IMG/VR virus record: IMGVR_UViG_3300045988_086395
Strand: one strand, 5' to 3'
DNA from: a virus
Length of the DNA: 16,487 nt
Part shown: piece after piece, positions 1-16,487 of the stretch
Layout of the letters: each line of letters opens with the position of its first letter
Numbering within the stretch: the first letter of the stretch is position 1
Translations under genes and position numbers: made by a program
The notes under the pieces: generated by a model
What the model was told of the DNA's origin: nothing
What the model saw: the letters and a program-made list of their open reading frames with translations, nothing else
Databases searched by the model: none

Positions 1-39
1 AAGCCTTCGTCGGCAGCGTCAGATGTGTATAAGAGACAG
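1..39. other. Illumina Nextera adapter remnant: last 6 nt of an i5 index (..AAGCCT), then TCGTCGGCAGCGTC and the Tn5 mosaic end AGATGTGTATAAGAGACAG. Not biological.
   Basis: Exact match to the Nextera read-1 adapter / mosaic-end sequence. Its reverse complement sits at 16449-16487. Confidence 0.9.
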
Positions 40-324
40 CACCGAACAAATGTTCGCTTCCCATTCCTATTCTTTTCATGTTTTTCACTTGACAACAACA
101 CCAACATATGCATAACAAAATAAATCCTTGACAGAATGAACAAGCTATGCTAGCACGTCGAAAAGTATACACTGTACACATGCAATCTAGTCAACAATTG
201 ACTGGCCGTTGCTAAGTGTACACTGTATACTACTGCACCACTCATCCATAGAAAACGTGAATGAGACAACGCACGTATAACGTGCTATAATGGTCTTGTC
301 GTTGAGGAGAAGGAGTGGAAGATG
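40..324. repeat. Left inverted terminal repeat (285 bp). It is the exact reverse complement of 16164-16448 and runs through the ATG of the first gene.
   Basis: A stepwise reverse-complement comparison of both ends checked several long blocks and all were identical. The match ends at ...GGAGTGGAAGATG, after which the two ends diverge (ATGAAAAG vs ATGGCAAT). Confidence 0.85.
263..291 (+). promoter_or_regulatory. Sigma-A-type promoter inside the left ITR. Elements: -35 GAGACA (263-268), 17-bp spacer, extended -10 TGcTATAAT (283-291). The spacer is occupied by the palindrome GCACG-TATAA-CGTGC (271-285), which looks like an operator.
   Basis: Read directly from the sequence. Spacing and the TG-extended -10 are canonical. 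The RBS AAGGAG (311-316) and ATG (322) follow. Confidence 0.6.
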
Positions 325-552
325 AAAAGATGCAGTAATAAATTTATCATTTATTATTCAAATGATGTAGATGTGGAGAAAGTTTATGCGTCACTTAGGT
401 TAGATCAAGCAATGATGAATTTCATTGAAATAAATAATGATAAAATGTTCTCGTTAATAGCATATGATACTGATGATTATATTAAAGCATTGGATATGAT
501 TAAAGGGCAATATAAGTATTATATCGCTGATTTTCTAGAAAAGGATGAATAA
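322..552 (+). CDS. Hypothetical early protein (76 aa), first gene of the left-end operon.
   Basis: ATG sits immediately at the inner ITR boundary, preceded by AAGGAG with 6-nt spacing. Its stop overlaps the next start (TAATG). Confidence 0.6.
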   Translation: MKRCSNKFIIYYSNDVDVEKVYASLRLDQAMMNFIEINNDKMFSLIAYDTDDYIKALDMIKGQYKYYIADFLEKDE

Positions 553-764
553 TGAAAATTGTAACAATATACAAGGTAAATCGAGAGATTGAATGTGATG
601 CTGAATATTGTGAGTTTGTTAAATATGAAGAAATAATATCCGATCTGAATAAAGGTGGTAAATGGCTTTATGCGCAATGTTTTAGCACGAATAAATTGAC
701 AATGCGGTATATTTATCCAAATGGTGAAATCTTAGACGAATTTGGAAGGAGTTATAATGATTGA
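552..764 (+). CDS. Hypothetical early protein (70 aa) with several Cys residues, possibly metal-binding.
   Basis: ATG overlaps the upstream stop (TAATGA), indicating translational coupling. An AAGGATGA-like RBS precedes it. Confidence 0.55.
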   Translation: MKIVTIYKVNREIECDAEYCEFVKYEEIISDLNKGGKWLYAQCFSTNKLTMRYIYPNGEILDEFGRSYND

Positions 765-948
765 AAAAATGAAAGACAACGCTGAGGTACTATCTAACAT
801 TTATAATTGCAGCGTGCGAATCGAAGGAGATAGCTATGTAGCAGACATTGACGGAATTTGCTGCGTGATCGGATACAAAGACAGCGCTTACATTGATCTA
901 TCAGAGAACTGCAAACGTTTCGTGAATATGTTGGTGAATCATATCTAA
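757..948 (+). CDS. Hypothetical early protein (63 aa).
   Basis: The ATG at 757 is preceded by GGAAGGAG with 6-nt spacing and overlaps the upstream stop (ATGATTGA). The ORF-track start at 742 is a TTG. Confidence 0.5.
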   Translation: MIEKMKDNAEVLSNIYNCSVRIEGDSYVADIDGICCVIGYKDSAYIDLSENCKRFVNMLVNHI

Positions 949-958
949 GGAGCAAACA

Positions 959-1063
959 ATGAATGCATGGAGAGATTTTTGGATTGGGACATTGTGCATG
1001 TTGGTTAGTTGCGTTATAGTAATAAGTATGATCATGTTGGTTATTGGCGTACAGGGGGCATAA
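959..1063 (+). CDS. Small hydrophobic peptide (34 aa, MNAWRDFWIGTLCMLVSCVIVISMIMLVIGVQGA). It is not in the ORF track, being below the size cutoff.
   Basis: A perfect AAGGAG RBS lies 8 nt upstream. It has a single predicted TM helix. Its stop TAA overlaps the next ATG (TAATG). Confidence 0.4.
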   Translation: MNAWRDFWIGTLCMLVSCVIVISMIMLVIGVQGA

Positions 1064-1359
1064 TGAATGATTACGAAATTTTTGAAAAGCACGCTACAGC
1101 TAACGAAAATCCTGTTGATGATCTTGATATTGTGCTTGGTGATATCAGTTATCGATTGGGAATGCTTGAGGATAAATGCTACGCAGATACTAGCCATGAT
1201 TCGTTTCTAAAATCCCTTATTGTCATTATGTGTACTAGCGTTGTGATCGTGTTCGTAGCCTACACTGAGCTTATGAGTATTTACCACGCATTGATGTTTC
1301 TCGGTATTTTTGGCCTTGTCATTGGAACTGTGCTTATCGGAATCGAGCGTATGCGATGA
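1063..1359 (+). CDS. Early membrane protein (99 aa): acidic N-terminal domain with C-terminal hydrophobic helices.
   Basis: ATG at 1063 with an AGGGGG RBS. The ORF-track start at 1009 is a TTG. Its C-terminus is strongly hydrophobic (LIVIMCTSVVIVFVAY...FLGIFGLVIGTVLIGI). Confidence 0.55.
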   Translation: MNDYEIFEKHATANENPVDDLDIVLGDISYRLGMLEDKCYADTSHDSFLKSLIVIMCTSVVIVFVAYTELMSIYHALMFLGIFGLVIGTVLIGIERMR

Positions 1360-1616
1360 AAACGAAAGTGGTGTTGGTTGCTATGTATGTAGGCAAATCC
1401 TGGTGTTATATCTACGCTGATGAGAATAGCGAAGAATGGTTGATCGTTGATGAGAAGACGGTGGCGCAAGTAATCTACTCAGGTAAAGATTATACGTGGT
1501 ACGATCAATATGGCAACACCCATAAGGCTAAATCATTTGACACCATGGTTAGAAATGCGGTGCGGTTGTACAATGTAGCTTCGGCTACTATTGGAAGGAC
1601 TAAGATCAATCTATGA
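1356..1616 (+). CDS. Hypothetical early protein (86 aa).
   Basis: ATGA start/stop overlap with the upstream gene and the same codon-usage pattern. Function not recognisable. Confidence 0.55.
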   Translation: MKTKVVLVAMYVGKSWCYIYADENSEEWLIVDEKTVAQVIYSGKDYTWYDQYGNTHKAKSFDTMVRNAVRLYNVASATIGRTKINL

Positions 1617-1696
1617 CAGACAATGGTTGGATGTTTGCGCTGCTGCTGATATTGGTTTTGTCAGCAGCAGTTTTCATTGATTTTATTCGCAAATAA
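1613..1696 (+). CDS. Possible hydrophobic mini-ORF (27 aa, MTDNGWMFALLLILVLSAAVFIDFIRK). This is very tentative, because it contains the terminator hairpin.
   Basis: Start overlaps the upstream stop as ATGA and it has a single hydrophobic stretch. The coding sequence coincides with a stem-loop. Confidence 0.25.
   Translation: MTDNGWMFALLLILVLSAAVFIDFIRK
1640..1684 (+). terminator. Rho-independent terminator for the plus-strand early operon. It lies at the convergence point with the minus-strand genes.
   Basis: A 10-bp perfect stem CTGCTGCTGA / TCAGCAGCAG with an 11-nt loop, followed by TTTTCATTGATTTT. Confidence 0.5.
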
Positions 1697-2716
1697 TTAC
1701 TGCAAGTTGAGAACATTGCTCATTTCATAGAACAACTCTCTACATTTCGCACTTGAAAAATAGACGTTGCCTAGACGATACATGTTAAGTAACGCCTTGA
1801 TTATTGGGTGCGATTTTTGTATCATCAAGAGATTTGGCGTCATGTCGTTTTTAGTCAGGCAGAATACATTGTTGGTTTGCCTAGCGTAATCCCCCACATA
1901 GTATTGCAGCATTTTTGAATCGAGATATACTGAAAATGTCTGTTCCCCGTATTGTATGGCATAGCAATAACGTGCGTCCTTAGGAATCGATGAAACAAAC
2001 GTGTCCGTATCATCCATGAATTCATTGGCAATGGCGTAATCATCATAGCCCGTAGCTTTAGCAAGGTCGCCAAACGCTGAATTCATCAGCTCATTTTCAC
2101 TTTCTGCGTTATGATATAAATGCACGCATACGCGATTGTTGGCTCGCATGATGAATTCTTTATTTTTAAGGTCATCAATTGAAATTCCAAGCTTGACGAA
2201 ATATGGATTGACAATAGAAACAGCATTGCTTGCAAAGATCATTCGCGTTGAGAATCTGCGACGGTCGACAGTATGCCAAAATCCCAAGGCTTGGTTGACT
2301 TCGTTGGTGAGATAATGCATGTTGCGCGTGTTCTCGATGATGAATTCATCGAACATGATTTTATTGCATTTCGAATAGTCTCCGCCTTTACGTGCTTGCT
2401 GGGTGGAAAGCCAGCGGAAATGCCCCATTCTCTGCCACGAGGTATTCTTCCCCACCTTTTTCGCCTGCATTGTATAACCTTTAGTTCGGAAATCATAGTT
2501 TTCATATTTTTCCGCGATATCATCAAAAAACGTGTACCTGTCTTCCAGCTCGCTTTCATAGCGGCGCAGATAGATCATTTCGTTTCCGTGTTTTTTCCAG
2601 TCGCGAATACCCCAGTCCTTAAAGCCATAGGTTTTTCCCGCGCTTCGATGCCCAGTCAAAAAATTCCAAAATGCGCCGCGCGTGAGAAGTGGATGATAGT
2701 CAACGTAAACGCTCAT
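1697..2716 (-). CDS. DNA encapsidation (packaging) ATPase, homolog of phi29 gp16.
   Basis: Walker A GHRSAGKT. Blocks NFLTGHRSAGKTYGFK, IYLRRYESEL, IMFDEFI and ASNAVSIVNPYF align to remembered phi29 gp16 motifs. The ATG at 2716 overlaps the upstream stop (ATGA). The ORF-track start at 2737 is a TTG. Confidence 0.9.
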   Translation of the reverse strand: MSVYVDYHPLLTRGAFWNFLTGHRSAGKTYGFKDWGIRDWKKHGNEMIYLRRYESELEDRYTFFDDIAEKYENYDFRTKGYTMQAKKVGKNTSWQRMGHFRWLSTQQARKGGDYSKCNKIMFDEFIIENTRNMHYLTNEVNQALGFWHTVDRRRFSTRMIFASNAVSIVNPYFVKLGISIDDLKNKEFIMRANNRVCVHLYHNAESENELMNSAFGDLAKATGYDDYAIANEFMDDTDTFVSSIPKDARYCYAIQYGEQTFSVYLDSKMLQYYVGDYARQTNNVFCLTKNDMTPNLLMIQKSHPIIKALLNMYRLGNVYFSSAKCRELFYEMSNVLNLQ

Positions 2717-3969
2717 AGATATCTTCTCACCATCCAATCGTGGGCACGCCCCGCATAAACATTCGCATCAGCTTTTATTGTCGGTCCTTGCCCTGAACCA
2801 TGGCCGCAGAACTGGTTGTTTCCTATGTACAATTCGACGTGATCAAATGATGAGTTGTAATCTCCCCAATTGAAAAATACCAGATCGGCCGGCTGCATCG
2901 AAGACAGAGGAAGATTAGGCCCTGATGCAGCCGCGATTTGTCGCCCCTTTCCCACTTGCGCACCCGTCCACGTGCCGATATCCATGCTTGTTACTTTTTG
3001 GTAGGCGAACCAAATAGTGCTTGAGCAATCGCCGTATCCACTTGCTATCGGATCAAGTCTCCCCGGGCCTTGTGAATATGCAAATTTACCAACCCATGAG
3101 GTGTACAGCTCGACGATTTGGCGCTGAGCTTCTGACCCCGAAGACGATCCACCACCAGTATTCCCACCAGTGATAGGAGTTCCGTCTTTGTTTACACCAG
3201 GTATCCATGTTTGGCCAGTAGATTTGTAAAAAATCACACCGTTTTTATAATAATCTGGTCCGAACAATATTAAGTTGTCTCCACGTTGGATCACGTAAGA
3301 CACTTGATTTGCGTCTTGTTCAATTTGCGGTGAATTGCCACCATAAGATGGGGAGCCGACTTGGCCGAAGTCCGGCGGATCGCTCTCACCATCCCAAGCA
3401 TCGAGACGTGATTTTACTGTATTGTATCGATTTTTGTAAATTCCAAGAACACCATCATTCATGCAGACTTGATATAGACGTTCCAGCGTTGCCGTGCCAC
3501 CCGCTGCTTGGATGACACGCCCGCACTGTCTAGGTGATTGGTGCCACATGGCCATCGCGAAAATCAACGGCTTGGGGTTTGATTGACTCATGCCATAGCC
3601 TTCGAGCGTTGTAATGTAACCTTCGAAGTCTGAGATCGCTTGATTTTCTTGAATGATATGGTTTTCCTGTGCGCTGAAAACCTGCACGATGGAGTTGCCT
3701 TCGGCCTGTGTAAGATAGCGCCTCGTCCAATAACTGTCTGTTGCAGGGTGCTGTGCAAGAGAATCGCGCAATGATTGCGCGAGATCAGGATAGGCGGTAG
3801 GCTGCTCTGCTTCCACTCGATTAAGCAGAGCAGCCGCACGTGTGCCATACCATTGCATCATACCAATAGTTATTGGATCGACGTAATAAACGCTTGTCCA
3901 ATTCCAATTGCTCTCGACTTCGCCGATAACGTACATGGCATAATAGCATATGGTTTGCGTGCTTGGCAT
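2713..3969 (-). CDS. Tail-associated peptidoglycan hydrolase (analog of phi29 gp13) with a C-terminal NlpC/P60-type cysteine peptidase.
   Basis: C-terminal GYGDCSSTIWFAY (catalytic Cys) and FDHVELYIGNN (His) motifs. The N-terminal domain is unassigned. ATG at 3969 with a GAGGTGA RBS. The ORF-track start at 3978 is a GTG. Confidence 0.8.
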   Translation of the reverse strand: MPSTQTICYYAMYVIGEVESNWNWTSVYYVDPITIGMMQWYGTRAAALLNRVEAEQPTAYPDLAQSLRDSLAQHPATDSYWTRRYLTQAEGNSIVQVFSAQENHIIQENQAISDFEGYITTLEGYGMSQSNPKPLIFAMAMWHQSPRQCGRVIQAAGGTATLERLYQVCMNDGVLGIYKNRYNTVKSRLDAWDGESDPPDFGQVGSPSYGGNSPQIEQDANQVSYVIQRGDNLILFGPDYYKNGVIFYKSTGQTWIPGVNKDGTPITGGNTGGGSSSGSEAQRQIVELYTSWVGKFAYSQGPGRLDPIASGYGDCSSTIWFAYQKVTSMDIGTWTGAQVGKGRQIAAASGPNLPLSSMQPADLVFFNWGDYNSSFDHVELYIGNNQFCGHGSGQGPTIKADANVYAGRAHDWMVRRYL

Positions 3970-3987
3970 AGAATTCACCTCGTAAGA

Positions 3988-4085
3988 TAGCGAGTGTAGG
4001 ATTCGAACCTACGTGGTCCAGGTCGCCACCTAAGACCGTCGATTGCGTCTATCGCCCCGTTTTGGCCTCTCCGGGCAAGCTCGCT
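3988..4085 (-). tRNA. tRNA or tRNA-like element with a canonical T-arm and a 7-bp acceptor-stem complement. The full cloverleaf could not be resolved by eye.
   Basis: The minus strand reads ...GTAGG-TTCGAAT-CCTAC (T-stem/loop consensus GGTTCGAATCC) followed by ACTCGCT(A), which is complementary to the 5' AGCGAG(C/T). At about 98 nt it is too long for a class I tRNA. It may be a class II tRNA or a tRNA-like element. Confidence 0.45.
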
Positions 4086-4096
4086 ATCATGAATAT

Positions 4097-4125
4097 ATTA
4101 TAGCATTATTTCTTTTCAATTACAA
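4097..4125 (-). promoter_or_regulatory. Promoter immediately upstream of the tRNA-like element: -35 TTGTAA, 17-bp spacer, extended -10 TGcTATAAT. This -10 is the same sequence as the ITR promoter.
   Basis: Read on the minus strand as AAGGTTGTAA-TTGAAAAGAAATAATGC-TATAAT. It lies within the 3' end of the lysin CDS. The -10 ends about 10 nt before the tRNA 5' end. Confidence 0.45.
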
Positions 4126-4768
4126 CCTTATAATCATTATTTTCTAAAATTGACTGATTAGTAGGCGCATCTACGGAAACTGCATGAGCGTATGCTTCCC
4201 ACGCGCTGCGATCTCCGAAGAAATGATTAAGGTCTAAGCTAGCATCCCACCCATTTACAGCACCTAGCTCTGAGTATTGCCAGCAGCATACGAGGCCATC
4301 GGTTTCTAGGTGATCGCCCGGGTCATCATAAAGAGTCATAACTTGCTTGGGCTTGGGATATTGCGCGATCCATCGCCCGCAATTGGGGTCCACGCCCCCC
4401 TGGTTAAATCGCCATGGATTCGCATAAATCCACGGCCACACTCTCGTTTTTTCATACACTCGGCGCACGAATTCGTTAACCCATTCAACAGATTGATCTT
4501 TTTCCCAGTCTAATATTGGAATTCCGTGATTAAAATAACCCTCGCAATTTTTGATGAACCAATCACACTCTTTTATAGGGTCGTTATTCCTGCCGAAGTG
4601 ATAGAATCCAAAAAGTTTATTAGATTTTATAGCACGCTGAATTACTCCGTCACAATATGGATTGACATAAGTAAGTCCTTCGGTTGCTTTTGAAATGACA
4701 AAATCAGCAGCAGTATCTTGGATTTGGAAATCTTTTTGCCTCGACGAAACATCAACTCCTCTAAGCAT
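4106..4768 (-). CDS. Endolysin, a GH25 muramidase (Cpl-1-like catalytic domain) with no obvious cell-wall-binding module.
   Basis: GVDVSSRQ...FVISKATEG..YVNP...FGFYHF...LDWEKD...CCWQYS follows the GH25 signature. The ATG at 4768 overlaps the holin 3' end. The ORF-track start at 4780 is a TTG. Confidence 0.85.
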   Translation of the reverse strand: MLRGVDVSSRQKDFQIQDTAADFVISKATEGLTYVNPYCDGVIQRAIKSNKLFGFYHFGRNNDPIKECDWFIKNCEGYFNHGIPILDWEKDQSVEWVNEFVRRVYEKTRVWPWIYANPWRFNQGGVDPNCGRWIAQYPKPKQVMTLYDDPGDHLETDGLVCCWQYSELGAVNGWDASLDLNHFFGDRSAWEAYAHAVSVDAPTNQSILENNDYKVVIEKK

Positions 4769-4976
4769 GTTTCCCGCCAATACTGGCCATACAGTCTTTT
4801 AGCTCGCTCGATAGCTCCTTAAAATCTTCACGCAGCTCTCCAATCTCAATAGTAATACTTTTAAGACTGGCGGTAAAATCTTTAAGGGTACGGCCATAGA
4901 GATAAAACATGCCCACGCAAGCCGCGATAGGGAAGCCCACACTACCAATAAGAGAAATAAGGGTGTTAACATCCAT
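4761..4976 (-). CDS. Putative holin (71 aa): one TM helix plus a charged C-terminal coiled region.
   Basis: Sits immediately upstream of and overlapping the endolysin. A GAGTGAGGT RBS precedes the ATG at 4976. Hydrophobic core LISLIGSVGFPIAACVGMFYLYG. The longer ORF-track version overlaps the fibre gene by 50 nt. Confidence 0.5.
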   Translation of the reverse strand: MDVNTLISLIGSVGFPIAACVGMFYLYGRTLKDFTASLKSITIEIGELREDFKELSSELKDCMASIGGKHA

Positions 4977-4983
4977 GATTACC

Positions 4984-6108
4984 TCACTCAGGATAAACAG
5001 GGTCGGGGACACAATCAACAGGGAAATTAGCAAGTGCCATGATGGCAGGATCTACAGGATCAGGAGGAATCGGCGCATTAAGATTAACGAGCGATAGTGG
5101 GGTCTGGATTGACATGATATTAATTCTACCGTAGTCGCTTTTCCATGGGCCCGCTCCACCAGCAATATTTATTCCAATGTACAAATAACCATCGGTTCCA
5201 ATTCCATTTGCTATAATATTCTGCCACGTTTGATTACTAGCAGCGTTCGCATTCTGAGCGATACCAACTCCATTGAATATCATAGCTTCGGACGGAGTAA
5301 TAGGCATCTTTATTAATGTTTTGATTGCATAATAGTTGGTGCCAGGCATGATAGAGAGAGTAGGCTGAGTTGCTTTTGCATCAAATTGGATCAATGAATC
5401 AAACTTCCATAGCGTATTGCCATGCAAATACAGTCTGGCGTTTGCTGCAACAAGTGAAGCTCCGTTGCTCAACAATTCCCCTTTGTTATATAATTTAACA
5501 GACCAATTTTCCACGAGGCTGGTATATCCAATTCGATTCGATACATCAGTAAGCTGCGCTTGTGCATTAGAGCTAAGTCCCGCCGTCATATTAAGATCTT
5601 TAGCAGACGCATTGACGCCAAGATTCACAAGATTAACACCAAGCGACGTGCGAGCAGCGGCTGCTGACGTAGCGCCAGTTCCGCCATTGGCAACTGACAC
5701 CGGGAACTTGCTATTCAGCTTCTTAATATCATTAGTATTAGTAGTAATATTTCCCTGCGCGGTTGTAAGATCGTTGCGAAGCTGAGCGATATTTTCAGTG
5801 CTCGTCGCAATGTTACCCTGTGCGGTAGTGAGATCAGTACGAAGACCACTAGTTGCAGTTTGCAGCTTGCTGATGTTGTTAGAATTGGTAGCCACGCCTC
5901 CCTGCGTCGTGGTAAGATCGTTGCGCAGAGCGGTCACGTTAGAGTTGATCGTGGAAATATTGTTGTTGACAGCTACAATCTTATCAGATTGATCTTTAAG
6001 TTCAGTATCAACTTTTCCCATCGCAGCGTTGTACTGATCTGCGAGATCGGGCTTGTCATTTTCTGCGTACAAATCAAGATCATAATTCGGAGTGTAAATA
6101 GATGCCAT
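4984..6108 (-). CDS. Tail fibre / receptor-binding appendage protein (374 aa).
   Basis: ATG at 6108 with a GGAGG RBS at 9-nt spacing, one base after the upstream stop. Contains tandem 21-28-aa repeats (LRNDLTTAQGNI..T.T.NI..L) and a GGTGATSAAAARTSLG motif typical of phage fibres. The ORF-track N-terminal extension overlaps the upstream gene by 113 nt and is rejected. Confidence 0.65.
   Translation of the reverse strand: MASIYTPNYDLDLYAENDKPDLADQYNAAMGKVDTELKDQSDKIVAVNNNISTINSNVTALRNDLTTTQGGVATNSNNISKLQTATSGLRTDLTTAQGNIATSTENIAQLRNDLTTAQGNITTNTNDIKKLNSKFPVSVANGGTGATSAAAARTSLGVNLVNLGVNASAKDLNMTAGLSSNAQAQLTDVSNRIGYTSLVENWSVKLYNKGELLSNGASLVAANARLYLHGNTLWKFDSLIQFDAKATQPTLSIMPGTNYYAIKTLIKMPITPSEAMIFNGVGIAQNANAASNQTWQNIIANGIGTDGYLYIGINIAGGAGPWKSDYGRINIMSIQTPLSLVNLNAPIPPDPVDPAIMALANFPVDCVPDPVYPE
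5715..5930. repeat. Intragenic imperfect tandem repeats (units of about 63 and 84 nt) in the shaft of the tail fibre gene.
   Basis: DNA blocks ...CCCTGCGCGGTTGTAAGATCGTTGCGAAGCTG / CCCTGTGCGGTAGTGAGATCAGTACGAAGAC / CCCTGCGTCGTGGTAAGATCGTTGCGCAGAGC recur. They correspond to the peptide repeats LR(N/T)DLTT(A/T)QG. Confidence 0.5.
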
Positions 6109-6109
6109 G

Positions 6110-6670
6110 TTAGTTTCCCTCCTGGTAGTAGATTCCATCAGGCTTCCACGTTTCGCCCATAAGCGATCCGCTGTAGACCGCAACACCTCGCACGTTAAGC
6201 CCGCTGTTCGCGAGCGTTTCAACTGTCAATTCACTGTCTCCAAGAGTGCGAACTGTTGCAGCTTGCAATGACAGCCAACGATAGAGATTGCGCATTGCTT
6301 CTTTGCCATTGTTGTACTTGCCAATTGTCACGTCCCAGATCAGCATGCCGATTTGCAGCTTTTCAATTTCTGCCATGAGTTCGTTCTTAACGTTCTCATC
6401 GCCGACATCTGCATAATCTTGCAGCATTTTCGTTTGCTGGTTCTGCTGATTTTCAAGCTCGATTAAAAATGCGTTAAAATCATCAATCGTCATGCAACCG
6501 GCAAGCTCGCCTGCAAACGAATCTATGGCATCGCAGATCGCCTTGATTCGTTCTTCCTCGCTGATTACATTATAATATATCTTGGGGATGTATGGTGCGC
6601 TTCTCAAAAAAACACGAGGATAACAAAACCCTGTCCACCCCGTGACGCCACACGGATACGTAACTCCCAT
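6110..6670 (-). CDS. Hypothetical tail/structural protein (186 aa).
   Basis: The ATG at 6670 has an AGGAGG RBS. The ORF-track start at 6706 overlaps the upstream gene and lacks an RBS. It sits inside the tail gene block. Confidence 0.5.
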   Translation of the reverse strand: MGVTYPCGVTGWTGFCYPRVFLRSAPYIPKIYYNVISEEERIKAICDAIDSFAGELAGCMTIDDFNAFLIELENQQNQQTKMLQDYADVGDENVKNELMAEIEKLQIGMLIWDVTIGKYNNGKEAMRNLYRWLSLQAATVRTLGDSELTVETLANSGLNVRGVAVYSGSLMGETWKPDGIYYQEGN

Positions 6671-6678
6671 AATGCCTC

Positions 6679-7359
6679 CTAAAATCCGCTGTAATTCGCC
6701 GTCCACACCTGCATGAAAAGATCGTCCAATTCATCGCGCACCATCAAATCAACGTTGATAAGCGAGCGCCTGTATTCATCCAGGATCACGCCAACATTGC
6801 CCGAATATCCAGCCGTTGTAACTGTGTAGTCAGTCAATGCTTTATCCGCACTTTTCGTGTAATCCTTCGTTTTCGCATTCGACGTTCCCGCGTTCGTGCC
6901 GCTTGCGTTGCCCTGTGCGTCAGTGATATTCGTGGCATAATCTTCGTTGCCTTGCAACTGCATCTGAGGCGTTGCAGAGAAAACGCTACGTGTCTTGTCT
7001 TCATTGCTCGATGTTCCCTGAGTGCTTTCGTCGCGTTTGCTTTCTCGATTGGCCTCAGTTTCTGCTGCATTTTCGGTGTGGCTCTCAGTTGTCTGCTGCA
7101 TAGTGTATAATGGATTAACGTCCATTACAACAGTTTCGTACATCTTATTGTAATACGGCATGATCGATTGCATGCGACGCTTGAAATACACAGCGAATCG
7201 AGCAGGGGGTGTAATGCATATTTCGCGAAATTGAAACCACATGACTATTAAATCGTTAAGATGCTGGCGATACGATTCATCGAAAATCGGATAATCGTTG
7301 AAGCCAGGATCGAAACCGTCATCGACAAGTTCGCCAAATTCTATGGTAAAAACGGCCAT
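6679..7359 (-). CDS. Putative lower collar / tail protein (226 aa) with a central S/T/N/E-rich low-complexity segment.
   Basis: Occupies the position immediately downstream of the portal, as gp11 does in phi29. GGGAGG RBS and a TAATG overlap with the portal stop. No motif-level identification. Confidence 0.45.
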   Translation of the reverse strand: MAVFTIEFGELVDDGFDPGFNDYPIFDESYRQHLNDLIVMWFQFREICITPPARFAVYFKRRMQSIMPYYNKMYETVVMDVNPLYTMQQTTESHTENAAETEANRESKRDESTQGTSSNEDKTRSVFSATPQMQLQGNEDYATNITDAQGNASGTNAGTSNAKTKDYTKSADKALTDYTVTTAGYSGNVGVILDEYRRSLINVDLMVRDELDDLFMQVWTANYSGF

Positions 7360-8294
7360 TACAACCTCCCTTCTCCGTCTTCAATATCGTTGCTGATCAT
7401 ATCGTTTGCGAAGAAATCATAATTGTTGGAAGCGTTGTCATGATTCCAGACGACCTCAATAGGAGCGTCAAGCAATCGAGCATAGCGTCGGTTGATGATA
7501 TCGCACGCTTCGCGACGCGCGTTCAGCCCGACCAATCGCGAAATCTCCACTTGTCCGTTATTAGCTTGCACCTCGTCGGTGACAACCCGCTCTTTTTTAT
7601 CTTGGTTGGCGTTGTCAACCCCAGCGTACGTGTAAAATTCATTAAGCGTGCGATGCTTGTTAAGCATAAGTTCCGTGGCATAGTTCGGCACGTCGGTTTT
7701 AAAAACTCCGACATTGACGTCGGTCATAAGCCCTGAAAATCCGAAAATCACCGGCTCACCACCCTGCGCCTGCTGGTACAATGACTGGATTGACTGTTTC
7801 TTTTCTTCCGGGCATGTGATCAGAACAGGCGTTCTCATTGCGTTGATATTAACGTCGATGATCCGATCATAACGAGTAAGACGCTCCGCATACACCGATA
7901 CGGTCAAATGGTCGGTTTTGCGCGATCTGCTGGCCCAAATAGGCACGCCCTTGTCAGCGCCCATACGATACGACCATCCGTTATTGCCCCACGAAGTCAA
8001 TTCCGTTGGATTGTCATACAGGTTCCATCGACCCGACGGCGTAACTTGCGTACCTAAAAGTTTGTCGGTGAACCACGGTTTGAAAACTACAGCGACGCCG
8101 TTGCGGAAAAGTGTCATTTCCAAAAACCGCTCATCGATAGAGTCCGGAAGATTGAGCCACTTGTAACGGTTGATCATGATATCTTGCATCATATAATAAT
8201 AGTGCAGATATTGACGGTAGTTGAGGTCTGCCGACTGCCAATAAACGTCATCGCCATACCCGCATATGCTGTTTTTCTTTCGCTTGCGGCTCAT
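7359..8294 (-). CDS. Portal (head-tail connector / upper collar) protein, homolog of phi29 gp10.
   Basis: 311 aa against 309 aa for gp10. Blocks RTPVLITCPEEKKQSIQSLYQQAQGGEPVIFG, VFKTDVPNYATEL and NANQDKKERVVTDEV align to remembered gp10 sequence. ATGA overlap with the upstream gene. Confidence 0.9.
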   Translation of the reverse strand: MSRKRKKNSICGYGDDVYWQSADLNYRQYLHYYYMMQDIMINRYKWLNLPDSIDERFLEMTLFRNGVAVVFKPWFTDKLLGTQVTPSGRWNLYDNPTELTSWGNNGWSYRMGADKGVPIWASRSRKTDHLTVSVYAERLTRYDRIIDVNINAMRTPVLITCPEEKKQSIQSLYQQAQGGEPVIFGFSGLMTDVNVGVFKTDVPNYATELMLNKHRTLNEFYTYAGVDNANQDKKERVVTDEVQANNGQVEISRLVGLNARREACDIINRRYARLLDAPIEVVWNHDNASNNYDFFANDMISNDIEDGEGRL

Positions 8295-10435
8295 CGGATC
8301 ACCTCATTGTCTGCCACGTCGATTCGTCCCATCTTAGCAGGATCAGTCCAAACGGTCACGCCTTTTTCGAAAATTCCTCGAATCGTTTGCCGGTATTCCT
8401 CCGGAACCGATGACGAGAAAATATAACATTGCGTCATTTTCCAATAGGTAAAATTTTTGCAACACATCAAAGACGCGGGAACATTTACGAAGCCATTGTA
8501 AGCATATCCGTAACGCAGCCAGTATTCGCCAACCGTGCGAAGAAACGCATCTTTGATACGCTTGATTTTAAGCGTCACGCCGAAATACCCCTTGGCGATC
8601 ATCAATGCATCGCCTCCAGCATTGCCGGATATCGATGGTGCGATAACCTCAGCATCCTGCACCTGCGCATTGATGGCTGCAATCGCTTGCTGATAATCTC
8701 CTTGCGCTGCGAAATTACCATAAGACAAGTTGGTATCTGCAACATATTTGCCAGTATTGTAATTGTTGGTTGCAGTTTTGGATGCTAACATGTTGCTAAT
8801 CTCGGTGCTGCGATTGTTAGCCTTATATTGTATCGTTGTACTGGCAGCAGCGTTTGCAATGCCAAGCGCTGATGATACAATGTTTCCAGATGCCAGCGAG
8901 TTAGCGGCGCTCTGCAAACCACCTGCCAATGCTGTCATATTCCTCACGTCATTCTGCGCGGTATTTGCCTGAATTCCAGCCCCCGAATTCATGAGCGCAT
9001 TTTGCAAAGTTGCTGAAGATTGATCATAGCCTAGCTGATTCGCTATCATGGCCTTGTCGCGCGACCATCCTGCATTGCTATATGCATATGCACGGCTACG
9101 CGCGGATGACGCAATTGTCAATGCGTAACTGTCATTGACGACAGAAAATCTCGGAAAATTCGAAACAATTAATGCCGCATCCATAAATTCCCCGCAGTGG
9201 ATAGTAACAGATTGCGTGTTGCCGCTTAACGTAGCAGCCGTAAATTCATCATTGCCGCCAGTTGCCCTGCCATTATATCTCTCTGGATATACTGCGTATT
9301 GTGTAAATGGCGGTGTATTTAATCCGAGTAAACGAAACGAATAACCATTAACTGTCAATAATAAACCATCAGGCTTATACACTATCGCTTGCCCCGAATT
9401 ATCCGTTAATTCTATAGCACTATATGGGTAAGAATATAGTTTAGTGAGATTTTTATACCTCGAAGGAATATACCAACTATCTATATTAACATCAAAAAAT
9501 ACAGTTCCTTCTCCTCTACTCCCAGATTTCAATTTATAAGCAGGTATATTTCGTATTTTTACTTCATCGCCAAGGTCTAGAAATTTAGATGCGCCTATTG
9601 TAATAATCTGTATACATTGGCTTACCCATGGATAATTAGATATCGCCTTCATAAAATGCTCAAAGTTATCTGCTCTAATTGCATATACTTCACACCCACT
9701 TGGTATGTCCTCTATAATATCGCCTTTAGCTGTCCTTAATTCTGGATCATTTATATCGCCCCAATTTTGCAATGTCAAATCCGCGGTAGAAGATACTAGT
9801 ACATATAATGGACTGTCATCATGCATCCAACTATCATGTTTAACATTTACAATCTCATAATCACTTCCAATTTCTAAGCCCTCAGGCAATGTAGCGATCT
9901 GATTGGATATTGGTGTTGCTAAATATTCCTCTGGTGCAGGCAACTGCTGCATAGCATAATGCCCGCGCTCCAAATAGCAATTGCCAAACTCCACGCTGTT
10001 TCCGTACGTCGTCCATACATCCAATTGCACGTTTAGCCGCGTAGTGTTCGGTGCGATATAATCCATTGATGTAATAAAATAAAAATAATCAGTGCGCGCT
10101 CCCGGCTCTTCACCGGGCACCGGAAAAAACGGCTGATGTACATGCAGATAATTGTAACCGTTTGCTGAGTTAAAAGGCTTAGGGATCATCACTGGATCGC
10201 CATATTTCAGAATGACCTTCGTAGTCAATTGAAAAGGCAGCGAATTTTTCAATCCATTAAAATATGCGTCTCGCTCTGCATCATTTGCAAACTTGACAAT
10301 ATCACGATATGACATATCCCATGGAACATTGCATAACGTGACTGTAGTATCCTCAGTCCATAACTGATAATTAAAATTGTTTTGATATTTATAAATATTT
10401 TCCGGGACTCCCGGAAAATTCGGCAAATCTTGCAT
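8291..10435 (-). CDS. Tail knob / distal tail tube protein, homolog of phi29 gp9.
   Basis: The C-terminus GYFGVTLKIKRIK...YGYAYNGFVNVP...CYIFSS...IRGIFEKGVTVWTDPAKMG...DNEVIR parallels the gp9 C-terminus. Gene order is MCP-tail-portal as in phi29. Start taken as the ATG at 10435, since the ORF-track 10441 is a GTG. Confidence 0.85.
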   Translation of the reverse strand: MQDLPNFPGVPENIYKYQNNFNYQLWTEDTTVTLCNVPWDMSYRDIVKFANDAERDAYFNGLKNSLPFQLTTKVILKYGDPVMIPKPFNSANGYNYLHVHQPFFPVPGEEPGARTDYFYFITSMDYIAPNTTRLNVQLDVWTTYGNSVEFGNCYLERGHYAMQQLPAPEEYLATPISNQIATLPEGLEIGSDYEIVNVKHDSWMHDDSPLYVLVSSTADLTLQNWGDINDPELRTAKGDIIEDIPSGCEVYAIRADNFEHFMKAISNYPWVSQCIQIITIGASKFLDLGDEVKIRNIPAYKLKSGSRGEGTVFFDVNIDSWYIPSRYKNLTKLYSYPYSAIELTDNSGQAIVYKPDGLLLTVNGYSFRLLGLNTPPFTQYAVYPERYNGRATGGNDEFTAATLSGNTQSVTIHCGEFMDAALIVSNFPRFSVVNDSYALTIASSARSRAYAYSNAGWSRDKAMIANQLGYDQSSATLQNALMNSGAGIQANTAQNDVRNMTALAGGLQSAANSLASGNIVSSALGIANAAASTTIQYKANNRSTEISNMLASKTATNNYNTGKYVADTNLSYGNFAAQGDYQQAIAAINAQVQDAEVIAPSISGNAGGDALMIAKGYFGVTLKIKRIKDAFLRTVGEYWLRYGYAYNGFVNVPASLMCCKNFTYWKMTQCYIFSSSVPEEYRQTIRGIFEKGVTVWTDPAKMGRIDVADNEVIR

Positions 10436-10448
10436 TTCCACCGCCTTT

Positions 10449-10485
10449 CAAAAAGCCCCCATGCGCTGCGCAAACGCATGGGGGC
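10449..10485 (-). terminator. Rho-independent terminator between the capsid and tail genes.
   Basis: An 11-bp stem GCCCCCATGCG / CGCATGGGGGC with a 9-nt loop. On the minus strand it is followed by TTTTTG, then the tail gene RBS. Confidence 0.65.
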
Positions 10486-10525
10486 ACGCCTACCGCATAT
10501 TGTCGAGGAGTAGAGATTGCGGCGG

Positions 10526-11923
10526 CTACTCAGTAGTCGGAACGTACTTGGCGCCAATGCCAACTACCATAGATGCGGTCTTCGGAGTCTGACCGCTGAT
10601 CGGTTTATCAGGATCGATATACGACAGCGTAGCCTGGACGGTAACATTGGTCGCCGTCTCATCAGGGTCAACATGCAGCACACCATCATTGGTAACATAC
10701 GTGTGAGGTGCGAGCGCCTTGTCGGACGCCGTAATCGTGAGATATGCACCATCGGGCACATGCACATCGGGGTCTACGGGATCGACGGTGCCGTTAGCCG
10801 TAACTTTGAGCTGCGTATCTTCACCGACAGGCGCGAACTCAGGAGTCGTGCCGTCCTCTTTTTCAGCAAATGCAATCGTCGCACTAGCAACATTGACGGT
10901 AACAGTCGTCAAGCCAGTACCCTCCTCAAGCGTAAACAACACCGCATTGAGCATCGGCGACATGGACATGATCCCCTGGTGATGCAACCAATGGTTGGTG
11001 GTCAGCGTCGACGGGTTGTAAAAACTCGTATTTTCAAAAACGGAATCAGCGCAAATAAACCAATCACGATCAACAAGCGCTGCCTGCGCACCGTTAACCG
11101 GGAACTCATCAACGATGACTTGGCGAGTCTGCATTTCGGCGGGCTCCAAATGGAAAAGCGGGGCCAGACCCTCAACGTCGATCGCAGCCTCAACATCAGG
11201 CGTCATGATAAGCAGCATGTCCTCAGGCCGCGAGAATACCGGCAACCCGTATGCATTGTAATAGGGGCGCTGGAAACTGAGACGACGAGTGTATGCGCGT
11301 AGCAAGCGCAGAACTTTACGAGCATTGGTAGTAATATCAGTATCAACGGACAAATCAGGCGTTTGAACTTTGTAAAAGCCCCATTTCTGCTCGTACGTCG
11401 CGAACAGATTGACCATGGTATCATACTCAGCTTGCGAGTTGGAGTTATACGGAATATCCATGATCGAATTTACGAAATCGTTAAGTCCGTACTCACTCAG
11501 AAATGCACGGCGAAGCTCGACTTCATTGACCGTGATCGGAAATTTCCACTCGAAATTTCGATGGTGAAACGCGCTCTTGAATTCAGGCGGGTTACAATCA
11601 AGAAGATCAATTGCGCACGGATCATACGTTTTCGGCTTGATCAGATTCGCGCCGACTTCTTCAATCGTATTGCCATACATCAACATGCCACGCTTCAGCG
11701 GCGCAAGCGGATTTTCCCAACGACGCGAACGAATGACGACTTCACCAATTCGATTCACAAGTGCATCAACAAATTCATTCCAAAACGGGCGCGAATTCGG
11801 ATTTTGAAAAAATTCAACAGTCTGGCTAATGTTACCCTGCGTCACGCGCGGCACGTTCTGCTGGTAATTAGTAGAGCCATTCAACCAGATTTTATTAAGT
11901 ATAGTAGCATTATTCTCTGCCAT
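10526..11923 (-). CDS. Major capsid protein (phi29 gp8-like) with a C-terminal Ig-like (BIG2-type) domain.
   Basis: NEFVDALVNRIGEVVIRSRRWENPL...GNTIEEV and ALVDRDWFICAD align to remembered gp8 blocks. The C-terminal beta-rich TVTVNVASATIAF...KVTANGTVDPV segment resembles the gp8 Ig-like domain. GAAGGA RBS. Confidence 0.9.
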   Translation of the reverse strand: MAENNATILNKIWLNGSTNYQQNVPRVTQGNISQTVEFFQNPNSRPFWNEFVDALVNRIGEVVIRSRRWENPLAPLKRGMLMYGNTIEEVGANLIKPKTYDPCAIDLLDCNPPEFKSAFHHRNFEWKFPITVNEVELRRAFLSEYGLNDFVNSIMDIPYNSNSQAEYDTMVNLFATYEQKWGFYKVQTPDLSVDTDITTNARKVLRLLRAYTRRLSFQRPYYNAYGLPVFSRPEDMLLIMTPDVEAAIDVEGLAPLFHLEPAEMQTRQVIVDEFPVNGAQAALVDRDWFICADSVFENTSFYNPSTLTTNHWLHHQGIMSMSPMLNAVLFTLEEGTGLTTVTVNVASATIAFAEKEDGTTPEFAPVGEDTQLKVTANGTVDPVDPDVHVPDGAYLTITASDKALAPHTYVTNDGVLHVDPDETATNVTVQATLSYIDPDKPISGQTPKTASMVVGIGAKYVPTTE

Positions 11924-11925
11924 GT

Positions 11926-12291
11926 TTAATCCTTCCGACGAGTCATATCGAGATCATCATAATCAATGCCTCGATCTTCGCCCGAATCGTCATCTTCCTT
12001 GCGATCGTCCACGTCTGCCGCAGACGATGCGCCGCCATTCATCATCAGCTCATAATTCTTATCAAGCAGCTTATCATAACGAGTACGCAAATCATCATAT
12101 TTCTTGTCGTACTCGTCACGTTCTTTTTCCAACTCAACAACACGCGCTGCCTGCTGATCAGCTACCTGCTGAGACGTCAAGTTCTCATCGTCCCACTGAT
12201 CGAAATACTTGTCTAGTTCATCAGCAGCAAGCGGGCCGTCTTCCCACGCGCTTTCACGGATGCGCTGGATAATCTCTACGGGCCTCTCCAC
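11926..12291 (-). CDS. Head scaffolding protein (acidic, coiled-coil). The start is probably the GTG at 12291. The alternative ATG at 12336 has no RBS and lies inside a GC hairpin.
   Basis: Highly acidic helical sequence (..EKERDEYDKKYDDLRTRYDKLLDKNYEL..) directly upstream of the MCP. A strong RBS AAGGAGAG sits 5-7 nt before the GTG at 12291. Confidence 0.6.
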   Translation of the reverse strand: MERPVEIIQRIRESAWEDGPLAADELDKYFDQWDDENLTSQQVADQQAARVVELEKERDEYDKKYDDLRTRYDKLLDKNYELMMNGGASSAADVDDRKEDDDSGEDRGIDYDDLDMTRRKD

Positions 12292-12313
12292 GTCAGCTCT
12301 CCTTCCATCAAGC

Positions 12314-12334
12314 GGGGGCGGTTTGCCCGCCCCC
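12314..12334 (-). promoter_or_regulatory. GC-rich stem-loop GGGGGCGG-GCAAA-CCGCCCCC with no U-tract. Possible leaky terminator or processing site between the candidate structured RNA and the scaffold gene.
   Basis: Perfect 8-bp G/C stem read directly from the sequence. On the minus strand it is followed by GCTTGATGG-AAGGAGAG-CTGAC-GTG. Confidence 0.35.
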
Positions 12335-12341
12335 AAATATC

Positions 12342-12459
12342 CGAGTGATTGATGCTATGCACTGTAGAGCTGCCAGCTAAGCCATGCATCCTGGCGCGTG
12401 TTACCGCGGGCTGTCCAGGCTTGCACTCCCACTCCGCGAACGCCATAGCCATCACTACG
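12342..12459 (-). ncRNA. Candidate structured RNA, possibly the prohead/packaging RNA (pRNA). It is about 115 nt and GC-rich, and its 5' and 3' ends pair in a bulged helix.
   Basis: It starts about 6 nt after the -10 of the 12465-12493 promoter. The 5' arm AGUGAU-G-GCUAUG (12456-12444) pairs with the 3' arm CAUAGC-AUCA-AUCACU (12359-12344), the same end-to-end pairing as the pRNA A-helix. The interior has CGCGG/CCGCG and GCCUGG/CCAGG helices. The 3' segment ACAGUGCAUAGCAUCAAUCAC resembles the phi29 pRNA AAAGUGCACGCUACUUUGAUA. The region is non-coding in all six frames. Confidence 0.45.
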
Positions 12460-12464
12460 TTTTC

Positions 12465-12493
12465 AATATAACACGCTAACTGTCTATTGTCAA
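12465..12493 (-). promoter_or_regulatory. Near-consensus sigma-A promoter (TTGACA, 17 bp, TGtTATATT) in the pol-scaffold intergenic region. It is a candidate promoter for the structured RNA and/or the late operon.
   Basis: Minus strand reads TTGACA-ATAGACAGTTAGCGTGT-TATATT. It lies 14 nt downstream of the pol stop. Confidence 0.6.
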
Positions 12494-12506
12494 CAAAAAC
12501 ATCAAA

Positions 12507-14147
12507 TCAACGGATGGTGAAATCAGACTCGACCAGCACAATACCGCCTGGCACATGTTTCGGCACAAGCTTGCCTCCTGGGACAACCAAGCCTATATCA
12601 AAATCTTCAAACCTCACCTGATCACGCATATCCGCCGAAAGCCCTGCACACTTCACAAGATTCTTTCCGTTCACAACCTCGATATACGTTTTCTGCCTCG
12701 GATATTTTGCTTTTTCAAAATCATATTCATGATCCCAAGCGCCAAGTTTCGTCTTGTGAATTTCAAGGCCGCTTGGAATTTCCAGCCCCTCCAAATGCAG
12801 ACTGTCAGTGTCAGCGTATAAAAATCTATTGTACTCATTCTGCGCATGGCTGATAATGTCTTGTCTCGCATACGCCGTAATAAACGCTGCGGCCGCAGTA
12901 TACACTGGATCGCGGTATTCAGGCTCGGCAAACACAGGATATTTAACAACCCCGTCTGCATCTATCATGCATGTTCTACCTGTTACATCAGGGTTAGTTG
13001 CAAGCTTGCCATACAGCGAATTGAGCATAAGCTTCGCTATCATCCTAATAGCTCCAGTGCTTGTTTCTTTAACATGCATCCAGTATTCAATGTACGGATC
13101 AAAAATTCCATTCGCACTTTTAAAAACATAAGCTTCATGATATTCTACCACGTCAACAATGTAATGCTCTTTAAATAGCTCGAAATCAACCGACGTTAAA
13201 CATAATTCCGTCGGCTCATCTATTTCCTCGACATATTGATTATCCATAAAATGCGGGTTGCGTTTGATCTGTAATGTTGGTAAAAATCCATCGCGCAATC
13301 TCGCTGTCACATGCATACGCTGTATATGCAATTTATCTCCAGTGTATCTCCCATCATAAATTGTCGGGTATCCAACAGGCATAGATCGTTGTACCATCAT
13401 CGACGGATACATGCTGTTTTTATCGTAACAACATCCAGGGCCAATAACTCTCCCTTTAGCAATGTCACTTACATATGTGTATCCTCCACGATATGACTTA
13501 CGAATTTCTGCATCCAATTCAAGCGGCAAAACGGGGAAATATTTCTTAAAATTAAATGTTGACTTCGCATGCTTCAGCGCATCAGCACCAATCGTCAATG
13601 CATTCAACGATTGCGCTAATTGCACCCGCAATGCGCAGGCCACGATTTTCACGTCGTTTGAAATATATTCTATTTCATGCTCTGTAAGCTCGTGCCCTGG
13701 CTCTCTATATTCTTGATAATTTAGATCGAGTTTCTGATAATCTAAACCAAAATCCTTAGCAATCGTATCAACGGAAAAGGGCAGCTTCTTGTAACTGTCC
13801 CTAATCTCACAAACATTACTCCCTTTTTTCGTCCTCGAAAAACATATCTTCGCGTTATAAAATTTACGTTGCTCACTCATTAACAACGTAAATTTCTTAG
13901 TATTTAATTTTTCAGCACATTCAAATCCCAAATGCCCCATCAAATAAGCGGCCAAAAATTCAAAATCAAATACTGCGTTATGAAAATAATACGTACCGTT
14001 ATTTTCCTGCATGAAATCAACAAACGTTTCAATTCGATTCCCAAACCATATATTGTTCTCATCAGCAACTTCGCAAACCGACCACGCCCAAACACGACAA
14101 TCATTTCGATCTGTCGTCGTTTCAAAGTCTGCCACATACTCCATCAT
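12507..14147 (-). CDS. Protein-primed family-B DNA polymerase (phi29 gp2-like).
   Basis: ExoI DFETTT + DCRVWA, ExoII FDFEF, ExoIII YISND, motif A NSMYPS, KLMLNSLYGK, motif C YADTDS and KxY RQKTYI. Length 546 aa against 572 for phi29. Confidence 0.95.
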   Translation of the reverse strand: MMEYVADFETTTDRNDCRVWAWSVCEVADENNIWFGNRIETFVDFMQENNGTYYFHNAVFDFEFLAAYLMGHLGFECAEKLNTKKFTLLMSEQRKFYNAKICFSRTKKGSNVCEIRDSYKKLPFSVDTIAKDFGLDYQKLDLNYQEYREPGHELTEHEIEYISNDVKIVACALRVQLAQSLNALTIGADALKHAKSTFNFKKYFPVLPLELDAEIRKSYRGGYTYVSDIAKGRVIGPGCCYDKNSMYPSMMVQRSMPVGYPTIYDGRYTGDKLHIQRMHVTARLRDGFLPTLQIKRNPHFMDNQYVEEIDEPTELCLTSVDFELFKEHYIVDVVEYHEAYVFKSANGIFDPYIEYWMHVKETSTGAIRMIAKLMLNSLYGKLATNPDVTGRTCMIDADGVVKYPVFAEPEYRDPVYTAAAAFITAYARQDIISHAQNEYNRFLYADTDSLHLEGLEIPSGLEIHKTKLGAWDHEYDFEKAKYPRQKTYIEVVNGKNLVKCAGLSADMRDQVRFEDFDIGLVVPGGKLVPKHVPGGIVLVESDFTIR

Positions 14148-14935
14148 TCGCCCCGACGAATGCGCCTGATAAGATCAAGCAGATAGTTCTCCTGATCCTC
14201 AATAACAATGGCCTGCTCAATTGGCTCCCCCATATATTCCATATTAGCCCGAGGGGGAGAATCAATAAAAACTTGCTGCACAAAATCAGATTTAGCGTAT
14301 AGCTCATCCAGTTCCTGAGGCGTCAAACTTTTCAATTCAGCCCTCAAAGCTTCGCTATCCATTGATTCGGCACGTTTAGCTATGTTCGCGATAAGCATTT
14401 CCATTTGCTTGGATTGATACTGGGGAGTTCTAATCCTGTTAATCCGCTCTAAATATTCTCGCGCGGCTTTTTCGCTATGGAAAGTCTCAATATTATGAGG
14501 CGGCAATGGCAATGAGCCAGCATATCCTGCACGGCTATTATATTCGTATCTTCTAGTTTTAGGATTAAACCGTGTGCCCATGAATTGAAACTGTTGAAGG
14601 GTCATATCCCCCATCAACGATTTTTGCTGCGAAGGCGGTATTTCAGCGTAACCATAACGCTTAGCTCTATATTGATTGGTCTTACGTTCTGCGTATCTAA
14701 TTTGTTGCACGAGTTGACGCGATATCGGAGTGCCGTCTTCGCCAGCCACGTAACCGGGATTGTCGATAAAACCAGCAAGCCTGTTCGCATATGATTCTTT
14801 TTGCCGCGTCGTATATCCACTATAATTCCTAATCGGATTAATAGATCCTGTATTTATTCCCCTAGCTTTAATACGAGATAATTTCCTTTTAGCTTTCTGC
14901 TCTAATTCCGCGATACGATTATCTATTCGTGCCAT
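14144..14935 (-). CDS. Putative terminal protein (263 aa), the primer for protein-primed replication.
   Basis: Lies immediately upstream of and overlapping pol (ATGA), as gene 3/gene 2 do in phi29. Similar size to the 266-aa TP. Basic N-terminus MAR...KAKRKLSRIKAR. GGAGG RBS. Confidence 0.6.
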   Translation of the reverse strand: MARIDNRIAELEQKAKRKLSRIKARGINTGSINPIRNYSGYTTRQKESYANRLAGFIDNPGYVAGEDGTPISRQLVQQIRYAERKTNQYRAKRYGYAEIPPSQQKSLMGDMTLQQFQFMGTRFNPKTRRYEYNSRAGYAGSLPLPPHNIETFHSEKAAREYLERINRIRTPQYQSKQMEMLIANIAKRAESMDSEALRAELKSLTPQELDELYAKSDFVQQVFIDSPPRANMEYMGEPIEQAIVIEDQENYLLDLIRRIRRGE

Positions 14936-14957
14936 AAACGCACCTCCGAAATTTCAG

Positions 14958-14987
14958 ACAAAAAAGAAGGGGGATTTCTCCCCCTTC
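14958..14987 (-). terminator. Rho-independent terminator between the SSB and TP genes. It probably separates or attenuates the early operon.
   Basis: A 9-bp stem GAAGGGGGA / TCCCCCTTC with a 4-nt loop, followed on the minus strand by TTTTTT, then the TP RBS. Confidence 0.65.
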
Positions 14988-15001
14988 ATCCAGGGAACCG
15001 A

Positions 15002-15454
15002 TTATGCGAGCGCAATACTCAGATACTTGTTCCCACCGCGCGACTTCTCAACTACCGGCTTGATAGCCAACGGCTCCTCCCATTCCGACGGCTGGCCAAA
15101 GATCGCGAACAACTGCTTGACCGCACTATACACAGCCTCAGACGACGTAGACCACGCACGCCCATCAGCCCCGACAAAAATAACGCGCACCTTATCCAAC
15201 TCAACATCCGAATCGTTCATGTCAGTGATACTGGTGGCATGTGCAACCACGTTAACGCAATCAATAACAAGATCAGGGTTATTATCCAACTCATCCCATA
15301 TACTAACAGCAGAGCTGATCGAATTAAAGAGAGAAACCTTGTCTTTTTTATCCTTAATCGCAACTCCCGTATAAACTCCCGCGCCCTTCTGAGCAAGTTC
15401 GTTAGCAGGGTTTTCTTCAATATAATCTGCCTTCGCAATCATATTCTCAGCCAT
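15002..15454 (-). CDS. Single-stranded DNA-binding protein (phi29 p5-like).
   Basis: N-terminal MAENMIAKADYIEE and C-terminal RVIFVGADGRAWSTSSEAVYSAV...KSRGGNKYLSIALA parallel phi29 p5 (MENTNIVKATFDTE ... TTIFAADGSLYSAISKTV...GTSSKGNVFFSLQLSL). AAAGGTGA RBS. Confidence 0.6.
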   Translation of the reverse strand: MAENMIAKADYIEENPANELAQKGAGVYTGVAIKDKKDKVSLFNSISSAVSIWDELDNNPDLVIDCVNVVAHATSITDMNDSDVELDKVRVIFVGADGRAWSTSSEAVYSAVKQLFAIFGQPSEWEEPLAIKPVVEKSRGGNKYLSIALA

Positions 15455-15456
15455 TT

Positions 15457-15690
15457 TTATTCACCTTTCTTTTCAATAAGCTTTGCATTCGCAACAAACG
15501 TTTCAGCATCCATACCATACTTCTGCTCGTCATACGTAATGCTATTAATGATAACCTGCTTATGCTCCATTTCCTCGATCACAATACGGGCCTTCTGCTC
15601 CGTCAGCCTACCATGCATGACATAGCTTTTACGCTCCCCCGTTTCAGTAGTGTACACCACCGAACTTTCAGTAATCGTCCTCGTAATCAT
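15457..15690 (-). CDS. Putative histone-like dsDNA-binding protein (phi29 p6-like). The ORF may extend to a GTG at 15735, which would add a basic N-terminal tail KGRNNRRKDK.
   Basis: ITRTITESSVVYTTETGE...LTEQKARIV...DAETFVANAKLIEKK resembles p6 (ITKTTVNVAKMVMVDGE...LTMEQAQ...VEKFLEVATVRVEK). It lies immediately upstream of the SSB as in phi29. The internal ATG at 15690 has an AAAGGA RBS. Confidence 0.45.
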   Translation of the reverse strand: MITRTITESSVVYTTETGERKSYVMHGRLTEQKARIVIEEMEHKQVIINSITYDEQKYGMDAETFVANAKLIEKKGE

Positions 15691-15734
15691 TATCTTATCC
15701 TTTCTTCTATTATTACGTCCCTTTGACGTAATCA

Positions 15735-15950
15735 CTAAATAGTCAACGTGCCGCTATCGAGAATTGCATTGCAACGAGCGACAGAACTTTTAAGATCAAC
15801 AATCCAATCGCCATAATCGCCAACCATGAGAGAGTGATCATTGGCTTCGTCTTCGCACACATAATAGCCTTGCGTTGGAATAAAACGTATCGTGTAATCA
15901 CTGATTGACTGTAGTTCTTCTACCACTTTTGAAATATCGTATGCGTTCAT
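15735..15950 (-). CDS. Hypothetical early protein (71 aa).
   Basis: Strong AAGGAGG RBS 5 nt before the ATG. Acidic protein with no recognisable motif. Confidence 0.5.
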   Translation of the reverse strand: MNAYDISKVVEELQSISDYTIRFIPTQGYYVCEDEANDHSLMVGDYGDWIVDLKSSVARCNAILDSGTLTI

Positions 15951-15965
15951 TGTATCCTCCTTAAT

Positions 15966-16166
15966 TTAAGTCTCTATAACTGTATAATATCCTTCTTTAT
16001 CCAATTCTATAATTTTCTTAACCAACATAGATATATCGAAAAAAGAAAACTTTCTAATGCCCGAAATACCAACAAACTTGTCCATTGCATTTATATTGCG
16101 ATCAAGTTCGTTAAACAACCTAGCAACATCATGTACTTGAGAACAATAAACAATATAAATTGCCAT
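15966..16166 (-). CDS. Hypothetical early protein (66 aa), first gene of the right-end operon. Its promoter, 5'UTR, RBS and ATG are identical to those of the gene at 322.
   Basis: ATG at the inner boundary of the right ITR. Possibly a distant paralog of the 76-aa left-end protein (shared IYIVY...V.DV......L / ..KFSFFD pattern). Confidence 0.55.
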   Translation of the reverse strand: MAIYIVYCSQVHDVARLFNELDRNINAMDKFVGISGIRKFSFFDISMLVKKIIELDKEGYYTVIET

Positions 16167-16448
16167 CTTCCACTCCTTCTCCTCAACGACAAGACCATTA
16201 TAGCACGTTATACGTGCGTTGTCTCATTCACGTTTTCTATGGATGAGTGGTGCAGTAGTATACAGTGTACACTTAGCAACGGCCAGTCAATTGTTGACTA
16301 GATTGCATGTGTACAGTGTATACTTTTCGACGTGCTAGCATAGCTTGTTCATTCTGTCAAGGATTTATTTTGTTATGCATATGTTGGTGTTGTTGTCAAG
16401 TGAAAAACATGAAAAGAATAGGAATGGGAAGCGAACATTTGTTCGGTG
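16164..16448. repeat. Right inverted terminal repeat (285 bp).
   Basis: Exact reverse complement of 40-324. Confidence 0.85.
16197..16225 (-). promoter_or_regulatory. Mirror copy of the ITR promoter (-35 GAGACA, operator palindrome, TGcTATAAT). It drives the right-end early operon inward.
   Basis: Exact reverse complement of 263-291. Confidence 0.6.
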
Positions 16449-16487
16449 CTGTCTCTTATACACATCTGACGCTGCCGACGAAGGCTT
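16449..16487. other. Nextera adapter remnant: reverse complement of the mosaic end, TCGTCGGCAGCGTC and the i5 tail. Not biological.
   Basis: CTGTCTCTTATACACATCT GACGCTGCCGACGA AGGCTT is the reverse complement of bases 1-39. Confidence 0.9.

Follow-up and report, generated by a model that had tools for sequence, protein, structure and literature searches.

Gene content and the inverted terminal repeat

The window, by which we mean the whole 16,487-nt stretch of viral DNA analysed here (IMG/VR record IMGVR_UViG_3300045988_086395), carries a phi29-like gene set. Domain matches identified a gp16 ATPase, a connector, a tail knob, the phi29 major capsid protein, PolB, SSB and a p6-like protein. The morphogenesis and packaging families (PF05894, PF05352, PF20934 and PF25622) all scored above their cut-offs, and the polymerase belonged to the protein-primed family B (PF03175 DNA_pol_B_2, E = 3.9e-60). 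Its identity was below 60% for every record listed, reaching 45.6% with Hungatella phage CH17P1 (the best hit) and 42.9% with Av-1. With a Hungatella phage as its closest cultured relative, the window probably comes from a phage of a gut Firmicute. A 263-aa ORF (14144-14935) that overlaps the polymerase start occupies the terminal-protein position by synteny; it matched no Pfam or PHROG family. Judged by these genes and their order, the window is nearly the whole linear genome of a human-gut podovirus of the phi29-like, protein-primed kind (former Picovirinae), with a Cp-1- and Av-1-like layout, and terminal repeats are therefore expected.

An inward operon of small genes lies at each end. On the left it spans 322-1616, opens with a 76-aa orphan gene (322-552, plus strand) and ends at a terminator-like hairpin (1639-1671, plus strand). 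On the right a 66-aa orphan gene (15966-16166, minus strand) comes first, a p6-like dsDNA-binding protein gene follows further in (15457-15735, minus strand; phrog_6370, E = 3.1e-6), and a second terminator-like hairpin past the SSB gene (14966-14987, minus strand) ends the operon. Apart from the p6-like match, no HTH, RHH or other DNA-binding domain turned up when every small ORF was scanned against Pfam and PHROG. Based on this likeness, the p6-like product is a candidate for coating and regulating the repeats described below. It is of the non-specific binder type.

Positions 1-324 are 100% complementary to 16164-16487 as an inverted repeat. The outermost 39 nt on each side (1-39 and 16449-16487) are Illumina Nextera adapter, not phage DNA. 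They read AAGCCT, TCGTCGGCAGCGTC and AGATGTGTATAAGAGACAG, which we take to be the Nextera i5 index tail, the read-1 adapter and the Tn5 mosaic end. When the whole window was compared by megablast with 50,697 phage records, the matches were confined to 6-39 and 16441-16487; they came from unrelated phages, frequently at the end of a record. At the adapter position, sibling contigs have the phage sequence TCTCCCGCG. The preliminary description began the repeat at position 40, and this was the correct choice because the bases before it are adapter. Three sibling contigs extend outward, with TCTCCCGCG or ATACTCTCCCGCG ahead of CACCGAAC, and the longest begins ATACTCTCCCGCG. The true repeat is at least 298 bp because these contigs run at least 13 nt further out; the version in the window (left copy 40-324, plus strand; right copy 16164-16448, minus strand) is truncated on its outer side by at least that length. 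Adapter fills the positions up to 39 and the physical ends, with any terminal base reiteration for sliding-back, are absent, and we flag both the adapter contamination and the truncated ends of this contig.

Inward, the repeat stops directly past an ATG on each side (322-324, plus strand; 16166-16164, minus strand), after which the two ends read AAAAGA and GCAATT. Repeat comparison within the window found no DNA similarity between the ends beyond this point. The original claims of 285-bp inverted terminal repeats (ITRs) that run through the ATG of two different genes, and of 76-aa and 66-aa ORFs behind the two ATGs, were borne out by the complementarity, the divergent sequence and ORF calling.

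We observed the left junction in 8 independent contigs and the right junction in 9. These 17 contigs come from separate human-gut assemblies (megahit, SPAdes and Logan). In sample ERZ942275 the left and right ends lie on separate contigs. Samples containing the phage also include ERR2227663, ERR2227664 and ERR911957. Such separate left and right contigs start exactly one k-mer (127 or 119 nt) ahead of the divergence point. L008 and 080385 carry the repeat at both ends of single contigs; 080385, a sibling ~97% identical to the window, has 6 substitutions within the repeat, the same at both ends. The perfect identity of the arms inside one contig is partly a property of the assembler because the repeat was collapsed and written twice, and adapter at both ends, with the two arms identical even there, does point to one unitig having been reused. 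An artefact in which one real end was copied onto the other, whether through chimera formation, a hairpin read or collapse of the repeat, is nevertheless hardly credible and already largely refuted, given both junctions in independent contigs from other assemblies and assemblers (including the left and right pair from one sample), the single contigs with two repeats and the need of a protein-primed genome for matching ends. The repeat is genuine at both ends, as first described.

Promoter, palindromes and dyads within the repeat

The inner part of each repeat carries a predicted sigma-A type extended -10 promoter, GAGACA-17-TGcTATAAT (263-291, plus strand; mirror 16225-16197, minus strand), recognised by promoter scan and by its likeness to Cp-1. 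GAGACA forms the -35 (263-268), followed by TG (283-284) and TATAAT (286-291). The -35 is weak (4/6 consensus positions), and with 43 promoter-like sites across the window against 39.4 in shuffles, a promoter match alone is not significant. We observed that the promoter was invariant in all 19 aligned ITR copies that reach it (19/19), and L008 also retains it. Because all ITR-bearing strains are close relatives, conservation of the promoter and palindromes counts for little statistically. The position at the inner ITR edge, reading inward at an equal distance from both ends, matches the arrangement in Cp-1 and Av-1. We consider the element a probable sigma-A extended -10 promoter, close to the early promoters of Cp-1.

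If transcription starts near 298 (near 16190 at the right end), as the start in Cp-1 (7 nt past the -10) would suggest, the shared 5'UTR would span 298-321 (plus strand) and include the RBS AAGGAG at 310-315. In the preliminary description, a single promoter, 5'UTR, RBS and ATG were common to both terminal operons; at the sequence level this holds in the present strain, and GAGACA, TG, TATAAT and AAGGAG were all found where it had placed them. It had also pointed to two TTGACA hexamers further upstream. Both exist (plus strand), the first at 89-94 and the second at 128-133 rather than 127-132, but they are not supported as promoter elements. Neither is followed by a properly spaced -10: 17 nt on from the second, the sequence reads TGcTAGCAC without the T at -7, and in strain L099 this hexamer is ATGACA. 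Searching IMG/VR and the JGI metagenomes for exact matches to the promoter core returned no contigs beyond those already identified.

The repeat is enriched in perfect palindromes whose arms measure 6 bp or more, as the preliminary description implied (3 observed vs 0.51 in shuffles, P about 0.007). The outermost, CGAACA-AA-TGTTCG (43-56), lies by the terminus, is invariant in the 3/3 siblings that extend that far and is a candidate origin-auxiliary or protein-binding site. The second, AGTCAA-CAA-TTGACT, occurs as described, at 189-203 instead of 190-204. The third fills the promoter spacer and includes the TG of the extended -10; its coordinates (271-285) were right, and its arms are 6 bp (GCACGT-ATA-ACGTGC), not the 5 bp of GCACG-TATAA-CGTGC.

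Two 15-mers flank the middle palindrome. They had been placed at 167-181 and 215-229 and read as an inverted pair around it. We found them at 165-179 (GTATACA-C-TGTACAC) and 216-230 (GTGTACA-C-TGTATAC), and they are better described as the dyad cores of a 24-nt direct repeat (family D3) present twice with a 51-bp period (156-179 and 207-230, plus strand). The direct repeat extends 9 nt past the dyad. A natural variant of the second site reads GTATACA-C-TGCATAC. The 15-mer consensus is confined to the terminal repeats (4 matches vs 0.13 expected), a test that is partly circular because the consensus was taken from the same sites. With one palindrome overlapping the promoter and the two dyads upstream of it, operator-type dyad symmetry is present. 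These features suggest that dimeric proteins most likely bind at the palindromes and at both dyad 15-mers, regulating the promoter, aiding the origin, or both.

It is possible, if doubtful, that the sites act as auxiliary origin elements that help the terminal protein and polymerase start, with little role in transcription. Their confinement to the repeats would agree with this, as would the position of one palindrome about 17-30 nt from the inferred end. The dyad centres, too, fall outside the core promoter, about 75 and 126 nt upstream of where transcription is inferred to start. Adenovirus repeats contain NFI and Oct-1 sites of such a kind. phi29 p6 nucleates 46-125 nt from the genome ends (PMC4974454). 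Against a purely replicative role, the palindrome at 271-285 sits in the spacer over the TG, the classic repressor position, and has a counterpart in both Cp-1 promoters. The two roles are also not exclusive, since phi29 p6 performs both.

A role for region 164-231 and its neighbours as a folded nucleic acid, either a small or pRNA-like RNA transcribed from an upstream TTGACA or a DNA hairpin in the displaced strand, is improbable. The repeat does fold beyond shuffles (z = -5.8 for the plus strand and -4.8 for the minus strand) into a three-way structure that includes a 68-nt hairpin (-31 kcal/mol), a C-to-T change at window position 185 preserves a G-U pair, the Av-1 repeat likewise holds a long hairpin, and no pRNA was detected elsewhere in the window. 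However, a stem does not require its arms to be dyads, as each of them is here, and the flanks match as direct, not inverted, repeats. The natural variant of the second site introduces two uncompensated A-C mismatches and weakens the fold from -31.1 to -18.2 kcal/mol (a loss of about 11-13). No acceptable promoter lies upstream, Rfam gave no match, and the annotated Av-1 pRNA is outside the Av-1 repeat. Over the entire window, the Rfam search (E up to 10) found no pRNA gene, with a model built from Bacillus phages that a divergent pRNA could escape; it found no credible RNA family either, the top match being terminator-like and under the gathering score. We rejected an RNA or pRNA reading of the repeat, as natural variants disrupt its main stem and bring no compensating change. 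The 15-mers would instead behave as putative protein-binding dyads rather than as a hairpin.

Strain variation and the two terminal genes

The inner boundary of the repeat shifts between strains and the genes behind it change; its extension through the RBS and ATG is strain-specific. In sibling strains (L105/L111 and L107-L110) the repeat appears to stop about 5 or 12 nt ahead of the ATG, and in L107-L110 the spacer departs from the window at about 318. L008 keeps the promoter at both ends and lacks the equivalents of window 313-824 and 15952-16175, and with them both terminal genes. In L006, which like L005 represents a more divergent lineage (connector identity 50-60%), the two ends share the RBS and ATGAAAA. 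At one end a 174-aa gene starts here; at the other the frame reads MKSPR-stop, and a GC hairpin and T-run come next (a hairpin read from the sequence and not called by the terminator scan). This second end resembles a copy of the cassette that lacks a gene. Different genes stand behind the two promoter copies in the window (76-aa vs 66-aa ORF), with other cargo in L008 and L006.

Among 80 relatives found in IMG/VR via the connector, long ITRs occurred only in L036 (213 bp) and L058 (609 bp). A promoter scan found none at the inner ITR edges of these two, so the design of a promoter within the ITR is not universal. The distant relative L003 has a terminal repeat of only 28 nt.

The two terminal proteins are orphans. 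Among 1.84 billion representatives the 76-aa protein matched only a 37-aa fragment of itself, and a homolog search with the 66-aa protein returned only the self-match. Profile-profile comparison of the two is impossible because both are orphans. Compared directly, they aligned by BLASTP at 28% identity over 61 collinear residues from near the N termini (E = 0.04), and their Smith-Waterman score of 45 was the top among 28 small-protein pairs (shuffle P = 0.005-0.008). These scores weakly suggest paralogy.

We consider it rather unlikely, nonetheless, that the two genes are diverged paralogs left by an older, longer repeat that once held a whole gene. Besides the pairwise scores, the gradual decay of the Cp-1 repeat (236 perfect nt, then imperfect to 352) would be compatible with such a history. 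Yet DNA similarity ends at the ATG, equally faint scores arise for unrelated pairs (for example, the 66-aa protein vs Cp-1 orfa, P = 0.002), the first genes of Cp-1 and Av-1 are mutually dissimilar and both genes are absent from L008. AlphaFold2 single-sequence models also differ (beta-alpha-beta-beta-alpha vs two helices), at low confidence (pLDDT 65 and 47); these values were too poor for a fold search.

Relation to known protein-primed replicons and proposed explanation

We compared the window with Cp-1 and Av-1 using GenBank annotation and our own end alignments. Streptococcus phage Cp-1 (NC_001825), also a protein-primed podovirus, shares the overall gene layout of the window; its polymerase is less than 46% identical to that of the window. 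Its ITR is perfect over 236 bp, and up to nt 352 the two ends are ~98% identical. Two TTGACA-17-TGCTATAAT promoters lie at each end (PE1/PE2 on the left, PE4/PE5 on the right) with the same TGcTATAAT as in the window, and transcription starts are annotated at 351/357 (left) and 18993/19087 (right). The Cp-1 promoter spacer contains the palindrome GCATTT-TGAG-AAATGC, analogous to window 271-285, and different small genes follow at each end, as in the window. Where Cp-1 has a tandem pair of consensus promoters at each end, the window has a single clear one whose -35 is weak. In Cp-1 identity stops at the transcription start and the two RBSs differ, whereas identity in the window continues about 27 nt further.

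Actinomyces phage Av-1 (NC_009643) shares the gene order of the window: inward small ORFs, SSB, terminal protein, polymerase, structural and lysis genes, and a convergent arm of small ORFs. Its ITR is ~210 bp, with promoters annotated at the inner edge at equal distance from both ends (-35 boxes 206 nt in) and a palindrome with 17-bp arms upstream of the promoter. In contrast to the window, this repeat is imperfect (94%) and extends only as far as the -35 box, and the -10, UTR and RBS differ between the ends.

The preliminary description had regarded a complete duplicated promoter plus translation-start cassette in long ITRs as undescribed. This is mostly unsupported, as Cp-1 is annotated with starts at both ends and the Av-1 promoters are annotated too. 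Literature searches found no paper discussing promoters in the long ITRs of phi29-like phages. From these alignments, the new part is limited to the ~27 nt by which the repeat continues across the 5'UTR, RBS and ATG, and that part varies between strains; in its design, the window is an ordinary new example of what is known from Cp-1.

Similar features occur in other protein-primed linear genomes. In the fungal mitochondrial plasmids kalilo and maranhar, ORFs or transcripts reportedly begin inside the repeats, and in adenovirus and PRD1 the terminal repeats are corrected against each other. Like the window, these replicons have promoters or gene starts inside repeats that are kept identical, but they are unrelated to it, with different polymerases and promoters and no sequence relationship. 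phi29 also has an inward early promoter near its genome end (C2), although its ITR is 6 bp, C2 is single and the left end is occupied by the pRNA gene. The phi29 protein p6, an early small dsDNA-binding protein, nucleates near the ends and coats them, activating the origin and silencing promoter C2 (PMC4974454). In parallel, the window places its p6-like gene in an operon predicted to be driven from the ITR; binding to the repeats is predicted from this likeness.

Overall, we think it probable that the phage is a protein-primed replicon with true ITRs that combine origins and inward early promoters, homogenised ends and protein-binding dyads. The ITRs (at least 298 bp) would be the two replication origins, and the inner edge of each would bear an early sigma-A type promoter reading inward, as in Cp-1 and Av-1. 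The left promoter copy would drive the operon of five small ORFs and the right copy the 66-aa, 71-aa, p6-like and SSB genes. The repeat copies may be kept identical by the terminal-repeat homogenisation of protein-primed replicons, for which the candidate routes are repair after the displaced-strand ends pair as a panhandle, and end-to-end recombination. Under such homogenisation, identity could reach inward up to the first base forced to differ, the codon past the ATG. Rather than a cassette built for the purpose, the shared 5'UTR, RBS and ATG would then be a by-product of homogenisation and end replacement. On the model of phi29 p6 at C2, the p6-like protein may coat the repeats, shutting off both terminal promoters and activating the origins.

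It is unlikely that the terminal repeat is instead a self-copying platform for early expression, with promoter, UTR, RBS and ATG at both ends, a shut-off coupled to the origins, and first genes that are diverged copies. If it were, any gene recombined behind the module would automatically be switched on early, in concert with the opposite end, which would explain rapid turnover of small orphan genes (possibly for host takeover or anti-defence) at both ends. The dyads and the p6-like protein would couple the shut-off of two operons to origin activation, and the 76-aa and 66-aa genes would be diverged copies of a gene formerly inside the repeat.

On the explanation we prefer, in which the shared start region is a by-product of homogenised ends, the window adds an example from an uncultured human-gut phage in which origins and early promoters would share one terminal repeat. 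This example opens no new question and has modest practical value. It marks the inner repeat edge as a hot spot for the swap or loss of small accessory genes between strains, and it offers defined candidate regulatory sites, namely the two dyad 15-mers and the spacer palindrome.

Inverted terminal repeat and its precedents

The window is a complete contig, and its two ends (1-324 and 16164-16487) were 100% complementary. The outer 39 bases at each end (1-39 and 16449-16487) do not come from the phage: their sequence is AAGCCT-TCGTCGGCAGCGTC-AGATGTGTATAAGAGACAG, which we take to be a Nextera i5 index tail, read-1 adapter and Tn5 mosaic end. When the full window was compared by megablast with 50,697 phage records, only 6-39 and 16441-16487 matched; the matching phages were unrelated, and the matches often lay at the extreme ends of their records. 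Many phage records have been deposited with the same 33 nt of untrimmed Illumina Nextera adapter, often at an end. Because the outer 39 bases are adapter, the phage repeat in the window is 40-324, and the preliminary description had placed its start correctly. In three sibling contigs the sequence continues outward as TCTCCCGCG (080385 and L104) or ATACTCTCCCGCG (L099) before CACCGAAC; the window copy is thus truncated on the outside, and the full repeat measures at least 298 bp. On the inside, we confirmed that it stops directly after the ATG (322-324, mirror 16166-16164).

The predicted plus-strand promoter GAGACA-17-TGcTATAAT is present by sequence match (GAGACA at 263-268, 17-nt spacer, −10 at 286-291), as is the AAGGAG RBS at 310-315. 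The promoter match alone was not significant (43 promoter-like sites in the window vs 39.4 in shuffles). Overall, the repeat is a real inverted terminal repeat (ITR) with a probable early promoter, common to both ends down to the ATG in this strain.

This duplicated cassette had been presented as novel. However, inward early promoters in ITRs with different terminal genes are already annotated for Cp-1 (L014, NC_001825) and Av-1 (L013, NC_009643). The Cp-1 GenBank record annotates a 236-bp repeat, and upon alignment its ends showed ~98% identity as far as nt 352. Within that stretch each end has two tandem promoters, both TTGACA-17-TGCTATAAT, with −35 boxes 222 and 316 from either end. The annotated transcription starts are PE1/PE2 on the left (351/357) and PE4/PE5 on the right (18993/19087, which lie 351 and 257 nt in from that end). 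The Av-1 repeat (210 bp, 94% identity) runs as far as the −35 boxes, whose annotated position is 206 nt from either end, and a palindrome of 17-bp arms lies upstream of the annotated promoter boxes. The extended −10 TGCTATAAT is common to Cp-1 and the window. Both also fill the spacer with a palindrome ending in TGC: GCATTT-TGAG-AAATGC in Cp-1 and, in the window, a perfect GCACGT-ATA-ACGTGC, which lies at 271-285 as first described but with different arms. Cp-1 further has an outward-facing promoter annotated in each ITR (150-177, minus strand; 19166-19193, plus strand), a counterpart of which was not found in the window ITR. End identity in Cp-1 halts at the transcription start site, and its two RBSs differ. 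What is new in the window is only ~27 nt more identity than in Cp-1, through the 5'UTR, RBS and ATG. Cp-1 and Av-1 already have the same architecture, and the window adds another example, not a new design.

Gene identification by Pfam and PHROG gave a layout that is that of Cp-1 and Av-1. Read from the right end, the minus-strand block opens with the 66-aa and 71-aa orphans, followed by a p6-like dsDNA-binding protein (15457-15735; phrog_6370, E = 3.1e-6), a phi29-type SSB, a 263-aa ORF that by position (between SSB and PolB) is in the terminal-protein place, the protein-primed PolB, the phi29 major capsid protein, tail knob and connector, and then lysins and the gp16 packaging ATPase. Five small plus-strand ORFs at the left end (322-1616) converge on this block, and their arm stops at a terminator-like hairpin (1639-1671). 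The closest cultured relatives by polymerase were Hungatella phage CH17P1 (45.6%) and Actinomyces phage Av-1 (42.9%), and the sibling contigs are of human gut metagenomic origin. In a genome of the Cp-1/Av-1 type, inverted terminal repeats are expected.

Palindromes and dyad sites in the repeat

Perfect palindromes with arms of at least 6 were enriched in the repeat (3 vs 0.51 expected; P about 0.007). The spacer palindrome occupies the classic repressor position, and another palindrome (43-56) lies close to the genome end. AGTCAA-CAA-TTGACT, two 15-mers and a second TTGACA were all present as previously listed, with their coordinates corrected to 189-203, 165-179 and 216-230, and 128-133. The 15-mer consensus was found nowhere in the genome outside the repeat, and the dyad centres lie ~75 and ~126 nt upstream of the inferred transcription start.

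The region could instead have been selected as a hairpin or an RNA: the single-strand fold of the repeat was far better than shuffles (z = −5.8 and −4.8), and a 68-nt hairpin pairs the two 15-mers (−31.1 kcal/mol). Three points argue against this. Each 15-mer is a dyad by itself (GTRTACA-N-TGTAYAC), which is superfluous for a stem. The similarity between them runs 9 nt upstream as a direct, not inverted, repeat (24 nt, 79% identity, 51-bp period), which describes the two sites better than an inverted pair does. A natural site-2 variant, GTATACACTGCATAC (L099, L101-L103), introduces two extra uncompensated A-C mismatches that reduce the hairpin to −18.2 kcal/mol, yet 6/7 dyad symmetry is kept at each site. 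In addition, Rfam found no packaging RNA or other RNA family anywhere in the window, and no acceptable −10 was found for the upstream TTGACA boxes of the repeat, one of which reads ATGACA in L099. Together these points favor the palindromes and dyads as candidate binding sites for dimeric proteins, which may serve transcription, origin function or both.

Nucleation of phi29 p6 takes place 46-125 nt from the genome ends, and the protein both activates initiation and shuts down C2, a promoter close to the end (PMC4974454). The window also encodes a p6-like protein, here in an operon driven by the repeat, so by analogy a similar feedback on the window repeat is plausible.

Repeat junctions and terminal genes

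Assemblers collapse repeats and write them twice. Arm identity within one contig is hence little proof, and the same adapter on both ends indicates that a collapsed repeat was written twice in this contig. That the repeat itself is an assembly artefact is nevertheless highly improbable: the right junction (repeat to ATGGCAATT) recurs in nine and the left (repeat to ATGAAAAGA) in eight contigs of other assemblies, made by megahit, SPAdes, Logan and other pipelines. Both ends occur on separate contigs (L097 and L106) in sample ERZ942275. Several megahit contigs start precisely one k-mer (127 or 119 nt) ahead of the divergence point, which is where a de Bruijn graph breaks when it reaches the edge of an inverted repeat. 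In the IMG/VR sibling 080385 (~97% identical) the repeat is perfect over 294 nt and differs from the window by 6 substitutions, the same 6 at both ends, and both ends of one contig carry the repeat in L008, a sibling strain from another project.

The inner edge varied among these relatives. All right-end contigs have the canonical spacer before the ATG, and left-end contigs L107-L110 have AGGA in place of GAAG directly 5' of it. These four start one k-mer before the difference (55 nt for SPAdes contigs, 31 nt for Logan contigs), so that their repeat boundary falls ~5 nt upstream of the ATG. In L105 and L111 the sequence diverges within the RBS, and the L008 repeat ends at GTTGAGGAGA. L008 (ENA ERZ24773300 NODE_4037; connector 99% identical) is without part of the left arm and both terminal genes, because window 313-824 and 15952-16175 are missing; the ITR promoter, kept at both ends, therefore abuts other genes. 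As cargo, the terminal genes are dispensable and variable. In the more distant L006 (connector 57%; Logan DRR588481_46), AGGAG...ATGAAAA is common to both ends. The shared start opens a 174-aa gene at one end and, at the other (1-60), a 5-codon ORF (MKSPR-stop); after this ORF come a GC hairpin, which the terminator scan did not call, and a T-run. L006 also has a holin-lysozyme pair at the MKSPR-stop end, and its gene order differs from the window.

In these comparisons the RBS/ATG extension of the repeat varies between sibling strains and is not fixed. Our reading of this pattern is that the repeat is homogenised end to end, with inward spread limited by selection on two different coding sequences, and that ends are frequently replaced and cargo turns over at the repeat edge. 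Homogenisation might proceed via panhandle repair or recombination, by analogy with other protein-primed replicons. The shared RBS and ATG would then be a consequence of homogenisation and edge turnover, not a design.

Both terminal ORFs were confirmed (76 aa, 322-552, plus strand; 66 aa, 15966-16166, minus strand). Both are orphans: an exhaustive phmmer search with the 76-aa protein returned only a fragment of itself, and a word-indexed search with the 66-aa protein only itself. Their reported similarity was reproduced (BLASTP, 28% identity, 61 collinear residues, E = 0.04), with a Smith-Waterman score of 45, top of 28 small-protein pairs (shuffle P = 0.005-0.008). Comparably faint scores also join unrelated protein pairs, single-sequence AlphaFold models of the two were poor and disagreeing, and the first genes of Cp-1 and Av-1 showed no resemblance to each other. 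The proposed ancient duplication stays weak, and we consider it doubtful that the two proteins are paralogous. Across phages, the 66-aa protein vs Cp-1 orfa (shuffle P = 0.002) and Cp-1 orf1 vs Av-1 ORF1 (shuffle P = 0.001) also gave faint scores, borderline after 21 comparisons.

Other features of the genome

The convergent-operon junction (1613-1683) holds a strong hairpin of 13 pairs with a sub-threshold Chlorobi-RRM Rfam match (28.9 bits, E = 0.016; gathering score 45); a simple bidirectional terminator is the likeliest reading. The pRNA annotated in Av-1 (16295-16402) lies on the opposite strand of the arm that corresponds to window 322-1616, and a divergent pRNA may be hidden in this window arm.

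The p6-like gene is called with 92 aa in L099, L103 and the window (15457-15735), but with 77 aa, following a 45-nt gap, in L095-L098 (601-834 in L095) and L100-L102, reflecting either allelic replacement or a different start. At 5716-5928, the coiled-coil part of a putative tail-fibre-like gene (412 aa, minus strand) contains a 66-nt unit in three diverged copies, with spacings of 63 and 84 nt and 67-73% identity. The best promoter match of the genome, TTGACA-17-TGnTATATT (12493-12465, minus strand), sits in the 170-nt gap between the polymerase and scaffold-like genes (12337-12506) and is a candidate late promoter.

What the first reader, a model, noticed from the sequence alone, without database searches (positions are those of the whole stretch)
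3985..4130. tRNA-like element with its own extended -10 promoter, embedded between the endolysin and the tail hydrolase genes
On the minus strand there is a textbook T-arm, GTAGG-TTCGAAT-CCTAC, followed by ACTCGCT-A. This pairs with AGCGAG(C) or TAGCGAG about 90 nt upstream to form an acceptor stem. I could not fit a standard D-arm or anticodon arm, because the element is about 98 nt and the D-region GCCCGGAGAGGCCAAAACGGGGC is atypically long. It is therefore either a class II tRNA or a tRNA-like RNA such as a processing or RNase P/Z punctuation element. About 10 nt upstream lies a strong promoter, TTGTAA-17-TGCTATAAT, inside the 3' end of the lysin gene. Its -10 is identical to the ITR promoter -10 (TGCTATAAT). 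tRNAs are unusual in phi29-like phages of this size.
Basis: seen in the sequence. Interest (0 to 1): 0.55.

Follow-up and report, generated by a model that had tools for sequence, protein, structure and literature searches.

The report
Serine-tRNA look-alike that cannot decode
A small phi29-like phage carries, between its lysin gene and its tail cell-wall hydrolase gene, a promoter-driven RNA with the full scaffold of a bacterial serine tRNA but a scrambled anticodon loop, so it looks like a tRNA mimic or processing signal and not a working tRNA.

Summary
Window 3986-4088 (minus strand) holds a 103-nt cloverleaf. It has a 9-bp closing helix containing a canonical 7-bp acceptor stem, a serine-tRNA-type D arm, a 23-nt variable arm and a perfect T arm (GUAGG-UUCGAAU-CCUAC).

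An exact TTGTAA-17-TGCTATAAT promoter match lies immediately upstream. The ribosome-binding site of the NlpC/P60 hydrolase gene starts 5 nt downstream, with no terminator between.

It is not a standard tRNA. ARAGORN at default settings and Rfam at gathering thresholds find nothing. The anticodon position holds a 4-bp stem with the loop AGACGCA, which lacks U33 and a purine at 37. Replacing only those 7 bases in silico makes ARAGORN call tRNA-Ser. A model built from true tRNA-Ser genes aligns end to end (40.8 bits).

The element occurs in only three near-identical variants on four other contigs, and in none of 95 related phage loci. One variant has four substitutions, all in the variable arm, and none of them breaks a pair.

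Best reading: a tRNA-Ser-derived, non-decoding tRNA-like RNA, co-transcribed with the late genes and probably cut out by RNase P and RNase Z. This is a lineage-specific variant of a known kind. Its function is untested. A recent pseudogene is not excluded.

The parts
4120..4125 (-). -35-like hexamer TTGTAA, inside the last codons of the lysin gene
4097..4105 (-). Extended -10 TGCTATAAT, starting directly after the lysin stop codon TAA (4108-4106). The spacer from the -35 to TATAAT is 17 nt.
   Evidence: Identical in L001 and L002.
4088..4090 (-). Predicted transcription start: A4090 is 7 nt and G4088 is 9 nt after the -10. The transcript would begin 0-2 nt before the closing helix.
   Evidence: Inference from promoter geometry. 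Not measured.
3986..4088 (-). The whole tRNA-like element, 103 nt, including three extra leader-trailer base pairs. The 98-nt canonical register is 4085-3988.
4079..4085 (-). Acceptor stem, 5' strand AGCGAGC (tRNA positions 1-7). Position 7 (C) faces A in a 7-66 mismatch.
4054..4076 (-). D arm GCCC-GGAGAGGCCAAAAC-GGGGC. It matches the tRNA-Ser D arm CCG-GAGAGGCCAAA-CGG with one extra base pair and one extra A. G18 and G19 are present.
4040..4054 (-). Anticodon-position hairpin CGAU-AGACGCA-AUCG: a 4-bp stem and a 7-nt loop (4050-4044) without U33 or a purine at 37. This is the only non-canonical module.
   Evidence: An alternative 3-bp pairing, GCG/CGC, appears in the MFE fold.
4015..4037 (-). 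Long variable arm GGUCU(U)AGGU-GGCG-ACCUGGACC: 9 bp, one bulge and a tetraloop. This is the only part that varies substantially between the variants.
3996..4012 (-). T arm GUAGG-UUCGAAU-CCUAC, with G53-C61 and the canonical T loop
3988..3995 (-). Acceptor stem, 3' strand ACUCGCU (3995-3989), and discriminator A (3988). No CCA is encoded; UCUUAC follows.
3967..3981 (-). Shine-Dalgarno GAGGUGA (3981-3975) and the ATG (3969-3967) of the hydrolase gene. The Shine-Dalgarno starts 5 nt after the element, and no terminator lies between.
4106..4780 (-). Upstream gene: GH25 endolysin (context)
2713..3969 (-). Downstream gene: a 418-aa cell-wall hydrolase with an NlpC/P60 domain. It overlaps the start of the gp16-type packaging ATPase gene (1697-2737) (context).

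Best explanation
The element is an RNA gene derived from a bacterial-type class II serine tRNA. It keeps the whole tRNA scaffold: acceptor stem, D arm, long variable arm, T arm and the bases that form the tRNA elbow. Its anticodon arm has been remodelled into a short hairpin that cannot read codons.

Proposed mechanism:
1. A host sigma-A-type promoter, TTGTAA-17-TGCTATAAT, starts transcription 0-2 nt before the closing helix.
2. With no terminator, the same transcript runs on into the hydrolase and packaging-ATPase genes. Late read-through transcripts from upstream would also carry the element.
3. Host RNase P cuts at the 5' side (before A4085). A 3' tRNA-processing endonuclease such as RNase Z cuts after the discriminator A3988.
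4. This releases a roughly 98-nt tRNA-shaped RNA that can receive CCA. It also separates the lysin message from the hydrolase/ATPase message and sets the 5' end of the latter about 6 nt before its ribosome-binding site.
5. The released RNA does not take part in decoding.

Shown here: the sequence anatomy, the tRNA-Ser relationship, the non-canonical loop, the gene context and the restricted distribution.

Inferred, not shown: promoter activity, cleavage by RNase P and RNase Z, CCA addition, and any benefit to the phage.
For: - The anatomy is read directly from the sequence and reproduced by the MFE and consensus folds.
- The D loop GGAGAGGCCAAA combined with the T loop occurs only in tRNA-Ser genes in the reference genomes, 6 of 6 hits.
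- A covariance model built from six genuine tRNA-Ser genes aligns end to end at 4085-3988: 40.8 bits, E = 5e-8. The next best hit in the window scores 9 bits.
- Exchanging only the loop AGACGCA for CUCGAAA makes ARAGORN at default settings call tRNA-Ser(cga). Repairing the stem length or the 7-66 mismatch does not. So every module except the anticodon loop is tRNA-grade.
- All 31 modelled pairs are intact in the window.
- Against contig L045, the only differences across window 3400-4159 are four substitutions, at 4032, 4031, 4020 and 4019. All lie in the variable arm. A-U becomes U-A, U.G becomes U-A, and one change falls in the bulge. Real class II tRNA families vary in this arm in the same way.
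- The promoter is the only exact extended -10 match in the window and is identical in the variants.
- The scan lists no terminator-like site between the element and the next gene. The Shine-Dalgarno and ATG follow directly.
- Co-transcription of tRNAs with mRNAs, and RNase P processing of such transcripts, is established bacterial biology. RNase P processing of polycistronic tRNA transcripts in E. coli is described in the abstract of PMC2190699.
Against: - No expression or cleavage data exist.
- Only three distinct variants are known, about 96-98% identical genome-wide. There is one compensatory pair, and the shuffle control is not significant: 173 of 500 shuffles reach the observed value.
- The third variant has a C.U mismatch in the variable arm.
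- The flanking genes are a recombination mosaic. Divergence at 4-fold degenerate sites is 0.015-0.057 in the hydrolase and 0.146-0.19 in the lysin. The element's 2-3% divergence therefore does not prove purifying selection.
- The three extra leader-trailer base pairs could hinder RNase P. The 7-66 C.A mismatch and the 3-nt connector are atypical.
- All 95 related loci examined lack the element, so these phages do not need it as a group.
- The tRNA-Ser model was built from genes that were selected for sharing 23 bases with the element, which inflates its score.
Confidence: 0.45

Rival explanations
1. It is a recently disabled tRNA-Ser pseudogene. A tRNA gene picked up with its promoter lost its anticodon arm in one event. 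The RNA itself does nothing. The region persists because it supplies the promoter and 5' leader for the hydrolase/ATPase genes, or simply because too little time has passed for it to decay.
For: - The element fails every default tRNA detector.
- It exists only in one shallow lineage and is absent from all related loci.
- Its divergence matches neutral 4-fold sites of the adjacent hydrolase gene.
- One variant carries a pair-breaking change.
Against: - Only the decoding loop is non-canonical. All other modules, 31 of 31 pairs, the T loop and the D loop are intact.
- The four substitutions in L001 leave every pair intact; they include one compensatory exchange (A-U to U-A) and one U.G to U-A change.
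- A 16.5-kb genome with almost no non-coding DNA is a poor place for 100 nt of junk.
Confidence: 0.25
2. It is an uncleaved cis-acting 5' leader. The tRNA-shaped fold stays on the hydrolase/ATPase mRNA. There it works as a 5'-terminal structure that protects the message from 5'-end-dependent decay (RNase J or RNase E type) or tunes translation of the adjacent start site.
For: - The predicted start lies 0-2 nt before a 9-bp helix. That helix is 3 bp longer than a tRNA acceptor stem needs, which favours a closed 5' end over RNase P access.
- The Shine-Dalgarno starts 5 nt after the helix, and the scan lists no terminator-like site there.
- CUCG (3994-3991) could alternatively pair with CGAG (3982-3979), which overlaps the Shine-Dalgarno (read directly from the sequence).
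Against: - A simple hairpin would do this job. Nothing in this model explains a perfect T loop, the G18/G19 D loop or a tRNA-Ser variable arm.
- A tRNA-shaped RNA inside a bacterium is an expected substrate for RNase P.
Confidence: 0.12
3. It is a working but non-canonical tRNA that decodes. ARAGORN at a lowered threshold reads it as a 101-nt tRNA-Arg with anticodon ACG.
For: - ARAGORN with -ps80 returns tRNA-Arg(acg).
- Natural tRNAs with irregular cloverleaves exist, some of them in phages (PMC5389517).
Against: - The loop has A32, G33 and C37 where tRNAs have Y32, U33 and R37. The stem is 4 bp instead of 5.
- A serine-type body with an Arg anticodon would mistranslate.
- The large ORFs are uninterrupted under the standard bacterial code, so no suppressor is needed.
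- Rfam gives 20.7 bits against a cut-off of 47.
Confidence: 0.04
4. It is this phage's packaging (prohead) RNA, a functional analogue of phi29 pRNA built from a tRNA.
For: - The phage has a full-length gp16-type packaging ATPase. In phi29 that ATPase docks on pRNA (PMC11476376).
- No pRNA is detected anywhere in the window.
- Outside the terminal repeats, this is the only non-coding stretch long enough for an RNA of about 100 nt.
- Two related phages carry other promoter-linked or strongly structured non-coding units just upstream of their ATPase genes.
Against: - It does not resemble the pRNA fold, and Rfam gives no pRNA match.
- In 35 of 38 hydrolase-related loci, the hydrolase and ATPase genes abut or overlap, and no such RNA was found there.
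- pRNA is documented only for the Bacillus phi29 group.
- The terminal repeat contains a more strongly folding segment (z = -5.0).
Confidence: 0.04

Closest known systems
Bacterial class II tRNA-Ser
   Same: - The D arm matches CCG-GAGAGGCCAAA-CGG.
- It has a long base-paired variable arm ending in ..CAC.
- The T arm differs by one base pair from that of a Paludibacterium tRNA-Ser.
- It has the 7/5 acceptor/T geometry, U8, A14, G18G19 and C48.
   Different: - The anticodon stem has 4 bp instead of 5.
- The loop AGACGCA has no U33, no purine at 37 and no serine anticodon.
- The discriminator is A where tRNA-Ser has G.
- There is a 7-66 C.A mismatch, one extra connector base, one extra D-stem pair and a longer variable arm (23 nt).
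- The acceptor sequence was not found in any of 185,579 reference genomes.
Phage-encoded tRNAs with altered anticodon loops, proposed to resist host anticodon nucleases (van den Berg et al. 2023, PMC10264068)
   Same: A phage carries a tRNA-scaffold RNA whose anticodon loop departs from the host type. Serine tRNAs are among the known nuclease targets.
   Different: Those tRNAs keep a functional anticodon loop and still decode. This loop is not compatible with decoding.
tRNA genes co-transcribed with protein genes and released by RNase P (for example the E. coli tRNA-tufB operon and the phage T4 tRNA region); the mitochondrial 'tRNA punctuation' model
   Same: A tRNA-shaped unit sits between or ahead of coding regions on one transcript, so tRNA-processing enzymes define the mRNA ends. 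This rests on my own knowledge plus the abstract of PMC2190699.
   Different: In those cases the excised units are working tRNAs. Here the excised unit could not decode, and processing is only inferred.
[quoted passage not shown]
   Same: Both are non-decoding or atypical RNAs with tRNA-like ends. The T4 RNAs are phage-encoded and tRNA-Other is bacterial. The T4 item rests on my own knowledge. tRNA-Other is mentioned in PMC5389517.
   Different: No sequence relationship was tested. The T4 RNAs lie in a tRNA cluster of a large phage. Their functions are also poorly known.
allo-tRNAs and tRNA-Sec (irregular long-variable-arm tRNAs; Mukai et al., PMC5389517)
   Same: Both have a long variable arm and a serine-tRNA-like character, and some are phage-borne. 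That paper suggests some may act as regulatory non-coding RNAs. The best Rfam sub-threshold match here is tRNA-Sec.
   Different: Those families have a 12-13-bp acceptor branch split 8/4, 9/3 or 8/5, and a long D stem with a tetraloop. This element is 7/5 with a normal tRNA-Ser D arm.
phi29 prohead RNA (pRNA)
   Same: A small non-coding RNA with paired 5' and 3' ends in a phi29-like genome that also encodes a gp16-type ATPase.
   Different: The fold is different, Rfam gives no match, and the genomic position is different.

Membership tests
Canonical tRNA (Rfam RF00005; ARAGORN) | Score at or above the detection threshold of standard tRNA finders | tested here: not met
   - ARAGORN at default settings: 0 genes.
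- Rfam at gathering thresholds: 0 matches.
- Best match in the tRNA clan is tRNA-Sec at 20.7 bits against a cut-off of 47.
- Only ARAGORN at 80% threshold reports a 101-nt 'tRNA-Arg(acg)'.
Canonical tRNA (Rfam RF00005; ARAGORN) | 7-bp acceptor stem stacked on a 5-bp T stem, with T loop UUCRANY and G53-C61 | tested here: met
   - Acceptor: 4085-4079 pairs with 3995-3989, 6 Watson-Crick pairs plus a C.A mismatch at 7-66.
- T arm: GUAGG-UUCGAAU-CCUAC.
Canonical tRNA (Rfam RF00005; ARAGORN) | 5-bp anticodon stem with a 7-nt loop carrying Y32, U33 and R37 | tested here: not met
   - The stem has 4 bp (CGAU/AUCG).
- The loop AGACGCA has A32, G33 and C37.
- Swapping in a canonical loop restores detection.
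Canonical tRNA (Rfam RF00005; ARAGORN) | D arm with A14 and G18G19, and U8 | tested here: met
   The UU connector and the D loop GAGAGGCCAAAA align with the tRNA-Ser D loop.
Bacterial tRNA-Ser (class II) | Class II D arm and a long base-paired variable arm; overall fit to a tRNA-Ser profile | tested here: met
   - 6 of 6 genome hits to the D-loop plus T-loop pattern are tRNA-Ser genes.
- The tRNA-Ser model R2 aligns end to end: 40.8 bits, E = 5e-8.
- Caveat: the model's sequences were selected for sharing 23 bases with the element.
Bacterial tRNA-Ser (class II) | A serine anticodon (NGA or GCU) and discriminator G73 | tested here: not met
   No serine anticodon sits in a canonical loop, and the discriminator is A3988.
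Bacterial tRNA-Ser (class II) | Charging by seryl-tRNA synthetase | not testable with these tools
   This needs an aminoacylation assay.
tRNA-Sec / allo-tRNA | Acceptor/T branch split 8/5, 8/4 or 9/3; long D stem with a tetraloop; UCA anticodon for tRNA-Sec | tested here: not met
   - The 9-bp helix plus the 5-bp T stem with a bulged A gives 14 bp, not 12-13.
- No 8/4 or 9/3 register pairs.
- The D loop is 12 nt.
- There is no UCA. The family features are taken from PMC5389517.
tmRNA | A tRNA-like domain plus a tag reading frame, detectable by ARAGORN or Rfam | tested here: not met
   - ARAGORN in tmRNA mode finds nothing, even at a 70% threshold.
- Rfam lists no tmRNA match.
- 103 nt leaves no room for a tag ORF.
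phi29-type prohead RNA (Rfam pRNA) | The pRNA fold, detectable by the Rfam model | tested here: not met
   No pRNA match in the window, even at E up to 5-10.
phi29-type prohead RNA (Rfam pRNA) | Binds proheads and is required for DNA packaging | not testable with these tools
   This needs biochemistry.
Bacterial Y RNA (YrlA) tRNA-like module | A match to the Rfam YrlA model | tested here: not met
   No YrlA match at E up to 10 in 3900-4200. Whether an Rsr (Ro60) partner gene is present was not tested; only 5 of the window's ORFs were scanned against Pfam.
Sigma-70/sigma-A promoter | -35 and -10 hexamers at 17 +/- 1 nt, with an optional TG extension | tested here: met
   TTGTAA-17-TATAAT with a TG extension: 10 of 12 hexamer positions, and the only exact TTG-N17-TGNTATAAT in the window. 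The total count of promoter-like sites in the window is no higher than in shuffles.
Sigma-70/sigma-A promoter | Initiates transcription in vivo | not testable with these tools
   This needs 5'-end mapping.

The most novel reading that the evidence does not exclude
The phage maintains a deliberate serine-tRNA mimic: a tRNA body kept intact by selection, with the anticodon loop removed from decoding. After processing and CCA addition, the RNA would act in trans on a host protein that recognises tRNA shape and not the anticodon. Three possibilities:

1. A decoy or competitive inhibitor for tRNA-targeting defence nucleases.
2. A sponge or non-ribosomal aminoacyl carrier for seryl-tRNA synthetase or for tRNA-dependent cell-wall enzymes. 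The gene sits between two cell-wall hydrolase genes.
3. Least likely, a tRNA-derived substitute for the packaging RNA of phi29.
Probability: 0.15. Interest if true: 0.7.

Novelty: new variant of a known kind. Interest (0 to 1): 0.4.

Why it matters
phi29-like phages have some of the smallest tailed-phage genomes and almost no spare DNA. A retained 100-nt RNA gene with its own promoter is therefore likely to be doing something.

If the RNA is made and processed, it would be a clean natural case of a virus keeping a tRNA's shape while discarding its decoding function. That bears on current questions about why phages carry tRNAs and how they deal with tRNA-directed host defences.

It would also be an example of tRNA punctuation shaping the lysis and packaging messages of a phage.

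The practical lesson is that standard tRNA finders miss such elements entirely, so they are probably under-counted in viral metagenomes.

If it is only a fresh pseudogene, it is a minor curiosity.

Tried and rejected
**Detectors**
- ARAGORN was run at default settings and with options for introns, tmRNA, mitochondrial tRNAs and lowered thresholds. Only forced, low-threshold solutions appeared. The intron-containing 'tRNA-Ser(cga)' and the opposite-strand 'tRNA-Thr/Lys' calls were rejected as artefacts.
- Rfam was run at gathering and E-value thresholds, on the region and on the whole window. Nothing was significant.

**Search for homologues**
- Hydrolase relatives (42 loci), lysin relatives (51 loci) and capsid relatives (6 loci) were collected from IMG/VR.
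- Four DNA patterns were scanned in viral contigs and metagenome contigs.
- Two patterns were scanned in 185,579 reference genomes.
- BLAST was run against 50,697 phage records.
- Covariance models R1 and R2 were searched over about 0.6 Mb of related loci.
- Only four near-identical contigs carry the element. These are two IMG/VR contigs, each fetched under several locus ids (L001/L044/L045/L055 and L002/L043/L046/L056), and one metagenome contig (L118). All other pattern hits were ordinary tRNAs or chance.

**Readings considered and dropped**
- Reading CUUAGGU in the variable arm as an anticodon loop. The three variants would then have anticodons UAG, AUG and UCG. The flanking stem would have only 2 Watson-Crick pairs, and the L001 changes at 4020 and 4019 fit the hairpin model instead.
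- The similarity of AGACGCAAUC to tRNA-Leu/Tyr D arms. It does not give a consistent fold.
- A trans target for the loop. The complement TGCGTCT occurs no more often than chance.
- A selection test from divergence at 4-fold degenerate sites. Mosaic recombination makes it uninformative.
- The covariation statistics are underpowered with three sequences.

**Literature**
- Searches found no prior description of a tRNA-like RNA in phi29-like phages.
Full report
**What is there**

On the minus strand of window 3986-4088 lies a 103-nt sequence that folds as a cloverleaf. Element position n corresponds to window coordinate 4089 - n.

- **Closing helix.** GAUAGCGAG (4088-4080) pairs with CUCGCUAUC (3994-3986) in nine Watson-Crick pairs.
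- **Acceptor stem.** Inside that helix is a canonical 7-bp acceptor stem, AGCGAGC (4085-4079) with ACUCGCU (3995-3989). Positions 7 and 66 form a C.A mismatch. The discriminator is A3988. No CCA is encoded.
- **D arm.** After UU comes GCCC-GGAGAGGCCAAAAC-GGGGC (4076-4054).
- **Anticodon-position hairpin.** CGAU-AGACGCA-AUCG (4054-4040).
- **Variable arm.** GGUCU(U)AGGU-GGCG-ACCUGGACC (4037-4015), 23 nt.
- **T arm.** GUAGG-UUCGAAU-CCUAC (4012-3996), a textbook T arm.

The MFE is -41.7 kcal/mol, with a modest z-score of -2.2 against shuffles.

**Surroundings**

The window is a near-complete phi29-like podovirus genome. It encodes a protein-primed type B DNA polymerase, whose closest relatives are the DNA polymerases of phi29-like phages, and a gp16-type packaging ATPase. 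Most of the other large ORFs were not given family assignments here. Almost all genes are on the minus strand.

The element fills the gap between a GH25 endolysin (4106-4780) and a 418-aa NlpC/P60 hydrolase (2713-3969). The hydrolase gene overlaps the start of the ATPase gene (1697-2737).

Directly after the lysin stop codon (TAA, 4108-4106) comes TGCTATAAT (4105-4097). TTGTAA lies 17 nt upstream of the TATAAT hexamer, at 4125-4120. This is the only exact TTG-N17-TGNTATAAT in the window. The total number of promoter-like sites in the window is no higher than in shuffles.

A start 7-9 nt after the -10 falls at 4090-4088, at the foot of the closing helix. Four bases after the helix comes GAGGUGA (3981-3975), then ATG (3969-3967). 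The scan lists no terminator-like site in between.

The RNA would therefore be the 5' end of a transcript that continues into the hydrolase and ATPase genes. It would also be embedded in any late read-through transcript coming from the lysin gene.

**It is not a standard tRNA**

- ARAGORN at default settings finds no tRNA or tmRNA in the window.
- Rfam finds nothing at gathering thresholds.
- At permissive thresholds, the best match is tRNA-Sec at 20.7 bits against a cut-off of 47. The E-value is 0.084 for the 301-nt region and 4.6 for the whole window.
- Only at 80% of its normal threshold does ARAGORN draw a 101-nt class II cloverleaf, which it labels tRNA-Arg(acg).

**It is a serine-tRNA scaffold with a disabled anticodon loop**

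Three results support this.

1. A scan of one genome from each of 185,579 species for the D-loop 12-mer GGAGAGGCCAAA followed by the T loop returned six hits. All six are genuine tRNA-Ser genes. The tRNA-Ser D arm CCG-GAGAGGCCAAA-CGG differs from the element's by one extra base pair and one extra A. The end of the variable arm (..CAC) and the T arm also align.
2. It scores 40.8 bits with E = 5e-8. The next best hit in the window scores 9 bits. The caveat is that those six genes were retrieved because they share 23 bases with the element, so the score is inflated.
3. An in-silico swap isolates the defect.
   - Replacing only the seven loop bases AGACGCA with CUCGAAA makes ARAGORN at default settings call tRNA-Ser(cga).
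   - Lengthening the stem to 5 bp does not restore detection.
   - Repairing the 7-66 mismatch does not restore detection either.

The loop has A32, G33 and C37 where functional tRNAs have a pyrimidine, U and a purine. All other modules are intact, and all 31 modelled pairs are standard in the window.

The acceptor sequence together with the T arm matched none of the 185,579 reference genomes. No donor tRNA can be named.

**Distribution and variation**

- Among 42 phage contigs with a related hydrolase, only two carry the element. Those two have 99% amino-acid identity in the hydrolase. The other 40 (66% identity or less) have a different gene directly upstream and no such RNA.
- Of the 51 contigs with related lysins, the 49 other than those same two contigs lack it, as do distant capsid relatives, Hungatella phage CH17P1 and Bifidobacterium phage BD811P2. 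This holds by ARAGORN, by the element's own model and by the tRNA-Ser model.
- Pattern scans of IMG/VR and of 241 million metagenome records added one further contig (L118). Its element is identical to the L002 variant.
- The carriers are about 96-98% identical to the window genome-wide.

Variation within the element:

- Between the window and L045, the only differences across window 3400-4159 are at 4032, 4031, 4020 and 4019, all within the variable arm. The A-U pair becomes U-A, the U.G pair becomes U-A, and one change is in the bulge.
- The second variant changes a D-loop base (C to U at 4064) and turns the same A-U pair into a C.U mismatch.

This pattern, an invariant body with a variable arm that changes while keeping its pairs, is how real class II tRNAs vary. 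But with three sequences it is not statistically significant: 173 of 500 shuffles reach the observed value.

A divergence-based selection test is also uninformative because the region is a recombination mosaic. Divergence at 4-fold degenerate sites is 0.146-0.19 in the lysin and 0.015-0.057 in the hydrolase.

**Most likely mechanism**

I commit to the following, at about 45% confidence.

1. The element is a tRNA-Ser-derived, non-decoding tRNA-like RNA transcribed from its own host-type promoter.
2. Like any tRNA-shaped RNA in a bacterium, it is recognised by RNase P at the 5' side of A4085 and by a 3' tRNA endonuclease of the RNase Z type after A3988. RNase Z is the usual route for precursors without encoded CCA in Firmicutes (established knowledge, not tested here).
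3. That releases a tRNA-like RNA of about 98 nt. At the same time it punctuates the message: the lysin mRNA is severed from the hydrolase/ATPase mRNA, which is left with a leader of about 18 nt.

Shown here: the anatomy, the tRNA-Ser homology, the defective loop and the gene context. Inferred: transcription, cleavage, CCA addition and any benefit to the phage.

The three leader-trailer pairs that extend the acceptor helix argue somewhat against efficient RNase P cleavage. They keep alive the rival that the fold stays on the mRNA as a protective 5' structure.

**Rivals**

- **Recently disabled pseudogene (about 25%).** This fits the shallow, single-lineage distribution and the failure of all detectors. 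It is disfavoured by the selective loss of the decoding loop alone, by substitutions that leave every pair intact, and by the compactness of the genome.
- **Uncleaved cis-acting leader (about 12%).** See the mechanism section above.
- **Working irregular tRNA (about 4%).** The loop argues against it. So do the uninterrupted ORFs under the standard code, which leave no need for a suppressor.
- **tRNA-derived packaging RNA (about 4%).** It is suggested only by context.
  - The phage has a full gp16-type ATPase, no detectable pRNA and little other non-coding space.
  - Two related phages have other non-coding units just upstream of their ATPase genes.
  - Against it, in 35 of 38 related loci the hydrolase and ATPase genes abut or overlap and no such RNA was found there. 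pRNA is documented only in the Bacillus phi29 group (PMC11476376).

**Comparison with what is known, and novelty**

- Structurally the closest known thing is bacterial tRNA-Ser. Membership fails on the anticodon loop, the discriminator and detector scores.
- It is not tRNA-Sec or an allo-tRNA. Those have 8/5, 8/4 or 9/3 branches and a long D stem with a tetraloop (PMC5389517).
- It is not tmRNA, YrlA or pRNA by Rfam or ARAGORN.
- Functionally it resembles tRNA-mRNA co-transcripts and tRNA punctuation. It also recalls non-decoding tRNA-like RNAs such as phage T4 species 1 and 2 (my own knowledge).
- Phage tRNAs with altered anticodon loops have been proposed to evade host anticodon nucleases (PMC10264068), but those still decode.
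- A 2024 review states that most phi29-related phages lack tRNA genes, although some metagenomic clusters are predicted to have them (PMC11476376).
- My literature searches found no description of a tRNA-like RNA in this phage group.

I rate it a new variant of a known kind, with moderate interest (0.4). The most novel reading still open is a deliberately maintained serine-tRNA mimic acting in trans on a host tRNA-binding protein. I give that about 15% probability, and it would deserve about 0.7 interest if true.

Noticed in passing
window 7-39 and 16449-16481: Both ends of the window carry the Nextera transposase adapter TCGTCGGCAGCGTCAGATGTGTATAAGAGACAG in inverted orientation. These ends match many unrelated phage records at 100%. 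The outermost bases of the 'ITR' are therefore a library artefact, not phage sequence.
   Followed up: yes
window 1-324 and 16164-16487: A 324-nt terminal inverted repeat, 100% identical including the adapter. Each copy holds an inward-facing promoter-like site, GAGACA-17-TGCTATAAT (263-291 and 16225-16197). A segment at about 140-300 folds unusually strongly (z = -5.0) around a long imperfect palindrome, GTATACACTGTACAC...GTGTACACTGTATAC. It could be a protein-binding or origin element, or an RNA. Perfect identity could also be an assembly effect.
   Followed up: partly
window 2713-4780, compared with L045 and L046: Divergence from the sister contigs is mosaic. At 4-fold degenerate sites it is 0.146-0.19 in the lysin and 0.129 in the ATPase, but only 0.015-0.057 in the hydrolase. 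This implies recent recombination, with a breakpoint near the lysin/tRNA-like junction.
   Followed up: partly
L057 and L058, about 3170-3375: In two phages whose lysin is 59% identical to the window's, the lysin gene is followed by a non-coding stretch of about 205 nt. It folds strongly (-90.7 kcal/mol, z = -3.5) and lies directly before a 336-aa ORF that was not annotated but is possibly the packaging ATPase. It has no Rfam match and no similarity to the tRNA-like element. It is a candidate structured RNA.
   Followed up: partly
L137 (Bifidobacterium phage BD811P2, OP172659.1), locus 5250-5345: Between the hydrolase homologue and the DNA packaging protein gene lies a small unit. It has the same extended -10, TGCTATAAT, about 90 nt of sequence including the hairpin terminator GGGGTGTGACG...CGTCACACCCCTTTT, and then the ATPase ribosome-binding site. 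It looks like an unannotated small RNA gene and could be a packaging-RNA candidate.
   Followed up: no
window 4761-6222, compared with L003-L037: In most hydrolase relatives, a different gene, not the lysin, lies directly upstream of the hydrolase (it was not annotated). In the window lineage, a 90-aa ORF, the lysin, the promoter and the tRNA-like element sit between the 412-aa ORF (4984-6222, not assigned to a family) and the hydrolase. This suggests they arrived together as an inserted module.
   Followed up: partly
window 10455-10485 (-), 14966-14987 (-), 1639-1671 (+): Three strong terminator-like hairpins: one after the 465-aa ORF at 10526-11923 (presumed capsid gene, not annotated here), one after the ORF at 15002-15454, and one at the convergence point of the plus-strand and minus-strand gene blocks. 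The last also gives a weak, sub-threshold Rfam 'Chlorobi-RRM' match, which is probably just the hairpin.
   Followed up: no
whole window, by protein similarity: The closest cultured relatives point to different hosts. The DNA polymerase is 46% identical to that of Hungatella phage CH17P1 (Clostridia). The hydrolase is 43% identical to those of Bifidobacterium dentium phages BD811P1-3. The host of this phage is therefore uncertain, probably a gut Gram-positive bacterium.
   Followed up: partly

Follow-up and report, generated by a model that had tools for sequence, protein, structure and literature searches.

A probable packaging RNA gene between the polymerase and scaffold genes of an uncultured phage with a phi29-like packaging motor

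Results

Genes and features of the pol/scaffold locus

The stretch of viral DNA analysed here (the window; 16,487 nt, IMG/VR record IMGVR_UViG_3300045988_086395) encodes a protein-primed DNA polymerase (PHROG/Pfam match, E 1.9e-150), a capsid protein matching PF25622 (Phi29_MCP), a packaging ATPase (PF05894, Podovirus_Gp16; E 2.7e-55) and a GP10-type connector (PF05352, Phage_connector; E 8.3e-47). The last two matches bear out a preliminary description, made from the sequence alone, in which a Gp16-type ATPase and a GP10-type portal had been named. The portal is 34% identical to phi29 gp10 and begins with MSRKRKK (MARKRSN in phi29); the shared RKR motif of this basic N-terminus is the single indirect hint at an RNA ring on the connector that packaging would need, and a weak one, since the GA-1 portal has no N-terminal RKR. 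Both genome ends lie inside the window, because 324-bp terminal repeats are present.

The region of interest separates the polymerase gene (pol) from the scaffold-like gene, which is the first gene of the late operon, and is the sole sizeable non-coding gap on the late-gene strand. Its features are listed in Table 1. It was initially taken to be 170 nt long and to end at a TTG start codon (12336). Judging from the sequence, GTG 12291, which follows the Shine-Dalgarno sequence GGAAGGAGAG, is most likely the start codon of the scaffold gene, and the gap therefore comprises 215 nt (12292-12506). The N-terminus (V/M)ERPV(E/D)IIQR is kept in two relatives (L005 and L007), where it is encoded from an ATG or GTG codon following a Shine-Dalgarno sequence. 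The gap had also been described as devoid of open reading frames in all six frames, but a 59-aa GTG ORF occurs at 12455-12276(-). As it is not preceded by a Shine-Dalgarno sequence and has not been conserved in L005 and L007, it was rejected as a gene.

The near-perfect minus-strand promoter of the preliminary description proved to be the best in the window, ranking first among 43 promoter-like sites (a number not above the shuffled expectation), with 11 of 12 consensus matches plus the extended -10 TG. It is kept in both close relatives, L001 (with one change in the -10 box) and L002, and the layout TTGACA-17-TGTTATA(C/T)T is also found 5' of the candidate packaging RNA (pRNA) regions of PumA2 and Baseball_field. 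There is no other promoter upstream of the scaffold gene, and the interval between the hairpin at 12334-12314 and the scaffold Shine-Dalgarno sequence leaves no space for a second one.

Table 1. Sequence features of the pol/scaffold gap (window coordinates) and the annotated GA-1 pRNA
Feature	Position	Strand	Remarks
Non-coding gap pol/scaffold	12506-12292	-	215 nt; predicted minus-strand transcription
sigma-70/sigma-A-type promoter	12465-12493	-	TTGACA-17-TGtTATATT
Promoter -35 box	12493-12488	-	TTGACA
Promoter extended -10	12473-12465	-	TGtTATATT
Predicted transcription start	~12458	-	
Predicted pRNA domain I	12344-12458	-	~115 nt, predicted start to end of closing-helix 3' strand
Candidate A-helix, 5' strand	12444-12456	-	AGUGAU-G-GCUAUG; begins 2 nt after predicted start
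Candidate A-helix, 3' strand	12344-12359	-	CAUAGC-AUCA-AUCACU; pairs with 12456-12444
CE arm	12387-12422	-	top match of R2 and R3
Possible arm extension	12426-12422 with 12388-12384	-	GUGCA with UGCAU
Helix C, 5' strand	12419-12415	-	CCUGG
5' bulge (CE-loop equivalent)	12414-12409	-	ACAGCC, 6 nt
Helix E and hexaloop	12408-12395	-	CGCG / GUAACA / CGCG
Helix C, 3' strand	12394-12390	-	CCAGG
Candidate D arm	12378-12368	-	AGC-UGGCA-GCU; read from sequence
Candidate D arm, alternative	12383-12368	-	GGCU-UAGCUGGC-AGCU; read from sequence
G+C-rich hairpin	12314-12334	-	GGGGGCGG-GCAAA-CCGCCCCC, then GCUUGAUGG
Scaffold Shine-Dalgarno sequence	12306-12297	-	GGAAGGAGAG; precedes GTG 12291
Probable true scaffold-like start	12291-12289	-	GTG; conserved N-terminus
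GA-1 annotated pRNA	NC_002649, 1719-1879	-	Bacillus phage; Salasmaviridae, Tatarstanvirinae

Covariance-model matches to the CE arm of pRNA

Two covariance models of the CE arm (helix C, 6-nt 5' bulge, 4-bp helix E and hexaloop) were used, built from disjoint seed sets from which the window was excluded: R2 from 12 uncultured relatives and R3 from four Bacillus-phage arms only (annotated GA-1, Karezi, MG-B1, Baseball_field). Both chose the same 36 nt, 12422-12387(-). This was the top R2 match in the window (21 bits, E 1.7e-4; E 0.0065 on 1.2 Mb) and the top R3 match of the 128 kb searched (23.9 bits, E 7.7e-4), aligned with no insertions or deletions; these E-values are rough, coming from a shortened calibration of short models, and may be off several-fold. 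The arm lies 36 nt downstream of the best promoter. Nine of its ten pairs are standard, the outermost being G.A, and in the thermodynamic ensemble of the window helix C reaches a probability of only 0.09. Two GC helices had been proposed for the interior of the RNA. GCCUGG/CCAGG holds in part, as CCUGG/CCAGG (helix C), but CGCGG/CCGCG does not; the second supported helix is CGCG/CGCG (helix E). The evidence for homology of the window RNA to known pRNAs comes from this 36-nt arm.

When R2 was applied to known phages, its top match in GA-1 fell inside the annotated pRNA (1849-1814). The pRNA genes of Bacillus phages are found at left genome ends, and in MG-B1, Baseball_field and WhyPhy, whose left ends are unannotated, the rank-1 R2 matches lie there; the match at the left end of PumA2 is weak (rank 2, E 1.2). 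In Karezi the top match coincides with the region of the published pRNA prediction (E 0.0013; PMC9965433). The phi29 and Nf-type arms were not detected by R2, nor was the group of relatives with scaffold-adjacent RNAs, in which helix E has 3 bp, the bulge 7-8 nt and the register is shifted. A further model, R1, which covers 57 nt and comprises the core with the GGG-N6-CCU D hairpin of an ATPase-adjacent group, found no match in the window even with filters off; the window RNA has no such D hairpin.

A pRNA encoded elsewhere would, according to the preliminary description, count against this locus, but searches of the whole window with R1 and R2, both genome ends being present, gave no second candidate. 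A long terminal-repeat hairpin (163-231) considered in this respect was rejected, being no more than an imperfect palindrome of simple form in which the CE-arm models found no match. As for hand-written structure descriptors, a strict version matched 68 of 168 loci (about 21 in shuffles), which serves as a rough census only, and a loose one, matching everywhere, was dropped.

General database searches were negative. Rfam gave no match in the whole window at gathering score, and none, RF00044 included, in 12250-12600 at E <= 10. The search with RF00044 had been suggested as the decisive check, but this negative is uninformative because the model is very narrow: its gathering score is 100 bits, an Nf/Goe1-type pRNA scores only 48 bits and Karezi gives no match, i.e. 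the model essentially recognises phi29 itself alone. No match was obtained by blastn of 11900-13000 against phage records, and a blastn query with the GA-1 pRNA matched only its close relatives.

Predicted folding of the RNA

The predicted domain I is, as described earlier, GC-rich (58% G+C versus 44% in the genome). The two 6-bp helices proposed to form its closing A-helix (AGUGAU/AUCACU and GCUAUG/CAUAGC) are present, with pair probabilities of 0.5-0.88 in the thermodynamic ensemble, but they exceed chance only marginally (p ~0.05): an equal or better pairing with the 5' end is achieved by about 5-6% of shuffles and by about 5% of genomic 24-mers, and a duplex test of the 45 x 50-nt flanks gave no excess over shuffles. 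A three-way junction, also suggested earlier, does appear in the minimum-free-energy fold, but its outer helix is internal, the 3' strand of the A-helix pairing with GAGUGG...GUGC (-39.1 kcal/mol versus -35.8 kcal/mol with the terminal A-helix). With the terminal A-helix, the junction would contain unpaired stretches of 17 nt and 8 nt, and the ~17-23 nt between the A and C strands have no counterpart in phi29 or GA-1. Folding energies of three cuts of the RNA carry no signal relative to shuffles (z = +0.10, -0.94 and +0.52); the pRNAs of phi29 and GA-1 have z of about -2 versus +0.5 for the window.

The D arm is ambiguous, with two alternative candidate hairpins inside 12383-12368; D loops with UGG(C/U)A are also present in GA-1, Karezi, L010, L091 and L116. 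A kissing interaction of 3-4 bp between the CE bulge and the D loop could form in three registers: (i) GCC 12411-12409 with GGC 12374-12372, (ii) CAGC 12413-12410 with GCUG 12377-12374, and (iii) AGCC 12412-12409 with GGCU 12383-12380. Such a length is within the range of known pRNAs, which have 2-5 bp kissing pairs (PMC4201828). L001 and L002 are invariant in this region and do not discriminate between these registers.

Ten nucleotides after the A-helix there is a terminator-like hairpin with an 8-bp G+C stem (12334-12314), which was absent from the preliminary description. The U tract of an intrinsic terminator is absent here, the tail being GCUUGAUGG, and since there is no T run the hairpin was missed by the terminator scan. 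Hairpins of different sequence occupy the equivalent place in L005 (4655-4677, then GCUUUUGG), in L007 (2822-2844) and in the L010-L016 group, and they are followed by U tracts in L005 and several members of that group. The hairpin of the window may represent the 3' end of the RNA, a leaky terminator or a 3' domain.

RNAs of related phages and covariation

Relatives with polymerase identities of 45-64% have promoter-driven RNAs directly after pol, sometimes behind a small ORF. The promoter, of the form TTGACA-17-TAnnAT, lies ~7-9 nt upstream of the closing helix's 5' strand, and the elements of these RNAs follow one another as in RF00044 (A, C, 5' bulge, E with hexaloop, C, D, A), the hexaloops including GUGAAA, GUGAUA and GUAACA. 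One of them, so far unannotated, is located at 13686-13793 of the Hungatella phage CH17P1 (L004). The predicted domain I of the window is syntenic with the RNAs of CH17P1, L005, L007/L008 and the L010-L016 group. The RNAs of L005 and L007 share the hexaloop GUAACA/GUAAAU and show compensatory changes in helix C (GCGG:CCGC versus GAGG:CCUC). These nearest relatives contain an extra conserved hairpin (UCGGCG-GCAG-CGCCGA) that the window does not, and outside the arm the window RNA is not alignable with those of its uncultured relatives. In one metagenome scan the nearest relative had 49% identity, apart from a truncated 99% copy. The corresponding gap of L003 (36% polymerase identity) contains a small AT-rich ORF and was rejected as a homologue.

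Covariation, suggested as a check in the preliminary description, is seen at the level of the family but not among the closest relatives of the window: L001 and L002, being 99% identical, are uninformative and their RNA is invariant. Pairing is seen in 93.7% of cells across 42 distinct family sequences, compared with 69.5% after shuffling, and both sides have changed in 11 of the 13 pairs. Complementarity of the bulge and D loop has a mean of 4.07 bp when both come from one sequence, a value reached in 0 of 10,000 permutations, and of 2.75 bp across sequences; at least 12 distinct pair types occur in the family, and this pairing covaries in the scaffold-adjacent group too. The flanks of the relatives' RNAs close the core (-23.2 versus -12.8 and -11.8 kcal/mol in controls). 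The RNAalifold consensus of full-length RNAs is weak because the MAFFT alignment is poor.

RNAs with a CE arm precede the ATPase gene in CH17P1 and at many other loci, and in L018 and L009 they form a stand-alone antisense gene with its own terminator. The family is thus not tied to a particular downstream gene. In the scaffold-adjacent group (L010-L016, L089-L091, L097-L105) a separate hairpin is located before the scaffold Shine-Dalgarno sequence.

Discussion

We have found that two covariance models built independently of the window, together with the syntenic RNAs of related phages, uphold the central proposal of the preliminary description, i.e. an internal, promoter-driven pRNA gene next to pol. 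The pol/scaffold gap is therefore likely to encode a pRNA, as a divergent member of that family. Its strong, constitutive promoter would start minus-strand transcription at ~12458, and the first ~115 nt of the transcript would fold as pRNA domain I, composed of a closing helix, the CE arm and a D hairpin. If it behaves like the pRNAs of phi29 and GA-1, copies of it would assemble as a ring at the portal vertex of the prohead, each molecule joined to its neighbour by 3-4 possible pairs of its CE bulge with the neighbour's D loop, and the A-helices would then provide the docking site for the Gp16-type ATPase, which drives terminal-protein-linked DNA into the head. The 3' end is probably set or protected by the hairpin at 12334-12314, and the transcript would then measure ~125-150 nt. 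The observations themselves extend to the promoter, the non-coding nature of the gap, the agreement of the CE arm with known pRNAs, synteny and family-level covariation; the ends of the transcript, the A and D helices of this genome, the ring, the packaging function and the read-through are inferred. As there is no other promoter before the scaffold gene, transcription past this hairpin would also express the late operon, of which the window RNA may thus be the leader as well.

The last point leads to another explanation, namely that the locus is a late promoter with a structured 5' leader or attenuator, whose RNA acts in cis only and takes no part in the packaging motor; entry into the scaffold-capsid-tail-ATPase operon would be tuned by the folds of this RNA together with the hairpin. 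The lack of a second promoter fits such a leader, as do the hairpins directly before the Shine-Dalgarno sequence here and in L005, L007 and L010-L016, several of them with U tracts, and the missing thermodynamic signature of a stable stand-alone RNA. We nevertheless regard it as improbable, since similar CE-arm RNAs precede the ATPase gene in CH17P1 and many loci, form stand-alone antisense genes in L018 and L009, and reside in the early region of GA-1 and Karezi; moreover, neither covarying complementarity between a bulge and a distant loop nor a match to annotated pRNA would be expected of a simple attenuator. The leader and pRNA readings are partly compatible, because one transcript could do both.

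Less probable still is some other trans-acting small RNA (e.g. in regulation, replication or defence evasion) that merely resembles a pRNA arm. The strong promoter and the terminator-like hairpin would suit such an RNA, as would the confinement of the pRNA match to the 36-nt arm, with uncertain A and D helices, but it matches no Rfam family, it agrees with known pRNAs in bulge, stem and loop length as well as in 9 of 12 unpaired bases, and the genome encodes the motor proteins that partner pRNA with no other pRNA candidate between its two ends. Chance resemblance, i.e. an ordinary intergenic promoter region with a G+C-rich, CE-arm-like hairpin, would be in keeping with shuffle-like folding energies, G+C-rich flanks that pair as well when shuffled, and the approximate E-values of short models, but is very unlikely in view of the agreement of two disjoint-seed models on the same ungapped 36 nt, the position of the arm 36 nt after the best promoter in the only sizeable late-strand gap, and the synteny with L005 and L007, with their like hexaloop and compensatory changes in helix C.

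If the RNA is indeed a pRNA, a broader and more tentative interpretation can be offered, which we consider possible rather than probable: pRNA may be ancestral and widespread in phi29-like motors, and in this clade of uncultured phages, probably infecting gut Clostridia, its gene may have been joined to the beginning of the late operon. From a single consensus promoter the pRNA would then arise as a leader at the 5' end of the structural-gene mRNA, and the balance between free pRNA and late message would depend on a leaky hairpin or a processing site. An extra junction element, making the junction four-way instead of three-way, is conceivable in such a molecule.

To our knowledge, pRNA is the only RNA that is structurally essential in a viral DNA-packaging motor, and it is a common building block in RNA nanotechnology. 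Should our interpretation be correct, pRNA exists beyond Bacillus phages in a distant uncultured lineage and, by the same models, in the cultured CH17P1 and many metagenomic genomes. This would supply dozens of divergent natural sequences with covarying kissing loops, which could underlie a much broader covariance model for phage annotation, and the generality of the RNA scaffold in phi29-like motors would become directly testable.

Comparison with known pRNA systems

In the literature searched, pRNA is linked to phi29 and related Bacillus phages, and a 2024 review calls it unique to them (PMC11476376). Taking this into account, as well as the choice of asccphi28 for motor studies because no pRNA was evident in it (PMC7823558), the premise of the preliminary description that all known members of the family require a pRNA is not established. 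An earlier claim for a phi29-like pRNA outside Bacillus concerns the Actinomyces phage Av-1, in which a misc_RNA (16295-16402, NC_009643) is annotated as packaging RNA. Our models gave no match to this annotated RNA; the best R2 match in Av-1 (4482-4517, E 0.0035) is in the gap after pol but ambiguous, because it overlaps annotated promoter boxes. Av-1 and the window are alike in the arrangement of their genes (pol - small ORF - gap - late genes).

The phi29 pRNA has the same order of elements as proposed for the window RNA (A, C, 5' CE bulge, E with a 6-nt loop, C, D, A). Both have their own promoter and, as predicted for the window, a domain I of ~115-120 nt followed by a 3' hairpin domain, and both phages encode a Gp16-type ATPase and a GP10-type connector with a basic N-terminus. 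They differ in the CE bulge (8-9 nt in phi29, 6 nt here), in the E loop (UUGAGU and GUAACA, respectively) and in the location of the gene, which is at the genome end in phi29 and internal in the window. The resemblance of the 3' segments noted earlier amounts, by eye, to little beyond AGUGCA.

A close parallel is provided by the pRNAs of GA-1 and Karezi, which are likewise internal, downstream of pol on the same strand and transcribed from their own sigma-A promoter (PMC9965433), and the location of the window RNA is thus less unusual than the preliminary description had assumed. In GA-1 and Karezi the pRNA lies inside the early region, whereas the window RNA is immediately upstream of the late operon; the latter also has a 58% G+C content and 17-23 extra nucleotides separating its A strand from its C strand, the direct adjacency of the D arm is not matched in it, and outside the CE arm there is no detectable similarity. 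Nor is the host of the window phage a Bacillus: its closest cultured relative, with 45.6% polymerase identity, infects Hungatella. The geometry of the CE arm, in contrast, is the same in all three, with a 6-bp helix C ending in GG/CC, a 4-bp helix E, a 6-nt 5' bulge ending in CC and a GUAA(A/C)A hexaloop. A terminator hairpin follows the RNA in GA-1 and Karezi, as a hairpin does in the window, and the candidate D loop of the window is, like those of GA-1 and Karezi, of the UGG(U/C)A type, in which few kissing pairs are possible, two being reported for GA-1 (PMC4201828). Between the arms of GA-1 and the window 9 of 12 unpaired bases are identical, while 6 of the 10 pairs differ on both sides and yet still pair.

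A promoter and a G+C-rich segment between the polymerase and scaffold genes

The RNA predicted on the minus strand of the window, at approximately 12458-12344, is filed here in the pRNA (phage packaging RNA) family as a new and divergent member, one of a large set of apparently unannotated homologues. Between the polymerase stop and the scaffold gene there is, in agreement with the preliminary description, a strong sigma-70-type promoter (TTGACA-17-TGtTATATT, 12493-12465, minus strand). It is the best in the window, and the predicted RNA is indeed G+C-rich (58% versus 44% for the genome). The segment had also been described as non-coding in all frames. A 59-aa ORF starting with GTG (12455-12276) does overlap the gap, but it has neither a Shine-Dalgarno sequence nor a conserved counterpart and was rejected as a gene.

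The scaffold start had been placed at TTG 12336, as the ORF was listed. GTG 12291, located behind the Shine-Dalgarno sequence GGAAGGAGAG, is favoured instead and is probably the true start, since the N-terminus ERPV(E/D)IIQR and the Shine-Dalgarno position are kept in the nearest relatives; the non-coding gap would therefore extend over 12292-12506. Gene callers likewise disagree on the scaffold homologue in two related loci, L005 and L006 (153 aa versus 131 aa). On the 3' side of the predicted RNA lies a hairpin (GGGGGCGG-GCAAA-CCGCCCCC, 12334-12314) that is not followed by a U tract, and no promoter was found between it and the scaffold Shine-Dalgarno sequence.

Related RNAs and their genomic settings

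The window has no DNA-level match to phage records, and its closest cultured relative, judged by the polymerase, is Hungatella phage CH17P1 (45.6% identity). Protein-guided retrieval from assemblies (viral, metagenome and read-archive) yielded about 170 loci, the nearest informative ones by polymerase identity being L005 (64%) and L007/L008 (62%). In these loci, and in many relatives of 40-50% identity, a promoter is found just downstream of pol, sometimes past a small ORF, and 7-9 nt further on there is a G+C-rich RNA of 100-130 nt with pairing ends. This synteny includes a group in which the scaffold gene comes next (L005, L007, L010-L016, L089-L091, L097-L105) and which shares with the window a separate hairpin before the scaffold Shine-Dalgarno sequence, as well as a group in which the packaging ATPase gene comes next (including CH17P1, L004 13686-13793, and L030, L034, L068 and L077). 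L018 and L009 carry the RNA as a stand-alone gene that is antisense to the early genes and has a terminator of its own. A purely cis-acting leader or attenuator would fit the position of the RNA in the window; however, the same RNA also precedes other genes, stands alone in some relatives and matches annotated pRNAs, which makes this explanation improbable.

Several details of these loci deserve mention. In the stand-alone subgroup (L018 942-995 and L009 1023-1074, both on the minus strand, with L093, L094, L109 and L111), the RNA gene lies opposite to pol in a gap that separates early genes, and both its promoter and its clear terminator are its own. CH17P1 (OP172758) carries at 13651-13793 an unannotated promoter (TTGACA-17-TGgTAACAT) and a 108-nt RNA of pRNA topology, placed between a tiny membrane-peptide ORF, which follows pol, and the packaging ATPase gene; its A-helix (the closing helix, GGUUACAUA/UAUGUAACC) is followed by UUUUU, and its kissing pair is GCUA:UAGC. 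A small ORF of 52-74 aa lies between pol and the RNA promoter in L007 (2526-2750), L008, L011-L016, L089 and L090 (4209-4367; weak ribbon-helix-helix Pfam match). It is absent from the window, and may encode a regulator of the RNA or of the late promoter.

All the RNAs of the relatives have their elements in a common order: closing helix, then helix C with a 5' bulge of 5-8 nt, helix E (3-4 bp with a hexaloop GUGAAA, GUGAUA, GUGACA, GUAACA or GUAAAU), the helix C 3' strand directly abutting helix E, a short linker and the D hairpin. It agrees with the order in the RF00044 consensus (the Rfam phi29 pRNA model) and in the folded phi29 and GA-1 RNAs. A 57-position covariance model built from seven ATPase-adjacent cores (R1; E-values of all our models are rough, as calibration was shortened) detected, in one set (85 sources), 18 loci with E < 1e-5 and, in a second (83 sources), 21 with E <= 1.4e-4. 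In 42 distinct aligned sequences, standard pairs occupy 93.7% of cells (69.5% when shuffled), 11 of the 13 pairs have changes on both sides, and the covariation score is 0.54 (0.16 shuffled, 0.06-0.19 with slid partners), although these statistics are favoured by the alignment having been fitted to the model. The core flanks pair at a mean of -23.2 kcal/mol, compared with -12.8 across loci and -11.8 when shuffled.

Bulge and D loop are complementary to one another and co-vary across the relatives (e.g. GCUA:UAGC, GUCA:UGAC, GUCAC:GUGAC, UGUAA:UUACA, AGCAA:UUGCU, GCUAA:UUAGC, ACCA:UGGU, UGUUA:UAACA, GUUGCA:UGCAAC). Within a sequence the longest Watson-Crick match averages 4.07 bp, compared with 2.75 bp across sequences, the observed total being reached by none of 10,000 permutations, and the pairs of the scaffold-adjacent group co-change too (UGCUA:UAGCA, UUGCC:GGCAA, UGCCA:UGGCA, CGCAA:UUGCG, GCCA:UGGC). 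This pairing is the CE-loop/D-loop interaction that joins phi29 pRNA molecules into a ring (PMC4201828).

The CE arm of the window and known pRNAs

R1 gave no match in the window, which is without the GGG-N6-CCU D hairpin of the ATPase-adjacent subgroup. R2, a model of the CE arm (helix C, 5' bulge, helix E and hexaloop; 36 positions, 10 pairs), was made from the arms of 12 uncultured phages and contains neither the window nor any Bacillus-phage sequence. Its best match in the window is 12422-12387 on the minus strand (21 bits, E 1.7e-4), full-length with no insertions or deletions, and it keeps an E-value of 0.0065 when 1.2 Mb are searched. The hexaloop is common to the nearest relatives (GUAACA in L005, GUAAAU in L007), whose helix C shows a compensatory change (GCGG:CCGC versus GAGG:CCUC).

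In Karezi (L069) R2 gave E 0.0013, in the gap of the predicted GA-1-like pRNA (PMC9965433). Its top match in the whole GA-1 genome, 1849-1814, falls inside the annotated pRNA (1719-1879) with 10/10 pairs forming, although this match alone is not significant (12.8 bits, E 0.13). The unannotated left end holds the top match in MG-B1 (E 0.0017), Baseball_field (E 0.0028) and WhyPhy (E 0.08) and a weak second match in PumA2 (E 1.2), in all four on the polymerase strand; the pRNA genes of such Bacillus phages sit at the left end, on this strand. These four arms have the stem CACG/CGUG and the loop GUGAAA or GUAAAA, and the AACC:GGUU kissing pair of phi29 would also be possible in PumA2. The window (12465-12493), Baseball_field (L177 ~385-413, minus) and PumA2 (L178 ~213-241, minus) have the same candidate promoter layout, with a nearly identical extended -10 (TTGACA-17-TGTTATA(C/T)T).

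In the reverse test, a model made solely from the arms of GA-1, Karezi, MG-B1 and Baseball_field (R3) again picked 12422-12387 on the minus strand as its best match (23.9 bits, E 7.7e-4; window plus five relatives, 128 kb, both strands). Compared with the GA-1 arm, 9 of 12 unpaired bases and three pairs are the same, and six pairs are changed on both sides but still paired. The CE arm is homologous to its counterpart in known pRNAs. An unrelated small RNA is very unlikely, and so, to the same degree, is a chance resemblance: two disjoint models pick the same 36 nt beside the best promoter, and no second pRNA candidate was found in the window, in which both genome ends are present.

Positions of features in the window and of left-end CE arms in Bacillus phages
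Feature	Position	Strand	Basis
Helix C 5' strand, CCUGG	12419-12415	minus	R2 alignment
Bulge, ACAGCC	12414-12409	minus	R2 alignment
Helix E, CGCG-GUAACA-CGCG	12408-12395	minus	R2 alignment
Helix C 3' strand, CCAGG	12394-12390	minus	R2 alignment
CE arm, L176 (MG-B1)	266-301	minus	R2
CE arm, L177 (Baseball_field)	308-343	minus	R2
CE arm, L179 (WhyPhy)	135-171	minus	R2
CE arm, L178 (PumA2)	133-167	minus	R2
Protein-primed DNA polymerase, after early genes	14147-12507	minus	ORF and profile searches
Scaffold-like gene	after polymerase	minus	
Phi29-type major capsid protein	11923-10526	minus	
Tail knob	after capsid	minus	
Connector	8294-7359, after tail knob	minus	
Lower collar	after connector	minus	
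Further tail genes	after lower collar	minus	
Gp16-type packaging ATPase	2737-1697	minus	

Folding of the predicted RNA

The A-helix of the preliminary description is present and dominates the thermodynamic ensemble (p 0.5-0.88), but it is only marginally above chance, and a broader flank test of the window RNA gave no excess pairing. In the minimum-free-energy fold (-39.1 versus -35.8 kcal/mol for the A-helix fold) its 3' strand pairs instead with an internal GAGUGG...GUGC, forming a neat three-way junction. The ensemble probability of helix C is low (0.09), and the folding energy of the whole window RNA is no better than that of shuffles (z +0.5, compared with about -2 for phi29 and GA-1 and about -1.2 for two relatives). 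The candidate D arm is either GGCU-UAGCUGGC-AGCU or AGC-UGGCA-GCU, of which the latter resembles the loops in GA-1, Karezi, L010, L091 and L116 (UGG(U/C)A), and there are three registers in which 3-4 bp could kiss. Neither phi29 nor GA-1 has an equivalent of the 17-23 nt that separate the A and C strands; in relatives an additional hairpin occupies this place, which suggests a four-way junction in the lineage of the window.

The genome and its ends

The window holds the complete genome of a small phi29-like phage, and the genome ends (1-324 and 16164-16487) form a perfect inverted repeat of 324 nt. The outer 38 nt (1-38, 16450-16487) are the Illumina Nextera transposase adapter (…TCGTCGGCAGCGTCAGATGTGTATAAGAGACAG), i.e. 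library sequence and not phage DNA; its occurrence at both contig ends suggests that a linear genome was assembled out to its physical ends. Without the adapter the repeat has about 286 bp, which is long for a phi29-like phage. It contains promoter-like sites pointing inwards (263-291, plus; 16225-16197, minus) and a long imperfect palindrome (163-231, mirrored in the right repeat), in which 16-nt arms (AGTATACACTGTACAC / GTGTACACTGTATACT) flank an inner GUCAA-CAA-UUGAC hairpin. As RNA the palindrome has a folding z of -3.5 and no match from the pRNA models; a role as an operator or as part of a replication origin is possible. A strong terminator (10485-10455) follows the capsid gene, and just downstream, within the 5' part of the tail-knob ORF, a 21-nt near-palindrome (10398-10418, UUUUCCGGGA(C/G)UCCCGGAAAA) gives weak partial matches to both arm models on both strands.

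Proposed function and comparison with known pRNAs

As a divergent pRNA, the transcript would start at about 12458 and end at or near the hairpin 12334-12314, would multimerise on the prohead portal vertex via bulge/D-loop pairs and would dock the Gp16-type ATPase. With no promoter of its own behind the hairpin, the late operon, which opens with the scaffold gene, is probably fed by read-through from the same transcription unit, and the RNA may therefore be both pRNA and leader.

The proposed RF00044 check gave no match at the gathering score and none at E <= 10. This model, which by its description covers the phi29 pRNA three-way-junction core (gathering score 100 bits), gives an Nf/Goe1-type pRNA (L044 5388-5503) just 48 bits and has no match at E <= 1 in Karezi, for which a GA-1-like pRNA is published (PMC9965433). 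The negative result therefore cannot refute a divergent pRNA; RF00044 appears far too narrow for annotation, with a gathering score that shuts out known pRNAs.

In the literature searched, pRNA is assigned specifically to phi29 and its relatives among Bacillus phages (PMC11476376, PMC5066667), and asccphi28 is reported to lack evidence of one (PMC7823558). In the non-Bacillus Actinomyces phage Av-1 (L180), the record annotates a 'packaging RNA' (16295-16402) that overlaps opposite-strand ORFs and is matched by none of our models. The best R2 match in Av-1 (4482-4517, E 0.0035) overlaps annotated promoter boxes in the gap after pol and ORF7; at the end of this gap, as in the window, a hairpin, in Av-1 a strong terminator, stands before a Shine-Dalgarno sequence. 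The window also encodes the partner proteins of a pRNA, among them the portal. In phi29 gp10, pRNA binding is reported for the N-terminal 14 residues, according to a reference cited in PMC9965433; the portal N-terminus is MSRKRKK in the window and MARKRSN in phi29, whereas GA-1 is without the motif. The kind of RNA is known; what is unusual is its place. An internal position of the pRNA gene has a precedent in GA-1 and Karezi.
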